In this document: positions 1 to 64,000 of the stretch, in pieces
How positions within the stretch are numbered: the stretch's first letter is position 1
Layout of the letters: every line of letters begins with the position of its first letter
NCBI GenBank assembly: GCA_044344255.1
Contig: JBIJDH010000006.1
Location: 224,001 to 288,000, forward strand
Direction of reading: 5' to 3'
DNA from: Myxococcota bacterium
Lineage (GTDB): Bacteria; Myxococcota_A; UBA796; UBA2385
Length of the DNA stretch: 64,000 nt
Made by a program: the position numbers and the translations under genes
The notes under the pieces: model-generated
What the model was told of the DNA's origin: nothing
Database searches by the model: none
The model's input: the letters and a program-made list of their open reading frames with translations, nothing else

Positions 1-143
1 CGGCCCTCCCATCGGCCCCCACCGGTCGAGGCTCCGGCCTGTGAAGCTCCCGTCAGGCCGGACTATGGAGCGGCTTCTCCCGGAACCCCCGCCGACCCCG
101 CCGGGTCAGGGGATGGGTCGCTGCTCTCCCGAGGACGCCCCCG

Positions 144-3100
144 ATGCCGCTCCCGATGCCGCTCCCCCGCCTGTCCCGCTTGCCCCTCCTCGGCCTGCCC
201 CTCCTCCTGGCCCTCGAGCTCCCCGCCGCCGCCGTGGAGCCTGCGGTGGTCGAGCCCGCCTTTCAGGCCCTCGCCGCTGGCCGGAGCGCCGAGGCGGAGC
301 GGGCGCTCGTGCGGGCCATCGCGGGGGCCTCGGCCGCCGATCAGGCCGATCTGCGCTGCGTCCTCGGCCGGGTGCAGCGGGTGACCGGTCAGCCGCGGGC
401 GGCGGCCCTCACCCTCGCGGCCGTGCCCCTCGAGGCCCCGTGTGGGCGCCGCGCCGCCTTCGAGCGGGCGGACGCGCTGGCCGAGCTCGGTGACACGGCG
501 GGGGCCGCCCAGATCTACGCCGCGGCGGGGCGCCCGGTGATGGGAGAGGACCGCGACCATGCCGTGGTGGACTACGCCATCAAGCTGGCGGACCGCATCG
601 TGGCCGACCCCGACATGGACGACGGTACCGCCGCCGCGCTGCTCGGCCTCGGCCTCGACGCCCGCCTCTCCACCGCTCATGAGGTGTCCCTCCACCGTCG
701 CCTCGCGGACCTGCTGCTGCGCGAGCTGGATGCAGATCGGCCGGTGAACGAGACGCTGCGCGGACAGAGCTCCGAGGCCCTGCGCGGCCTCGTGCTCGCC
801 GGCGCCCTGCCCGATGAGCCCGCGCTGCGGCGGCAGCTCGCCCGCCTGGCCCAGACCCCCGCCGACGCCGTGGCGCTCCTCGCCCCGCTCGCGGCCGACG
901 CCGAGACGCTCGCGGTGCGCGCCCGCATCCTCACGCCCCATGGGGTCGACCGCGCCCGCCCCGACTGGGAGCGCCTCCTCGGCATGGACGCCGCCGCGAG
1001 CCTCGCCGCCCGCCGGGCCCTCGGCCTCACCTTGTCGGCCGAGGGCTCCCGCGACGCCTTCGCCCTCCTCGACGGCATCGACGACGAGCACCGCGGCAGC
1101 GAGGAGGAGGCCGACCTCGTCTCCCTCGCCGTCGCCACCGGTGACCTCGCCGACGTCGTCCGCCGCGCCGAGCGCTGGTTGCAGCGTTTCCCCTCGGGCG
1201 AGCAGCGGCCCGAGGTCGAGCGCTGGCGGCGGGACGCGATGCTCGGCCTCGCCCGGCAGGCCCTCCACGACCGGCAGCCCGCCGTCGCCCTCGCCGCCGA
1301 TGAGGCCTTCCTCGCTGCCTTCCCGAACGACGAGGAGGTCTCCCGGGTGGCCTTCGAGGCGGGCCTCGCCGCCCGCGCCGCCGGTGACCTCTCCGGCGCG
1401 CGCCGCCGCTGGGAGGAGGTGCTCGCCCGCTGGCCCGGGGGCTACGACGCCCAGCAGAGCGTGGCGGCGATCGCCAAGCTCATCGCCTTTGACCAGGGCA
1501 AGCCCGAAGAGGCCCTCTCCTGGCTCCGCGCCCAGCAGGCCGACGGGGACCGGGCCGGGGCCGCCGCGGCGGTGCGCGCCGAGCTCGAGGAGGCCGACGT
1601 CAGCATCGCCAGCCTCCGCCGGCAGGATCCGCGCTCCACCCCCACGGTGCGCCTCGCCGCCCGCAACCTCGAGACCCTGAACCTCCGCCTCCACCCCATC
1701 GATCCGGTCGCCTTCCTCCGCGCCGGCCACGGCCCCGCCTCGCTCCCCGACCTCGACGTGGCCGTCATCGCCCCCGAGCGGGAGTGGGCGGTGGCCGTGC
1801 CCGGCTACGTCCCCGCGCGTCAGCTCCGCTTCGGCGCGCCGCTCCCCAAGGTGGGCGCCGGGCTCTACGCGGTCACCGCCGCCGCCCCCACCCGCGAGGC
1901 CCGCAGCCTCGTGATGGTGAGCGATCTCGACCTCATCGCCCGGGTGAACGGCCCCGATCTCGCGGTGGCGGTCCTCCGGCACGGCCAGCGGGTGCGGGGA
2001 GCCCGGGTGCTCGTCTGGGCAGACGGGCTCATCCTCGACGGGAAGACCGACGGCGACGGGCTCTTCACCACGGAGACCTCGGCGCGGCGCCTGATCGTGC
2101 TCGGCCTCGACGGCGGCTCCCCCGCCCTGGTCGAGCTCAGCCGGCCCTCCGCCGGGGCCGCGGTCGAGCCCACCGTCGAGGCCCAGGCCGAGCTCGATCG
2201 GCCGGCCTACCGCCCCGGAGACCGCGTCGGGCTGCGCATCGTGGCGCGGAAGGGCGAGGCGCCGGTGGTCGGGGCCTGGTCGGTCTGGCTCTCGGTGGGC
2301 GGGGTCGATCTGGACCCCATCCGCCTGGAGGCCGACCGCCGGGGCCTCCTCCACGGCGCGCTGCCCCTGCCGAAGCGCCACACCGGGCTCCGCGCCGCGA
2401 AGGGCGTGCTCCGCGGGCGGGCGCCGGGGTCGTCGCAGGTCGTCGATCTGGCCCGCTTCACCGTGGTCGACGAGGCCGAGGGGCAGCGGCACCTCCGCGG
2501 GGAGTGGGTCGAAGCGGGAGAGGGCGCCGCGGGGCGGGTCCGCTTCCGCCTCCAGGAGGCCGATGGGCGGCCCGTCGTCGGCGCCCGGCTCCACTGGACC
2601 CTCAACCCGGGCACGAAAGAGGGCAGCGGGACCACCGACCCGCGGGGGGAGCTCTGGCTCGACGCCCCGCCCGAGGGCCTCGGCTGGACGGTCACCGCCG
2701 ACCTGCCCGGCTCCACGCTGCGAGAGACGGCCGGGCCTCCTTACGATCCCGCCGCCGCGCTCTTCGTCGAGGCCGACCAGGACATCCTCCGCCCCGGTGA
2801 GCCCCTGAAGCTCCAGCTCCGGGGCGGCCAGGGAGAGGCCCGCCTCCGCCTCCTCGCGCTGGACGGGGTCTCCGAGCCGGCGCCGGTGCCCGAGGCCGAC
2901 CCCTGGTCCGAGCGCCTCGCCCACGCGCTCGAGGGGCCGAAGTCCTGGCAGGGCGCCGCCCCCCCGGAGGAGGCGGGCGGCCTCGTGCGGAGCGTCTGGA
3001 CGGGCAGCCAGCGCCTGCCTGCCGCCGACGGGGCCGCGCCGGTCGAGCTCCGCGTGCCCACCACCGGGCTCGCGCCGGGGCGCTACCGCCTCGTGACGGT

Positions 3101-6100
3101 CGATGAGGCCGGGATGATCGTCCACCTGGAGCTGCGCATCGCGGCCGAGGGGCTCCGCCTCGTCGGCCTGCCCTCCCGGATCCCGGTGGGGAGGCCCTTC
3201 GACATCGGCGTGGAGGGAGCCCCGGCCCTGCTCACGGTCGAAGACGGGCGGCAGCCGGTGGAGCGCCTCCTGCAGCCGGGAGAGCGGCTGACCCTCACGC
3301 CCGGCGAAGGCTGGGGGGACACGAGTCAGCACATCAAGGTCTGCGCGACCGCCGTGGATGGCACCACCCACTGTCGGGACGTGTCGCTCGAGCGCGATCT
3401 CCGGGTGACCACGAAGGTCGAAGAGCGCGACGGCCAGTGGGTGATCGACCTCTCGGTGACCGACGCCGCCGGCGCGCCCACCCGCGCCGAGCTCGCCCTC
3501 TCCGCCCTCGACGACCGCTTCGTGTCGGGGGCCGGCCACCCGAGCCGGATCTGGTCGAGCCGCTTCCGGGGGCTCCACACGGCGGCCACCCCCGCCGGGG
3601 GTGTGGCCTCGGCCTTCCAGCACGGGCGGGAGTCCGAGGCCGTGAGCGCCGCCCTGCTCGCCGAGAGCGCGCGCGAGGAGGAGCAGCGGCGGGCCCGCGA
3701 CGCCGCCAGCGGCAAGCTGAGCTCGAGCCGAGCCTTGATCATGATGGACGAGGCGATCCTCATCACCTCGCAGGGCCTGGGCTCGATCGGCACGAGGGGG
3801 ATGGGCGGCGGGGCCTCGGGCTACGGCTCGGGGGGCGGCTCGCTCGGCGGGGTCGGCCGGGGCGGCGTCGCCGGGGGCGGCCTCACCCGCCTCCCCGGCC
3901 ACCGCGAGGCCGCGGTCTGGCTGGTGAAGGACACCGATGAGCAAGGCCACCTGCGGGTCGTCGTCGATCGGCCGCCGGTGATCGCCGACTGGACCCTCCG
4001 CGTGACCGCTGCCACCGCCACCGCCCTCGGCCACGACGAGCAGGCCCTCCCAGCGGCCCGGGTCCCCCACCTCGAGCTCCCGAGCCCCGGCCCCGGCCGG
4101 CCGGGGGACCGCCTCGATCCGCTGCTGACGCTGGTCGGGGAGGGGACGGCCCCCTTCCGAGGCAGCCTGCGGGTGGGCCGCGACACCACCCCCGTGACCG
4201 TCCAGCCCGGCGAGGCGCTGCGCCTGCCGCTCGGCGCCCTGCTCCCCGGAGAGGAGCGCGCCGTCGTGCTGCTCGACGAGGGCGGGCGGGTGATCGAGGA
4301 GGCCACGCTCCGCTTCCCGCTCTACACCGGGCCGCTCGACCCGGGTGGCGACGTCGTCTCCGTCTCGATCGGCGCCGGCGGGGGGCTCCCCTTCGTGCCC
4401 CTCGCCCTCGCTGACGATCCCGGCGCCGCCTTCGATCCCGTGCGCGCCGCCCGCCAGGGCCTCGCCGCGCTGGCCGCCCTCCCCGCCGCCGAGGGGGCGG
4501 AGCGCGAGGCCCTGCTCGCCGCCGTGCGCGCCACCCGCGGCGCCCTCCTCGAGGCCGGCCTCCCCGTGGGGCTCCCCGAGGTCGCCCTCTTCCACGTCGA
4601 GGCGGCCGGGCTCGTGGGGCTCAGCCGGGCCCAGCTCGGCGCGCTCTCCGAGGGCGGTGAGGGCCCCGTCGAGGAGCGGCTCCTGCTGCTCATCGCCCGC
4701 GCCAAGGCGGGGCAGCCGGTGGAGGAGGGCACCGTCGCCCGCCTGCTCCGGGAGGCGCCGCGGCTCTCCGAGGTCGGCGCCGCCCGCCTCGGCCGCCTGC
4801 TCGTCGCCCTCGGCCGCCCGGAGGAGGCCAAGGCCGCCCTCCGCGGGGCGGGGCCCGAGGCCGCCCTCCTCCGCCGCCAGCTCGGCCTGCCGGTCGACCG
4901 CGAGGCGCTGCTCGCCGCCGGGCCGCCCCTCGTCGGAGAGGCCGGCCGCGCCGAGTGGATCGGCGCCCTCGTCGCGCCGCGCGGCCAGGCCACCGGCCTC
5001 GCCACCGTGTCGGTCGAGGGCCAGCCGCCGCTCCACCTCGATCGCGGGGCCGGCGGCGAGCTCCGCTTCGTGCTCCCGCCGGGGGCCACGGTGCGGGTGG
5101 ACGGGCCGGCCCTCCTCACCCGCCACGGGCCGCCCACCGGCGCGCGGGCCGCGGCCTCGGCGAACCTCCCGCTCCTCCGCCTGCCCGCCGAGCTCGACGG
5201 CCTGCCGGCCCCCCTGGATCCCGACGCCGACTCGCTGCGCTGCGGTGCAGAGGGCCCCTGCCGGCTCGCCGTCGGCGACGCGCTCCGCCTCCCCGGCAGC
5301 CTGACCCCGCCGGGCTGGGCCGCCCCCGCCGGCCTCCAGGTGGAGACCGGCACGGACGGCCGCCTCGTGCTGCGGGCCGTCGTCCCCGGCCGCTTCACCC
5401 TCGCCGGCCTCTCTGTGGTCGGCGCGGAGGGCGTCGTCTCGCCGATGCGACCGATCCCCGTCGAGGTGGGCCCCATCGACCCCGCCGTCGAGGGGGGCCT
5501 GCTCGACCAGCGCATCGCGCTCCGCGTGGCGCAGGGGCGCTTCGCCCAGGGTGGGGACGGCGCGGCCCTGCTCGACCGCTGGGCGAGCCTCGAGGACTGG
5601 CCAGAGGGGGACCGGGGCGACGTCGCGGGCCTCCGCTTCCAGCAGGCCCTGCGCGACCGCCGCCCCGAGGCCGAGCTCGTCGCCCGCTTCGAGGACCTCC
5701 GCGACGCCGATCCCGGCCACGCCATCGCCTTCGACGAGGTGGTGGCCGTGGCCGACGCGTACGGTCGTGTGGGCCGCCCCGACCGCGCCCTCGACGTCTG
5801 GCGGGCGGGCCTCGGCGCCGCCTTCCTCGCCGAGGCCGCGCCGGCGCGCCAGCTCGAGGACATCACCGGGCGCTTCACCTCGCTCCAGGCGATGCGCGAG
5901 CTCATCGACCGCTACCCCGTGTTGCCCGTGGTCGAAGAGGCGGCCTTCCACCTGCCCGATCTTGCCGGCGCCATGGCCGACGAGCCGCTCCCGCCCGAGC
6001 TCGTCAACGCCGGGGTCACCGCCACCGATCTCCGCCTCCTCGCCGCCGCCTGGGGCCGCGAGCTCGTCACCCTCCACCCGCGCGCCCCGCAGGTGCCCGA

Positions 6101-7199
6101 GGCCGGCTTCGCCCTCGTCGAGGGCCTGCTCCGCCTCCGCGCCTGGGGCCCCGCCGCCGACTGGTCGGCCCGCCTCGCCGCCGCCTGGCCGGAGAGCCCG
6201 CTCCAGGACAGCTTCGTCTACCTCGAGGGGGTCTCCCGCTCCGAGCTCGGCCAGGATCGGCGCTCCATCGACCTCTTCGAGCGCCTCTCCACGGGCTCCT
6301 TCCCCCAGGAGGGGGGCGCGCTCGGGGCCGCCCGCACCCGCGAGGACGCCCGTTACGCCCTCGCCCGCCTCCACGAGGCCCGCGGGCGCCTCACCGAGGC
6401 CAAGGCCCTCTACGCCGAGGCCGCCCCCCACCGCCCCGAGGCCCGCCGCTCCGAGGAGGCCCTCTCCCGCGTGGAGCTCGAGGCGCAGGGGCTCGTCCTG
6501 CTCAAGGCTTCCGACTCGGCCGACCTCCCCCTCCGCCTCGCCAACGTCGACCGCGTGCACATCCGCGCCTATCGGCTCGACCTCCGCACCATCTTCCTCC
6601 GCGACGGCGGTCTCGAGCGGGCTCGCGAGGTGGAGATCGCCGGCATCAGCCCGGTCTGGTCGGGCGAGGCCCCGGGCAACGCCGCCCCCTTCCCGCGGGA
6701 GGTCGAGCTCGGCCTGCCCCTCCGCGGCGCCGGGGCCTGGCTCATCCAGCTCGACGGCGGCGGGCGCACGGCCACCTCCCTCGTCGTGCGCTCCGACCTC
6801 GAGATGGACAGCCTGCTCGAGGGCAGCGTCCAGCGGGTCACCCTCCACCACGGCAGCGGCGCCCCCGCCGCAGGCATCGAGGTCCGCGCCGTGTCCGGCG
6901 GCGAGGTGAAGGCCAGCCGCACCGACCTCCGCGGTGTCACCACCCTGCCCGCCGGCAGCCTCGTGCTCGCCTGGGACGGCGACGACCTCGCCTTCACCGC
7001 CCCCCAGGGCGCCCATGACGGCTGGGGCGCGCCCCCGGCCTCGCCGGCGCCCCCGCGGGGCATGCCGATGGAGTCCGAGGACGACCTCCTCGACGGCCTG
7101 CGCAACGATCTGCAGGAGCAGCGCGCCCGCAACGCCGCCGGCTACGAGCAGCGCTACCAGAAGCAGGCCGCCGAGGCCATCGACGCCAACATGCTGTAG
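144..7199 (+). CDS. Large secreted alpha-2-macroglobulin-like protein with TPR-like repeats (2351 aa)
   Basis: Signal peptide-like N-terminus; helical Ala/Leu TPR-like repeats; MG2-type motif ELDRPAYRPGDRV; A2M-like segment W...TDEQGHLRVVVDRPPVIADWTLRVTA; strong GC3 bias in this frame. Confidence 0.75.
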   Translation: MPLPMPLPRLSRLPLLGLPLLLALELPAAAVEPAVVEPAFQALAAGRSAEAERALVRAIAGASAADQADLRCVLGRVQRVTGQPRAAALTLAAVPLEAPCGRRAAFERADALAELGDTAGAAQIYAAAGRPVMGEDRDHAVVDYAIKLADRIVADPDMDDGTAAALLGLGLDARLSTAHEVSLHRRLADLLLRELDADRPVNETLRGQSSEALRGLVLAGALPDEPALRRQLARLAQTPADAVALLAPLAADAETLAVRARILTPHGVDRARPDWERLLGMDAAASLAARRALGLTLSAEGSRDAFALLDGIDDEHRGSEEEADLVSLAVATGDLADVVRRAERWLQRFPSGEQRPEVERWRRDAMLGLARQALHDRQPAVALAADEAFLAAFPNDEEVSRVAFEAGLAARAAGDLSGARRRWEEVLARWPGGYDAQQSVAAIAKLIAFDQGKPEEALSWLRAQQADGDRAGAAAAVRAELEEADVSIASLRRQDPRSTPTVRLAARNLETLNLRLHPIDPVAFLRAGHGPASLPDLDVAVIAPEREWAVAVPGYVPARQLRFGAPLPKVGAGLYAVTAAAPTREARSLVMVSDLDLIARVNGPDLAVAVLRHGQRVRGARVLVWADGLILDGKTDGDGLFTTETSARRLIVLGLDGGSPALVELSRPSAGAAVEPTVEAQAELDRPAYRPGDRVGLRIVARKGEAPVVGAWSVWLSVGGVDLDPIRLEADRRGLLHGALPLPKRHTGLRAAKGVLRGRAPGSSQVVDLARFTVVDEAEGQRHLRGEWVEAGEGAAGRVRFRLQEADGRPVVGARLHWTLNPGTKEGSGTTDPRGELWLDAPPEGLGWTVTADLPGSTLRETAGPPYDPAAALFVEADQDILRPGEPLKLQLRGGQGEARLRLLALDGVSEPAPVPEADPWSERLAHALEGPKSWQGAAPPEEAGGLVRSVWTGSQRLPAADGAAPVELRVPTTGLAPGRYRLVTVDEAGMIVHLELRIAAEGLRLVGLPSRIPVGRPFDIGVEGAPALLTVEDGRQPVERLLQPGERLTLTPGEGWGDTSQHIKVCATAVDGTTHCRDVSLERDLRVTTKVEERDGQWVIDLSVTDAAGAPTRAELALSALDDRFVSGAGHPSRIWSSRFRGLHTAATPAGGVASAFQHGRESEAVSAALLAESAREEEQRRARDAASGKLSSSRALIMMDEAILITSQGLGSIGTRGMGGGASGYGSGGGSLGGVGRGGVAGGGLTRLPGHREAAVWLVKDTDEQGHLRVVVDRPPVIADWTLRVTAATATALGHDEQALPAARVPHLELPSPGPGRPGDRLDPLLTLVGEGTAPFRGSLRVGRDTTPVTVQPGEALRLPLGALLPGEERAVVLLDEGGRVIEEATLRFPLYTGPLDPGGDVVSVSIGAGGGLPFVPLALADDPGAAFDPVRAARQGLAALAALPAAEGAEREALLAAVRATRGALLEAGLPVGLPEVALFHVEAAGLVGLSRAQLGALSEGGEGPVEERLLLLIARAKAGQPVEEGTVARLLREAPRLSEVGAARLGRLLVALGRPEEAKAALRGAGPEAALLRRQLGLPVDREALLAAGPPLVGEAGRAEWIGALVAPRGQATGLATVSVEGQPPLHLDRGAGGELRFVLPPGATVRVDGPALLTRHGPPTGARAAASANLPLLRLPAELDGLPAPLDPDADSLRCGAEGPCRLAVGDALRLPGSLTPPGWAAPAGLQVETGTDGRLVLRAVVPGRFTLAGLSVVGAEGVVSPMRPIPVEVGPIDPAVEGGLLDQRIALRVAQGRFAQGGDGAALLDRWASLEDWPEGDRGDVAGLRFQQALRDRRPEAELVARFEDLRDADPGHAIAFDEVVAVADAYGRVGRPDRALDVWRAGLGAAFLAEAAPARQLEDITGRFTSLQAMRELIDRYPVLPVVEEAAFHLPDLAGAMADEPLPPELVNAGVTATDLRLLAAAWGRELVTLHPRAPQVPEAGFALVEGLLRLRAWGPAADWSARLAAAWPESPLQDSFVYLEGVSRSELGQDRRSIDLFERLSTGSFPQEGGALGAARTREDARYALARLHEARGRLTEAKALYAEAAPHRPEARRSEEALSRVELEAQGLVLLKASDSADLPLRLANVDRVHIRAYRLDLRTIFLRDGGLERAREVEIAGISPVWSGEAPGNAAPFPREVELGLPLRGAGAWLIQLDGGGRTATSLVVRSDLEMDSLLEGSVQRVTLHHGSGAPAAGIEVRAVSGGEVKASRTDLRGVTTLPAGSLVLAWDGDDLAFTAPQGAHDGWGAPPASPAPPRGMPMESEDDLLDGLRNDLQEQRARNAAGYEQRYQKQAAEAIDANML

Positions 7200-7223
7200 G
7201 CTCGGCCTCGGAGGGGGCGCGGC

Positions 7224-8323
<1,100 letters not shown>

Positions 8324-8420
8324 CCGCGGTCGGGGCGGCCGACGGGTTCAGGTGTCTCCGACGGAGAGATGCGCTATGGGGCTGTTGTTCCCTTGAGCAG
8401 GGGGCGAGGAAGGGCGGTCG

Positions 8421-10121
8421 ATGTCTCCGATGCCAGCCAGTCTGCTGTTGTTGACCGCCTGCCAGTCCGCTCTGGTACCGGGCTTCTCCCTCCGAGATCC
8501 CGACACCGCTGCGGGCGTGGAGGCCAGCCCAGGCCCGGATTCCCAAGACACCTCATCCCCGCCCGGCGGGTCCGAAGGGGTGGTTGATCTCGGGGCGGCC
8601 TCCGTGCCCGATGAAGCCGACGCGGTCTTCGATCTCGGGGCGGTACATCGGATCGACCTGACGATGGCCGCGGCCGACTGGCTTCAGGTGAGGGACAACC
8701 CCGGCACGGAGGTCTGGTACGCAGCAGATTTCACTTGGGAGGGCGAGTCCATGCCGAATATCGGCATTCGCGCCTTCGGTCAGGGCTCGGTCGTCGCAGG
8801 AAAGCCACCCATAAAGCTCGACTTCGACCGCTACGAGGACGGGGCCGAGTGGCGTGGGCTCGAACAGATCAAGCTCGACAGCTCCGTCCAGGACGCCGGT
8901 TTCCTCAACGAGGCGGTGGGGACCCGTGTTCTGCGAGAGATGGACCTTCCGGCGGCCCGCACCGGATGGGCTCAGGTCTATGTGAACGGCACGCTCGCGG
9001 GCCTCTTCGTGGTGCTGGAGTCCATCGACGATCAGTTCTTGAAGCGGTGGTTCGGCGACGACGACGGGCCGCTCTACGGGATGGGAACCTGGATGTATGG
9101 GCAAGGGCTCAATCCCATCACCTGGGGCACCGTGCTTGATTGGTATGAGCCACAGACCTCCGCCGGTGGTGATGGGAACGAGATCCTCGCCGCCATCGAG
9201 GCCACGGCATCAGGGACGGACGACGAGTTCGCGGCGGCGGTGGATGTGGAGCGTTTCTCCAGGATCGCCGTGACCCGCTCCGCCATGGGGGCAATCGATC
9301 AATTCGCGGCGGACGGAAACAACTTCTACCTTTACGTCCACGACGGTCGTATCACGCCGATTGCCTGGGATCTGGACGCCGACCTGGGCTACCCCTACTA
9401 CTTCAACAATGCGCTCGAGATGGGCCTGGAGGAACCCTGGCTCTGGTCACATGCCAGGTACAACCCGGTAACTGGCGCGATCTATTCGGACCCTGTGCAT
9501 GCCCGGGCGGTCGCAGCGGGTTGGGACACGGAGGGGTGGCTCGCCGCCCTGCTCGCCGGCCCCCTGGACTGGGGCCTCCTCGATGCCCAGATATCGGGGT
9601 ATGAGGCTGTCATCCACGATGCGGCTTGCTCGGACACCTACATCTCCTGTGCGAGCTTTGAGCACCGGGTGGTTGACCTCCGCTTCTTCCTGCACACCCG
9701 GTTGGCGCGCCTCTCTGGCGCGGAGGTGGCGGCCTGCGAGCCTGCCCCGGACTGGTCGGTCACCGCGGTGTACGGGACCGCGTCCGTCGGCGCGAGCAGC
9801 TGGGCGCCCGGCTTCATGGTGGGCGGAGTCCATGCCTGTACCGGCATCTATGCGCCCGCCCCGAGCCGGATCGCCCTCGGTGTCGGGGCCGGCACGCTCT
9901 CCGGCGCGGCAGGGGTCCATGACCAGAACATGAACGGCTCCGCAGGGGTTCATTTCTCGATCATCCAAGACGACGTCATCCTTTGGGAGCGCACGGTCCT
10001 TGCTTATGAAGCGGCTGTTGCCTTCTCGGTTCCCGTCGCTGAAGGGAATGTGCTGCTGGTCGCGGAGGGCGGCACACCCGCCTATGACGGGGCATCCTGG
10101 GTGAACCTCGTCGTACCCTGA
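8421..10121 (+). CDS. CotH kinase family lipoprotein with probable C-terminal NPCBM/NEW2-like domain
   Basis: Lipobox LTAC; GIRAFGQGS..KPPIKLDFD, LNEAVG..LPAART..VYVNG..GLFVVLESID, NNFYLY..IAWDLD; C-terminal GIYAPAPSRI..GVHD..VHFSI; weaker GC3 bias than flanks. Confidence 0.85.
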   Translation: MSPMPASLLLLTACQSALVPGFSLRDPDTAAGVEASPGPDSQDTSSPPGGSEGVVDLGAASVPDEADAVFDLGAVHRIDLTMAAADWLQVRDNPGTEVWYAADFTWEGESMPNIGIRAFGQGSVVAGKPPIKLDFDRYEDGAEWRGLEQIKLDSSVQDAGFLNEAVGTRVLREMDLPAARTGWAQVYVNGTLAGLFVVLESIDDQFLKRWFGDDDGPLYGMGTWMYGQGLNPITWGTVLDWYEPQTSAGGDGNEILAAIEATASGTDDEFAAAVDVERFSRIAVTRSAMGAIDQFAADGNNFYLYVHDGRITPIAWDLDADLGYPYYFNNALEMGLEEPWLWSHARYNPVTGAIYSDPVHARAVAAGWDTEGWLAALLAGPLDWGLLDAQISGYEAVIHDAACSDTYISCASFEHRVVDLRFFLHTRLARLSGAEVAACEPAPDWSVTAVYGTASVGASSWAPGFMVGGVHACTGIYAPAPSRIALGVGAGTLSGAAGVHDQNMNGSAGVHFSIIQDDVILWERTVLAYEAAVAFSVPVAEGNVLLVAEGGTPAYDGASWVNLVVP

Positions 10122-10262
10122 TGGGCGAAACGATGGGATCGACAGCGATACCTACCAGACACCATAGGGCCCACCATAAGCCCCCATGTCGTTCCGACTC
10201 GTGTCCCCGTCATGTAGGCTGAGCGCGATGACTGCTCCCCGCCGTTCATGCGCCCTATCCCC

Positions 10263-10350
10263 GGCAGACGCCTCGAGCATCAACCTGTCCCGCTCGATGG
10301 TATACGGTGTGGGGGTGCTGCGGGAGGCGCTCGCTTATCGGTGGCGGCGG
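10263..10350 (+). pseudogene. Second copy of the 3' end of the GT2 gene (7841-7928)
   Basis: Ungapped 88-bp match, 75/88 identical by manual count; encodes [29 protein letters not shown] versus [29 protein letters not shown]. Confidence 0.88.
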
Positions 10351-10379
10351 ATGACTGGGGGCGGGTCGACGCCGACCAC

Positions 10380-10425
10380 CTGAAGGCCTGATCAGTACAA
10401 GGCGTTGGTGCGGGCGCCCCGATAA
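10380..10425 (+). promoter_or_regulatory. Motif shared with the cas3 upstream region (candidate WYL operator/promoter), copy 1
   Basis: ctgaaggcctgatcagtac..tgcgggcgccccgataa, ending 10 nt before the WYL start; same total length as copy at 11641-11686. Confidence 0.55.
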
Positions 10426-10435
10426 GGGCCTTGGT

Positions 10436-11407
10436 ATGACGACCCAACCCGAGAACGATCCCCGCAGCGCGCGGGTCCTCCGCATGTACCGCTGGTTCCT
10501 GTCCGGCCGGAAGGGCAAGACCGCTGAGGTCGCGGCCCATTGCGCCGCCGGAGACAAACGGAAGGCCCTCGCCGATCTGAAGCTCCTCGTGGACGAAGGC
10601 GCGATCGTCGCGCGGGGGGAGGGGGTAGACCGCATCTACGAGCTCCCGAGCACGACGCTCCCCCGGGAGCTCGATCTGCACGACGCCATCGCCCTCCTCC
10701 TCGGCAAGCAGGTCACCTCCTTCCTCGGCGGGGTGGGCCTCAACACCGTCTTCGAGCGCCTCGCCTTTGACCGCAGCCTCGACGTGCGGCGGCGCAGCCA
10801 CTTCGAGGGCAAGTTCATCTGTCTGCACGAGCCGGTTCGCGTGTACGACGAGCTTGCGGCGGCGGTGCTGCCCACGCTCGTGTGCGCCCTCATCGAGGAG
10901 CGGGCCGTGGAGCTCGACTATCGGCACAGCGGCGGCGAGATCGAGACCCTCCGTCACTTCCAGCCCCTCTCCCTCGCCCTCTATCGGCGGGGGATCTACA
11001 TCCTCGGGCGCTGCCCGGGGGAGCGCGCCCACCGCAGCCTCGCGCTCGAGCGCTTCGGTCGGGTTGTCCTCGGCGAAGCGGTCGAGTACCCGGCCGGCTG
11101 GGACCCGCAGCGCGTCCTCCGCCAGACCTTCGGGGTCTGGACGGATGGGCCCGTCGAGCGCGTCCGGCTGCGTTTCCCCGCGGCCCGGGCGCACCTCGTC
11201 TGGGCGCGAGAGTGGGTCGTCGGCCAGGTGATCACCGAGCTCCCGGAGGGCGGAGTCGAGCTCTGTTTTCAGGCGCGGGGAAAGGAGCTCGTGCGCTTCT
11301 GCCTGGAGTGGGGCCCGGCCGTGACCGTGATCGAGCCGGCTTGGCTGCGCGAGGCCGTGGTGGCGGAGCTGCGGGCTGCGCTCGCGAACTACCCCGGCGA
11401 GACCTGA
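10436..11407 (+). CDS. WYL-domain transcriptional regulator (HTH-WYL-WCX)
   Basis: N-terminal HTH-like region; WYL-like core ALIEERAVELDY..FQPLSLALYRRGIYILG..RSLALER; WCX-like tail ELVRFCLEWGPAVTVIEPAWLREAV. Confidence 0.9.
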   Translation: MTTQPENDPRSARVLRMYRWFLSGRKGKTAEVAAHCAAGDKRKALADLKLLVDEGAIVARGEGVDRIYELPSTTLPRELDLHDAIALLLGKQVTSFLGGVGLNTVFERLAFDRSLDVRRRSHFEGKFICLHEPVRVYDELAAAVLPTLVCALIEERAVELDYRHSGGEIETLRHFQPLSLALYRRGIYILGRCPGERAHRSLALERFGRVVLGEAVEYPAGWDPQRVLRQTFGVWTDGPVERVRLRFPAARAHLVWAREWVVGQVITELPEGGVELCFQARGKELVRFCLEWGPAVTVIEPAWLREAVVAELRAALANYPGET

Positions 11408-11433
11408 GGGGATCGCAGACCGTTCACCCAGGT

Positions 11434-11569
11434 GTGCGGTTGACCCGCTCCCCGACCCCGGCCCTCCCCACGAGGGGAGGCAGCCTGGCCCGTAGGACGT
11501 TCGGCGAACCCGCCAATTCGGTCCCCTCCCCCCTCTGTGGGGGAGGGACAGGGTGGGGGGCGCCTCGTG
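11434..11569. repeat. REP-doublet-like palindromic element between WYL and cas3
   Basis: Hairpins cctcccc-acga-ggggagg and ccctccccc-ctctgt-gggggaggg; homologous to 8012-8174. Confidence 0.8.
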
Positions 11570-11596
11570 GGATGGTGCCGAAAAGCACGTTGTAAA

Positions 11597-11686
11597 GTCC
11601 ATTTGTTGGACAATTTTCACGGAGTGAAAACTGTTTCTTCCTGAAATCTTGAGCAGTACGAACCATTTGCGGGCGCCCCTCGATAA
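11597..11686 (+). promoter_or_regulatory. AT-richer cas3 upstream region with two inverted repeats and copy 2 of the shared motif
   Basis: gtcca-N5-tggac (11597-11611), ttttcac-gga-gtgaaaa (11614-11630), ctgaaatcttgagcagtac..tgcgggcgcccctcgataa (11641-11686). Confidence 0.55.
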
Positions 11687-11775
11687 CAGTGGTGACCGCG
11701 CCTCCTGGTCGGGGCCTGATCTTCACCGAAGCTGCCTGGCCTCCATCCTTTCTGAGGTACACCTTGGAGAACTCG

Positions 11776-14166
11776 ATGATCTTCGAAGACTGGTTCAAAG
11801 CGGCCACGGGGAGTCCACCCTTCCCCTACCAGGCCGCCTTGGCGACCGGGGCCTCCCTTCCCCACCAGCTCTCGGTGCCCACCGGCCTCGGCAAGACCGC
11901 GGCCGTCGCCCTCGGGTGGCTGTGGCGGCGCCGCTTCGCAGGGGATCCCGCTCTGCGGGCCGCGACGCCCCGTCGCCTCGTCTATTGCCTGCCGGTGCGC
12001 AGCCTTGTCGAGCAGACCGAGCAGGCGCTGCGGGGCTGGCTGCGGAACCTGGGCGTCGAAGACGTCGCGGTGCACGCGCTCATGGGCGGCCGGGTCAGCG
12101 ACCCCTGGGATGAGACCCCCGCGGCGGACGCGGTGCTGATCGGCACACAAGACCAGCTCCTGAGCCGCGCGCTCAACCGCGGCTATGGGATGAGCCGCTT
12201 TCGCTGGCCCGTGCACTTCGCCTGGCTCCACAACGACGCCCTCTGGATCTTCGACGAGGTGCAGCTCATGGGCGTGGGCGCCTCGACCGGGGCCCAGCTT
12301 CAGGGGCTCCGGGACAAGCTCGGCACCGCGCGGCCCACGCACACGATGTGGGTGACCGCGACCCCCGCTCCGGCGCGCCTCGCCACCATCGACGCGGTGT
12401 GGCCCCTGCGGGCGTTGGGGCTCGGCGCGGGTGACCTCGCCCACCCGGTCGCCCTGGACCGCCTCGGGGCCCGGAAGCGCCTCTTGCGGATCGCGGCGGC
12501 GGAGCGGCTCGACCCTGCGCGCTGGCCGGCGCTGATCGCGGAGGCGGTCGTCCAGCACCGCGCGGCGGGAGAGCGCTGCCTCGTCGTGCTCAACCAGGTG
12601 GCCCGGGCCCAGGCGGTCTTCGAGCAGCTCCGCAAGCGGGGCGTGGAGGCCCGGCTCCTTCATTCTCGCTTCCGGGCCGGAGATCGGGCCCGCAGCCAGG
12701 CGGCGGCGCTCGATCCAGCCTACCGGGGGGTGATCGTCACCACCCAGGCGATTGAGGCCGGCGTCGACCTGTCTGCCGCGACCCTCCTCACCGAGGCCTG
12801 CCCCTGGTCCTCCTTCGTCCAGCGGGTCGGGCGCTGCAACCGGTATGGCGAGCACCCGCAGGCCACCGTGGTCTGGCTCGGCCTCCCCGCCGACGACAAG
12901 GTGTGCGCGCCCTACACGGCCGAGGAGCTCGCGCTGGCGGAGGTGAAGCTGGAGGGCTTGGAGGATGTCGGGCCCTCCTCCCTCGCCCATGTGCCGATGC
13001 CGGACGGCGAGCCCGCGCTGCCGGTGCTGCGACGGAGAGACCTGCTCGGCCTCTTTGACACCGAGGCCGACCTGTCGGGCCTCGATCTCGATGTCTCCGC
13101 CTATGTGAGAGACACGGAGGACGCCGACGTCTCCGTGGCCTGGCGGGCCTTCGACCCCGAGCGGGGGCCGAGCCCGGATGACCCCGCGCCCCACCAGGAT
13201 GAGCTCTGTCGGGTGCGCCTGAGCCGCTTGCGCGAGCTGCTGAAGCGGGCCACGGCCTGGCGCTGGAGCAGCCTCGAGGGCGAGTGGCTGGCGGCCGACA
13301 GCTTCCGGATCGCCCCCGGTCAGACGCTGCTCCTCTCCTGCGCCGCGGGCGGCTACGACGCGGCGCTCGGCTTCACGGGTGAGGCCGCCCACACGCCCGC
13401 GCCGGTCGATCGGCCCGGCCGAGCGATGGACCACGACGAGGCGGACGGGGCCGATCCCCTCAGCCACCTCGGGGCCTATGTGAGCCTCCGCGTCCACAGC
13501 GAGGACACCGCGGCGGCGATGGTGCGGCTCTCGGCTGCCCTCTCCGATTCAGCCACCACGCCCTGGGCCGAGCTCTGTCGCGCCGCGCGGTGGCATGACC
13601 TCGGCAAGGCCCACCCCGTCTTTCAGGAGATGCTGACCGCCGGGCTGCCCGAGGCCGACGCGCGGCGCGCGGAGGGGCCCTGGGCGAAGTCCGACGGGGT
13701 GAGCGGCGGGCGCAGCCGGCGCCCCCACTTCCGCCATGAGCTGGCCAGCGCCATCGCCTTCCTCGCGCAGGGGGCGACAGACCTCGAGGCCTACGTGGTC
13801 GCGGCCCACCACGGCAAGGCGCGCCTGACCATCCGCAGCCGGCCTACCGAGCGCCCGGTCGCGCGGCGCGGCAAGCCCCTGCTCGGCCTCCTCGACGGGG
13901 ACACCCTCCCCACCGTTGACCTCGGCGGCGGCGAGGTCAGCGCCGCGACCACGCTCAGCCTCGACCGCTTCGCGCTCGGCGGGGGGGCGGCGGCCCGGAG
14001 CTGGATGTCCCTCGGGCAGGGCCTGCTCGCCGCGCAGGGGCCCTTTCGCCTCGCCTGGGCGGAGGCCCTGCTGCGGGTCGCCGACTGGGAGGCCAGCCGC
14101 CTCCGAATGACCGGTGCGCTGGGGCCCACAGGGTCCGACCTCGATCGGGTTGGAGGTGCCAATTGA
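11776..14166 (+). CDS. cas3: Type I-G (I-U) Cas3 helicase-nuclease with C-terminal HD domain
   Basis: PFPYQ, PTGLGKT, DEVQ, TATP, LLHSRFR, TTQAIEAGVD, QRVGRCNR; C-terminal WHDLGKAHPVFQ..RHELAS..AAHHGK..RVADWEAS; ATG 11776 after GGAGA. Confidence 0.95.
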   Translation: MIFEDWFKAATGSPPFPYQAALATGASLPHQLSVPTGLGKTAAVALGWLWRRRFAGDPALRAATPRRLVYCLPVRSLVEQTEQALRGWLRNLGVEDVAVHALMGGRVSDPWDETPAADAVLIGTQDQLLSRALNRGYGMSRFRWPVHFAWLHNDALWIFDEVQLMGVGASTGAQLQGLRDKLGTARPTHTMWVTATPAPARLATIDAVWPLRALGLGAGDLAHPVALDRLGARKRLLRIAAAERLDPARWPALIAEAVVQHRAAGERCLVVLNQVARAQAVFEQLRKRGVEARLLHSRFRAGDRARSQAAALDPAYRGVIVTTQAIEAGVDLSAATLLTEACPWSSFVQRVGRCNRYGEHPQATVVWLGLPADDKVCAPYTAEELALAEVKLEGLEDVGPSSLAHVPMPDGEPALPVLRRRDLLGLFDTEADLSGLDLDVSAYVRDTEDADVSVAWRAFDPERGPSPDDPAPHQDELCRVRLSRLRELLKRATAWRWSSLEGEWLAADSFRIAPGQTLLLSCAAGGYDAALGFTGEAAHTPAPVDRPGRAMDHDEADGADPLSHLGAYVSLRVHSEDTAAAMVRLSAALSDSATTPWAELCRAARWHDLGKAHPVFQEMLTAGLPEADARRAEGPWAKSDGVSGGRSRRPHFRHELASAIAFLAQGATDLEAYVVAAHHGKARLTIRSRPTERPVARRGKPLLGLLDGDTLPTVDLGGGEVSAATTLSLDRFALGGGAAARSWMSLGQGLLAAQGPFRLAWAEALLRVADWEASRLRMTGALGPTGSDLDRVGGAN

Positions 14167-15302
14167 GCCTCGTCGTCCTGAGCGGCTGCCGCCCTGAGCC
14201 CCTCGCGGGCTACCTGAAGGCCCTGGGCGCCCTGCGCCTCGTCTCCGAGCAGGTCGATCCCGCCGCCCGCGGCGCCTGGGTGGGCGGGGTCTTCCACCTG
14301 GAGTCCACCCTCACCGAGGCGGGGCTGGTCGACTTCTTCGCCCGGCGCTACGCGCCCACCCCCGTGATCACGCCCTGGAACGGCGGATCGGGCTTCTGGC
14401 CGGGTGACAACCAGTCTGGGATCTCGCCGATCCGCGTGTCGGACAGCCCTCGTTTTGAGGCCTATCGGTCCGCGATCACCGTCGCGGAGGCCCACATCCG
14501 CCGCTCCGGCCTCGAGGAGCGCCCGGACAGCAAGCAGAAGACGGCCTTCGTGAGCCGCCTCCGGGCGACCCTGTCCGACGCCGTGCTCGCCTGGCTCGAC
14601 GCCGCCCTTGTCTTCAGCCGGGAGACGCTCGTCTTTCCGCCGCTGCTCGGCACCGGCGGGAATGACGGGCGGCTCGACTTCGCCAATAACTTCATGCAGC
14701 GGTTGTCCGAGGAGCTCCTCGCCCCCAATGCTACGCCAGAGGCTGCTCTCCGCGGCGCGCTCTTCGGCGGTCCGACGATGGGCCTCGGGGATGCGGCGAT
14801 TGGGCAGTTTTTTCCCTCTGCGGCTGGTGGTGCAAACTGCGGGCCTGGTTTCGAAGGGTCCGTCGGCACCAACCCCTGGGATTTCATCCTCCTTGTGGAA
14901 GGAGCCGTGTGCTTCGCAGCTGCGGTCGCTCGGAAGTGGGAGAGTGGATCACACTCGGCAATGGTGTTTCCCTTCTCGGTTCGGTCGACCGCTGCAGGAT
15001 TTGGCTCTGCCGCGGCTGGCGAGACCAAGTCGAAGGATGAGCTTTGGCTGCCGATTTGGTCGGCGCCTTCGACCTGGATGGAAGTGGCAACCGTCATTCG
15101 GGAGGGCAGGAGTCGTGTGGGGCGCCGACCGAGTGTTACCGGAGCTGACTTCGCGCGGTCTCTGGCTTCGCTGGGAGTGGACCGTGGAATCGCTTCTTTC
15201 TCTCGTTTCGCGTTTCACAAGAGAAATGGCGAGTCTTACCAAGCGGTTCCCCCCCACGGGATCCGGAACCGTTACATCAGCCGGGAACGGGCGTTATTTT
15301 AA
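14163..15302 (+). pseudogene. csx17: Type I-G large subunit Csx17/Cas8g, C-terminally truncated by IS at 15254
   Basis: GCRPEPLAGYLKALG, PTPVITPWNGGSGF, LLGTGGNDGRLDF, NPWDFILLVEG, ELWLPIW, RNGESYQAVP; last about 16 codons are read-through into the IS; family members are normally about twice this length. Confidence 0.88.
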
Positions 15303-17963
15303 CTTATCGACGAACTTGGGGCTGGTATCCTGGTCTTCGGCCCTCAGGAACGACAGCAGACCCTATCCGGCGATGGTCGGGCGGGACTATGCCTATTCGT
15401 GTGGCACTAGTTCTATAGGACAATCCTTTCGGAGATGAGCCGCAGACACACTTCTCCGAGGCCGGGCAGTTCCAGCCTGTTGAGAGACCCCGTCGACTCA
15501 GTTGCGAGGGACGGGTGGCGGACCGAAGGTGAAGCCCTGCCGTGGTCCCCCCAGCGTCGGCAGTCGGCTCCCCTTTCTCGCGGTCAGACAGACCGTGGCA
15601 TCGGGAGGGAGGGCGTAGCGTTCCAGCTTCTGACGGCGAGTCAGGCGTGCGTGGCGGCGCTCCTCATTGGTCGCGACATGGAGCGGGTGCCGCTTCTTCT
15701 CCTCCGTCGTGGTGACCGTGATCTCCACGTATATGTTCGCGGTGGTTCGACGCCAGACCTTTCGCGCTCGGGCGAGGTTATAGAACGGCCCAGAGGCCGC
15801 GTGTGGCCCTCCGTGGATCGTGTCGTCTGGGAGGGTGACCGGCATGACTCGGCGAGTCGGACGTCTCCTGGAGCGCTTCACCGGCGGATTCGCTCTCTTC
15901 CTCTCTTCGGCCCGTTCCTTGGTCCTCTCTGTGGCGCGTTCGGAGTGGACTGCGCGGAGGAGCGGCTCTAACGCCTGCGCATCCTCGGTGGGCACAGAGA
16001 TGGACTTCAGCTTGATCTGTTCCTCGTTTTCGGAGTCCAGACAGGTAGCTCGGACCGGACAGGTGGAGCAGGTGTTGGGCAGGGCGCGGAAGAGGATGTT
16101 GGCGTGCGGGCCGACTCGTATCGTGCTCGGGACCAGTCGCTGTCCGTTCGGGCATCGGAGGGCGCACTCTTCGGCCTGGAAGCTCCAGCCCGGGTGCCGA
16201 GCTTCCCACTTCGCCCATCCGAGCGTGGACAGGCCCTTGGCGAGGGCTCGCTCGGTTTCCGTCTGCGGACGGGGCGGTGCCGTTTGGATCTCTTGCGGCC
16301 TCGGCTCGGCGGCGGTGGTCTGTGGCGCATCGGGAGGGTGACCCTTCGGTTCGGACTCCGACGAGGGGAGAGGCTCCCAGCTCACGGGGCGCGGGTCCAC
16401 CTCGACCACTCGCGCGATGAAGGCGGTCATGTCCTTGTCCTTTGTGTGGAGGCGGACGCCCGCGGCGACTTGGTAGTTCCATACGAACAGGCCGGCGACC
16501 GAGGCGAGCTCCTGGCCGCCGTTCTGGTAGCTGAAGATCTGGTCGAGGCCGAGCTCGCGATCCTCCTGTGCGAATCGATTCTCGATGGTGCAACGCCCGA
16601 AGTAGAGCTGAACCAACTCGGGCGCGGGCCAAGCGGCCGGCTCGAGCCCGATGGAGACGAACAGCTCGTACTTCCAGCCGTTGATCAGGCGCCCGTGGTC
16701 GGCCTTGTCGGACTTCTTGCCCTTGCTGTCTTCCGCTCTCCAGGGGACGCGGGTGACCACCACGCGAGCCGTCACGGACGGGTAGGGCGAGCCATCGGCC
16801 CGCGACGATCCGTCGGCTGGGTGCAGCGTGATTATGCCGAGGTCGAGGGCCGACCGCTTCGGTCCGGAGCGACAGTCGGGGACGAACCGCCATTGTCCGT
16901 GAGTCATCCGCTCCCGAATGTCGGGCTGTTCGAGGAGCGTGTATCGGGACAGCCTGCTCACGCAGGGGACCCCAGCCTGCTGACAGGCGAACAGATCGGG
17001 TACGTTGCCGTACTCGCCGTCCATGCGCATGACGACGCGGTTCTTGGGGTGGTGGAGCTCCGTACACAGGAGCTCGACGGCCTGAAGTGCAGATGCGAGC
17101 TCCGCGGCCTTGTCGCCATTGCCGGGCGCGACGCGGGCGTCGAGCCAGACCCCGGCGTCGTGCTCCAGCGCCGAGCGGTGCACGACGATGTCACCGCGCT
17201 TTTGCCCGAGGTACCCTGGCTTGCCGAGCTCGAGGGCGCGCCGCCGAATGGGGTCGAGGTCCTCGCCCTCCTCCGGCGCGCGCTGCCGCAGCGCGGTGCG
17301 GGTCCCGTCGAAGCTGAGCGCGTGCCACGCTTCTCCCTGGGTATCCCGAAGCTGCGCCCACGGATGGCGCAAGACCTCGATGGCTCCACTGTGGACGAGG
17401 AGCAGGCGGTGGCAGGAGGCGCGAACCAGCTCGGGTGTCACGAGATCAAGCACCCTGGACAGAGGGGAGGTGCTCATCAGGCGCTTCCGGCCGGCCAGGG
17501 CGCCCAGCGCACGCCGAGCCTTGGACTCGCAGACCGCCTGGTAGACGTCCTTCAGACTGACGACGCCGTAGAGGAACCGCACCAGCAGAAAGATGAAGGC
17601 GTCTACCCCGTCGAATCCGCCCTGACGGACCACATGGAGCTCGACCGCCAGCACCGCGAACAGCCCTCGCTGCCGAAGGTCGGCGAGCACGCTCGCCGCG
17701 CCGGTGAGCTGGGGATGGAGCTCCGCCCGCTCCGTGCGCTTACCCTGGACATCAACCGCCGCTTCTGCCATGGTGGACCTCGCCGCTGTCGTCCCCTCCA
17801 TCGGTCGGTTTCTTTCATTTGGGGCCGAACGATGGGAGCCCAGGCCGACCTCGCCCGCCGAGGCCGCTCCCGGGACGACATCGGTCTACCATGCGAGCAA
17901 AGTGGGTCGCGCCGCGCGAAAGAATAGGGTAGAGGCGGGTATTGTTGGATCCGGATTCCGTGG
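15254..17963 (-). mobile_element. About 2.7-kb insertion sequence with 17-bp imperfect terminal inverted repeats, no target-site duplication
   Basis: Left ccacgggatccggaacc (15254-15270) versus reverse complement of right end ccacggaatccggatcc (17947-17963), 15/17 match; encloses one DDE transposase. Confidence 0.85.
15498..17801 (-). CDS. Large DDE transposase (767 aa; IS4-superfamily/IS1380-like, family uncertain)
   Basis: SFDGTR, VMRMDGEYG, LYFGRCTIENRF as candidate D-D-E triad; C-terminal CPNG..CSTCPVRATC and Arg-rich tail; start codon uncertain. Confidence 0.82.
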   Translation of the reverse strand: MEGTTAARSTMAEAAVDVQGKRTERAELHPQLTGAASVLADLRQRGLFAVLAVELHVVRQGGFDGVDAFIFLLVRFLYGVVSLKDVYQAVCESKARRALGALAGRKRLMSTSPLSRVLDLVTPELVRASCHRLLLVHSGAIEVLRHPWAQLRDTQGEAWHALSFDGTRTALRQRAPEEGEDLDPIRRRALELGKPGYLGQKRGDIVVHRSALEHDAGVWLDARVAPGNGDKAAELASALQAVELLCTELHHPKNRVVMRMDGEYGNVPDLFACQQAGVPCVSRLSRYTLLEQPDIRERMTHGQWRFVPDCRSGPKRSALDLGIITLHPADGSSRADGSPYPSVTARVVVTRVPWRAEDSKGKKSDKADHGRLINGWKYELFVSIGLEPAAWPAPELVQLYFGRCTIENRFAQEDRELGLDQIFSYQNGGQELASVAGLFVWNYQVAAGVRLHTKDKDMTAFIARVVEVDPRPVSWEPLPSSESEPKGHPPDAPQTTAAEPRPQEIQTAPPRPQTETERALAKGLSTLGWAKWEARHPGWSFQAEECALRCPNGQRLVPSTIRVGPHANILFRALPNTCSTCPVRATCLDSENEEQIKLKSISVPTEDAQALEPLLRAVHSERATERTKERAEERKRANPPVKRSRRRPTRRVMPVTLPDDTIHGGPHAASGPFYNLARARKVWRRTTANIYVEITVTTTEEKKRHPLHVATNEERRHARLTRRQKLERYALPPDATVCLTARKGSRLPTLGGPRQGFTFGPPPVPRN

Positions 17964-19539
17964 TATTCCCGGCGGTAGACGCCGGGCCCCATTGAAGCAC
18001 GGGCAGGTCACAGGTCTTAGCCGCGCGCTTCACTGCCCATTCCCGGCGGTAGACGCCGGGCCCCATTGAAGCGCCGTCGCTTCGTTCACCAGTCACCCCC
18101 AGCACCTACCATTCCCGGCGGTAGACGCCGGGCCCCATTGAAGCCCGGCCCGGGCCCGGTCTGCCCACTTGCCGGCCCTGCGCCCATTCCCGGCGGTAGA
18201 CGCCGGGCCCCATTGAAGCAACCACTTATCATTAAAATAAAAAAAAGTATTCACCATTCCCGGCGGTAGACGCCGGGCCCCATTGAAGCCGGTTCAGGGG
18301 ACCGACGTTCACGATCTCGATCCCGATCCATTCCCGGCGGTAGACGCCGGGCCCCATTGAAGCGACGTTGGAGCGGGGCCCCGATCGTCGTAGCGCTCTG
18401 ACCATTCCCGGCGGTAGACGCCGGGCCCCATTGAAGCGTCCGGTCGTAGAAGCGCCAGACGGTGACCCAGCGGTCCCCATTCCCGGCGGTAGACGCCGGG
18501 CCCCATTGAAGCAGGCCCTTCTTCTGGTCGGACCATACGGCCCGCGCCAGCCCATTCCCGGCGGTAGACGCCGGGCCCCATTGATGCCTCACGACATGTT
18601 TGTGGGTAAGCTTCGGCCTGGCGACCCATTCCCGGCGGTAGACGCCGGGCCCCATTGAAGCGGGATGACGATTACCGTCTTCTGCATTTTCTAAATGCCC
18701 ATTCCCGGCGGTAGACGCCGGGCCCCATTGAAGCGGAAAGAAAGTTTCAGAAATAGCTAGAACATTAGGAACCCATTCCCGGCGGTAGACGCCGGGCCCC
18801 ATTGAAGCGCGGCGATGCGGTCGACCAGGAGCGACTCCACCTGGGCCCATTCCCGGCGGTAGACGCCGGGCCCCATTGAAGCGCCGGGCAGGTCTTGACC
18901 ATCACTGGGCTCGGCGAGCCCATTCCCGGCGGTAGACGCCGGGCCCCATTGAAGCATCGCATCGAACAGCCCCTTGACCGCCTTCTCCGCGTGCCCAATT
19001 CCCGGCGGTAGACGCCGGGCCCCATTGAAGCAAGGGGCAACGGAAGGTGCGCCCTGAGAATCTCGCGGCTCCCATTCCCGGCGGTAGACGCCGGGCCCCA
19101 TTGAAGCTATCGCTCTATCACTCTATCGCTTGCGGCCCCCCATTCCCGGCGGTAGACGCCGGGCCCCATTGAAGCTGCGGGGCCCTCGCCGGGCTTCTCA
19201 TCCGGTACGGGCTCCCCATTTTCGGCGGTAGACGCCGGGCCCCATTGAAGCAAGGCCCGCGCCGCTCGGATGTCGGTGAATCGCCCGACCCATTCCCGGC
19301 GGTAGACGCCGGGCCCCATTGAAGCCGGGGGCCGCCCTTCCCTCCGGGGACGGTCCAGTGGTGCTCATTCCCGGCGGTAGACGCCGGGCCCCATTGAAGC
19401 TCCCGGATCATCAACCCCTTCGGCAGCTCGCCGACGGTGCCCATTCCCGGCGGTAGACGCCGTGCCCCATTGAAGCGTGAGATCCTCCGGAGACAGCGCC
19501 GCGATCATGCGGCACCCCATTCCCGGCGGTAGACGCCGG
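17963..19539 (+). CRISPR. CRISPR array: 21 full 36-bp repeats plus 1 truncated repeat, 21 spacers (32-40 nt)
   Basis: Consensus CCATTCCCGGCGGTAGACGCCGGGCCCCATTGAAGC with 7-bp stem CCCGGCG/CGCCGGG; 3' ATTGAAGC fits type I-G and + orientation; variant repeats mostly toward the right end. Confidence 0.99.
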
Positions 19540-19550
19540 AGGGTTATCGG

Positions 19551-19703
19551 ATGAAGGTTCATTCAGATATTGATAGACCCTCTCGATGGGGTATCGGTAC
19601 TGATCGAAATATTCGTATCAAGGAAACAGGTTGGACAACAGAAGACCGCTTGATTCTTGCGGTCAATCTGCGACGATTTCAGAGTCGAATTGACAGCCTG
19701 TGA
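19551..19703 (+). CDS. Possible small low-GC protein (50 aa)
   Basis: ATG 8 nt after GGAGG (19538-19542); MKVHSDIDRPSRWGIGTDRNIRIKETGWTTEDRLILAVNLRRFQSRIDSL; no recognised family. Confidence 0.25.
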   Translation: MKVHSDIDRPSRWGIGTDRNIRIKETGWTTEDRLILAVNLRRFQSRIDSL

Positions 19704-19781
19704 CGAGGATCAGCCCGCCAGAGAGGCGTGTCTGAGCCTCCCGACCCTGTCGTCGAGGTCCCGGAGTCCCCCTTGTAGCGG

Positions 19782-21525
19782 TCACAAGGGTGGGGAGCCG
19801 AGGGCCTGAAGGTGCGAGACGACATCGACGCCGCGGAGGTGGCCGCCGAGGTCCTGGGCTCCCCAAGCCTGGACATGGGCGACCAGGCAGATCAGGGAGC
19901 CGAGGACCGCGACGACGGCCTCTCTTCGAGACGCGCGGCGAAGGAGGCGCTGGAGGCGGCTGTTGAATCGCTCGACCGAGGTTCGCTCATTGTAGTGGTA
20001 AGTTGTAGTCGAGCTTCCACGCCTCTGAGTCACGGGGTGGGCTTCCGGTGAGGCGGAAGTCCTCGGTCGCGCGAGTGTGGGCCAGCGGTCCCATCACGGA
20101 GTCGGGCTCACAGAGCCTGTGCAGCGGGCAGTCGTCGAGGTGCACCTTGAACGTGTATCGGCCGTCGGTGTGCGTGGGCCGCTTACAAGGGCAGTTGAAG
20201 GTGGTTTGCTGGTACCTGGCGTCCCAGCCATGCAGGCGCATCTTCGCCCCACCCGGGCAGTTGGGGTAACCGTTGATGTCCAGATCGAGGGAGCTGGCGA
20301 CCGTGGCGATGTCTGTAGGGTTCGCCAAGGGAATCCGGGGCTGGATGTCGAGCTCATGAAGGAGCTCATAGACCGGGATGGCGTCATATCCCCTGTCCGC
20401 GGTGAGCTTCTCGAGCCGGAGGCCCCCTGTGTCGTTGTTCTTCTCCTTTTCATTACGGTGATACCCGACGAAGTCGCAGATGAGGTCAATTCCCATCAGG
20501 ACATCGGGGATGTGGGCGGGGCAGGTCTCCAACCACAGGGGCAGCTCGTGATGTTCCGAGCGAGCGACCAGGAGCTGACCTCGAAAGCCGAAGGTCCAGC
20601 TGTTGTCGCTGGCGGAGCGCCCCCAGCGCGCGGTGGGCTCTGCGTAGAGGAGAGGAATGGATTTGGAGGGAACCAGCACGCCATCTTCGCCCCGCGGCCG
20701 GGGAGGGGATCCCGGGGGTCTGCGACCATCACCGCTGGCCTGGGAGGCGATGAGGGTGCCGTCGATCGCCCCGAATGCGAGCTCGGTGATGAGCTCACGG
20801 CGGAGCGACGGCGCCACACCTGCACGGCTGAGGATGACGTTCAACCGCGGGGATGCGCGCGGCAGGGGGCTGGAGTTCAAGGAGAGGAGCTGTGCATCCA
20901 GGTGCGCTCGGGCCGCTCCGGTGCCCTCGCGGCTCTCGTCGCTCTCCTGGGCAAGGGTTCGGAGGAAGGATGCGCGACGATGTTGGCGCTCGGCACGCTT
21001 CCGTTCGAGGCCCGTGCGCATGCCGGCGTCACTCGGGGGGCTCGTTCCGGAAGCAGGCGCGGACCTGGCCGGAGGCTCGTGCGCGGGGTCGCCCTCCAGG
21101 GCGCCGGTTGCCTCCGACTGCGCGCGTCCCAGGACCTGCGACCGATCCGCCGCTCTCAGTCGGTAGATGAAGCTGTACAGGGTGGCCACTCCGGGTGGCG
21201 AGTGCCCTTCCGGGATCCCACAAGCTCTGCATAGAGCTGGGCTCTTCTGGAGTTCAAGGACCCATCGGTTGATCCCGTGGTGGCCGAGCGCTTCCATCGT
21301 CATGAGCACCTGGAGCTTGACCACCGGCTCCAGCATCGGCTTGCCACCATGATGGTCCTCTCGGTACAGCCCGGTGAGGAGCGGGCGCACCTGCTCCGGG
21401 TCGTAGGAGGGGAGACCGGCAAAGTAGGTGGGTGCCTGATCAAGGGCGGGGGCCCCCAAGCCCAGCAGGGAAGCCACAGAGGGCGCGTTTGCGGCGTGAG
21501 TCTCAGGGGGGTGTGGCTCCCACAT
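19782..21525 (-). pseudogene. Frameshifted DDE transposase (IS4/IS5/IS1182-like clan)
   Basis: AIDGT, ARWG..WTFGF, TADRGYD, CPGG motifs in 19987-21525; catalytic YNERTSVERFNSRL lies in another frame (19782-20033) after a 13-bp insertion at about 19990-20009; element ends not resolved. Confidence 0.85.
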
Positions 21526-21576
21526 GGAGCGAAGCGCTCACACCGCCTGCCAGGTGCCCCCTGCGGCGCTCCGGCG

Positions 21577-21685
21577 TCCCCCTCCGCCGCCGATGCGGCG
21601 GCACCTCCCCCATAGGATGGGGGAGGCTGAAGCCGCAGTTGTTCCTGCATCTGCCTCCCTCATCCGAAGGGGGAGGTGGCGCTCC
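21577..21685. repeat. REP-like palindromic doublet
   Basis: ccccctccgccgccgatgcggcggcacctcccccataggatgggggagg followed by cctccctcatccgaagggggagg; related in inverted orientation to 7940-8007. Confidence 0.7.
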
Positions 21686-21990
21686 CTGTCGGGCGCCCGG
21701 CGCGGGAGGGGGACCCCTGGAGGCGAACGATATGGCTCCGCTCAACGACAGATCCACACCCGGTCACGCCAGGCGTACGAGGGCCCCCCCGCGGTCAAAG
21801 AGCGCAAGGGCCTGCCCTCCGGCACCTGCCGCCAGTCCAGGGCGCAGGACCCACTCACGACGCCGGTCTGGCGCCCATGTCCTCATGCCTTTCTGGCCCC
21901 GTGCCGCTCAGAGGAGCGAAGCGCCCCCTCAACCGGAGCGGATGAACCCGGAGCCACACGCCCCAGACCGCTCTTCGACCCTGGCTCCGC

Positions 21991-23550
21991 TCAGGCGCCG
22001 CGGAGGTGCAGCACCCGGCCGTCTACCTCCAGCTCCTCCGCCCAGAGGCGCTCCTCCCAGCTCTTCCCGGCGCGCTGGTCGAAGATCCAGAGCCAGCCCT
22101 CTCGGAGGCCGTGGGTGTCGAGGTAGCCGGAGAGCTGCTGCACCCCGTCCTGCTTCACCTTCTCGAAGCGATAGCCGCCGTCAAAGACACGCTTCAGCTC
22201 GATGGCGTGGCGTTCGCCCCGATATTCGACGAGGAGGTCTATCCGGCCGCGACCGGCGGCGTACTCTCGGGTGATGGTGCCGCCGCCATTGACCACCTTC
22301 TGAAGGAAGGCCATGAGCGCGATGTGCGGGACGGCCTCGAGGTAGCCGCGGTCTGCGCTCCGCTCGACCATCTCGGCGTTCTCGCGCCACCAGGCGGTGA
22401 AGGCCAGGCTGAGGGCGGGCAGGTCGAGGCCGCCTGCTGCGGTCTTCCAGGGCCACCAGGGCAGGGGGAGGTTCTCCTGTTCGTTGAGGGTCAACTGGCG
22501 GGCGAGGACCTCGCGATAGAGCGGGTTCGCCATCTCGGCGCCATGGGCGCGTTGAATCACCAGACCGAGATCGAGGCAGTACTGGAAGCCGTCGGTGTCG
22601 GTTTCGATGTCTCCGTCACCGAGGAGGATTCGCTGGAGGACGGCGGCGACTCGCTCCTCTCGGAGTCGCTCGGCGAGCGAGTCAAGGTGGGTGGTGCGGG
22701 AGGGCATGAGGCGGTCCACGGCTCGGTCTACCTCGACCGCGGTGATGGGCAGGTCGCGGTCGGGGTCCCGCTCGGACACGCAGAGATGGGCGATGGCGTT
22801 GGTGAGGAAGGGCTGGCCATGCCCCCAGTGGAAGATCCGCTCGACGGCGCGGGGATGGAATTCCTGTCCGGTCTCTTCGGTGTGCTGCGACAGGAGCGCA
22901 GCGACCTCGGCCTCGTTGAAATTGCGCAGCGTGAGAGGCTCCGCTGTAATATTGAAGGGAGTGCGCGGGTAGACCCGGCCGCTGCGGCTGGCCTTCGTCT
23001 GAATGACGCGCGGGTCTCTCATGCCGATGAGGCCGACGGTGACGGGGAAGGCGCCCGGCCTGCGGCCGACGAAGCCGTCGCGGAGCTGACTGAGCAGGCT
23101 CACGAGGGCGGGGCCGCTCACCACGTCGGCCTCGTCGAGGAGGAGCACCACCGGGCGCGGCGTCGAAGCGGCCCAGGCCTGGAGGTACGCGAAGAGGCGT
23201 CCGCCGGGGCTCTGTGGGAGGAAGGGCTCCGCGGGCGGCGGCCGGTCACCTTCCGGGAGCACCTGGGCCCGGTGGGCGATGGACTCTATCCAGAGGGGCT
23301 CGGCGGAGCCGGTGTCCTCGACGCCCTGGCTCCGCTCCAGGCTGGCCCAGACCGCCGCGTAGCCGGCCGCGCGGAGGCGCTCGGCGAAGGCGCGCATCGC
23401 CGTGGTCTTGCCCGTCTGCCGCGGCGCGTGGACCACGAAGTACTGCTCGCGCTCGACATACGGGAGGAGCTCCGGCAGGCGGGCCTCGGCGGGGAGCATG
23501 TAGTGCCGCCTGGGGTCGCAGGGGCCGGTGGTGTTGAAGAAGCGGCGCAT
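21991..23550 (-). CDS. AAA-type ATPase fused to C-terminal PD-(D/E)XK nuclease-like domain, paralog 1
   Basis: FFNTTGPC, HAPRQTGKTT (Walker A), LLLDEAD (Walker B), ANPLYRE, REYAAGRGRIDLLVEY..AIELK. Confidence 0.88.
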   Translation of the reverse strand: MRRFFNTTGPCDPRRHYMLPAEARLPELLPYVEREQYFVVHAPRQTGKTTAMRAFAERLRAAGYAAVWASLERSQGVEDTGSAEPLWIESIAHRAQVLPEGDRPPPAEPFLPQSPGGRLFAYLQAWAASTPRPVVLLLDEADVVSGPALVSLLSQLRDGFVGRRPGAFPVTVGLIGMRDPRVIQTKASRSGRVYPRTPFNITAEPLTLRNFNEAEVAALLSQHTEETGQEFHPRAVERIFHWGHGQPFLTNAIAHLCVSERDPDRDLPITAVEVDRAVDRLMPSRTTHLDSLAERLREERVAAVLQRILLGDGDIETDTDGFQYCLDLGLVIQRAHGAEMANPLYREVLARQLTLNEQENLPLPWWPWKTAAGGLDLPALSLAFTAWWRENAEMVERSADRGYLEAVPHIALMAFLQKVVNGGGTITREYAAGRGRIDLLVEYRGERHAIELKRVFDGGYRFEKVKQDGVQQLSGYLDTHGLREGWLWIFDQRAGKSWEERLWAEELEVDGRVLHLRGA

Positions 23551-23572
23551 CGGCACGGGCTAACCCGGCCGC

Positions 23573-25141
23573 TCAGGCGCCGCGGAGGTGCAGCATCCGG
23601 CCGTCTACCTCGAGCTCCTCGGCCCAAAGGCGCTCCTCCCAGGTGCGGCCTTCGCGTTGGTCGAAGATCAGGAGCCAGCCGTGTCTCTCGCCGACGGTGT
23701 CGAGGTACCGACAGAGCTGCCGAACGCCGGCCTCTCGGACCCGCGCGGGCGCGTCGTGCGCGGGCCGCACCCGCTTGAGCTCGATGACGTGCCGCTCGCC
23801 GCAGTACTCGACGAGGAGGTCTATTGCCCCGCGGGCGCCGGCGAACTCGCGGGTGACCCGGCCGCCGCCGTTGACCACCTTCTGGAGGAAGGCCATGAAC
23901 GTGATGTGGGGGAGGGCCTCGAGGTAGCCTCGGTCTGCGCGGCGCTCCAGCATCTCGGCGTTCTCGCGCCACCAGGTGAGGAAGGCGGCGATGAGCACCG
24001 GCATGTCGAGGCCACCCTGCGCCGTCTTCCAGGGCCACCAGGCCTCGGGCAGGACGGCCAGCGTGGGCCCCAGCAGGGCCCGAATGAAGAGCTCTCGATA
24101 GAGGGGATTGGCGATCTCGGCCTTGTGGGCTCCGTGCTGCCCCAGCCCAATGCCGACGACCTGGTCAAAGTCTGCGCCAGAATAGTCGAGGGTCTGATCG
24201 CCGAGGAGGAGGGCCTGCAGAACCGGGGCGACCGCGGGCCGCCAGAGCCAATCGGTGACGGAGAGGCGGGCGCCGTCTTCGGCCTGAAGGATGTCTTCGA
24301 CGGCCCGGTCGATACAGGCGGCGGTGATCGAGAGGGTCCGGACCGGTGTGATCTTCTGGGTCACTCGGTCGGCGAGCAGGTCGGTGAGGGCCGCCTGACC
24401 CTGCCCCCAGTGGTAGACCCGTTCGGCGGCCTCTGGCGTGAAGGGCTGCCCTGTCTCCCGGTGGTGCTGGTCGAGGAGCTCCCTCACCTCTTTCGGCGTG
24501 AAGGGCCGAATGGACAAGGTGTCCGCCCGAATATTAAAGGCGTCGACCGCGCTGAAGGGCGCCCCCTGCCGATCGTGGGCCCTGTAGTGGGAGAGGTCAA
24601 GCTCCCCGATCAGGGCGAGGCACACGGGGAATCTCCCAGGTCCGCGGTCCATGAAGCCAGCGCGGAGCTGAGCCAGCAGGCTCAGGAGCGCGGGGCCACC
24701 GACCCCGTCCGCGTCGTCCAGGAAGAGCACCACCGCGCGCGGCGCGACGGCAGCGCTCCAGCGCATCAAGTAGGACCGGAGCCGGGTGCCGGCGGTGTGG
24801 CCGGTCCAAGGTGCAGCAGAGGGCGGTCGCAGGGGCTCATCGAGCTCCGCTCCGCCGTCGTGAATCGCGTTCAGCCAGAGCATCTCCGCGGAGGCGGTCT
24901 CGTCTATCCCTCGCGCCGCCGCCAAGGACACGCACAGGGCCACCGTGCCTGCGGCGCGGAGCTCCTCCGCGAAGGCGCGCATCGCCGTGGTCTTGCCGGT
25001 CTGTCGGGCGGCGTGAACCACGAAGTAGAGCTGCTGCTCGACGAAGGGGAGGAGGTCCGGCAGCCGGGCTCGCGGCGGCAGCATGTAGTGCCGGGCGGGG
25101 TCGCAGGGGCCGGTGGTGTTGAAGAAACGAGGCATGGGCAT
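23573..25141 (-). CDS. AAA-type ATPase fused to C-terminal PD-(D/E)XK nuclease-like domain, paralog 2
   Basis: FFNTTGPC, HAARQTGKTT, LFLDDAD, ANPLYRE, REFAGARGAIDLLVEY..VIELK. Confidence 0.88.
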   Translation of the reverse strand: MPMPRFFNTTGPCDPARHYMLPPRARLPDLLPFVEQQLYFVVHAARQTGKTTAMRAFAEELRAAGTVALCVSLAAARGIDETASAEMLWLNAIHDGGAELDEPLRPPSAAPWTGHTAGTRLRSYLMRWSAAVAPRAVVLFLDDADGVGGPALLSLLAQLRAGFMDRGPGRFPVCLALIGELDLSHYRAHDRQGAPFSAVDAFNIRADTLSIRPFTPKEVRELLDQHHRETGQPFTPEAAERVYHWGQGQAALTDLLADRVTQKITPVRTLSITAACIDRAVEDILQAEDGARLSVTDWLWRPAVAPVLQALLLGDQTLDYSGADFDQVVGIGLGQHGAHKAEIANPLYRELFIRALLGPTLAVLPEAWWPWKTAQGGLDMPVLIAAFLTWWRENAEMLERRADRGYLEALPHITFMAFLQKVVNGGGRVTREFAGARGAIDLLVEYCGERHVIELKRVRPAHDAPARVREAGVRQLCRYLDTVGERHGWLLIFDQREGRTWEERLWAEELEVDGRMLHLRGA

Positions 25142-25238
25142 TGCCTAACCAGCGGAGCTGACCCGAGGGCCGCGGGATCGTGCGCCGCGGTGGTGACAGC
25201 GCGGGCCGCCGCCGGTGTCTCGGTGGGAGAGGTGTTCG

Positions 25239-26018
25239 ATGTCCCCGTCCCGTTCCTGGTCGTGGCTCCCGGCCGCGCTGCTGCTGCTCTCGCTCCCCGC
25301 GCGTGCCACATGGTCGGTCGTCGCCGTCGATGAGGAGACCGAGGAGGTGGGCATCGCCGGCGCCACCTGCGGGCCGATGGTGTGGTTCATCGCCGGGCTC
25401 GTGCCGGGTGAGGGCGTGATCGCGGCCCAGTACGCCACCTCTCGCCACGAGCGAGAGACCGGGGAGGACCTGCTGCGCGAGGGGGAGCGCCCCGCCGCGG
25501 TCTTGAAGGCGCTGCGGGCCCAGGACGAGGACGCGGCGCTGCGCCAGTACGGCATCGTCGCCCTCGGGGAGGCGCCTGTCACCTTCACCGGGGGCGAGGT
25601 GGAGGGGCCGGCGCTCACGGTGGAGGGTGAGGGGTGGACCGCCCAGGGCAACACGCTCGCCTCGGAGGCGGTGGTGGAGGCCGCGGCGGCGGTGATGGAG
25701 GCCGGGGAGGGGAGCCTCGCCGACCGGCTGATGGAGGCGCTCGAGGCCGGGGCCGCCGAGGGGGGCGACGCGCGCTGTGCGCCCGAGGACGCCGCCAAGA
25801 GCGCCTTCCTCTACGTGGCCGAGCCCGGGGACCGCGCGCACGAGCCCACGGTGGAGGTGCGGGCGAGCGGGGCCGGGGCGGTCGAGGAGCTGGCGGGTGA
25901 CTACGCGGCCGGGAACATGTCGTGCAGCGCCGTGGGCGGAGTGAGGGCCGGCGGGCTGGGGCTCCTCTGGGCCGTCATGCTGGGCGGTCTGTCGCGGCGC
26001 CGGCCGCGTGGGCGATGA
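25239..26018 (+). CDS. DUF1028-like (Ntn-hydrolase fold) secreted protein with MYXO-CTERM-like tail
   Basis: Signal peptide ending ARA-TWSVVAVD..VGIAGATC; RQYGIV, AQGNTLA, GGDARC; tail SCSAVGG..hydrophobic..RRR. Confidence 0.82.
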   Translation: MSPSRSWSWLPAALLLLSLPARATWSVVAVDEETEEVGIAGATCGPMVWFIAGLVPGEGVIAAQYATSRHERETGEDLLREGERPAAVLKALRAQDEDAALRQYGIVALGEAPVTFTGGEVEGPALTVEGEGWTAQGNTLASEAVVEAAAAVMEAGEGSLADRLMEALEAGAAEGGDARCAPEDAAKSAFLYVAEPGDRAHEPTVEVRASGAGAVEELAGDYAAGNMSCSAVGGVRAGGLGLLWAVMLGGLSRRRPRGR

Positions 26019-26225
26019 CACGCGGGCACTGGGGATCGGCGGCCCATGGGTCGCCGGTGAGGTGGGCGGCGACGACGCGACAGGCGCCCCGACAGACCGC
26101 CCGATAGGGGCAGTCGCCACAGGGGAGGGGAGGGGCGGCGGCGCGGGCCCGCCAGGCGGTGAGGGTGGGGTCGGCCCGGCAGGGCGGCGGCGAAGGCGCT
26201 GGCGCCGGCGCTGGCCCGGCGGTGG

Positions 26226-27443
26226 TCACCAGCCCGACGTGTCGCAGTCCGGGTTGGAGTAGCTGGCCGCGCAGTCGGGGTGGCAGTCACTCTCCTCGAT
26301 GGGCTCCACGGTCCCGCTCACGCGGGTCGCGTAGACGTCCTCGATCTCGATCGGCACACAATAGGACTCCCCGTCCGAGGTGCAGGCCTGACAGGCCGCG
26401 CCGAAGGCCTCGAGGAAGCTGCAGAGGTCGCGCGGGTCGGAGGTGCCCAGCAGGCCCTCGAGGGCCGCGCCCGCGCTCCGGGCGTCCATCTCGCCCACGA
26501 TCTGGCTGAGGCCGAGCGTCTCGCCGTCGGCGGAGAAGACCCCGTAGAGCTGCAGGTCCTCGATCGGCAGGACGTCGCCGGTCCCCGAGTCGAAGCCGGG
26601 CACCGCCACCTCGACGCCCGGGGTGACGAAGGAGGGGGTGGTGGAGAAGTCGGCGGCGGGGAAGGGCTGCGAGGCGAAGCACATGTCCTGGCTGCCGGTG
26701 CTGTCGGCGTAGCCTCCCTCGAGGAGGAGCTCGGAGCTGGCCTCCCCCACGCCGAGGAGGAGCTCGCCGGACAGGAACTCGAACAGGAGGTCTCCCAGGC
26801 CGGCCGGCTCCTCCACCGAACCGGTGGAGAGGTCGAGGATGTAGGTGTAGCCGGTGGGATCGACCTCAAGGGGCAGGCCGAAGCTGCTCGGGGTGAAGAG
26901 CCAGGAGAAGGTGGCCTCCCCCTCGCACCACTCGACCGTGGCGGTGTGGGTGTCGCCGGAGGCGAGGTCGAGGTCGGGCGTGAACACCAGGGTGTCGCCG
27001 TCCCAGGCGCTCGTGCCGCTGATGCTGGCGCCGGACTCGTCGACGAGGCCGATCACGGCAGAGTCGTCGCGGACGTTGAAGGTGACCATGAGGGGGTCGG
27101 AGGGGGAGATCGCCGCGTCGCTGTACTCGGGGAAGGCCGAGATCACGGAGGAGCGGCAGTCGGTGGTGCCGTCGGTGCCGTCGGCGCCGTCCGTCCCCCC
27201 GTCTGTCCCGTCGGTGCCGTCTGTCCCGTCGGTGCCGTCTGTCCCGTCGGTGCCGTCCGTCCCGTCGGTGCCCCCGGAGTCACCGCCTCCGTCGGCGCCG
27301 CTGTCCCCGCTGGGCGTGCCGGAGTCGGCGCCGCCGACGCGGCCGTCGCGGTCCTCATCGACCTTGTCGGGGGCACAGGCGAGGAACATTGACATTGACA
27401 TTGACATTGAGAGGGCGAGAGCGGAGCGGTCGGGGCGGAGCAT
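26226..27443 (-). CDS. Acidic lipoprotein with (DGT)n linker and Ig-like (Big_5-like) domain, paralog A
   Basis: Lipobox FLAC; DGT repeats; TLVFTPDLDL..WLFT Ig-like strands; Cys-rich end DCHPDCAASYSNPDCDTSGW; ATG after GGAGG. Confidence 0.75.
   Translation of the reverse strand: MLRPDRSALALSMSMSMSMFLACAPDKVDEDRDGRVGGADSGTPSGDSGADGGGDSGGTDGTDGTDGTDGTDGTDGTDGTDGGTDGADGTDGTTDCRSSVISAFPEYSDAAISPSDPLMVTFNVRDDSAVIGLVDESGASISGTSAWDGDTLVFTPDLDLASGDTHTATVEWCEGEATFSWLFTPSSFGLPLEVDPTGYTYILDLSTGSVEEPAGLGDLLFEFLSGELLLGVGEASSELLLEGGYADSTGSQDMCFASQPFPAADFSTTPSFVTPGVEVAVPGFDSGTGDVLPIEDLQLYGVFSADGETLGLSQIVGEMDARSAGAALEGLLGTSDPRDLCSFLEAFGAACQACTSDGESYCVPIEIEDVYATRVSGTVEPIEESDCHPDCAASYSNPDCDTSGW
27387..27410. 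repeat. (CATTGA)4 hexanucleotide repeat inside the signal peptide (SMSMSMSM)
   Basis: cattgacattgacattgacattga read directly. Confidence 0.9.
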
Positions 27444-27483
27444 GGGTCCTCCAGGGCGCGCGGCGGGCGGCGGCGGGCCGCCC

Positions 27484-28677
27484 TCACCAGCCCGTGGTGT
27501 CGCAGTCGGGGTTGCTGAAGCTGGCGGGGCAGTCGGGGTGGCAGTCGTCGGCCAGCACTTCCTCGAGCGCGCCACCGGCGAAGGCGGCGCCGGTCACGCC
27601 CTCGATCTCGAAGTCGATGCAGTAGGCGGCGGCGTCGGAGCCACAGGCCACGCAGGGGATGCTGAAGAGGGCCGTAAAGTCGCAGATCTCGTCGGGATCG
27701 GAGGTGGCGACGAGGCCCTCGACCGCCGCGCCGGCGATGCGCATGTCGACCGAGAAGGTCATCTCGCCGTCGTGGAAGGCCTGCCCGTCGGCGTCGATCA
27801 CGCCGCCGAGCACGAACTCCTCGAGGGGGAGCGGCAGCTCGTCGGCGAAGGCGGTGCTGTCTCCCGGCAGGGTGACCGAGCGGGACGCGGTGAGGAAGCG
27901 CGGGTCGGTCGAGAAGTCGGCCTCGCCGAAGGCCTGGGTGGCCCGGCAGAGGTCTTGGGCGGCGAGGCCCGTGTCGGGCACCGCGCCCTGGAGCGTGAGC
28001 GTGTCGCCCGCGTCGGCGCTCACGCCGAGCAGCAGGGGCAGGTTGAAGGCGGTGGCGAGGGTCTCCCCGACGCCGGCGGGCGCGGTCCAGGTGGCGGTGG
28101 CGAGGTCGATCGCCCAGGCTTGACCGGTCAGGTCCACCGCGACCGGAGAGGAGGCGCTCCGCGTCGTGAAGCTCCAGGACTCGCCGCCCTCGGCGTTACA
28201 CCAGGAGACCGCCGCCGTGAGCTCGGTGACCTCGGCGAGCGGGGCGGCAGGCGAGAAGACGAGGGTGGCGCCCTCCCAGGCGAGGGCCCCCTCCACCTCG
28301 ACGCCGCGCTCGAAGAGCTTGAGGACCGCGGTCGTGTCCGCCTCGCTCAGCTCGGCGCGGACGGCGGAGTCGACGTCGACGTCGGTGGTGCCGTCGGCGG
28401 GGGTGGTGCTGAGGAGGGCCGTGGTGCAGCCGTCGGTGCCGTCGGTCCCATCGGTGCCGTCGGTCCCATCGGTCCCATCGGTGCCGTCGGTGCCGTCGGT
28501 GCCGTCGGTGCCGTCGGTCCCATCGGTGCCGTCGGTGCCGTCTGCGCCCTCATCCCCGCCGCCGTCGCCGCCCTTGTCGGAGCCCCCCGCGCAGCCGCCG
28601 AGCGACACGAGGGACACGAGAGACACGAGAGACAGGGCGAGGGTGCAGACCCGAGGGGAGGGGAGCCAGCTAGGCAT
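27484..28677 (-). CDS. Acidic lipoprotein with (DGT)n linker and Ig-like domain, paralog B
   Basis: Lipobox LGGC; long DGT run; TTPADGTTDV..LVFSPAAPL..WSFTT; end DCHPDCPASFSNPDCDTTGW. Confidence 0.78.
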   Translation of the reverse strand: MPSWLPSPRVCTLALSLVSLVSLVSLGGCAGGSDKGGDGGGDEGADGTDGTDGTDGTDGTDGTDGTDGTDGTDGTDGTDGTDGCTTALLSTTPADGTTDVDVDSAVRAELSEADTTAVLKLFERGVEVEGALAWEGATLVFSPAAPLAEVTELTAAVSWCNAEGGESWSFTTRSASSPVAVDLTGQAWAIDLATATWTAPAGVGETLATAFNLPLLLGVSADAGDTLTLQGAVPDTGLAAQDLCRATQAFGEADFSTDPRFLTASRSVTLPGDSTAFADELPLPLEEFVLGGVIDADGQAFHDGEMTFSVDMRIAGAAVEGLVATSDPDEICDFTALFSIPCVACGSDAAAYCIDFEIEGVTGAAFAGGALEEVLADDCHPDCPASFSNPDCDTTGW

Positions 28678-28713
28678 GGGGATCCGAGGCGAAGGGTGGG
28701 GTTTGGAGGGCGC

Positions 28714-29442
28714 TCAGGCGCGGGTGGGCTCCCAGCGGACCTGCCGGAGGAAGCTCGCGTTCAGGTACTCCCGCTCGATCACGGAGGCCATCTCCTCGAC
28801 GTCGCGGAACCGATCCCAGTCTACTCGGATCACGGGCACCGTCTTGGAGATCGTCGCGATGAAGCGCTCGTACTCGGCGTGCAGCGCGCGGAGGTACTCG
28901 ACCGTGATGCCGCTCTCGACGTCGCGGGCCCGCGAGCGGATGCGCTCGATCGAGCGCTCGGGCTTCACGTCGAGGTAGACGATGACGTTCGGCCGGCACA
29001 TGAAGTTGCTCATGTTGCGGAAGAGCGAGAGGTAGGTGCGGTAATCGCGCTCCTCCATCAGCTTGAGGTCGACCAGCATCTTGGCGAAGACGGCGTCCTC
29101 GTAGATGGTGCGGTCTTGCACGCCGCCGCCGCCTCGCCAGATGATCTCCTGGTGCTGCTGGAAGCGGCGGTTCAAGAGGTAGATCTGGGTGGCGAAGGCG
29201 TAGCGGGCGGTGTCCCGGTAGAAGTCGGCGAGGTACTCGTTGTCGGCCACGGGCTCGTAGTAGACCGGCAGCTCGAGGTGGCGGCCCAGCGCCGCCGCCA
29301 GCGTGCTCTTGCCGGCGCCGATGATGCCGGCGATGCCGATGAACAGCTCGCTCAGCCGCTCGGCGTGGGGGGCGGGGGCGGGGGCGGGCGCGGCGGGCGC
29401 GGCGGGTGCGGCAGGGACAGGCTCGGGCGGCTTCTCGGACAC
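28714..29442 (-). CDS. Deoxynucleoside kinase (dNK family)
   Basis: GIIGAGKST P-loop, YYEPV, QIYLLNRRF, QDRTIYED, RIRSRARDVE lid. Confidence 0.93.
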   Translation of the reverse strand: MSEKPPEPVPAAPAAPAAPAPAPAPHAERLSELFIGIAGIIGAGKSTLAAALGRHLELPVYYEPVADNEYLADFYRDTARYAFATQIYLLNRRFQQHQEIIWRGGGGVQDRTIYEDAVFAKMLVDLKLMEERDYRTYLSLFRNMSNFMCRPNVIVYLDVKPERSIERIRSRARDVESGITVEYLRALHAEYERFIATISKTVPVIRVDWDRFRDVEEMASVIEREYLNASFLRQVRWEPTRA

Positions 29443-29626
29443 GGCGGGGACCCTCCGACAGGGCCAACGGCCTATCTCGGCGCGGCTCCGGCAGCCCCGA
29501 CGACCGTCGGAGCCGGCTCCAGGGAGCGGCCGGAGTTCACGGATTCGTTGCCGCCCCCAGCCCTCGGTGGTGGTGGGGGGCGGCCCCCCGTGGTACCGCT
29601 CCGCTCGCCTCGCTCAGGAGAGACCC

Positions 29627-32110
29627 ATGCGCCCGACCCTCTGGCTGTTGCTCCCTTGGATGGCCCTCGCCTGCGCTGGCGGCAAGACCGTGGAGGCCGA
29701 CGGCGGCGGGGATGAGGGCGCGGACGGCGCCGACGGAGCGGACGGGGCCGACGGCGGCGACGGGACGGACGGCGGCGACGGCGGCGGTGACACGGGCAAC
29801 CCGGCCTCCGGCTGGGCGTGGTCCGACGGGCCCGCCCTCCCCGCCTGTACCCCCTCGACCGCCTCGGGTGACCTCATCGCCCTCTCCGGCGTGGTGCTCC
29901 TGCCCGACGGCCCCGTCGCGGGCTCGGTCGTCTACGATCGCGGCAGCGGGCTCATCACCTGCGCAGGTGAGGGCTGCAGCACCGCCAGCGCCACCGTGAT
30001 CTGCACCGAGGGCGTCATCAGCCCCGGGCTCATCGACACCCACGACCACCTCCAGTACAACGCCATCCCGCCCTGGCAGCACGAAGACCTCTACTGTGAC
30101 CGCTACGAGTGGCGCTCCGACGACGCGTACTACGACTACCGCACCGCCTACGACGCCATCACCGACAGCTACGACTGCGAGATCATGAAGTGGGCCGAGC
30201 TCCGCCAGCTCGTCGGCGGCTCGACCTCGGCGGTGGGCTCCTCGGGGGGCGACTGTATCAACGGCCTCATCCGGAACCTCGATGAGAGCTCGGACGCCAG
30301 TCATGTCGACGACTATTATCTGTACTACTCCGCCTCGACCGTGACGGACAACTTCGACTCTGGGGACGGCGCCTCCTACGCCGCCGCCCTGTCGTCGGGC
30401 TCGACGGACGCGGTCTTCAACCACGTCGGCGAGGGCGTCTGCGGCCTCGACGCCGACGAGATCGACCACATGTTCGACGTCGGCATGTCCGGCCCCGGGC
30501 AGGCCTGGATCCACGTCGCCGACAGCGACGCCGGTGACTTCGCCCGCATGGCCGCCGACGGCACCACCCTCGTCTGGGCCCCGCGCAGCAACCTCGACCT
30601 CTACGGGAACACCGCCGCCATCGACGTGGCGCTGCGCATCGGCGTGCCGGTCATCCTCGGCCCCGACTGGACCTGGTCGGGCTCGGCCAACGTCAACCAG
30701 GAGATGCGCTGCGCCCAGCAGTACATCGCCTCGCGCGGCACCGGTGACCTCAGCGACGAGCGCCTCTGGGCGATGACCACCGGCGACGCCGCCCGCGCCC
30801 TCGGCCTGGACGGCAAGCTCGGCAGCCTGTCTGAGGGCTTCACCGCTGACATCTCCGTCTTCGCCTGGTCGCCCCAGCCCTACCGCAGCATCGTCGAGGC
30901 CGAGCAAGAGGATGTTCGCCTCGTGATCGTTGATGGGGAGGCCCTCTACGGGGTGCCCTCGCTCATGGACGGGGCGGTCTCGAACCCCGACTACTGCGAG
31001 GAGGTGAGCGCTTGCACCGAGGCCCGCACCCTCTGTGTGCAGTTCGGCAGCTCCGGCGACGACGCCCAGACCTACACCGACCTCGAGGGGCTGCTCACCG
31101 CGGCCCTCTCCGGGGTCTCGATGCCCGAGGGGCTCGAGTACGCCGGCGCCCTCGACCCGCTGTGGCGCTGCGACGAGCCGCCCTCCTGTGACCTCTCGAG
31201 CCCCACCGCCGACGACACCGACGGCGACGGCGAGGCGGACAGCGCCGACAACTGCCCGGCGAGCTGGAACCCCGAGCAGCAGGACTTCGACGGCGACGGT
31301 CTCGGCGACCCCTGCGACGTCTGCCCGCTCGCCGCCGACAGCGAGGACTGTGAGACCAGCGCCGAGGACGTCGATGGCGACGGCATCGCCACCGTGGACG
31401 ACAACTGCCCCTACGCCGCCAACGAAGACCAGGCCGACGGCGACGGCGACGGAAAGGGTGACGTCTGCGACGAGTGCCCCGAGGTCTCGAACCCCGGCGC
31501 CGCCGCCTGCCCCACCACCATCGAGTCCGTGCGCGACCCCGCGGCGCCTGACCACCCCGCCGAGGGCGAGTCCGTCGCCGTGAGCGGCGTCGTCACCGGC
31601 ATTGACCCCGAGACCGGCTTCACCATCCAGGACCCCTCGGAGGCGGACGGTTACGACGCGCTCTACGTCTACGACAACGGCGACCACACGGTGGCCTTGG
31701 GCGACGTCGTCACCGTGAGCGGCGTCTACACCGAGTTCTACGAGCTCACCGAGCTCACCGAGATCTCGGAGGTGACCGTGACCGCGAGCGGCACCCCCGT
31801 GCCGGACCCCGTCACCATCGACGACGCCTGTGACATCGGCACCGGCGGGGCCGACGCCGAGCGTTACGAGTCGATGCTGGTCGAGGTGGTGGACGTGACC
31901 GTCTCGAGCAGCAACCCGGACGACCCGAGCGACTACGACGAGTTCGAGGTCAACGGCTGCCTCCGCGTCGATGACGCCTTCTACGCCGACCTCGTCGACG
32001 CCCCCTCCGTCGGCGTCGAGTTCAGCCGCATCACCGGCATCGCGACCTTCGCTTTCAGCAACGCCAAGGTCTTGCCGCGTGACGCCGATGACGTCGAGAC
32101 CGCCCCCTGA
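29627..32110 (+). CDS. Lipoprotein amidohydrolase with thrombospondin type-3 repeats and C-terminal OB-fold-like domain
   Basis: Lipobox ALAC; PGLIDTHDH, NHVGEG, WIHV, LGPDW; DxDGDG..DNCP repeats; VSGVVTG..FTIQD..GDVVTVSGVYTEFY; ATG 29627 after AGGAG. Confidence 0.85.
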   Translation: MRPTLWLLLPWMALACAGGKTVEADGGGDEGADGADGADGADGGDGTDGGDGGGDTGNPASGWAWSDGPALPACTPSTASGDLIALSGVVLLPDGPVAGSVVYDRGSGLITCAGEGCSTASATVICTEGVISPGLIDTHDHLQYNAIPPWQHEDLYCDRYEWRSDDAYYDYRTAYDAITDSYDCEIMKWAELRQLVGGSTSAVGSSGGDCINGLIRNLDESSDASHVDDYYLYYSASTVTDNFDSGDGASYAAALSSGSTDAVFNHVGEGVCGLDADEIDHMFDVGMSGPGQAWIHVADSDAGDFARMAADGTTLVWAPRSNLDLYGNTAAIDVALRIGVPVILGPDWTWSGSANVNQEMRCAQQYIASRGTGDLSDERLWAMTTGDAARALGLDGKLGSLSEGFTADISVFAWSPQPYRSIVEAEQEDVRLVIVDGEALYGVPSLMDGAVSNPDYCEEVSACTEARTLCVQFGSSGDDAQTYTDLEGLLTAALSGVSMPEGLEYAGALDPLWRCDEPPSCDLSSPTADDTDGDGEADSADNCPASWNPEQQDFDGDGLGDPCDVCPLAADSEDCETSAEDVDGDGIATVDDNCPYAANEDQADGDGDGKGDVCDECPEVSNPGAAACPTTIESVRDPAAPDHPAEGESVAVSGVVTGIDPETGFTIQDPSEADGYDALYVYDNGDHTVALGDVVTVSGVYTEFYELTELTEISEVTVTASGTPVPDPVTIDDACDIGTGGADAERYESMLVEVVDVTVSSSNPDDPSDYDEFEVNGCLRVDDAFYADLVDAPSVGVEFSRITGIATFAFSNAKVLPRDADDVETAP

Positions 32111-32126
32111 TCCCGACCGGCAGAAC

Positions 32127-34883
32127 ATGACCACCTCCGACGCCGCCTCCCCGCCCCACCCCGCCGACGGGGAGGCGCCCGCGCCGACCCAGGACCCGAT
32201 CACCCGCCACGAGCAGGCGGTCGGGCTGCTCCTGCCGCTCTTCCTCTGCAGCGGCGCCACCTCGCTCGTCTACGAGACGCTCTGGGAGCGGCAGCTCCAC
32301 CTCGTCGCCGGCACGAGCCAGGTGGCGGTGATGACCGTCCTGGCGGCCTTCATGGGCGGCCTCGCCATCGGCGGCTTCGCGGCGGCCCGCTTCGCCGACA
32401 CGCTCGTCCGACCGTTGCGGGTCTACGCGCTGCTCGAGGGGGGCATCGGCCTCTACGCGCTGCTCTACCCGCACCTGATCGAGCTCGTCACCCCGATCTA
32501 TTCGGGCTTCTGGCACGAGGTGCAGCCCTCGCCGCCGGTCTTCGCCTTCTTTCAATTCTTGCTGTTCGGCGGCCTCCTCCTGCCGCCGACGATCGCGATG
32601 GGCAGCACGCTCCCGGTGCTCGCCCGCTTCGCCGCCACCGCGACTGACGGCGCCGGGCGGCGCATCGGCCTGCTCTACGGGGCGAACACGCTCGGCGCGG
32701 TGCTCGGCGTGGCGATGGCCGGCTTCTTCCTCCTCCCCGGCCTCGGCCTCTCGGTCACCACCTCGGTGACGGCGGGGGCGAACCTGGTCCTGATGGGGGC
32801 CGCCCTGCTGCTCGACCGCTGGGTGGCGCCGCTCCCGCCCCCCGAGGTCGCCGCGCCCGCCTCCGCCCGCGGGGACACCGCCGCGCCAGCGCCGGCCTGG
32901 CTCAAGTGGCTCTCGGTGCAGGCCTTCCTCGCCGGGCTCACGGCCCTGCTCTACGAGATGGCCTGGTTCCGCTTGATGGCCCTCCAGCTCGGCGGCAGCG
33001 CCTACGCCTTCAGCGTGATGCTGCTCGCCTTCCTGCTCGGCATCGGCCTCGGCGGCATCGTCGGCGGCTCGGTGGCGGACCGGGCCTGGGAGCGGGGCGG
33101 CGCGGGGCGCACGTTGAAGATCGCCGCCGCCTTCCAGGTGGGCATCGGCCTGCTCGCTTACCTCGCGATGTACAGCTTCGGGAAGCTGCCCTTTGTCTTT
33201 GTTCACCTCTATACGGCGGTGGAAGATACGAAGTGGCTCCTGTGGCCCGCCAAGCTGACGCTGGCCCTGGCGGTGATGCTGCCGCCGGCCCTGCTGATGG
33301 GGGCCACCTTCCCGCTGCTCGTGCGGGCGGCGATGCGCTCGGGGGCGCTCGGCGCGCCGGTCGGCCGCCTCTACGGCTGGAACACGCTCGGCGCCATCCT
33401 CGGGGCGCTGTCGGGGGGCCTTTTCGTGCCGCTCCTCCACATCCGGGAGAACGTCCGCCTCGCGCTGGGCGGGGCCGCGGGCTGGTTCCCCGACGACCAC
33501 ACCCACGTCCGCGAGGTGCTGCTGATCGGCGTCTCCTTGAACCTGCTCGGGGCGCTGGTGGCGCTGCGCTCGTCGGGCCTCGCCGACCAGACCCGCGCCT
33601 CCTGGACGGCGAAGCTCGGCGGGGCCCTGGCCTTCGTGTTCGCGGTCGGGCTCATCCAGGTCGTGCCGCCGCCCTGGAACCCGCTGATCATGACGGCCGG
33701 GATGTACAAGTATGTGAGCGAGATGGGGGCGGACGAGCGGAACACCGCGGGCGTCCTCAACTTCGCGGTCAACCCCTACACCCTGCTCTACTACGAAGAG
33801 GGCATGAGCAGCGTCGTCACCGTGGCCCAGGCCAAGCGCAGCGGCAACATCTGGCTCGCCAACAACGGCAAGGTCGACGCGTCAACCCGCCTCGACATGC
33901 CCACCCAGGTGCTCTGCGCGCACCTGCCCTTCCTCTTCAAGCCCGAGGTCGAGGACGTGTTGGTCATCGGCCTCGCGAGCGGCATCACCGCTGGCGCCGT
34001 GACGCTCCACGAGGCGCCGAAGCGCATCGACGTCGCCGAGCTCGAGCCGGCCATCGTCACCGCGAGCCACTACTTCGACGAGTTCAACCGGCGACCCCTC
34101 GAAGATCCGCGGGTGAACCTCATCGCCAACGATGGCCGCAACCTCGTGCTGCTCTCCGATCCGGGCACCTACGACCTCATCATCTCCGAGCCCTCCAACC
34201 CCTGGCTGTCGGGCGTCTCCAATCTGTTCACATCCGAGTTCTTTGACCTCGGAAAGTCCAGGTTGAAGGAGGGTGGCGTCTGGTCGCAGTGGGTCCAGAT
34301 GTACGGCATGAGCACTGAGGACGTCGAGACGCTGCTCCGCACCTTCGCCGAGACCTACGCCCACGTCTCGCTCTTCCTCACCATCGACGGCGCGGACCTC
34401 GTGCTGGTCGGCAGCGACGCCCCGCTCGTGCTTGACGCCGCCTCGATCCAGCGCGTGCTGGACCGCGAGCCCGCGGTGGCGGAGCAGGTGGCGGAGCGAG
34501 AGGTCGGCTGCCCGACGCCGGAGGACATCCTCGCCCGTTACCGCCTCAACCGGGACGACATCCTGCTCATCGCCGGGGACGCGCCGCTCAACACCGATGA
34601 CAACATGCGCATCGAGTACTCGGCGCCGCTGCACCTCCACGAGAACAACGCCGAGACCGACTTCGTCAAGCTGCTGCCCGACCACGACATCACCCGCACC
34701 GTGCCCTTCAGCGCCGTGCGAGACCTCGAGGGCTGGAAGCGGCTCGCCCGCGCCTACGCCGAGAACGACGACTGGGTGCGGGCCCTCACCGTGCTCCGCA
34801 GCGCCGAGGACAAGTGGCCGGGCGATGCGGAGGTGGGTGAGCTCTACGTGGAGTACCAGGAGGAGCTGAAGGGCTCCCTCTGA
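32127..34883 (+). CDS. Fused membrane (MFS-like)/spermidine synthase-like protein
   Basis: SGATSLVYETLWER, LYGANTLGAVLG repeats; VLVIGLASGIT, ELEPAI, DGRN, YDLIISEPSNPW, NTDDN. Confidence 0.9.
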   Translation: MTTSDAASPPHPADGEAPAPTQDPITRHEQAVGLLLPLFLCSGATSLVYETLWERQLHLVAGTSQVAVMTVLAAFMGGLAIGGFAAARFADTLVRPLRVYALLEGGIGLYALLYPHLIELVTPIYSGFWHEVQPSPPVFAFFQFLLFGGLLLPPTIAMGSTLPVLARFAATATDGAGRRIGLLYGANTLGAVLGVAMAGFFLLPGLGLSVTTSVTAGANLVLMGAALLLDRWVAPLPPPEVAAPASARGDTAAPAPAWLKWLSVQAFLAGLTALLYEMAWFRLMALQLGGSAYAFSVMLLAFLLGIGLGGIVGGSVADRAWERGGAGRTLKIAAAFQVGIGLLAYLAMYSFGKLPFVFVHLYTAVEDTKWLLWPAKLTLALAVMLPPALLMGATFPLLVRAAMRSGALGAPVGRLYGWNTLGAILGALSGGLFVPLLHIRENVRLALGGAAGWFPDDHTHVREVLLIGVSLNLLGALVALRSSGLADQTRASWTAKLGGALAFVFAVGLIQVVPPPWNPLIMTAGMYKYVSEMGADERNTAGVLNFAVNPYTLLYYEEGMSSVVTVAQAKRSGNIWLANNGKVDASTRLDMPTQVLCAHLPFLFKPEVEDVLVIGLASGITAGAVTLHEAPKRIDVAELEPAIVTASHYFDEFNRRPLEDPRVNLIANDGRNLVLLSDPGTYDLIISEPSNPWLSGVSNLFTSEFFDLGKSRLKEGGVWSQWVQMYGMSTEDVETLLRTFAETYAHVSLFLTIDGADLVLVGSDAPLVLDAASIQRVLDREPAVAEQVAEREVGCPTPEDILARYRLNRDDILLIAGDAPLNTDDNMRIEYSAPLHLHENNAETDFVKLLPDHDITRTVPFSAVRDLEGWKRLARAYAENDDWVRALTVLRSAEDKWPGDAEVGELYVEYQEELKGSL

Positions 34884-34914
34884 GCGACCCCGGAGCCCGG
34901 CCGGGAGGGGGCGC

Positions 34915-36807
34915 TCAGCCCTCGGAGACGACGATGATCTTGTCTTCGGGCGCGAAGGTGAGCCGCTCCGACTTCTCGGGGTTGACGGTCACGCCGTAAG
35001 CGGCGCCGGGGTCGCGCCCCTTGGCGGCGATGCGGTAGCCGATCGCGATCTGGCCCTGGCGGCGCGCCGACTCCACCACGGTGGCGTAGGTGAGCGCTAC
35101 GCCGGGGCGCACGAAGTGGTTGACCGGCTTGATGTAGATCTCGGCGCCTTCGGGGTCGAAGAGGTCGGCGAGGACGGCGTTGAGGTGCTTGTTCTCGGCC
35201 ACCTGGGTCATCATCAGGCTGACGAGGCGCTCGCTGACGATGAAGTCGTCGGCCTTGGTGACCTCGGCGATCTGCCGGTTTCGGACGTCGCGCATCTCGC
35301 TCACGACGGCGAGCTGCACGCCCGTCCGCTCGGAGATGTCGCGGAGGTGCAGCAGGGTGACGAGGACGCGGGCGTCGGCGGGCTCGGCGTCGAGGGCGCT
35401 CGAGCAGAGCACGATGATGTGGTCGAAGGTGGTCACCTCGAGGCTGTCGATCAGGCCGCGGTGGGTCGTGTCGGCCGCCCGCACCTCCACCGTCAGGTTC
35501 TTGAGCTCGCCCAGCGCCTCGTGGAGGCCGGCGGCCGCCTCGTCTTCGGCCACGAGCAGCAGCGTCGAGCCCGGCGCGACGTAGGCGTCGAGGCCAGAGA
35601 CGATCGCGGCCGCGCGCTCGTTCCAGCCGAGGATGAGCGTGCGCTCGGCGGCCATCGTGGGGGAGTCGAGGGAGACGATCGCCGCCTCGTCGATGGAGAC
35701 CGTCGCGCCGGAGAGGCGGATGGTGTCGTCGTCCTCGGAGATCACGATCAGCTTGTCGCCCGCCGCGATGACGCGGTCGAGCGAGGGGAGCACCGCGGAC
35801 TGCCCGTTTGCGTAGATGCCGATGATCGCGCTCTTCTCGTAGAGGTTGAGCGCGGCGCCGAGGGTCTTGCCGACGAGCGTGGGCTCCTCCTTGAAGTAGA
35901 TCTCGTCGCCGCCGAAGTCGAGGAGCTCGGTGTGGACGACCGAGAGGCCGCTTTGGCGGCAGGTCTGGACGGTGATGCGGCTGATGAGGTCACCGGCGAC
36001 GATGACCTCGACCTCGTCCTTGCCCACCATCTTGGCGACGGAGACGCTCTTGTCGTCCTTGAGCTCGGCCACGATGTGGTATGGCGCGGCGCGGCGGCGG
36101 GGAGAGTTCGTGATCGCGACGATGCTCTTGATCACCTGCACGTCGGGGCTCTCGAGCTCCGGGGAGAGCAGCACGATGAAGCGGCTGCCCTGCACGTTGA
36201 CCATGTCGAGGGCCGCGAGGTCGGAGGTGGAGCCGCTGCGGCAGACGAGGCGGGTGGTCTTCCAGTCCTCGACGCGGCTGTTGATCTCGTCCTCCATCTC
36301 GACCTTGTCCTTGTCGGAGAGCACGACGATGACGGCGTCCTTGCGGCTCGCGTTGGCCTCGATGAGCTCGGTGACGATGGTGAAGATGGCCTCCGACCAG
36401 CCGACGATGAGGGCGTGGTTGTCCTCCACCACGAGGCTCTTGCCCTTGCGCAGCTCGTCGAGCTTGGCCTCGAGGCCGGAGTTGAGCACGCCGATGAGGG
36501 CGGAGATCACGAACACGCCGCCCGCGGTCGCGAAGAGCCCCGCCAGCCGGTAGGGCCAGTTGGCGCCGACTCCGCCGAGCGTGCCGGCGTCGAGGCTCAA
36601 CATGAGGCCGGTCCAAAAGGCGTTGAGCGGCCCGTAGTCGGTGAGCTGGTCGGCGGGGGTGAGGCGGCCGACGACGATGATCAGCGAGTAGATCACCAAG
36701 AGGACGAAGCTCACCACCCCGAGCCAGGCGATGAGGGCAGGGGTGCCCTTGGACATCGAATTATCGAAGTGATATCGAAGTTTTTGAAGAAACGTGACCG
36801 GGGGCAT
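34915..36807 (-). CDS. CASTOR/POLLUX-like cation channel with RCK domains
   Basis: LRYHFDNSMSKG, pore-like LDAGTLGG, LRKGKSLVVEDNHALIVGW, RQSGLSVVHTELLDFGGDEIY; start set at 36807 because the longer ORF overlaps rnpB. Confidence 0.88.
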   Translation of the reverse strand: MPPVTFLQKLRYHFDNSMSKGTPALIAWLGVVSFVLLVIYSLIIVVGRLTPADQLTDYGPLNAFWTGLMLSLDAGTLGGVGANWPYRLAGLFATAGGVFVISALIGVLNSGLEAKLDELRKGKSLVVEDNHALIVGWSEAIFTIVTELIEANASRKDAVIVVLSDKDKVEMEDEINSRVEDWKTTRLVCRSGSTSDLAALDMVNVQGSRFIVLLSPELESPDVQVIKSIVAITNSPRRRAAPYHIVAELKDDKSVSVAKMVGKDEVEVIVAGDLISRITVQTCRQSGLSVVHTELLDFGGDEIYFKEEPTLVGKTLGAALNLYEKSAIIGIYANGQSAVLPSLDRVIAAGDKLIVISEDDDTIRLSGATVSIDEAAIVSLDSPTMAAERTLILGWNERAAAIVSGLDAYVAPGSTLLLVAEDEAAAGLHEALGELKNLTVEVRAADTTHRGLIDSLEVTTFDHIIVLCSSALDAEPADARVLVTLLHLRDISERTGVQLAVVSEMRDVRNRQIAEVTKADDFIVSERLVSLMMTQVAENKHLNAVLADLFDPEGAEIYIKPVNHFVRPGVALTYATVVESARRQGQIAIGYRIAAKGRDPGAAYGVTVNPEKSERLTFAPEDKIIVVSEG

Positions 36808-36920
36808 GTTGAGGTTCCAACGGCAGTGTGGGGGGCGCCGCGGGGTGGAGGGACCCTCGCGGGGCCGGGGGAGGGGCGGCCTAACTCGACAAGGGCGGCG
36901 CATCTGCATAGGGCCGCGGC

Positions 36921-37420
36921 GTTCCAGAGGGACAGGTGATCGCCGGTCTCCCCGTTCGAGGTGCCGTGGCCGAGAGGTCGGGGCATCGTCGGATGAAGGG
37001 GGACGGGAGGAAAGTCCGAGCTCCGCAGAGCAGGGTGCCGGGTAACGCCCGGTCGGGGTGACCCGAAGGAAAGTGCAACAGAGAGCAGACCGCCACGTAC
37101 GCGTCCGCGTCGCGCGCTGGAGGGCCCGAGGAGAGCGATCTCCGAGGGCCTGAAGGTGAAGGCCGGGGCGGCCCCCTCGGGGGTCGTTGGTAAGGTTGAA
37201 AGGGTGCGGCAAGAGCGCACCGGCGGCCCTGGTGACAGGGCCGGCCAGGCAAACCCCATCCGGAGCAAGGCCAGATAGGGGGGCGATACGAGCGGCTCGC
37301 TCAAGGTCCCCGGGTTGGCTGCCGGAGCCCGTCGGTAACGGCGGGCCTAGAGGAATGATCATCACCGCGGTCGGGGAGACCGGATCGCGGAACAGAACTC
37401 GGCTTACGGACCTCTGGAGC
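36921..37420 (+). ncRNA. rnpB: RNase P RNA (class A)
   Basis: GAGGAAAGTCCGAGCTC, GGAAAGTGCAACAGAGAGCAGACCGCC, GGCAAACCCC..GGAGCAAGGCC, AGAGGAATGATC, ACAGAACTCGGCTTAC; P1 pairing gttccagagg/cctctggagc. Confidence 0.97.
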
Positions 37421-37423
37421 CCA

Positions 37424-37447
37424 CCCCGCCACTCTCGAGTGGTGGGG
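37424..37447 (+). terminator. GC-rich hairpin directly after rnpB
   Basis: ccccgccact-ctcg-agtggtgggg; no clear U-tract. Confidence 0.4.
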
Positions 37448-37556
37448 CGGCGCATTGGGGAGCGCGAGGCGGGACCGAGGGCCGCGAGCCGCGCTGCTTG
37501 CCCCTTGTCGGGGGCGCAGGTACATGGAGCGCCCCTCTTCCCGCGGATCTCCCCCG

Positions 37557-39848
37557 ATGAGCATGAAGAAAGACGCGCTGGACTACCACTCGCGCGGTCG
37601 GCCCGGGAAGATCGAGGTCGTCCCGACCAAGCCCCTGCTCACTCAGCGCGACCTCGCCCTCGCCTACACCCCCGGGGTGGCGGAGCCCTGCCGGGCCATC
37701 GCCCGGGATCCCGAGGCCGCCTACGACTACACGGCGAAGGGCAACCTCGTCGCGGTCATCACCAACGGCACCGCGGTGCTGGGCCTCGGCAACATCGGCC
37801 CCCTCGGCGGCAAGCCCGTGATGGAGGGCAAGGCCAACCTGTTCAAGCGCTTCGCCGACATCGACGTCTTCGACATTGAGCTCAACGCGCCCACGGCCGA
37901 GGAGGTCATCGCGGCGGTCAAGGCCATGGCGCCCACCTTCGGTGGGATCAACCTCGAAGACATCGCGAGCCCCGACTGTTTTGTCATCGAGCAGCGCCTC
38001 CAGGCCGAGCTCGACATCCCGGTCTTCCACGACGATCAGCACGGCACGGCGATCATCGCCAGCGCGGCGATGCTCAACGCCTGCGCGGTGGGCTCGAAGA
38101 ACCTCTGTGACCTCAAGGTGGTCTTCAGCGGCGCCGGCGCAGCGGCGATCGCGACCGCCCGCCTGTTCGTCTCTCTCGGCGTGAAGCGAGAGAACGTGTG
38201 GCTCTGTGACGCCGAGGGCCTCGTCTACGTCGGCCGCGAAGTGGCGATGTTCCCCGAGAAGGCGGCCTTCGCCCAGCCGACGGGCCCCGGCAAGCTGGCC
38301 GACGTGCTCCCCGGCGCCGACGTCTTCGTCGGGCTCTCGGTGGGCGGGGTGCTGACGGCTGACCTCGTGCGCACCATGGCGCCCTTCCCGATCATCTTCG
38401 CGATGGCCAACCCGGACCCCGAGATCACCTACGAGGAGGCCCGGGACGCCCGCCCCGACGCGATCGTGGCCACGGGGCGCTCGGACTACCCGAACCAGGT
38501 CAACAACGTCCTCGGCTTCCCCTTCGTCTTCCGCGGGGCGCTCGACTGTCGGGCGCGGGCCATCACCGAGGAGATGAAGGTCGCGGCGGTGAAGGCCCTC
38601 GCGGCCCTCGCGCGGGAGGACGTGCCCGACGTGGTGCTGACCGCCTACAACCTCGAGCGCCTCTCCTTCGGCCCCGACTACCTCATCCCCAAGCCCTTTG
38701 ACCCTCGGGTGCTGCTCTGGGTGGCCCCGGCGGTGGCGAAGGCGGCCGCTGACTCCGGCGTCGCCCGCAAGCCCATCGCCGACTATGACGCCTACCGCCA
38801 GCGCCTCGAGCGGCTGATTGAGCGCTCGAAGGAGGTCCTCCGCCCGCTGATGAACCGCGCCCGGACGCGGAAGTCGCGGGTCGTCTTCCCCGACGCCACC
38901 CACCAGAAGGTGCTGCGGGCCGCCCAGATCATGGTCGACGAGCGCATCTGCACCCCCGTTCTCGTGGGCGATGCGGCCAAGATCCGCGCTCGCGCCGAGG
39001 AGCACCACGTCAACCTGCGCGGCATCGAGATCGTCGAGGTGCAGGACGACGAGCGCTTCGCCCGCTACGCGAGCGAGCTCTGGAAGCTCCGCCAGCGGAA
39101 GGGCAAGACCCAGGCCGCCGTGCGCTCCTGGCTCAAGAACCCGCTCATCTACGGCTTGATGATGGTGCGGCAGGGCGACGCCGACGGCCTCCTCGGCGGC
39201 CTCGCCCACCCCTACAAGGACACGCTGCGGCCGGCGCTGCAGGTCGTGGGCCCCGCGCGGCCGGGTGCGGTGATCAGCGGCGTCTACGCGATGTTGTTCA
39301 AGGAACGGCGGATGTTCTTCGGGGACTGCACCGTCAACAACCTCGTCAACGCCGAGACCCTCGCCCAGATCGCCCTCAACACGGCGCGGGTCGCCGAGAC
39401 CTTTGGGGACACGCCGCGGGTGGCGATGTTGTCCTACTCGGACTTCGGTGAGATCCGCGGCGATGACTTCGTGGACAACGTCCGGGCGGCGGTCGACCTC
39501 GTCCGCAAGCTCCGCCCGAGCCTCGTCATCGACGGGGAGATGCACGCCGACACGGCGGTCGATCCCGAGCTCGCCGCCACCGACTTCCCCTTCAGCCAGA
39601 TCCAGGGCGACGCCAACGTCCTCATCTTCCCGGGCCTCGCCAGCGCCAACATCTCGTACAAGCTCCTCCGGGAGCTCGGCGGCGCCACGGCCCTCGGCCC
39701 CATCGTGGTCGGGCTCGCCCGCCCGGTCAACGCCCTCGCCCTTGGCTCCACCGTCGACGACATCGTCGCGATGGCCGCTATCACCGTCAATCAGATCATC
39801 GATCAGAAGAAGCCGGCCGACGAGCCGGCGGGGAGCTCCCGTGGCTGA
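37557..39848 (+). CDS. maeB: NADP-dependent malic enzyme with C-terminal PTA-like domain
   Basis: LAYTPGVA, TNGTAVLGLG, KPVMEGK, GINLEDI, FHDDQHGTA, ATGRSDYPNQVNN, DGEMHAD. Confidence 0.96.
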   Translation: MSMKKDALDYHSRGRPGKIEVVPTKPLLTQRDLALAYTPGVAEPCRAIARDPEAAYDYTAKGNLVAVITNGTAVLGLGNIGPLGGKPVMEGKANLFKRFADIDVFDIELNAPTAEEVIAAVKAMAPTFGGINLEDIASPDCFVIEQRLQAELDIPVFHDDQHGTAIIASAAMLNACAVGSKNLCDLKVVFSGAGAAAIATARLFVSLGVKRENVWLCDAEGLVYVGREVAMFPEKAAFAQPTGPGKLADVLPGADVFVGLSVGGVLTADLVRTMAPFPIIFAMANPDPEITYEEARDARPDAIVATGRSDYPNQVNNVLGFPFVFRGALDCRARAITEEMKVAAVKALAALAREDVPDVVLTAYNLERLSFGPDYLIPKPFDPRVLLWVAPAVAKAAADSGVARKPIADYDAYRQRLERLIERSKEVLRPLMNRARTRKSRVVFPDATHQKVLRAAQIMVDERICTPVLVGDAAKIRARAEEHHVNLRGIEIVEVQDDERFARYASELWKLRQRKGKTQAAVRSWLKNPLIYGLMMVRQGDADGLLGGLAHPYKDTLRPALQVVGPARPGAVISGVYAMLFKERRMFFGDCTVNNLVNAETLAQIALNTARVAETFGDTPRVAMLSYSDFGEIRGDDFVDNVRAAVDLVRKLRPSLVIDGEMHADTAVDPELAATDFPFSQIQGDANVLIFPGLASANISYKLLRELGGATALGPIVVGLARPVNALALGSTVDDIVAMAAITVNQIIDQKKPADEPAGSSRG

Positions 39849-40962
39849 GGCCCGTTTTGATGCCGACATCGTCTCTGAGCTGCTGGACGCGGACGCCCCC
39901 GGCCCCGCCGCGGCCTGGCTGCACCATGGCCAGGGCTCCATCGCCGACATCGACGCCGAGACTGCGCTCTCGGCGATCGAGGCGGCCCGGCGCCTCGGCC
40001 TCGGCCTGCGCCTCCACGCCGCGAAGGACGAGGCCCGTGACAAGGTCGTCCGCAAGGCCGCCGGCGCCGCCATCCAGCGGCTGAAGTCCGCGGGCGCCAA
40101 GATCGAGGCCCCGCTGAGCCAGCGGAGCTGGACCCTGTCCGCCGAGCTGCACGCCCCCCAGCCGCCCATCGCCATGCTCGGGATGCCGGGGCCGAACGGC
40201 TACTTCCCCTACATGTTCGTCGCCTTCAACGGCTCGGAGGCCGTCGCCTGTGTGGGCACGGCGGGGGCCGGTCAGGGCTACCAGGAGGAGAACCACGCGC
40301 ACCTTCCGCGCTCAGACGCGCGGTCCTTCCTCCACCGGATGCGGGAAGACCACGGGCTCACCGAGGTGCCCTTCTACGTCGCCCTCGCCTTCGTCGAGCA
40401 GGCCTTCGAGTCCGGCGGCCGCCGCGCGCCGGGCTGGGGCCACCTCATCGAGAACCTCGACACCGCCACGCGGCTCACCGCGCAAGTGCTCGACCCCCTG
40501 GCCGAGGCCACCACCGAGCTCGACGTTGCGGCGCTGCACAACGTGGGCCCGCTCGTCCGCCGCGGGCGCGACGTGGTCTACCTCCCCGAAGAGTCGGAGA
40601 CCCAGGCGGTGATGCAGGAGGCCGTGATGTCCTCCGTGAGCGCCGAGACGGGCGAGCTCGAGGGCGCCAGTGACCGCCTGAAGGTCGTCTTCGACGCGGC
40701 GGTGGACCGCCTGATCGGCGATCCCACCACCCGCGCCACCTGGTCGCTGGCGCTCGACGTCGTGACCTGGCTGTCGGCCTATCGGAAGGAGGTCGATATG
40801 GTCGCCCCCGCCCGCGCCACCGCCTTGGCGCTCCGGGCCGGCCACGCCGGTCGGGACATGCCCTTCTTCCGCGAGAGCCTCGAGCATGCCTTCTTCTCCC
40901 TCCTGCAGACATCCTTGCAGAAGGGGGGCGAAGCCGGCTTCGAGCACGGCCCCGCCCTCTAA
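39841..40962 (+). CDS. Hypothetical protein
   Basis: GTG start after GGGAG overlapping the maeB end; normal composition and GC3 bias; DKVVRKAAGAAIQRLKSAG helix. Confidence 0.75.
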   Translation: MAEARFDADIVSELLDADAPGPAAAWLHHGQGSIADIDAETALSAIEAARRLGLGLRLHAAKDEARDKVVRKAAGAAIQRLKSAGAKIEAPLSQRSWTLSAELHAPQPPIAMLGMPGPNGYFPYMFVAFNGSEAVACVGTAGAGQGYQEENHAHLPRSDARSFLHRMREDHGLTEVPFYVALAFVEQAFESGGRRAPGWGHLIENLDTATRLTAQVLDPLAEATTELDVAALHNVGPLVRRGRDVVYLPEESETQAVMQEAVMSSVSAETGELEGASDRLKVVFDAAVDRLIGDPTTRATWSLALDVVTWLSAYRKEVDMVAPARATALALRAGHAGRDMPFFRESLEHAFFSLLQTSLQKGGEAGFEHGPAL

Positions 40963-41009
40963 GCTTCGCGGGGCCGCGCAGCGTTTTGGCTGCCCCCCCC
41001 GCGCCGCCC

Positions 41010-42275
41010 TCAGGCGGGGAGGCGGGTGCGCTGCACGACGCGGGTGGCGGCGAAGAAGGTGGCGACGCCGATCACGCCGATGCCCGCCTCGGCGAGGAGC
41101 ATGGTGTCGGCGCCCGACGTGTCGGCCACACGGCCGAGCACGAGGCCGAGCCACCAGATCGGGAAGTTGGAGAGCGAGGCGAAGAGGTTGTACTTGGTGG
41201 CGGCGGAGCCCTTGCCCATCGCGTTGAGCACGACGGCGGTGAAGGCCGAATACGCGAGGCCGACGCCGAAGCTGTAGACGAGGCTCCACAGGCGGTACAT
41301 CCCCACCGTGGCCGGGGAGACCGCCATCAAGACCGCGACCAGCGCGAGGGCGAGGCCGATGAGGGCATAGGCCGTGCGCGGGCGGAGTCGATCGCAGAGC
41401 CAGCCGCCGGCGAAGCAGCCCACCGCCGTGACCACCCCGGCGAAGACGCCCTGCAGCAGCGCGACGTCGGTGTCGCCGGCGCCCCAGTGGGCGGCGACCT
41501 CGGCCTGGGTGAGCACGCCAGCCGCGGCGCCCGTGCCGACCGGCAGGGCGCAGAGGAGGGCGGAGAGCACGCCGCCCTGGGTGCGCACCATCTCGCGGAT
41601 GTCCCCGAAGACCCCGCGGATCGCCGTGGCGACGCCGCCCGTGTGCACGTGCTTCTCGGCGCTGGGCACCGCGAGGAGGGCCGCGCAGCACGCCATGAAC
41701 AGCCCGCCCAGGATGGCCCCCGACATCCAGGTGGCGGGCAGGACCTGGAGGAGGATGAGGCCGAGGCCGCCGCCCACCCCTGCGCCGCCGAGGTTGCCGG
41801 CCTGGAACCAGGCGCTCACGCGGCCCTCCTGGCCGGGTTGGATGGTGGTGGCCATGATGGCCTCGATCGACATCCCCACCATCGAGTTGATGAGGCTCGC
41901 GACGGCGATGATGCCCAGCAGCACGAGCAGCGTGTCGGGCCCGAGGGGGATGGCGGCGAGCGCGAAGACGCCGATCGCCGAGACCGTGGTGGCGAAGACG
42001 TACCAGCGCTTCGGCGTGAGCGTGAGGTCGACCAGCGGCGCCCACATCCACTTGAGCCAGCTCGTCAGCATCTGCACGCCGTTGAGCAGCGAGCCCTCGG
42101 TGATCGAGAGGCCGGAGCGGGTGGCCAGGAAGGTGAGCGCGACTCCAATGAAGCCGCCGAGCGCGCCGAAGGGGAAGTAGAGGATCGTCCAGATGATCGG
42201 GTGAGGGGCGCGGCGGGACGCGAGGTCTCCGCCCCGATCTTCGGCGAGGACGGGGGGCAGATGCGGCTCGGTCAA
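41010..42275 (-). CDS. MFS transporter (AmpG-like)
   Basis: About 12 hydrophobic segments; KWMWAPLVD, AATKYNLFASLSNFP. Confidence 0.85.
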   Translation of the reverse strand: MTEPHLPPVLAEDRGGDLASRRAPHPIIWTILYFPFGALGGFIGVALTFLATRSGLSITEGSLLNGVQMLTSWLKWMWAPLVDLTLTPKRWYVFATTVSAIGVFALAAIPLGPDTLLVLLGIIAVASLINSMVGMSIEAIMATTIQPGQEGRVSAWFQAGNLGGAGVGGGLGLILLQVLPATWMSGAILGGLFMACCAALLAVPSAEKHVHTGGVATAIRGVFGDIREMVRTQGGVLSALLCALPVGTGAAAGVLTQAEVAAHWGAGDTDVALLQGVFAGVVTAVGCFAGGWLCDRLRPRTAYALIGLALALVAVLMAVSPATVGMYRLWSLVYSFGVGLAYSAFTAVVLNAMGKGSAATKYNLFASLSNFPIWWLGLVLGRVADTSGADTMLLAEAGIGVIGVATFFAATRVVQRTRLPA

Positions 42276-42326
42276 GGGCGCTCCGGACGTTCGAGGGCGA
42301 CGATCGGGGCGTCTTATCCAGGCAGG

Positions 42327-42818
42327 TCAGCCCTCGCCGTCGTCCGGGGCGTCGATGATGGAGACGGCGACCGACCAGCCAAAGCCGGCGCGGCCCATCT
42401 TGGCGAGGTCGTCCTTCCGAGCCTCGGCGCGGCCCTCGCGGCGGAAGGGGCCCAGGCGGCGACGGCGCGCGAAGGCCCGCGCGGCGGCCACGGCGGGGTC
42501 TCCCACCTCGGCCTGCACGGTCTCGAAGGCGGGCCCCGGATCGGCCCCCGCGGCCCGCAGGCGCTGGCGTGCCACCCCCGGAGCCACGCCCCTGCGGGTG
42601 AGGCGGCGGGCCTTGTCCTCGGCCCAGACGGCGTCGTTGATGAGCCCGGCCTCGACGACACGCGCGACGAAGGCCTCGGCCTCGGCGCGCAGGGCCGGGC
42701 GCTCTTCGGGCTCCGCCTTCCAGATGCGGCGCTCCAGGAATTGGCGCAGCTTCTGGGTGTTCGGCGCGTAGCGGTCGATGTAAGCGGCTGCGGCGCGGGA
42801 GAGGCGGGTGGTCGGCAT
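42327..42818 (-). CDS. recX: RecX family regulator
   Basis: AAAYIDRYA..LRQFLERR, GLINDAVWAE, ARRRRLGPFR, MGRAGF. Confidence 0.82.
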   Translation of the reverse strand: MPTTRLSRAAAAYIDRYAPNTQKLRQFLERRIWKAEPEERPALRAEAEAFVARVVEAGLINDAVWAEDKARRLTRRGVAPGVARQRLRAAGADPGPAFETVQAEVGDPAVAAARAFARRRRLGPFRREGRAEARKDDLAKMGRAGFGWSVAVSIIDAPDDGEG

Positions 42819-42850
42819 CTCCCGGGGATAGCCGGTCCTGTGGAGCAGCG

Positions 42851-44326
42851 ATGACCCTGACGGAGCGGATCTCGGCCCTCGCCAGCGACGGCGATCTGGA
42901 CATCGAAGACATCGAGACGGCGGCGGGGGCCTTGTTCTCCGGCGGGCTGGATTCCGCGGAGGCCGACGCGCTCCGGTCGGCCTTACGCGGCCTCTCGGAC
43001 CGCTTGGAGCCCGGCGCTCGTCAATACCTCGAAGATCGCCTCGCCGGCCGCCCCGCCGCCCTCGTGCCGCGGCTGCTGCTCGCCCCCCCGCCTCGGGGCG
43101 GGCCCGCTGACCTCTACCACCCGCGCTCCGACGTCATCGCGCTCCAGGAGGCCCTCCGTGGCCTGGGCGCCACCCTCACGGTCGATGGAGACTACGGTCG
43201 CCAGACGATGACGGCCGTGGGAGCGGTGCAGGCGGAGGCGGGGCTGCCCGAGACGGGCCTCGTCGACAGCCGGACGCTCCTCCGCTTGAACGGCCGCCTC
43301 GAGGCCGCCAGCCTGCCCCTGCTCGACCTCCGCCCGCGCGCGCGCATCCGCCCCGATCAGGTCGTCGCGATGCGCGGGGCGGGCGACGCGGCGGTGATCT
43401 CCGCGCTGCAGCGGGCGCTCTGCGGCCTGTCCGCCCACTTCGCCGAGCCCGCGCTCGCGGTCACCCACACGAGGGCCTTCGATCCGGCGACCGAGGGCGC
43501 GCTGCGCGCCTTTCAGCGGAGGGTCTACCTGCCGGACACCGGCCTCCTCGATCGCAGCACGCTCGGCGCCGTCAACGCCGCTCTCGCGGTGGCGGGGCTC
43601 CCCGGGGTCGAGGCAGGCGCCCCCGTCACCTTCCGCGGGAAGGTCGAGCTGCACTTCTTCCCCGGCCCGGCGGAGCACAAGGTCTACGTGCTCGAGGGCG
43701 GGGAGGTGCGGGCTCGCTACGGCATGGTCGGCGGAGGGGCCGAGTCCAAGGACGATCCCAACAACCCCACCGTGAACTACAGCCCGAGCCCCGCCGGTCG
43801 TTTTGAGGTGGTGGAGCTCTCCCCGCACGCCTCTGGCGCCTGGTCCTGGTCCTACGTGCCGTATGGCGCGCGCCTCCGGGAGCGGGAGGGGGAGGTGGAG
43901 TTCGAAGACCAAGGTGGGGTCTGGCGGCGGGCGACCGGCCCGAGCTCCGTCTTCCTCCGCCGTGACCCGCCCCCCCTCACGCGGTCGAGCTACCTCGACG
44001 CGGCGGGAGAGCTCCTCCCCATCTGGACGAAGAACGACTTCGGGCACCTCCGCGGCCGGCTCCGCGACAGCCGCGGCGGGCAGCTCCAGGCCCACATGAT
44101 CCACTCCTCACCCTTCAACCAGGACACGCCCGCCTACTTCGCCGACACCGCGCGCCTCCTCGAGCCCGAGGCGGCCCTGGAGGGGCTGCGGCACTCCCAC
44201 GGCTGCGAGCACATCCACCCGCGCGACCTCGATGACATGGTGGCGCGTGGCTTCCTCGCCCCTGGCACCCGCTTCGTGATCCATGGCTACGACGAGGTCT
44301 TCTCGCCCCCGGGCGGCGTCGTCTGA
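42851..44326 (+). CDS. Two peptidoglycan-binding domains plus L,D-transpeptidase (YkuD)-like domain
   Basis: LQEALRGLG..VDGDYGRQT..VQAEAGLPETGLVD and a second FDPATEGALRAFQ..DTGLLD; catalytic-like HMIH..SHGCEHI. Confidence 0.78.
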   Translation: MTLTERISALASDGDLDIEDIETAAGALFSGGLDSAEADALRSALRGLSDRLEPGARQYLEDRLAGRPAALVPRLLLAPPPRGGPADLYHPRSDVIALQEALRGLGATLTVDGDYGRQTMTAVGAVQAEAGLPETGLVDSRTLLRLNGRLEAASLPLLDLRPRARIRPDQVVAMRGAGDAAVISALQRALCGLSAHFAEPALAVTHTRAFDPATEGALRAFQRRVYLPDTGLLDRSTLGAVNAALAVAGLPGVEAGAPVTFRGKVELHFFPGPAEHKVYVLEGGEVRARYGMVGGGAESKDDPNNPTVNYSPSPAGRFEVVELSPHASGAWSWSYVPYGARLREREGEVEFEDQGGVWRRATGPSSVFLRRDPPPLTRSSYLDAAGELLPIWTKNDFGHLRGRLRDSRGGQLQAHMIHSSPFNQDTPAYFADTARLLEPEAALEGLRHSHGCEHIHPRDLDDMVARGFLAPGTRFVIHGYDEVFSPPGGVV

Positions 44327-44682
44327 GCTCCGGCCTCCGACTGGTCGAGGCGGGCGTGCTCCTCGGCGGCGAGGGCCTCCGCCCGCTCGATCTCCTCCTC
44401 GAGGTCTTGATCGACCTGGCGGGCCCGGCGGTGCACCATCAGCTTCATGTTGTTCTGCACGACGCGGAAGAGGATGAGCAGGCCGAGCACCCAGTTGAGC
44501 ACGTCCATGTTCTGGATGTTCAACGAGGGGACGCCGACGCTGATCACGGCGATGGCCACGCCGATGCTGAAGAACTGGAAGAGCCAGAACAGGAGCGGGC
44601 GGTCGAGCAGGCCCATCCGGGGCACCATCTGCGCCAGGATGAGCATGCCGAGGATGCCGAGCAGGAAGAGATCGGAGGTCAT
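44287..44682 (-). CDS. Small membrane protein (3 predicted TM segments)
   Basis: Hydrophobic segments; start overlaps the panC stop. Confidence 0.7.
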   Translation of the reverse strand: MTSDLFLLGILGMLILAQMVPRMGLLDRPLLFWLFQFFSIGVAIAVISVGVPSLNIQNMDVLNWVLGLLILFRVVQNNMKLMVHRRARQVDQDLEEEIERAEALAAEEHARLDQSEAGAQTTPPGGEKTSS

Positions 44683-45533
44683 CCGCGGGGCTCCTCGGGG
44701 CGCGTGGGGCCGACGGCGAGGTTGTCGATCAAGCGGGTGCGGCCCACCACGGCGGCGACGAAGGCGCGGGCCGGGCCGTCGATGCGCGCGAGGGGGCGGA
44801 GGGAGAGGGGATCCCGGAGCTCGAGGTAGTCGAGCCGATCCACCTCGAGCTGCGCGCGGCCCGCCGCGAGGAGGGCGCTGGCGTCACGCTCACCCTCGCC
44901 GATGCGCTCGCCCAGGTGGCGGAGGGCGCGAGACAGCGAGAGGGCGCGGCGCCGGTCTTCGGGGCTCAGGTAGACGTTGCGGGAGGAGAGGGCGAGGCCG
45001 TCCGAGTCGCGCACGAGGGGCCCGCCGACGATCTCGATCGGCAGGGCCAGATCGCGGGCCATCCGGCGGATGGTGGCGAGCTGTTGGTAGTCCTTCTCGC
45101 CGAAGACCGCGATCGAGGGCTGGACCACGCCGAAGAGGCGCGCCACCACGGTGGTCACGCCGTCGAAGTGCCCGGGGCGGGACTCGCCGCAGAGGCCCTC
45201 GGTGAGGCCCGAGACGTGCACGGTGGTGCTGTGGTCTGCCTCGTAGAAGCCGCTCGGCACGAAGAGGACGTCTACACCGGCGGCGCGGCACTTCAGGGCG
45301 TCGCCCTCGGGGTCGCGCGGGTAGGTCGAGAGGTCTTCCCTCGGCCCGAATTGGAGCGGGTTGACGAAGATCGAGGCCACCAGCCAATCACAGCGGGGGC
45401 GGCAGAGCTCCATCAGGCTCGTGTGGCCCGCGTGCAGGAAGCCCATCGTCGGCACGAAGCCGATCCGCTCGCCGCGGGCCCTGCGGGAGAGGGCCTCGGC
45501 CTGGAGGGCGTGGGGGTCAGTCTCGATGCGCAT
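44679..45533 (-). CDS. panC: Pantoate--beta-alanine ligase
   Basis: FVPTMGFLHAGH, SIFVNPLQF, RPGHFDGV, FGEKDYQQ, DGLALSSRN, RLIDN. Confidence 0.97.
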   Translation of the reverse strand: MRIETDPHALQAEALSRRARGERIGFVPTMGFLHAGHTSLMELCRPRCDWLVASIFVNPLQFGPREDLSTYPRDPEGDALKCRAAGVDVLFVPSGFYEADHSTTVHVSGLTEGLCGESRPGHFDGVTTVVARLFGVVQPSIAVFGEKDYQQLATIRRMARDLALPIEIVGGPLVRDSDGLALSSRNVYLSPEDRRRALSLSRALRHLGERIGEGERDASALLAAGRAQLEVDRLDYLELRDPLSLRPLARIDGPARAFVAAVVGRTRLIDNLAVGPTRPEEPRG

Positions 45534-45591
45534 GGCTCCCTCCCTACTTCGGAGCCGGGCCATCGGCTGCCCGGGGGCGATGGTGAGGCGA

Positions 45592-45648
45592 CCGAATATG
45601 GATTCGCTTTTTACTCATCCACTTTCGTAGATATGCGAATTATCCGAT
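45592..45648. promoter_or_regulatory. AT-rich divergent promoter region with TTCG/CGAA dyads (possible NhaR/LysR sites)
   Basis: cgaat-atgg-attcg and ttcg-tagatatg-cgaa between panC and the terC-like gene; assignment to NhaR is inference. Confidence 0.35.
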
Positions 45649-45688
45649 GCCCGGCCGAGGCTACAAGGGGCTCAGCACCGGAGCGACG

Positions 45689-46645
45689 ATGGAATTTCTT
45701 GGCAGTGGCAGCCCCGCAGTGTGGGGTGTCTTCCTCTTGTTTGTCCTCGCCATGTTGGCCCTCGACCTTGGCGTCTTCCATCGGAAGGCTCACGTCGTCG
45801 GGGCGAAGGAGGCGCTGACCTGGAGCGCGGTCTGGGTGACCCTCGCCCTGCTCTTTGGCGGTGGGATCTGGATCGGGATGGGCCCGCAGCAGGGCCTCGA
45901 GTTCTACACGGGCTACCTCATCGAGAAGGCCCTGGCTATCGACAACATCTTCGTGTTCGTGGCGGTCTTCGGGGCCTTTGGGGTGCCGGCCGCCTACCAA
46001 CACCGCGTGCTGGTGTGGGGCGTGCTCGGCGCCCTCGTGATGCGGGCGATCTTCATCTTCGCGGGCGCGGCGATGCTCGCCAAGTTCGCCTGGGTCATGT
46101 ACGTCTTTGGTGGGATCCTGCTGCTGACGGGCCTGAAGATGCTCGCCCAGACCAACACCGTGGAGTCCGCGCCCACGGAGTCGGCCCTCATGCGCGCCGT
46201 GCGCCGGTGGATCCCCACCACCGAGGGCTTCCGCGGCGATCGTATGCTCGTGAAAGAAGGGGGGCGCTGGCTGGCCACCCCCCTGCTCGTGGTGCTGGTG
46301 GTCATCGAGCTCAGCGATCTTGTCTTCGCCGTCGATAGCATCCCGGCCATCTTCGCCGTCACGCGGGACCCCTTCCTCGTGTTCACCTCGAACATCTTCG
46401 CGATCCTCGGGCTGCGGTCGATGTACTTCCTCCTCGCCGACATCGTGCACCGCTTCCGCTACCTCAAGGTGGGCCTCGCCCTCGTGCTGGTGTTCGTTGG
46501 GTTGAAGATGCTCATCCACGACCTCTTCAAGATGCCGATCGCGGGCTCGCTCGGGGTGGTGGTGCTGCTGATCGCCGGCTCGATCGTCGCCTCGATCTGG
46601 CGCACTCGCGTCGAGGCGGCCTCAGCCCCGGCCGCGGCCGAGTGA
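45689..46645 (+). CDS. TerC/Alx family membrane protein
   Basis: GYLIEKALAIDNIFVF, QHRVLVWGVLGALVMR, DLVFAVDSIPAIFA, SNIFAILGLRSMYF. Confidence 0.95.
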   Translation: MEFLGSGSPAVWGVFLLFVLAMLALDLGVFHRKAHVVGAKEALTWSAVWVTLALLFGGGIWIGMGPQQGLEFYTGYLIEKALAIDNIFVFVAVFGAFGVPAAYQHRVLVWGVLGALVMRAIFIFAGAAMLAKFAWVMYVFGGILLLTGLKMLAQTNTVESAPTESALMRAVRRWIPTTEGFRGDRMLVKEGGRWLATPLLVVLVVIELSDLVFAVDSIPAIFAVTRDPFLVFTSNIFAILGLRSMYFLLADIVHRFRYLKVGLALVLVFVGLKMLIHDLFKMPIAGSLGVVVLLIAGSIVASIWRTRVEAASAPAAAE

Positions 46646-47527
46646 TGTGGCGGCCGCCGCGGCGATGGCCAGCAGGGCTGGGTGTCGGATGCGGCGCTCG
46701 ACGGTGATCGCGTAGAAGCGCTCCCGCACCGCCTCCGTCTCTCCGAAGCAGGTGACGCCGTACTGGGCGCAGGTCTCGGCGGCGATGGCGGAGGGGACGA
46801 CGAAGGCCCCCACGCCGTGTTGCCCGAAGACCTTGATGAGGGCGCTGTCTTCGAGCTCGGCGGCGATCTGGGGCCTCACGCCCTGGGCCGCGAGCCAGAG
46901 CTCGAGCGGTCGGCGGAGGGCGGCCCCTTCGGTGGGCAGCAGGAAGGGGAGCCCGTCGAGCACGGCGGGGAAGGCGCGGTCGACGGTGAGGAGGCTCGGG
47001 GCGGCGAGGAAGCTCACGCCGCACTCCCCGAGGAGGTGGTTCCAGGCCCGCACCTTGATCGCGGGGTGCATCGGGGCATCGGTGAGCACGACGTCGAGGC
47101 GGTGCACAGCGAGCTCGGCGAGGAGGCGGTCGGGCTTGTCCTCCTGGCAGATGAGGCGGGGCGCGGGCCGCATCTGGGTCACCGGCTCGAGGAGCTTCCA
47201 TGCGATCGCCTTCGGGACGACGTCGGCGAGGCCCACCATCACGCGGGCGGGCGCGGGCTCGGAGCGACCGCTCAGCACGTCGGTGAGCTCGCGGCCGAGG
47301 CCGAAGATCTCCTCGGCGTAGCGGAAGGCGGTCTGGCCCTGCTCGGTGAGGACGAGCTTTCGGCCGGAGCGCTCGAAGAGCTTGACCCCGAGCGATGCCT
47401 CGAGGACCCCCACCTGGGCGGAGACGGTCGGCGGGGCGAGGCGGAGGCGCTCGGCCGCCGCCGTGATGCCCCCCTCTCGGGCGACCAGCCAGAAGTAGTG
47501 AAGGTGGTGGTAGTTCAGCCAGTCCAT
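46622..47527 (-). CDS. nhaR: LysR-family transcriptional activator NhaR
   Basis: WLNYHHLHYFWLVAREG, VGLADVVPK, EDSALIKVFG, ERRIRHP. Confidence 0.9.
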   Translation of the reverse strand: MDWLNYHHLHYFWLVAREGGITAAAERLRLAPPTVSAQVGVLEASLGVKLFERSGRKLVLTEQGQTAFRYAEEIFGLGRELTDVLSGRSEPAPARVMVGLADVVPKAIAWKLLEPVTQMRPAPRLICQEDKPDRLLAELAVHRLDVVLTDAPMHPAIKVRAWNHLLGECGVSFLAAPSLLTVDRAFPAVLDGLPFLLPTEGAALRRPLELWLAAQGVRPQIAAELEDSALIKVFGQHGVGAFVVPSAIAAETCAQYGVTCFGETEAVRERFYAITVERRIRHPALLAIAAAAATSLGRGRG

Positions 47528-47615
47528 CCGGCTCGACTAACCCGGGGGCGGACACCGCCCGGGAGGGGGCTTAGGAGGTGCGGTCTCCCACGTTCTGCGT
47601 CTTGTAGGGGTCTTT

Positions 47616-48593
47616 ATGCGCGTCCTCATCGTCGGCGCCGGCTCGGTCGGGCAGGTCTACGGCTGGCACCTTCAGCAGGCCGGGGTCCGGGTCGGCGTCT
47701 TCGTTCGCGAGAAGTATGCGGCCGAGGCCCGCGGCGGCTTCGTGCTCTACCCCCCCGGCCAGCCGCGGCCGCAGCGCTTCGTCCCCGACGCCGTGCTCAG
47801 CCGGCCCGATGAGGTGGCCGGCGCCTGGGATCAGCTCTGGCTCTGCATCTCATCGCCCGCGCTCCGGGGTGACTGGCTCGCCCCCCTCGTCGCGGCGATG
47901 GGGAGCGGGGTGGTTGTCTCGCTCCTGCCGGGCATGCGCGATCGGGAGGCGCTGCTCGCGGTGGTCCCCGCGGAGCGGCTGGTCATCGGTCTCATCGCCT
48001 TCTCCTCCTGGCACGCGCCGCTCGGCCTGGAGCCCTTGCCGGAGCCCGGCATGGCCTGGTGGCACCCACCGCTGAGCCCCAACCTCTTCGAAGGGCCGGA
48101 GCCCGCCATCTCCACGATCGTGGCTTCACTCCGGGCCGGCGGCTGCCCGGCGGCGAAGGGCGGGGCCACCGCCATGGCGGCGCGGGGGTCGAGCCTGCTG
48201 GTCTGCCTCGTCGCGGCGATGGAGTGCGGCGGATGGACCTTCGAGGGCTTGCGTCAGGCGCGCTGGCTTGAGCTCGGCGCGGGAGCGGCCCGCGAGGCGC
48301 TCACCATCTCCACCCGCTTCCTCGGCATCGGCGCCGGGCCGATGGCCCTCCTCGCCCGGCCCTTGGGGATCCGCCTCATCAGCCGCCTCGCGCCGCTCGT
48401 GGCGCCGATGGACTTCGAGGCCTTCCTTCGGGTGCACTTCTCCAAGGTCGGCGACCAGACCGCGATGGCCCTCGAGACCTGGGTGGCCGAGGGGCAGGCC
48501 CGCGGCTTGCCGGTGAGCGCGCTCCAGGCGCTGTCGGCGGCCCTTCAGGCGCAGCGGGCGGGGGGCTCGCCCGAGGAGGCGAAGCGGCGTTAA
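47616..48593 (+). CDS. Ketopantoate reductase (ApbA/PanE)-like oxidoreductase
   Basis: RVLIVGAGSVGQVYG Rossmann motif; C-terminal HFSKVGDQT. Confidence 0.72.
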   Translation: MRVLIVGAGSVGQVYGWHLQQAGVRVGVFVREKYAAEARGGFVLYPPGQPRPQRFVPDAVLSRPDEVAGAWDQLWLCISSPALRGDWLAPLVAAMGSGVVVSLLPGMRDREALLAVVPAERLVIGLIAFSSWHAPLGLEPLPEPGMAWWHPPLSPNLFEGPEPAISTIVASLRAGGCPAAKGGATAMAARGSSLLVCLVAAMECGGWTFEGLRQARWLELGAGAAREALTISTRFLGIGAGPMALLARPLGIRLISRLAPLVAPMDFEAFLRVHFSKVGDQTAMALETWVAEGQARGLPVSALQALSAALQAQRAGGSPEEAKRR

Positions 48594-48696
48594 CGGGGCT
48601 GTCCCCGACGTGTCGCTCGGTCCGGCTGGCCGGAGCGCGGGCGCGGCCTCCGGCGGGGGCCCTCACCCGGGGCAACCTCACACTTCGGAGACGCAC

Positions 48697-50625
48697 ATGG
48701 GCTTCCTCGACTGGTTTCGACCGCGCTGGCGCAACAGCGATCCCGACATCCGCCGCGCCGCCGTCGCCGCCCTCGGGGAGGCCGATCAGAAGGCCCTCGC
48801 GCGCGTCGCGCGGGAGGACAGCCTCGGGGACGTGCGGGCCCTGGCCCTGGAGCGCCTCGATGACGTCGAGCTCCTCCAGGAGCGGCTGCAGGTCGATGAG
48901 AGCGAGGTGGCGCAGCGGGCGGCCCGCACCCGGCTCGAGTCCTTCGGCCTGCTGCCGCCCTCCGCGAAGGGCGGCCCTGCGAAGAAGCCGGCGCCCACCT
49001 CCCCGACCTCGGCCAAGGCGGCCTCGCCGAAGGTCGAACCCCGGTCGGTGCGGTCGGCGGGGGATCCCAAGGTCAAGAAGGCCGAGCGGCCGGTGAACAA
49101 GAAGGCCGAGCGGCCGGTGAAGGCCGAGCGGCCGGCGGAGGCCGAGCGGTCGGCGAAGTCGGCGAAGTCGGCGAAGTCAGCGAAGTCAGCGAAGAACGCG
49201 GTGAAGACCGCGCCCCCCGCGGTGAAGCGTGCGGAGGTGCTCTCGGCCGCGGAGGCGGATCGCCGCTACGGCGCGTTGATGGCGGAGCACGCCCGCGCCG
49301 CCGAGGCCCCCCTCGTGCCCGTCGTGGCGCCGCGGATCATCCCTGCGGACGCCCCACCGGGCCTCCTCTCGCTGGCGGCCGCGCTGGCGCCGGCCGTGGC
49401 TCCGCGGTCCACCGAGGAGCCGCCTCCGGAAGCGGAGCCCGCGCAGGTCGCGCCGCAGACCCTCGCCCGCGGGCCCGCGAGCCGCCCGGAAGACCTCCCC
49501 GGCGGCGTGCTGCCGACGCCGCCCACCTGGGACTGGGGAGAGGCCCTGGAGCCGGCCCCGGAGGCGCCGGAGCTCAGCCCGCGCGAGCGCCTCGCCGCGG
49601 CCCGCAAGGAGCGGTCGGACATCGAGCGGGCCACCCGCGACTGGGCGGTCCTCCCTCGCTTCGAGGCCCTGCTCAGCCGCATCGACGGGCTGCTCGCCGA
49701 GCCCGAGCTGCACCCCGAGCGCCTGCGCGACGCCAAGCGCGGCCTGATCGAGCAGTGGCGCGGCCTGGGCCCCCTTCCGGTCGCCGAGGCCCCCCGCCTC
49801 GAGGCCGCCCTCCAGGCCCGCCTTGACGCCGTCGCGGCGCGGCTGCGGATGATCGCCGTGGCCCGCGACGAGGCGCTCCAGGGCAACGTCACGGCGCGGC
49901 GGGCGCTGATCGAGGCCCTCCGGGCCCTGACGCCGGAGGGCGCCCGCGATGGCCTGCCGCCCCTCCTCGACGCCTGGCGCTCGGCGGGCTCCGTGCCGAA
50001 GGCCGACATGGAGCCCCTCCAGCAGGCATGGCGCGCCGCGCTGGACGCCCTCCACGGCCAGCGACAGGCCGGCCGGCAAGCGATCCAGGAGCAACGTGCG
50101 GCCGAGCTCGAGCGCCTCCGCCGCCTGACCGAGCAGGCGGAGTCCTTGACCCGCGCTCAAGACGTCGAGGCGGCCGTGAACGGCGCCAAGACCCTGCAGG
50201 CGATGTGGAGAGAGGTGCGGGGAGCTGGCCCGCAGGAGGCCAAGGACGCCCTGTGGGCTCGCTTCCGCGCCGCCTGTGACACCATCTTCGCCCGGAGGAG
50301 CGAGCGCCGAGAGGCGAACCGCCAGCAGGTCCTCACGCGGAAGCAGGCGGTGGTCGACAAGGCGCGCGCCCTCGCCGAGGAGGGGGTGGTCGACGCCGAC
50401 ACCGTGATCCACGGGCTGATGACCGAGTGGCGAAAGCTCGGCCCCCTCTCTGGAGACCAGGGGGACGCCCTCTGGAATGACCTCCGCGCGGCCTGCGATC
50501 GGCTGCGGCGGCCGCTCTACGAGGAGGCCCCCACCGAGGAGCTGTCGCTCGTCTTCCAGCCCTTCGCCACCCTCGAGGCGCCGCTCCAGCTCGGCCCCGC
50601 GGGCAAGCGGGACGAAGCCCCTTGA
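48697..50625 (+). CDS. DUF349-repeat protein with low-complexity Lys/Ala/Pro linker
   Basis: FRPRWRNSDPDIRRAAV start; repeated W(R/K)xxG..LWARFRAACD motifs; KAERP and SAK tandem repeats near 49075-49195. Confidence 0.78.
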   Translation: MGFLDWFRPRWRNSDPDIRRAAVAALGEADQKALARVAREDSLGDVRALALERLDDVELLQERLQVDESEVAQRAARTRLESFGLLPPSAKGGPAKKPAPTSPTSAKAASPKVEPRSVRSAGDPKVKKAERPVNKKAERPVKAERPAEAERSAKSAKSAKSAKSAKNAVKTAPPAVKRAEVLSAAEADRRYGALMAEHARAAEAPLVPVVAPRIIPADAPPGLLSLAAALAPAVAPRSTEEPPPEAEPAQVAPQTLARGPASRPEDLPGGVLPTPPTWDWGEALEPAPEAPELSPRERLAAARKERSDIERATRDWAVLPRFEALLSRIDGLLAEPELHPERLRDAKRGLIEQWRGLGPLPVAEAPRLEAALQARLDAVAARLRMIAVARDEALQGNVTARRALIEALRALTPEGARDGLPPLLDAWRSAGSVPKADMEPLQQAWRAALDALHGQRQAGRQAIQEQRAAELERLRRLTEQAESLTRAQDVEAAVNGAKTLQAMWREVRGAGPQEAKDALWARFRAACDTIFARRSERREANRQQVLTRKQAVVDKARALAEEGVVDADTVIHGLMTEWRKLGPLSGDQGDALWNDLRAACDRLRRPLYEEAPTEELSLVFQPFATLEAPLQLGPAGKRDEAP

Positions 50626-51098
50626 TCATCTTCGGCTTTCGCCACTTTGGGAAGGTCGATGAGATCGAGGGCCTGGGCCATGTGCGCACCCGCTTCTTCC
50701 ACATCTGGTTCATCCCCCTCATCCCCTTTGGGAGCGTCTTCGTGCTCGGAGAGGAGGGCGGCCAGCTCCAAGGGATGGGCATCCCGATGTCGGGCAAGAG
50801 CGTGCTCGCCGCGTACGTGCGCTGCGGGCTCTTCTTCGCCCTGCTCGGCCTCGTGGCGCTCACCGTCTTTGGCGGCCTGGGGCTCGTGTCGGCTGTGCCG
50901 GCCCTGATGCACAAGGCGGGTAACAAGCAGCTCACCGCCCTCCTCCTCAGCGTGGCCTCGGGGGGCGGTGGCTGCCTCGGCGCCTGCGCCTCGGTGGTGG
51001 CCTGGTGGGGCTTCAACAAGCTCGTCGGCCGCGCCTCGCTGGAGCGGCGAGCCACGTTGTTGCGCCTCACGGGTCTGCGCGGCGCCTCACCGGGCTGA
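50622..51098 (+). CDS. Hypothetical membrane protein
   Basis: IIFGFRHFGKVD..TRFFHIWFIPLIP and two hydrophobic segments; overlaps the upstream stop. Confidence 0.7.
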   Translation: MIIFGFRHFGKVDEIEGLGHVRTRFFHIWFIPLIPFGSVFVLGEEGGQLQGMGIPMSGKSVLAAYVRCGLFFALLGLVALTVFGGLGLVSAVPALMHKAGNKQLTALLLSVASGGGGCLGACASVVAWWGFNKLVGRASLERRATLLRLTGLRGASPG

Positions 51099-51137
51099 CA
51101 GCGGCCCGGCGGCGGCGTCGTTGCCGACTGGACCGGA

Positions 51138-51902
51138 CTACTGGATCTGGCGGAAGTTGGGCTTCCGCTTCTCGAAGAAGGAGATGAAGGCCTCCATCGC
51201 CTCCGGAGAGCTGAGGCGCTCGAAGAACTCGGCGCCCTCGGCGCGCATGGCAGCCTCCAGGGCGGCCCGCTGGGGGGCCTTGATCAGGCGCTTGGTGGCG
51301 ATGAGGCTGCCGAGCGGCTGGTCGGCGAGGCGGTTGGCCGCCGCGGCGAGCGTGGCCGGGAGCTCGGCGGGGGAGACTACGGCGTTGATGAGGCCGAGCT
51401 CGAGCGCCTTCGCGGCCCCGAAGTCGCCGCCGAGCAGCAGGAGCTCGCTCGCCCGCACGTGGCCGCAAATGAGGGGCAGGAGGAAGGAGGAGCCCGCCTC
51501 GGGCACGAGGCCGAGGTTGACGAAGGGCAGGCGCATGCGGGCCGTGTCGGCGGCGTAGACGAGGTCACAGTGGAGCAGCATCGTGACGCCGATGCCCACC
51601 GCGGGGCCCTCGACTGCGGCCAGCAGAGGCTTCTCGAAGCGCACGAGGCGGTCGAGGAAGTCGATCACCGGGCCGCCCTCGGGGGTGGGTGGGTTGGCCT
51701 GGAAGTCCGCGAGGTCATTGCCGCTCGTGAAGACCCCGCCGGCGCCCGTGATCGTGACCACTCGCACGGCGGGATCGGCCGTGGCCTGATCGAGGCCGGC
51801 GACGAGGGCGCGGTACATCGCGAGGTCGAGCGCGTTCTTCCGCTGGGGGCGGTCGATGACGAGGGAGAGGATGCCGTCTTCGAGGGAGCTGCGGATCGAC
51901 AT
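51138..51902 (-). CDS. Enoyl-CoA hydratase/isomerase
   Basis: RKNAL, FTSGNDL, AVEGPAVGIG, PFVNLGLVPEAGSS, FFEKRKP. Confidence 0.94.
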   Translation of the reverse strand: MSIRSSLEDGILSLVIDRPQRKNALDLAMYRALVAGLDQATADPAVRVVTITGAGGVFTSGNDLADFQANPPTPEGGPVIDFLDRLVRFEKPLLAAVEGPAVGIGVTMLLHCDLVYAADTARMRLPFVNLGLVPEAGSSFLLPLICGHVRASELLLLGGDFGAAKALELGLINAVVSPAELPATLAAAANRLADQPLGSLIATKRLIKAPQRAALEAAMRAEGAEFFERLSSPEAMEAFISFFEKRKPNFRQIQ

Positions 51903-51999
51903 GAGGGCCCGGGGGAGGGAGGGGCCGAATGCCTAGCCGGAGGGCGGTGGACCGTCCAGGCGGCCGACGCGCTGCCCGAGCCTGGGCGGGCCGCGAGGG

Positions 52000-52194
52000 T
52001 CACTCGCCGAGCTGCAGCCGGACGGGCGAGACCCGCTCCGTGGGGGCCTCCGCCATCTGCTCATCGGACTCCGCCCGCGGCGCGCGGATCATGCGCTCGG
52101 CTGCCAATACGAGCTCCCCTGGGCGGGCGGCGGGGCGCGCCTCTTCACGGGTTCGGGGAGAGAAGAGGCGAAGGTTGGTGGGGTGGCGGGACAT
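52000..52194 (-). CDS. Possible small hypothetical protein (64 aa)
   Basis: ATG preceded by GGAGA; lies in an otherwise empty gap; no family recognised. Confidence 0.35.
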   Translation of the reverse strand: MSRHPTNLRLFSPRTREEARPAARPGELVLAAERMIRAPRAESDEQMAEAPTERVSPVRLQLGE

Positions 52195-52367
52195 GGGGGT
52201 CTCCAAAGGGGACCGGACGGTGAGTCGCCGGTCCACCCTCCTGTAGACCCTCGGCGTCGCGGGAGGAAATTTCTCCGCCTTTCGGTTGGCCGCCAGATGG
52301 CTGGCCCCAAACGCCGAGCGGCGGCGGAGGGCGCTCGCCCCCGCCGCCGCTCCTCTGCCGTTCGGGT

Positions 52368-54974
52368 CTACTTCAGGCCGTCAATGCGCCGACGGAGGGC
52401 CTTGTGCTCCTCCTTCATCCCCGCCGCGTCGGCGGCGCGCAGCGCCGTCTCGAGGTGGGAGCGGGCGCCGGACTTGTTGCCCCGCGCCTCGTCGTAGCCG
52501 GCCAGCACCTGGGCGCCGACGAAGACCTTCTGCCAGTCCTTGGCGGCGTTCGCGGGGCCCATCATGGTCTTGAAGGCCTCTTCGGCCTGGGTCTTCTCGC
52601 CGATCTGGTCGAGGGCGCGGCCGAGGTTGAACAGCAGCTCCTTCTGGAAGGCGCCGTCGGTGGCGTCCGCACCCTGGCGGGCCTGACGGAAGAGGCTGAC
52701 GGCCTCGGTGGCCCGCCCCATCGCCAGGTGGAAGAAGCCGAGGTTGTAGATGTCGACCGCGATCAAGCGCTCGAACTTCAGCTCCTTCGTGAGCTGGAGG
52801 GTGCGGTTGGCCGCGGTGATCGCCGCCTCGTAGTTCTTGAGGTTCGCGTGCGACTGCGCGAGCAGCGCCGAGGCCGACCGCTCACGGGCCGGGTTCTTTA
52901 GCTGCTGGGCGATGCGGGACACCTGCCCGAGCACGTCGGCGGCCTTGGCGGCGTCACCGCTGACGAGGAGCGTCTCGCCGAGGGCGAGGCCCGCCTCGAG
53001 CGCGAGGGGGCCGAGGTTCGACCGGCCGGCGATCTCGTTGGCCTGACGGAAGTGGTCGATCGCCGCCTTGACCTGCGATTTGTCGCGGCGCATGGCGAGG
53101 CCGCGTACGAACTCGGCGTGGGCCTGGACATCCGGCTGGGCGGCCAGCTCTTCGGCCTGCTTGACCTGATCGAGGGCGGCGTTGGGGTTGCCGTCCTGGA
53201 GCTCCACCATCGCGAGGTGGCTGCGGACATGGGCCTCCTGGACCTTGTTCCCGAGCCCGTGGTAGACGCGGATGGCGTCGTTGGCGCGGTCGCGGGCCCG
53301 GTAGACGTCCTGGCGGCGCAGATCGAGGCGGCTGCCTGCGAAGAGCAGCCAGGCCTCCATGTTGCGGTCCTCCTTCGAGTTGGCCCAGGCGAGGGCCTCG
53401 GTGTTGAGGCCCTCCGCCTGGTTCACGTCGCCGGCCTGCACCATGCGGTCGAGCAGGTTCATGTAGATCGTGCGGCGCATGGCGTCGGGCCAGCTGACGT
53501 CGACGAAGTACTTGACGAGGTCGTGGGTCATGGCCCAGGTCTGCGGCTGATCATGGCCGAGCGCGCTGCTGCGGAGGAGCGCGGCGCGGTTGAGCGCGCC
53601 GTACTCGGCGAAGATGCGCATGGTCTTGACGAGGTAGGCGTAGCCGCGGGGGGCGAGGAAGCGCTCGAGGAAGAGGCCCACCCGCTGAGCGACGTTGCGG
53701 TCTTCGTCCGAGGTGTGGCGGGCGAGGACGCTCTCGCGGAGCAGCGCTCGGTTGAACTGGTAGATCCAGGTGTTGAGCGGCTGGGAGAACTGCAGCTCCT
53801 TGTAGACGCCCTCGGTGGCGTCGAGGAGGTCGTCGACGCTCTCGCGGTCGAAGCCGGCCATGTCGGCGAGCAGGCCGCTCGGGAAGGACAGGCCGAGGAG
53901 CGCGCCCAGGAAGGCCACCCGCTCGGCGTCTTCGGCGCCCACCTTGCGGCGCTTGGCCTCACCCTCGCCGACCTCGCCGGCCTCGCCGACCTCGTCTTCA
54001 TCGGGGGTGACGTCGGCGAGGGTGCCGAGGCTCCGCTCGGAGAGGTCCGCGTCGAGCTCCTCTTCGGCCACGAGGTGGTCGACGAGCTCGGCGATGAAGC
54101 CCGGCCGGCCGCCGGCGATGCGGGCGATGTCGGCCGCCTTGTCGGTGGAGAGGCCCTTGCTCGAGAGGTAGCGGCCGGCTTCTTCTTCGGCCCAGGGCGT
54201 CATCTCGATGGCGGTGAGGTCGTCCTTGCGGCGATCGAGCATGTCGAGGAGGGGGGCGCTGAACCAGGCCTTGGCGGCGTCGGTGACGGGCTCGATGCCG
54301 AGGATGAGCAGCATCCGCGACCCGGACTGGGCCTTGAGCTCGTCGACGAGGCCCTCGACCATCGCGTGGATGATCAGGGACTGCACGTGGTGCAGGTTCT
54401 GCAGCTCACAGATGATGGGGAACTTGCGCGAGATGGCGGTCGCGATCTCGACGATGCAGGCGAAGGGGTTGTCCTTCGGCAGGATCACCTGGAACTGGTC
54501 TTCCCCCGGCTTGGGGGCGCCCTTCTTCAGGCCCTCGATGAAGGCTTGGTACCAGAGCTGGACCCGCTTCGGCTGGTTGGGGATCTGGGCGTTGAGGGCC
54601 ATCTCCACGCGGCCGCGAAGCATGGGGCTGCGGTGGAGGGCCTGGAGGAGCCCGGCGTAGATGCGGAGGAGGGTCTGAAGGCCGTCCTCTTCGTCGTGCA
54701 GGGCGACACGCCAGAGGAGGGTGTCTTCGTCCTGAGCGAGCGCGCCGCGGCAGAGCTCGCCGACCAGGGCGCGCTTCCCGCTGCCGAGGGCCCCGCTGAG
54801 CAGGATCGAGCGGCCCGCGCCGCCGCGCGCGGCGGACCAGTGACCCTGGAGGACGGCGAGGTCAGCCTCGCGGGCGACGAAGAGCTTGGCCCCGGCGTTG
54901 TCGCCGGCTCCGGTGGGGGATGCAGCCTCGGGGGAGGACTGGTCGGGAGAGGAGGAATTGTTGGGATCGGCCAC
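52368..54974 (-). CDS. STAND/AAA_16-like P-loop protein with C-terminal TPR repeats
   Basis: FVAREADL, LLSGALGSGKR (degenerate Walker A), IAGGRPGFIAEL, AERVAFLGALLGLSF; TPR-like helices in C-terminal half. Confidence 0.78.
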   Translation of the reverse strand: MADPNNSSSPDQSSPEAASPTGAGDNAGAKLFVAREADLAVLQGHWSAARGGAGRSILLSGALGSGKRALVGELCRGALAQDEDTLLWRVALHDEEDGLQTLLRIYAGLLQALHRSPMLRGRVEMALNAQIPNQPKRVQLWYQAFIEGLKKGAPKPGEDQFQVILPKDNPFACIVEIATAISRKFPIICELQNLHHVQSLIIHAMVEGLVDELKAQSGSRMLLILGIEPVTDAAKAWFSAPLLDMLDRRKDDLTAIEMTPWAEEEAGRYLSSKGLSTDKAADIARIAGGRPGFIAELVDHLVAEEELDADLSERSLGTLADVTPDEDEVGEAGEVGEGEAKRRKVGAEDAERVAFLGALLGLSFPSGLLADMAGFDRESVDDLLDATEGVYKELQFSQPLNTWIYQFNRALLRESVLARHTSDEDRNVAQRVGLFLERFLAPRGYAYLVKTMRIFAEYGALNRAALLRSSALGHDQPQTWAMTHDLVKYFVDVSWPDAMRRTIYMNLLDRMVQAGDVNQAEGLNTEALAWANSKEDRNMEAWLLFAGSRLDLRRQDVYRARDRANDAIRVYHGLGNKVQEAHVRSHLAMVELQDGNPNAALDQVKQAEELAAQPDVQAHAEFVRGLAMRRDKSQVKAAIDHFRQANEIAGRSNLGPLALEAGLALGETLLVSGDAAKAADVLGQVSRIAQQLKNPARERSASALLAQSHANLKNYEAAITAANRTLQLTKELKFERLIAVDIYNLGFFHLAMGRATEAVSLFRQARQGADATDGAFQKELLFNLGRALDQIGEKTQAEEAFKTMMGPANAAKDWQKVFVGAQVLAGYDEARGNKSGARSHLETALRAADAAGMKEEHKALRRRIDGLK

Positions 54975-55072
54975 AGGACGCTCCGTCGGTGCGGAAAAGG
55001 CCGGCGAATATAAAGAGGGGGTCGGGGGCCGTCCAGGTCCGGCGAGGCTATACTCGCCGCCCGGAGGTTCCC

Positions 55073-55594
55073 ATGGGGTCCGCTCTGACCCGCCGACGTA
55101 CGAAATCTGCCCCCCTGTTCGCCGCCTCTCTCCTCCTCCCGGGGCTGTTCGCCGCGTGCGGCGGCTCTGAAGAGGAGTCTGCCCCCGACGTCGCCTACGA
55201 GGTCACCGTCACCGGCCTGGAGTCGGACTGCAGCGATCAGGGGTACCAAAAAGACTACACCTACCTGCTGTATTACGACGACGTCTCGACTACGCAGCTC
55301 GAGCTCAAGATCGAGGGTGAAGACGGCAAGCCCGAGAGCTTCGCCAACGGCAACCGAAGCGGCTGCCGGCTCGACTATGAGAGCGCGGTGTACCTCGAAG
55401 ACCGCTCCTCCGGCCTGCTCCGCTGGCAGCTCACGGGCAGCGCGGTCTACGAGGGCCAGGCCGGCGGCTGTGACCTCGATGACGGCGTGGACTGGCTCGG
55501 CGAAGAGACGATCACCGTCGTGGACTCGGAGGACCCCGACGTCCCAGTCGGCTGCACCTACGCGATGGAGGTCCAGGGCTCCTTCCGAGGATGA
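55073..55594 (+). CDS. Acidic hypothetical lipoprotein
   Basis: ATG after GGAGG; lipobox FAAC; four further Cys. Confidence 0.75.
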   Translation: MGSALTRRRTKSAPLFAASLLLPGLFAACGGSEEESAPDVAYEVTVTGLESDCSDQGYQKDYTYLLYYDDVSTTQLELKIEGEDGKPESFANGNRSGCRLDYESAVYLEDRSSGLLRWQLTGSAVYEGQAGGCDLDDGVDWLGEETITVVDSEDPDVPVGCTYAMEVQGSFRG

Positions 55595-55601
55595 CGCGAT
55601 C

Positions 55602-56612
55602 ATGAGCGGGACGACGGCCTCGACGATGGCCCCGACGACGAGCACGGGGACGACGGCATCGGGCGGCCCGCAGGCGCCGGAGCGCGTCTCGGTTGCAGGG
55701 TTGATCGCCCGCGCGCGGGCCACGATCTCCTCCGTGGTGCGCGGCAAGGACTCCGTGGTGGAGCTCTGCCTCGTCGCGGTGGTCGCGGGGGGGCACATCC
55801 TCCTCGAAGACGTGCCCGGGGTCGGCAAGACCACCCTGGCCACGGCGATCGCCACCGCGCTCGGCGGCTCCTTCAACCGCATCCAGTTCACGAGCGATCT
55901 GCTGCCGGGAGACATCCTCGGCGTGAGCGTGCTCGAGAGCGACCGCAGCGGCTTCCGGTTCCGGCCGGGCCCCCTCTTCGCGAACGTCGTCCTGGCCGAC
56001 GAGATCAACCGCGCCACCCCGAAGACGCAGTCGGCCCTGCTCGAGGCGATGAATGAGCGGCGGGTGACGGTGGACGGCTTCTCCCACCCCTTGCCCACGC
56101 CCTTCCTCGTGCTCGCGACGCAGAACCCGCACGACTTCCACGGCACCTTCCCGCTGCCGGACTCCCAGCTCGACCGCTTCCTCCTCCGCCTCTCGATGGG
56201 CTACCCCGACCGGGAGAGCGAGCGGGCGATCCTCCGCAGCGGGGGCCTGCGCTCGGCCCGCTTCGAGGCCGCGCTCAGCCCCGACGAGCTCGATCGAATC
56301 CACGCCGCCGCCGACGAGGTGCTCGTCCACGCGGAGGTGGAGGACTACCTCCTCGAGCTCGTCTCTCGCACCCGCGCGGACGCCCGGCTGATCCGCGGCG
56401 CCTCCACGCGGGGGGCCGAGGCGCTCTACCGTGCCACCCGCGCCCTCGCGCTCGTGCGCGGGCGCCCCTACGTGATCCCCGAGGACGTGCGGGAGCTCGC
56501 GGTCCCCGTCCTGGCCCACCGGGTGCTCCCGCGCGCCGAGGGGGATCGCTCGGGGGAGGGCGCCGCCCTGGCCCTCCAAGAGCTCTTGTGGGAGCTGCCC
56601 GCTCCGGGCTGA
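55602..56612 (+). CDS. MoxR family AAA+ ATPase
   Basis: GHILLEDVPGVGKT, RIQFTSDLLPGD, LADEINRATPKTQSALLEAM, ATQNP, QLDRF. Confidence 0.95.
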   Translation: MSGTTASTMAPTTSTGTTASGGPQAPERVSVAGLIARARATISSVVRGKDSVVELCLVAVVAGGHILLEDVPGVGKTTLATAIATALGGSFNRIQFTSDLLPGDILGVSVLESDRSGFRFRPGPLFANVVLADEINRATPKTQSALLEAMNERRVTVDGFSHPLPTPFLVLATQNPHDFHGTFPLPDSQLDRFLLRLSMGYPDRESERAILRSGGLRSARFEAALSPDELDRIHAAADEVLVHAEVEDYLLELVSRTRADARLIRGASTRGAEALYRATRALALVRGRPYVIPEDVRELAVPVLAHRVLPRAEGDRSGEGAALALQELLWELPAPG

Positions 56613-56660
56613 ACGGGGTCGACGCATGAACGTGGTCGACGCATGAACGTGGTCGATGCT
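56610..56660. repeat. 17-bp tandem repeat x3 between moxR and the DUF58 gene
   Basis: tgaacggggtcgacgca / tgaacgtggtcgacgca / tgaacgtggtcgatgct. Confidence 0.85.
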
Positions 56661-56668
56661 GAGGTCGG

Positions 56669-57610
56669 ATGATCGACTCCCTCCGCCAGCTCCTGGCCCG
56701 AAGCGCCGCGCGGCGTGTCCACGCGCGGCCCACCCGCGAGGGGGTGTGGTTCCTGTTGCTGCTCGGTGGCGTGGTGATCGCCGCCGTAAACACTGGGAAC
56801 AACCTGCTTTACATCATGCTTGGCAGCATGTGCTCGCTGCTCGTGCTCTCGAACCTGCTCGCGGAGTGGAACCTCCGGGGCCTCTCGTTGCAGCGGCGCC
56901 TGCCGGCCGAGGTCTACGCGGGCCAGCCGGCGAGCGGCGCCTTCCGGGTCGAGAACCGGCGCCGCTTCGGGGCGAGCGCCGCGCTCCGGGTCTCCGAGCA
57001 GCTCCCCGACGGCGTCGTCGCCCACGGCCTCTGCCTCCGCGTGAGCCCGGGGGCGGTGGTGGAGGTGCCCGCCCGCTGGACCTTGCCGCGCCGGGGCCCG
57101 GTGCAGCTCGACGCCCTCCGCCTCGCCAGCGCCTGGCCCTTCGGGCTGATGGAGCGCTGGCGTGATCTAAGCGTGCCCGCTGAGCTCCTCGTCTATCCGG
57201 GCCCCCTCCACGGGCAGGCCGCGCGCCGGGCACCCGGGGCCGGGCCCACCCGGGTCGATCGCCGGCGTCGAGGCGGCGAGGGGGAGCTGGTGGGCCTGCG
57301 GCCCTATGTCCCCGGCGATCCGCTCCGGGACCTGCACTGGCCCACCTCGGCCCGCGCCGGCCAGCCGATGGTGGTGGTGCGGAGCGCGGTGGTCGCGGAT
57401 GAAGTGGTGGTCGAGGTCGAAGACGTGCAGGGGCCGCTCTGGGAGCACCAGCTCGGTCGCGCCACTGGCCAGCTCGTGGCCCACTTCCGGCGTGGGCAGT
57501 CGGTGGGCCTCCGCCTGCTGGGCCGCACCCACCCGCCGCGGCCGGGGGACGCCTGGCGGCGGCACCTCCTCGCGCTGCTCGCCCTCGCCCCCCGTCGGGA
57601 GCGGCCTTGA
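56669..57610 (+). CDS. DUF58 family protein
   Basis: AAVNTGNNLLY, SAWPFGL, LLVYP, GLRPYVPGDPLRDLHWPTSAR. Confidence 0.9.
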   Translation: MIDSLRQLLARSAARRVHARPTREGVWFLLLLGGVVIAAVNTGNNLLYIMLGSMCSLLVLSNLLAEWNLRGLSLQRRLPAEVYAGQPASGAFRVENRRRFGASAALRVSEQLPDGVVAHGLCLRVSPGAVVEVPARWTLPRRGPVQLDALRLASAWPFGLMERWRDLSVPAELLVYPGPLHGQAARRAPGAGPTRVDRRRRGGEGELVGLRPYVPGDPLRDLHWPTSARAGQPMVVVRSAVVADEVVVEVEDVQGPLWEHQLGRATGQLVAHFRRGQSVGLRLLGRTHPPRPGDAWRRHLLALLALAPRRERP

Positions 57611-59769
57611 GCGCCCTCGGCGGGGTCGGTGTGTCGGGCGGCCGGGGCGAGCGGGGCGGGCTGCGCGGGCGGTGGAGCGCCCGGGATCGGGTGTTGCTGC
57701 CGCTGCTGCTCACCGGCTTCGGCGCCTGCCTCGTGTCGGGCCTCGTGCCGGCCTTGATCGGCGTGGTCGGCGCCTGGGGGGTGGTCGTCGGGCGGCTCCG
57801 GCGGGGAGGTCACCTGAGCCCGACCACCCTGTCCGCCTGGCGGAGCGCCAACCTCGTCGTCTTGGCGCTGTGCGTGCTCGGTGGGGTGCTCGGCGCCTCG
57901 CTGCTCGTCGTCGCCCTGGCCCTCGTCTCCTGGCTGCAGGTCCACCGCGCCTGGACCGGCCGACGGGCCGTGGACGACCGCGTCGCCTTGCTGCTCACGT
58001 TGTTGCTGCTCCTGCTCGCCTGTGTGTTCTCTCTCTCCCCCCTCCTCGCGCCGCTCTTCGCCCTCTGGTGTCTCCTCACCCCGCTCGCCCTGCTCCAGAT
58101 CACGCTCGCGGCCGAGCTCGAGGCGGAGCACGCCGGGGCCCCCCCGACCGGCGGGCTGGAGCAGGCGGCTCCGCGCTGGCTGGCCCCCGCCTCAGTGGGG
58201 CTGACGGTCGCCTTCTTCTTCGCGATGCCCCGCCTGGAGAGCGGCGCGGGGATCCAGGGTGGCGCCGCCCTGGTGGGCTTCAACGAGGACGTGGTGCTGG
58301 GCGATCTGAGCCGCATCCAGGACAACCCGGACGTGGTGCTGCGGGTGCGACTGGCGCCGCGACCCGACGGTGAGCGCCCCGGAGATCCCGCCGCGGCGGC
58401 CCCGCCCGAGGCCCTCGCCGCGCCGCAGTATTACCGAGGCATGGTGCTCGATCACTTTGACGGGCAGCGGTGGTCAAACGAGCTCGGCGGCCGGATGCGG
58501 AGGGTCAACGCCCTCGACGCGGCGGGCGCCCCGCTGCCCGGTGAGCTCTGGCAGGAGATCTCCCTCGAGCCGCTCACCGAGGGCGTGCTCCTCGGCATTG
58601 ACCGGGTGCTTGGCATCGGCGGGCTCGAGGGGCGGCTCACCGAGGACCTCGACGGCACCTGGCGCTTCGAGGGGGAGGACCGCGGGCTCGCCTACCGGGT
58701 GCGCAGCCTGCCGCCGCTCCGGGAGGAGGCCGTTGACTTCGATGAGGCGGCGGCGATCGAGGCCTCGCCCCACGCGGAGGAGCGAGCGGCCCTGCGGTCG
58801 GGGGTCTGGCGCACCCTTCCACCGGACCTTGACCCCCGCATCCCGCCGCTGGCCCACGAGATCGTCGCTGGGGTTGGCCCCGAGGCCAGCCCCTTCGAGA
58901 AGGCCGTGGCCATCGAGTCCTGGCTCCGCGAACGGTACGCCTACACCACCACGCCGGAGCCGGTCCCGGGTGAGGAGGCGCTGACCCACTTCCTCTTCGA
59001 GCAGCGGCGCGGACATTGTGAGTACTTCGCGACGGCGCTGGCGGTGCTCCTGCGCGTCGAGGGCGTGCAGACCCGCCTCGTCAACGGCCTCTACGGTGGC
59101 GAGTGGAACGAGTGGGGGGGCTACACCGTGCTCCGCCAGCGGGACGCCCACACTTGGGTGGAGGCCTGGATGGGGCCCGCCGGCTGGATGCGCTTCGACG
59201 CCACCCCCGCCTCGGAGGCCGCGCCGCCCACCTCGGCGCTGGTCGCGCTCGTCGAGTGGGCCGGCGCGAAGTGGAAGGGGCTCATCCTCGACTACAACCT
59301 CGACGTCCAGGTCGGGATGTCGGAGGCCGCGCTCACCCGACTCCGCTGGCTGCGCCTCCCGGACGGGGGGGCGGCGGTCGAGCTCCTCCCCGAGTGGAGC
59401 CCCGTCCTGCTCGGGGTGGTGCTGCTCTTCGGCTTCGTCCTCGGCGGCTCGCGGCTCTGGTTGCGGGTGGTGGGCGGCGCCTCCAGGGCCCGCGCCGCGC
59501 CGACGGGGCGGGTCGCTCGCGCCCTGGACCAGGGCCTCCGACTCGCCCGCAGCCGGGGTTGGGCCGTCCCACCCTGCCTGCCCCCCGTGGAGGCGGCGCG
59601 CTGGCTCGCCGAGCAGGTGGGCGCGGAGGCCGGCCCGATGCACGATCTCGCCTGGCTGCACTACCGGGTCCGCTACGGCGGTGAGCCCGACGAGGCCCAC
59701 CGCGCCGAGGCCGAGCGCCTGCTCCGCTCGCTCGGCGGCCTGTCCCCGCGCCCTCCCCACTTGGGTTGA
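57607..59769 (+). CDS. Membrane transglutaminase-like protein (DUF3488/TgpA type)
   Basis: N-terminal TM segments, YYRGMVLDHFDG, GHCEYFATA, RDAHTWVE, FDATP, YRVRYG. Confidence 0.9.
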   Translation: MSALGGVGVSGGRGERGGLRGRWSARDRVLLPLLLTGFGACLVSGLVPALIGVVGAWGVVVGRLRRGGHLSPTTLSAWRSANLVVLALCVLGGVLGASLLVVALALVSWLQVHRAWTGRRAVDDRVALLLTLLLLLLACVFSLSPLLAPLFALWCLLTPLALLQITLAAELEAEHAGAPPTGGLEQAAPRWLAPASVGLTVAFFFAMPRLESGAGIQGGAALVGFNEDVVLGDLSRIQDNPDVVLRVRLAPRPDGERPGDPAAAAPPEALAAPQYYRGMVLDHFDGQRWSNELGGRMRRVNALDAAGAPLPGELWQEISLEPLTEGVLLGIDRVLGIGGLEGRLTEDLDGTWRFEGEDRGLAYRVRSLPPLREEAVDFDEAAAIEASPHAEERAALRSGVWRTLPPDLDPRIPPLAHEIVAGVGPEASPFEKAVAIESWLRERYAYTTTPEPVPGEEALTHFLFEQRRGHCEYFATALAVLLRVEGVQTRLVNGLYGGEWNEWGGYTVLRQRDAHTWVEAWMGPAGWMRFDATPASEAAPPTSALVALVEWAGAKWKGLILDYNLDVQVGMSEAALTRLRWLRLPDGGAAVELLPEWSPVLLGVVLLFGFVLGGSRLWLRVVGGASRARAAPTGRVARALDQGLRLARSRGWAVPPCLPPVEAARWLAEQVGAEAGPMHDLAWLHYRVRYGGEPDEAHRAEAERLLRSLGGLSPRPPHLG

Positions 59770-59840
59770 CGCTCCCCGGGCCCCGGGTTGACGCCCCCCG
59801 GCCCGCGCGGCAAGAGGTTCCCTCGAAGGATCTGAAGCCC

Positions 59841-61538
59841 ATGGACGCGGTCGCCCGTTCATCCATTGTCCCCCCATCCGATGGCTCGCCATCCGATGTC
59901 CCGTCGTGGGGGGCCCTGCCCGACACGCTCGGCGCCGCCCTGCGTCGGATGGCCTTGACCGTCCCCGACGCCCCCGCCCTGCTCTCGGAGGCCCGTTGCC
60001 TCACCTGGGGAGAGGTTGATCGCGAGGTCGACCGCCTCGCCGGGCTGCTGCTCGAGGTCGGTGTCCGCCCGGGGGAGGCGATCGGCTTCCTCATCACCAA
60101 GCGGCCCGAGGTGGTCACCGGCTTCCTGGCGGCGGCGCGCATCGGCGCCATCATGGCCCCGATCAACTTCAAGATGGTGACCGAGCAGGTGCTCGATCAG
60201 CTCGAGACCGCGAGCATCCGCACCCTCTTCGTCGAGGGCGCCTTTGACGGCCTGCTCCGCACGCTCCTGCCCGTCCTGCCCGATCCGGCCCGCATCATCT
60301 ACGTGGACGGCCCGGGTCGCCACGGCACCTCCCACAGTCAGCAGGCGCGGGGGGGGCCGCCGGTCGGGGAGTCGGTGGGCGCGCCGCTCCGCCTCGAGGG
60401 CGGCTTCGTCCCCTCGGCGGACAGCCCCTGCTACTACAACTACACCTCGGGCACGACCGGCCGGCCGAAGGGGGCCATCACCACCCATCGGATGATCCTC
60501 CACAACGCCGCCGTGACCATCGAGGGCCTGGGCTTCCGCCCCACCGACGTCTTCCTCGGTATGTTCTCTGTCTTCGCGCACCCTCACGAGCTCTTCCACC
60601 GCTCGCTGCTGGTGGGCGGGCCCTTCGTCATCCTCGACACCCTCTCGCCGCGCGTGGTGGCCGCCACCGTGGAGCGCTTCCGGGTGACCTGGATGATGGC
60701 GGTGCCGAGCTTCTACGAGATGATGCTCGACTACGCCGCGCCGAGCCCGACGCACCCGAGGCCGGTCGTCGACCGTCTTCGGGGCGCGCACAAGAGCGGC
60801 GACACCTACGACCTCTCGAGCCTCCGCATCTTGGAGAGCGGTGGGGCCTTCGTGGGCAGCGACACGCTCGAGCGGATGGAGCAGAGCTTCGCTGGGGCCA
60901 CCTTCCTGCCCGTCTGGGGCTGCACAGAGGCCACCGGCGTCGCCCTGGCCAACGGCCCCGGGCCGGAGCGGCGCCCGGGGGCCACGGGCCGCCTCGTGCC
61001 CGGCCACCAGATGCGGGTCGTCGATGATCACGGCCGGGACGTGCCCCCTGGCGAGGTGGGAGAGCTCCTCGTCTCGGGCCCGGGCATCGTAGACGGCTAC
61101 GTCAACAACCCGGACGAGACCTCTGCCCTCTTCAAGGACGGCTGGTACTCCACCCGCGACCTCGTGCGCGCTGATGAGGCCGGCTTCGTCTGGTTCGTGG
61201 GCCGTCGTTCGGAGATGCTGAAGATCGGCGGCATTCGGGTCTACCCCTTGGAGATCGAGAAGATCATCAAGGCCCACCCCGACGTGCGCGACGTGGTGGT
61301 GGTGCGGGCTGAGGAGCGGGTCCGGGGGGAGATCGCCCGCGCCGTGATCTCCACCGTGCCGGGCAGCCGCCTCGACTCCACCGCCGTCCAGCGCTACTGC
61401 CGCGAGCGGATGGCCGTCTACAAGGTGCCGCGCATCGTCGAATTCTGGCGGGAGGTGCCGAAGCTCCCGAATGGAAAGATCGACAAGGTGGCGGTCGTGG
61501 TGGTGCCGGCCGATCCCGACCGGGACGAGCGGACGTGA
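59841..61538 (+). CDS. Class I adenylate-forming enzyme (acyl-CoA ligase)
   Basis: YTSGTTGRPKG, WGCTE, GWYSTRDL, GRRSEMLKIGG, PKLPNGKIDK; start approximate. Confidence 0.92.
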   Translation: MDAVARSSIVPPSDGSPSDVPSWGALPDTLGAALRRMALTVPDAPALLSEARCLTWGEVDREVDRLAGLLLEVGVRPGEAIGFLITKRPEVVTGFLAAARIGAIMAPINFKMVTEQVLDQLETASIRTLFVEGAFDGLLRTLLPVLPDPARIIYVDGPGRHGTSHSQQARGGPPVGESVGAPLRLEGGFVPSADSPCYYNYTSGTTGRPKGAITTHRMILHNAAVTIEGLGFRPTDVFLGMFSVFAHPHELFHRSLLVGGPFVILDTLSPRVVAATVERFRVTWMMAVPSFYEMMLDYAAPSPTHPRPVVDRLRGAHKSGDTYDLSSLRILESGGAFVGSDTLERMEQSFAGATFLPVWGCTEATGVALANGPGPERRPGATGRLVPGHQMRVVDDHGRDVPPGEVGELLVSGPGIVDGYVNNPDETSALFKDGWYSTRDLVRADEAGFVWFVGRRSEMLKIGGIRVYPLEIEKIIKAHPDVRDVVVVRAEERVRGEIARAVISTVPGSRLDSTAVQRYCRERMAVYKVPRIVEFWREVPKLPNGKIDKVAVVVVPADPDRDERT

Positions 61539-62629
61539 GCGGAGGGCTCGGGCCCTCCCCGCCGGAGAAGGGCCCCCGCAGGCGCTCCTTCCCGGTGAAG
61601 TTCCTCGTGAAAGACCTGGGCGGGCTCTTCCTCTATTATCCTGGACAGGCCCTGGCCGCGGCCGCCCCAGAGGCCCTCCTCCGCCCCCTGTCCGCCCTCG
61701 GCGGCGACCTCGTCCGCCGGATGGCCGAGGACGGTGCCGAGATGCACGAGGAGCTCCGCTTGCTCTTCGGTGACCGTCCGCTGCCTCGCCCCGCCGCCGA
61801 CATCGTGCGAGACGCCTATCGGGAGGCGATGTGGAATGAGGTGGGGGTGCTCCGCTACCCGGACATGAACCCCGAGACGATAGACCGGTACTGCCGCGTC
61901 GAGGGGCGGGAGCACCTTGACCGGGCGCTGGCGCGGAAGAAGGGCGCCATCGTGCTCATCGGGCACTTCGGCGCCAACCAGATGATCATGCCGGCCCTCG
62001 GGCACAAGGGCTACCCGATGAGCCAGCTCTCGGCGCCGCCGCCGGTCTGGGCCGACATCCTCCGCGAGACCCGCACCACGCCGCTTTGGGAGCGCACCCT
62101 GGCCCGCCGGTGGGCCCTCGAGCAGCGGCTCCCGGTGCAGCACATCAACGTCTTCAAGTTCTTGCGGCCGGCCTTCGACTGCCTGTCCCGCGGTGAGGTG
62201 CTCGGCCTCGCCTTCGACGGCGGCGGCGGGTCGAGCTGGACCGAGGCGCGCCTCCTCGCCCGGACGGCCAACCTGTCCACCCAGCCCGTCCAGCTCTGGC
62301 GAAAGACGGGGGCGACGCTGCTCCCCACCGTCGTGCTGCGGAGCCCCGAAGAGGCCCGCCACCGCGTCGTCATCGGCGAGCCCGTGCCCTTCCCGACCGG
62401 CCACCGCGACCGGGGTGCCGAGACCGCCGCTGCCATGCAGGCCATCGTCGATCGGTTCGCCGAGCACGTCGCGGCCCGCCCTGACCACTACCTCCAGTTC
62501 ATGTTGATGCGAAGGCGGGTGAGGGGGACGGACGCCCGGCCCTTCTTTCAGGATTATCCGCCCCTCCCGGGCGGCCTCGATCCGCGGAGCGCCGAGAGAC
62601 GGCTCAAAGAGGCGGGGATGAAGACATGA
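61535..62629 (+). CDS. Lipid A lauroyl-type (LPLAT) acyltransferase family protein
   Basis: VEGREHLDRALARKKGAIVLIGHFG, GEVLGLAFD, RPDHY. Confidence 0.8.
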   Translation: MSGGLGPSPPEKGPRRRSFPVKFLVKDLGGLFLYYPGQALAAAAPEALLRPLSALGGDLVRRMAEDGAEMHEELRLLFGDRPLPRPAADIVRDAYREAMWNEVGVLRYPDMNPETIDRYCRVEGREHLDRALARKKGAIVLIGHFGANQMIMPALGHKGYPMSQLSAPPPVWADILRETRTTPLWERTLARRWALEQRLPVQHINVFKFLRPAFDCLSRGEVLGLAFDGGGGSSWTEARLLARTANLSTQPVQLWRKTGATLLPTVVLRSPEEARHRVVIGEPVPFPTGHRDRGAETAAAMQAIVDRFAEHVAARPDHYLQFMLMRRRVRGTDARPFFQDYPPLPGGLDPRSAERRLKEAGMKT

Positions 62630-64000
62630 CCGAGCCGACTGACCGCGCGGACACCGACGGCCCCGCCGCGACCCCGGCGGGCCCCTCCAGCGCCGCCATC
62701 CTCGGCCTCTCCGCGGCCGTCGGCCTCGGGAGCGGGCTGCTCGAGGTCGGCCTGCGGAGCGATCCCCGCCTCGGCTACTCCCCGCAGGAGGTGGGCCTCT
62801 GGCTCTTCTTCGGCGCCGCCAGCTCGCTGCTCTTCGCGGTGGCGGTGGCGGCGATCCTGGTGGCGGTCGGGCGCCGCCCGCTCGGCCTGCTCCTCGGCGG
62901 GGTGGCCCTGCTGCACGCCGCGTTGGTCTGGCGCTTCGACCTCTACCTGAACGAGCGGCTCACCGAGCCCGTGGTCCTGGGGGGCCTCGCCGGGGTCGCC
63001 CTCCTCTGCCTCGGCGGCGGCGCCCTCATCGACCCTGCGCTGCAGCGCCTCGCCCGCGCGCGCCCCTGGGCGCTACCTGCGGTCTGCGCCCTGCTCGGCG
63101 GGCTCGGGCTCGGGCTCTCTTTCTTTCGACAGGCGGCGCCCCACGCCCCGGCCCGTGACGCGGACCACCCGAGCGTGCTCCTCATCACCCTGGACACCAC
63201 CCGGCCGGACCACATCGGGGCCTATGGCTCGCTCAACGACACGCCGAACATCGACCGCCTCGCCCGCCAGGGCACCCTCTTCACCGAGGCGGTGGCCACG
63301 GCGCCGCTCACCGAGCCCTCCCACCTCGCCATCCTCACGGGCATCCCGCCCTATCGGTCGGGGGTCTTGTCCAACGGCACGCCGCTCGGGGAGCGGCCGG
63401 CCCTGCTCTCGCACAGCCTCTCCGCGGCCGGCTGGACCACCGCCGCCTTCGTCTCGGCCTTCCCCTTGCACGACCGCTACGGCTGGTCGCAGGGCTTCGA
63501 CGTCTACGACGACGACTTTGGCGACATCGCCGGCCTGCACCGCCTCTCGATCGTCAAGGCCTGGGATCAGGTCTTCGAGCCCGCTCACGCGCTGCGCGAG
63601 CGCCGGGGTGACCTCACCCTGACCCGGGCCCGCCAGTGGCTGTCCGAGCACCATGAGGAGCGCTTCTTCCTCTGGGTGCACCTCTTCGATCCGCACGGCC
63701 CCTACGCCGCCCCCGGCTACGTGACCGAGGCCCCCCGCGGCGGTGACCCCATCCCGCTCCCCGCCTATTGGCCCGCCGAATATCAGGGCATCAGCTCGAC
63801 CCCCTGGTTCATCGACGCCTATCAAGCGGAGATCCGCTGGACGGATCGCCTCGTCGGCCAGCTCTTGGGAGACCTCCAGGAGGGCGGCGCGCTCGATGAG
63901 ACCGTCGTGGTGCTCACCGCCGATCATGGCGAGAGCCTGACCGAGCACGACTATTTCTTCGACCACGGGGACCAGCTCTATGACCCCTCCCTGCTGGTAC
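62626..64000 (+). CDS. Membrane-anchored sulfatase-like hydrolase/transferase (runs off the window)
   Basis: Own translation: TM N-terminus then LLITLDTTRPDH, TPNIDRLA, APLTEPSHLAILTG, WVHLFDPHGPY, ADHGESL; absent from the ORF track, no stop reached in window. Confidence 0.88.
   Translation, partial: MTEPTDRADTDGPAATPAGPSSAAILGLSAAVGLGSGLLEVGLRSDPRLGYSPQEVGLWLFFGAASSLLFAVAVAAILVAVGRRPLGLLLGGVALLHAALVWRFDLYLNERLTEPVVLGGLAGVALLCLGGGALIDPALQRLARARPWALPAVCALLGGLGLGLSFFRQAAPHAPARDADHPSVLLITLDTTRPDHIGAYGSLNDTPNIDRLARQGTLFTEAVATAPLTEPSHLAILTGIPPYRSGVLSNGTPLGERPALLSHSLSAAGWTTAAFVSAFPLHDRYGWSQGFDVYDDDFGDIAGLHRLSIVKAWDQVFEPAHALRERRGDLTLTRARQWLSEHHEERFFLWVHLFDPHGPYAAPGYVTEAPRGGDPIPLPAYWPAEYQGISSTPWFIDAYQAEIRWTDRLVGQLLGDLQEGGALDETVVVLTADHGESLTEHDYFFDHGDQLYDPSLLV

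Follow-up and report, generated by a model that had tools for sequence, protein, structure and literature searches.

A closely comparable case of CRISPR decay involves IS6110, an insertion sequence (IS) of the IS3 family. At the Mycobacterium tuberculosis CRISPR locus, IS6110-mediated deletions join the start of csm6, IS6110 and a partial repeat, followed by the rest of the array, and the cas-side deletions reported are bordered by the IS (PMC7708916). Natural IS insertions have also been described in cas genes (PMC10359306) and in the array of Xanthomonas citri (PMC6889575), where ISs inactivate CRISPR-Cas and strike repeats as well as spacers; most of the cases described are plain insertions with both flanks preserved. 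Literature searches (mostly open-access texts, without supplements) returned no account of IS adjacent deletion inactivating a CRISPR array.

We analysed a window, that is, a whole stretch of 64,000 nucleotides from a lake-dwelling Myxococcota bacterium, in a metagenome-type draft assembly of 83 contigs that is 95% complete. As in M. tuberculosis, a truncated cas gene, one IS (IS-A) and a partial repeat precede what is left of the array (Table 1). The mycobacterial system is of type III-A, and two-copy intermediates are reported there, with recombination inferred; here the system is of type I-G, no such intermediate was seen, and the array is truncated at each end, each time by a different, unrelated IS. 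Unlike most of the cas-gene and X. citri cases, the window shows a multi-gene deletion along with the IS.

Table 1. Features of the type I-G locus and its surroundings (positions in the window)
Feature	Position	Strand	Basis or remark
WYL/WCX-domain regulator gene, upstream of cas3	10436..11407	+	PF13280 and PF25583 above cut-off
cas3g, type I-G helicase, C-terminal HD domain, open frame 825 aa	11689..14166	+	TIGR02621 727 bits, cut-off 400
cas8g1/csx17 5' half, 363 codons	14163..15252	+	TIGR04113 positions 2-365 of 718
IS-A, IS1380-like DDE element, 2,712 bp, single copy in assembly	15253..17964	-	blastn/tblastn, family terminus survey
IS-A inverted repeat downstream of transposase	15253..15270	+	
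IS-A transposase of 767 aa, probably starting at residue 11	15498..17801	-	alignment with homologs
IS-A inverted repeat upstream of transposase; terminal base A, usual C	17947..17964	-	
Type I-G CRISPR array, 22 repeat units and 21 spacers, without leader	17965..19538	+	
Spacer 10	18662..18697	+	one AT-rich contig of run X2 matches it, seen as loose ends at 18662 and 18697
IS-B relic, unrelated to IS-A	19539..21525	-	one end motif at 19539
REP-like dispersed palindromic repeats, adjoining truncated side of IS-B	21574..21690	.	many copies elsewhere in genome

The first cas gene encodes a type I-G Cas3g whose HD domain covers residues 597-804 (profile search). The next, cas8g/csx17, is not full-length: it is broken off at residue 363 of about 720, at ...RNGESYQAVP, and its reading frame extends 16 codons inside IS-A to a stop at 15302. 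The cas8g ORFs of relatives are full-length at 737-776 aa, and one relative (G005) retains the intact order cas3-cas8g-csb1-csb2-cas4/1-cas2-leader-array; measured against its operon, the deleted span is 5,821 bp. Direct reading of the window shows that csb1/cas7 and csb2 are not at the locus. Profile searches of the assembly gave no match for these two genes, with models whose positive controls also gave no signal, and 0 matches for the cas1/cas4-1 and cas2 adaptation genes, with controls that were detected. The remaining part of cas8g was found nowhere else in the assembly. The anatomy given in the preliminary description, with an IS in place of the remaining Cascade and adaptation genes and the leader, is real. 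Since Cas7, Csb2 and Cas1/2 are missing, crRNA processing, interference and adaptation would all have been lost, and the array is probably a relic.

Each of the 4 lake runs compared has the cas8g|IS-A junction inside a single contig, with 0 differences. One 6.7-kb contig of run X1, at a flat depth of 14, leads from cas3 through IS-A into a repeat. Depth in run X2 was 39 versus 27 over 15701-17965, which suggests a second or partial IS-A copy in that sample. This extra depth, like the draft nature of the assembly, is what would be seen if two distant IS copies had been merged and the missing cas genes lay on another contig, but such a collapse is very improbable: a second copy, the remainder of cas8g, cas1 and cas2 are all absent from the assembly, the X1 contig spans cas3 to the repeat, and neither end of IS-A coincides with any of the loose ends listed. 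As IS-A is single-copy and the same cas8g junction recurs in contigs of four runs, we conclude that it does not stem from assembly collapse. A search for the missing genes beside another IS copy, which the preliminary description had envisaged, yielded neither copy nor genes in the assembly; only a distant remnant on contig C20 and a lone end on contig C16 were found. No ancestral intact allele was seen.

Comparison with the IS1380 family (ISEc9/ISEcp1; PMC12116815) reveals a single DDE transposase in both, PF13701 as the nearest model, and target duplications of 4-5 bp in both, which the family of IS-A makes although the present copy lacks one. Residues D165, D261 and E407 of the transposase are invariant in an alignment with 26 homologs (A1) and presumably form the catalytic triad. 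The nearest named predicted structure is PF13701 (TM 0.76 by target), which points to a DDE_Tnp_1_4-like fold. The IS1380 model was the best HMM match in 26/26 homologs (best homolog E 1.8e-17), whereas the IS-A transposase itself reached 29.9 bits against NF033539, far below the cut-off of 180. The group also differs from IS1380 in length, its transposases having about 680-770 aa where the model has 419 positions, and in an extra Cys-rich C-terminal part, which weakly matched IS1182 models. Relatives of IS-A are mostly annotated as 'hypothetical', and no mention of the three family end sequences was found in the literature searched, again mostly open-access texts without supplements.

The two ends of IS-A are alike at 15 of 18 positions. 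Among homologous ends, C precedes CCAC in 115/131 and A in 12/131; as the terminus of the family thus extends one base beyond the one first read, IS-A spans 15253-17964. In the preliminary description the left inverted repeat followed directly on csx17 RNGESYQAVP. The gene does stop there, but IS-A begins one further csx17 base on. The other end had been placed exactly at the boundary of repeat 1 (17962/17963) and is instead at 17964, 2-3 nt inside the repeat. Comparison of the flanks bore out the earlier statement that IS-A lacks a target duplication. Within the family such duplications are often lacking: they accompany 13/45 two-ended copies; in one complete genome they are present in 8/20 and missing in 12/20. 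ISEcp1-type capture of adjacent DNA was considered for the missing duplication and rejected, no repeat remnant being present elsewhere in the genome. A mosaic origin of IS-A was also rejected, because the differences from P0001, a 97% variant, are spread evenly over its length and give no sign of a crossover.

Very probably, IS-A inserted in the type I-G locus, after which IS-mediated deletion removed about 5.8 kb to one side of it. An IS1380-like element would have entered a dispensable locus, in cas8g or in a repeat, and a one-sided deletion would have removed the cas8g 3' half, csb1/cas7, csb2, cas4-1, cas2, the leader and an uncounted number of repeats. The likely route would be intramolecular transposition (adjacent deletion), in which one end of the IS strikes a site close by; recombination between two nearby IS copies in direct orientation would be the less likely one. 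Either route would end with one IS between unrelated flanks, and both adjacent deletion and recombination are described as frequent causes of missing duplications (PMC11708052). Because about half of the array DNA is repeat, an end inside a repeat would be readily reached, and the surviving repeat would become the 'first'. In the preliminary description, too, the type I-G system had been knocked out by a transposon-associated deletion; the missing cas genes, the single copy of IS-A and the agreement of the runs support that view.

The same end state would be predicted if IS-A had been captured in one step, without prior insertion, during repair of a chromosome break at or near the locus, perhaps one caused by self-targeting. 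IS-centred deletion via break repair is a proposal of Ngan et al. (PMC11708052), and a proposal it still is. None of the 21 spacers left is self-targeting: without gaps they match at 21-29 of 31-39 nt at best, which is the chance level; deleted spacers are beyond the reach of this comparison. We regard such a capture as quite unlikely and retain insertion followed by one-sided deletion.

The array is the sole one in the assembly. Its first repeat unit lacks the 5' 2-3 nt and its last the 3' 14 nt; it restarts at 17965, which is repeat position 3, or position 4 should the repeat be 37 nt long, an option on which the final C of 17/21 spacers bears. Nothing marks the remaining first repeat as the original first repeat. 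The 3' end of the hairpin repeats is the same as in the intact I-G loci L102 and L198. The 5' flank of the spacer 10 protospacer ends in TTT, in agreement with the type I-G PAM, TTN (PMC9638904); this single case supports the plus strand as the crRNA sense. No spacer matched annotated phages, Rfam gave 0 matches and a promoter scan of the IS-array junction gave 0. In the lake runs depth falls almost to zero over spacers 2-19; this results from contig filtering and is not evidence of loss.

At the trailer end, IS-B leaves 22 nt of the last repeat, with the break at 19538/19539. The preliminary description had missed this truncation, which would have occurred independently of IS-A. Its transposase (19987-21525) is frameshifted by a 13-nt insertion, with the tail frame at 19782-20033 by alignment. 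Homologs carry DDE_Tnp_1/DUF772, and one homolog locus (L333) shares the end motif. Matches to IS5/IS1182-like models reach 24-26 bits, below cut-offs, for an element with one end only; its second end was looked for and not found.

The preliminary description had also suggested that IS-A may end at the leader junction used by Cas1-Cas2, and that the element may target CRISPR repeats. Cas1-type integration, as in spacer acquisition and casposons, occurs at the leader-repeat boundary, duplicates the target repeat and relies on a Cas1-family integrase. At this locus the junction is inside the repeat, there is no duplication and the enzyme is of the DDE type. The end of IS-A does lie close to a repeat's 5' edge and on the leader side, and the homolog L075 (genome G044) is on that side too: a single IS copy without duplication, it ends where the hairpin of a type I-E repeat has its 5' foot, and nothing of that array remains beyond the IS. 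Yet these ends lie within the repeat, by 2-3 nt in the window and by 5 nt at L075, the other end of IS-A is in plain coding sequence with no repeat copy, 223/224 family ends are outside arrays, the repeats struck belong to two unrelated types, and the ends can be explained by an ordinary DDE transposase, its triad being intact. Targeting of the leader-repeat junction, via Cas1-Cas2 or by specific recognition of CRISPR repeats, is thus extremely improbable.

If the family weakly preferred dispersed palindromic (REP-like) repeats for their structure, and struck CRISPR hairpins incidentally but more often than random DNA, L075 would be accounted for as a parallel case. At all three IS|repeat junctions seen, a hairpin foot is no more than about 3 nt away, and 2/13 rebuilt empty sites fold strongly. 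A REP-like purine/pyrimidine-run motif, picked after the flanks had been seen, occurs within 30 nt of the ends in genomes G237 (8/8), G416 (5/9) and G402 (3/3), against 1, 1 and 0 in control windows. Some relatives of IS-A thus resemble the known REP-targeting ISs (PMC1525189), from which the family differs in having no family-wide hairpin preference and IS-A in having one end in coding DNA. A hairpin foot lies within 5 nt of 7/225 ends versus about 2% in controls (p=0.16), flank folding energy does not differ significantly from that of controls (p 0.5-0.66), and the empty sites give p=0.18 for folding. If arrays make up 0.02-0.1% of the DNA, 0.04-0.22 array ends would be expected by chance among 224; one was found, a point for such a preference. 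Most insertions lie outside arrays and away from hairpin feet. A pattern scan of 401 phylum genomes gave 19 matches, 0 of them in arrays, with a pattern that does not match IS-A's own variant end. The corresponding I-E scan of 401 genomes gave 9, of which 1 is a real junction (L075) and 2, on the minus strand, have no transposase match. In the metagenome collection, I-G repeat end plus IS end occurred in 26 stretches, none with a transposase match, and the matches listed all lie inside repeats or ordinary spacers; the scan with the IS-A transposase gave 102 pattern matches and 0 relatives in a collection that may leave out near records. On IS target-site preference for CRISPR repeats or hairpins, the literature searched, mostly open-access texts, held only casposon work. 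Repeat targeting by the IS-A family is not supported: L075 aside, other insertions show no preference for repeats, the outcome that the preliminary description had named as refuting it. Even the weak palindrome preference is unlikely. We likewise consider it unlikely that this unclassified group recognises palindromic repeats, REP-like in some lineages, that it therefore strikes CRISPR repeats at the foot of the hairpin more often than expected by chance, and that adjacent deletion afterwards removes the leader side; the window and L075 would then be two independent examples of a recurrent CRISPR off-switch.

The decay of this locus is of an ordinary, well-documented kind, and adds one more natural case of IS-driven CRISPR loss. 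If a repeat preference were real, a selfish element would have a direct route to disarm host immunity, but the data make such a preference unlikely. The locus also brings to notice an IS1380-like group that is widespread and largely unannotated, and that has both long transposases and short derivatives of a non-autonomous kind. Lake runs from four studies, dated 2020 to 2025, show the broken junction without change, so the lineage persists without its type I-G system.

In the window, a single insertion sequence, IS-A, stands where a relative's locus carries most of a type I-G cas operon. The source assembly spans 8.18 Mb (71% GC, 83 contigs, 95% complete; window on contig C74). Directly after cas3g, on the + strand, cas8g1/csx17 covers its profile HMM only at positions 2–365 of 718. 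The relative, G005, retains the intact order: cas3, cas8g, ORFs of 323 and 530 aa, cas4-1 (550 aa), cas2 (98 aa), a leader of ~206 bp and an array of 46 repeats. We read the two ORFs, by position, size and start motifs and without an HMM call, as the probable csb1/cas7 and csb2. From the residue equivalent to the cas8g break to the first repeat, G005 holds 5,821 bp, in place of which the window has one element. Profile searches of the assembly gave no match for cas1 or cas2, whose positive controls responded, and none for csb1 or csb2, for both of which the positive controls were silent; only a single CRISPR array came out of a de novo scan. The preliminary description, in which an IS occupies the place of the remaining Cascade and adaptation genes, is borne out on this point. 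Part of cas3 is present again 3.5 kb upstream as a 48-codon copy (90% identical), right after REP-like repeats that recur between the WYL gene and cas3 and past IS-B, a second IS relic. The tandem genes after the array (domains searched for in the first) are possibly further defence-island content.

Features of the type I-G locus and its surroundings in the window
Feature	Position	Strand	Remarks
Partial cas3 copy	8177–8320		48 codons
WYL regulator	10436–11407	+	
cas3g	11689–14166	+	TIGR02621, 727 bits
IS-A	15253–17964		767-aa protein on the minus strand
CRISPR array	17965–19538	+	22 repeat units, 21 spacers
Spacer 10	18662–18697		
IS-B	19539–21525	-	unrelated to IS-A
AAA-ATPase + PD-(D/E)XK nuclease genes	21991–25141		two tandem paralogs

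The IS-A protein has 209 homologs, mostly at 33–43% identity among the matches listed, and its nearest named predicted structure is PF13701. D165, D261 and E407 are invariant across 26 aligned sequences. The IS1380 model matches all 26 aligned proteins, the window protein with 30 bits where the cut-off is 180; because it fails this HMM test, we do not count IS-A in the family, although it behaves as an IS1380-type element does. Across 93 homolog loci, some redundant, we delimited 131 distinct ends, in which the base preceding the conserved CCAC is C (115/131) or A (12/131), and IS-A therefore spans 15253–17964. Its two ends are alike at 15 of 18 positions. IS-A lacks a target duplication, as the preliminary description had stated. 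After nine of 54 two-ended copies were dropped for short flanks, 13 of the 45 left (L078 among them is probably mis-paired) had a 4–5-bp duplication and 32 had 0–3 common bases; the complete genome G042 kept a 4–5-bp duplication in 8 of 20 pairs, hand-picked among the matches listed. Since most two-ended copies lack a duplication, its absence at IS-A is the usual state in the family; recombination and adjacent deletion are frequent causes of such absence (PMC11708052, excerpt). A distant group (G041–G043, G045; L166–L185) carries the same end motif 21–99 times per genome, often as 180–370-bp non-autonomous elements, and a majority of the examined pairs are without a duplication.

IS-A starts after cas8g codon 363 plus one base. 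The array, with units of ~74 nt including a 36-nt repeat, resumes at 17965 in a repeat that has lost 2 nt from its 5′ end (3 for a 37-nt repeat). The right end thus falls within a repeat and not at a leader boundary, whereas the preliminary description had it end exactly at the first repeat, possibly the leader junction; the adjoining repeat looks “first” because any repeat surviving beside a deletion would. The orientation fits a lost leader on the IS-A side, since in two intact I-G loci (L102, L198) the same repeat 3′ end points away from cas2. IS-B, which the earlier account of the locus missed, truncates the last repeat too, leaving 22 nt of it; the cut falls where the hairpin has its 3′ foot. 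An insertion of 13 nt, with a direct repeat of 7 nt, puts the IS-B DDE transposase (weak IS1182/IS5 HMM matches) out of frame. One IS-B end motif recurs at one homolog locus; the other, upstream end, on the side adjoining REP-like repeats, was not found.

An assembly collapse could mimic such a junction. IS-A is single-copy in the assembly (blastn and tblastn), and in contigs, not reads, from four lake runs among the 20 public runs that contain the stretch, one of them possibly the assembly's own source, the cas8g|IS junction is spanned each time by one contig without differences (4/4). In X1, one 6,727-bp contig (depth 14) runs from cas3 through IS-A into a repeat; at the right junction, X5 and X7 contigs extend a borderline 30 nt into the repeat and the X2 contig breaks. 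Contigs of X1, X2 and X5 run across the repeat|IS-B junction. Depth in X2 is raised over most of IS-A (39 vs 27), which indicates another copy or close variant in that sample. An X1 contig (17964–19367) joins repeat 1 to repeat 20, leaving out 19 repeat-spacer units; this may reflect a looped-out variant or real array contraction, or graph simplification by the assembler. We conclude that the IS-A junction is not an assembly artefact.

The suggestion that the element targets CRISPR repeats was not upheld. Among ends whose outer flanks reached 220 nt or more, with the window and L075 serving as positive controls, 1 of 224 family ends lay in an array (ends are not independent, as one insertion can give two): 1/69 in the genome collection and relatives (88 found, 19 too short), 0/90 in same-phylum genomes rich in ISs (91 once only strong ends were kept) and 0/65 in a distant subgroup. 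The sole case, L075 (5058–5935 in G044), is a single IS copy without target duplication. Its end falls 5 nt into the first repeat left of an orphan type I-E array, where that repeat's hairpin has its 5′ foot; the 15 repeats are all to one side of the element, the same geometry as in the window, and the only cas1 of that genome sits in a separate I-G locus. Because chance predicts 0.04–0.22 ends in arrays (array fractions of 0.02–0.1%), and more if arrays tolerate insertion, this parallel is suggestive at most. Among 401 genomes of the phylum, ~150 end-pattern matches (hand sum; reversed-pattern controls 0–3 each) fell in 12 IS-rich genomes; the 19 beside an ATTGAA-type motif showed no array, and the nine beside an I-E hairpin returned only the L075 junction. 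In the metagenome collection, all 26 stretches were chance matches inside arrays or repeats. Some type I-G repeats (L219, L220, L227) contain a stretch resembling the IS end, which accounts for most chance hits of the pattern scans. A hairpin foot lay within 5 nt of 7/225 ends, vs ~2% in controls (p=0.16). A family preference for CRISPR or palindromic repeats is improbable. Some lineages do have target preferences, given a REP-like motif, chosen after the fact, beside 16/20 ends in three genomes vs 2/20 in controls. Repeated insertion ~8–14 nt from such a motif was seen at L140, L146, L139 and L314–L328 (G237, G416, G402), and in G136 (L269–L286) a C-run plus pyrimidines precedes most ends and may belong to a longer repeated element.

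The best-supported mechanism, which we hold with high confidence, is that IS-A would have inserted into the locus, a one-sided deletion then following. Intramolecular transposition is, in our judgement, somewhat favoured over recombination between two copies, as the assembly holds no other IS-A copy. In M. tuberculosis, as excerpted from PMC7708916, the start of csm6 is followed by IS6110 and a partial repeat, the same anatomy as in the window, and every deletion into flanking genes is bordered by IS6110. Excerpts elsewhere record 28 cases of natural IS insertion into cas loci (PMC10359306) and IS21-family insertions in one repeat and one spacer (PMC6889575). The anatomy seen in the window is real, was slightly misplaced in the preliminary description, and belongs to a known kind of event. 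None of the surviving spacers has a match in the organism's own genome, which offers no pointer to a selective cause. Spacer 10 matches one AT-rich contig of lake-water run X2, where a 5′ TTT agrees, in this one contig, with the TTN PAM given for type I-G (PMC9638904, excerpt) and supports the + strand as crRNA sense; the contig is probably a phage once targeted by the lost system. We infer this type I-G system to be dead, because Csb2, which processes crRNA, and Cas7, which forms the backbone (PMC9638904, excerpt), are missing from the locus.
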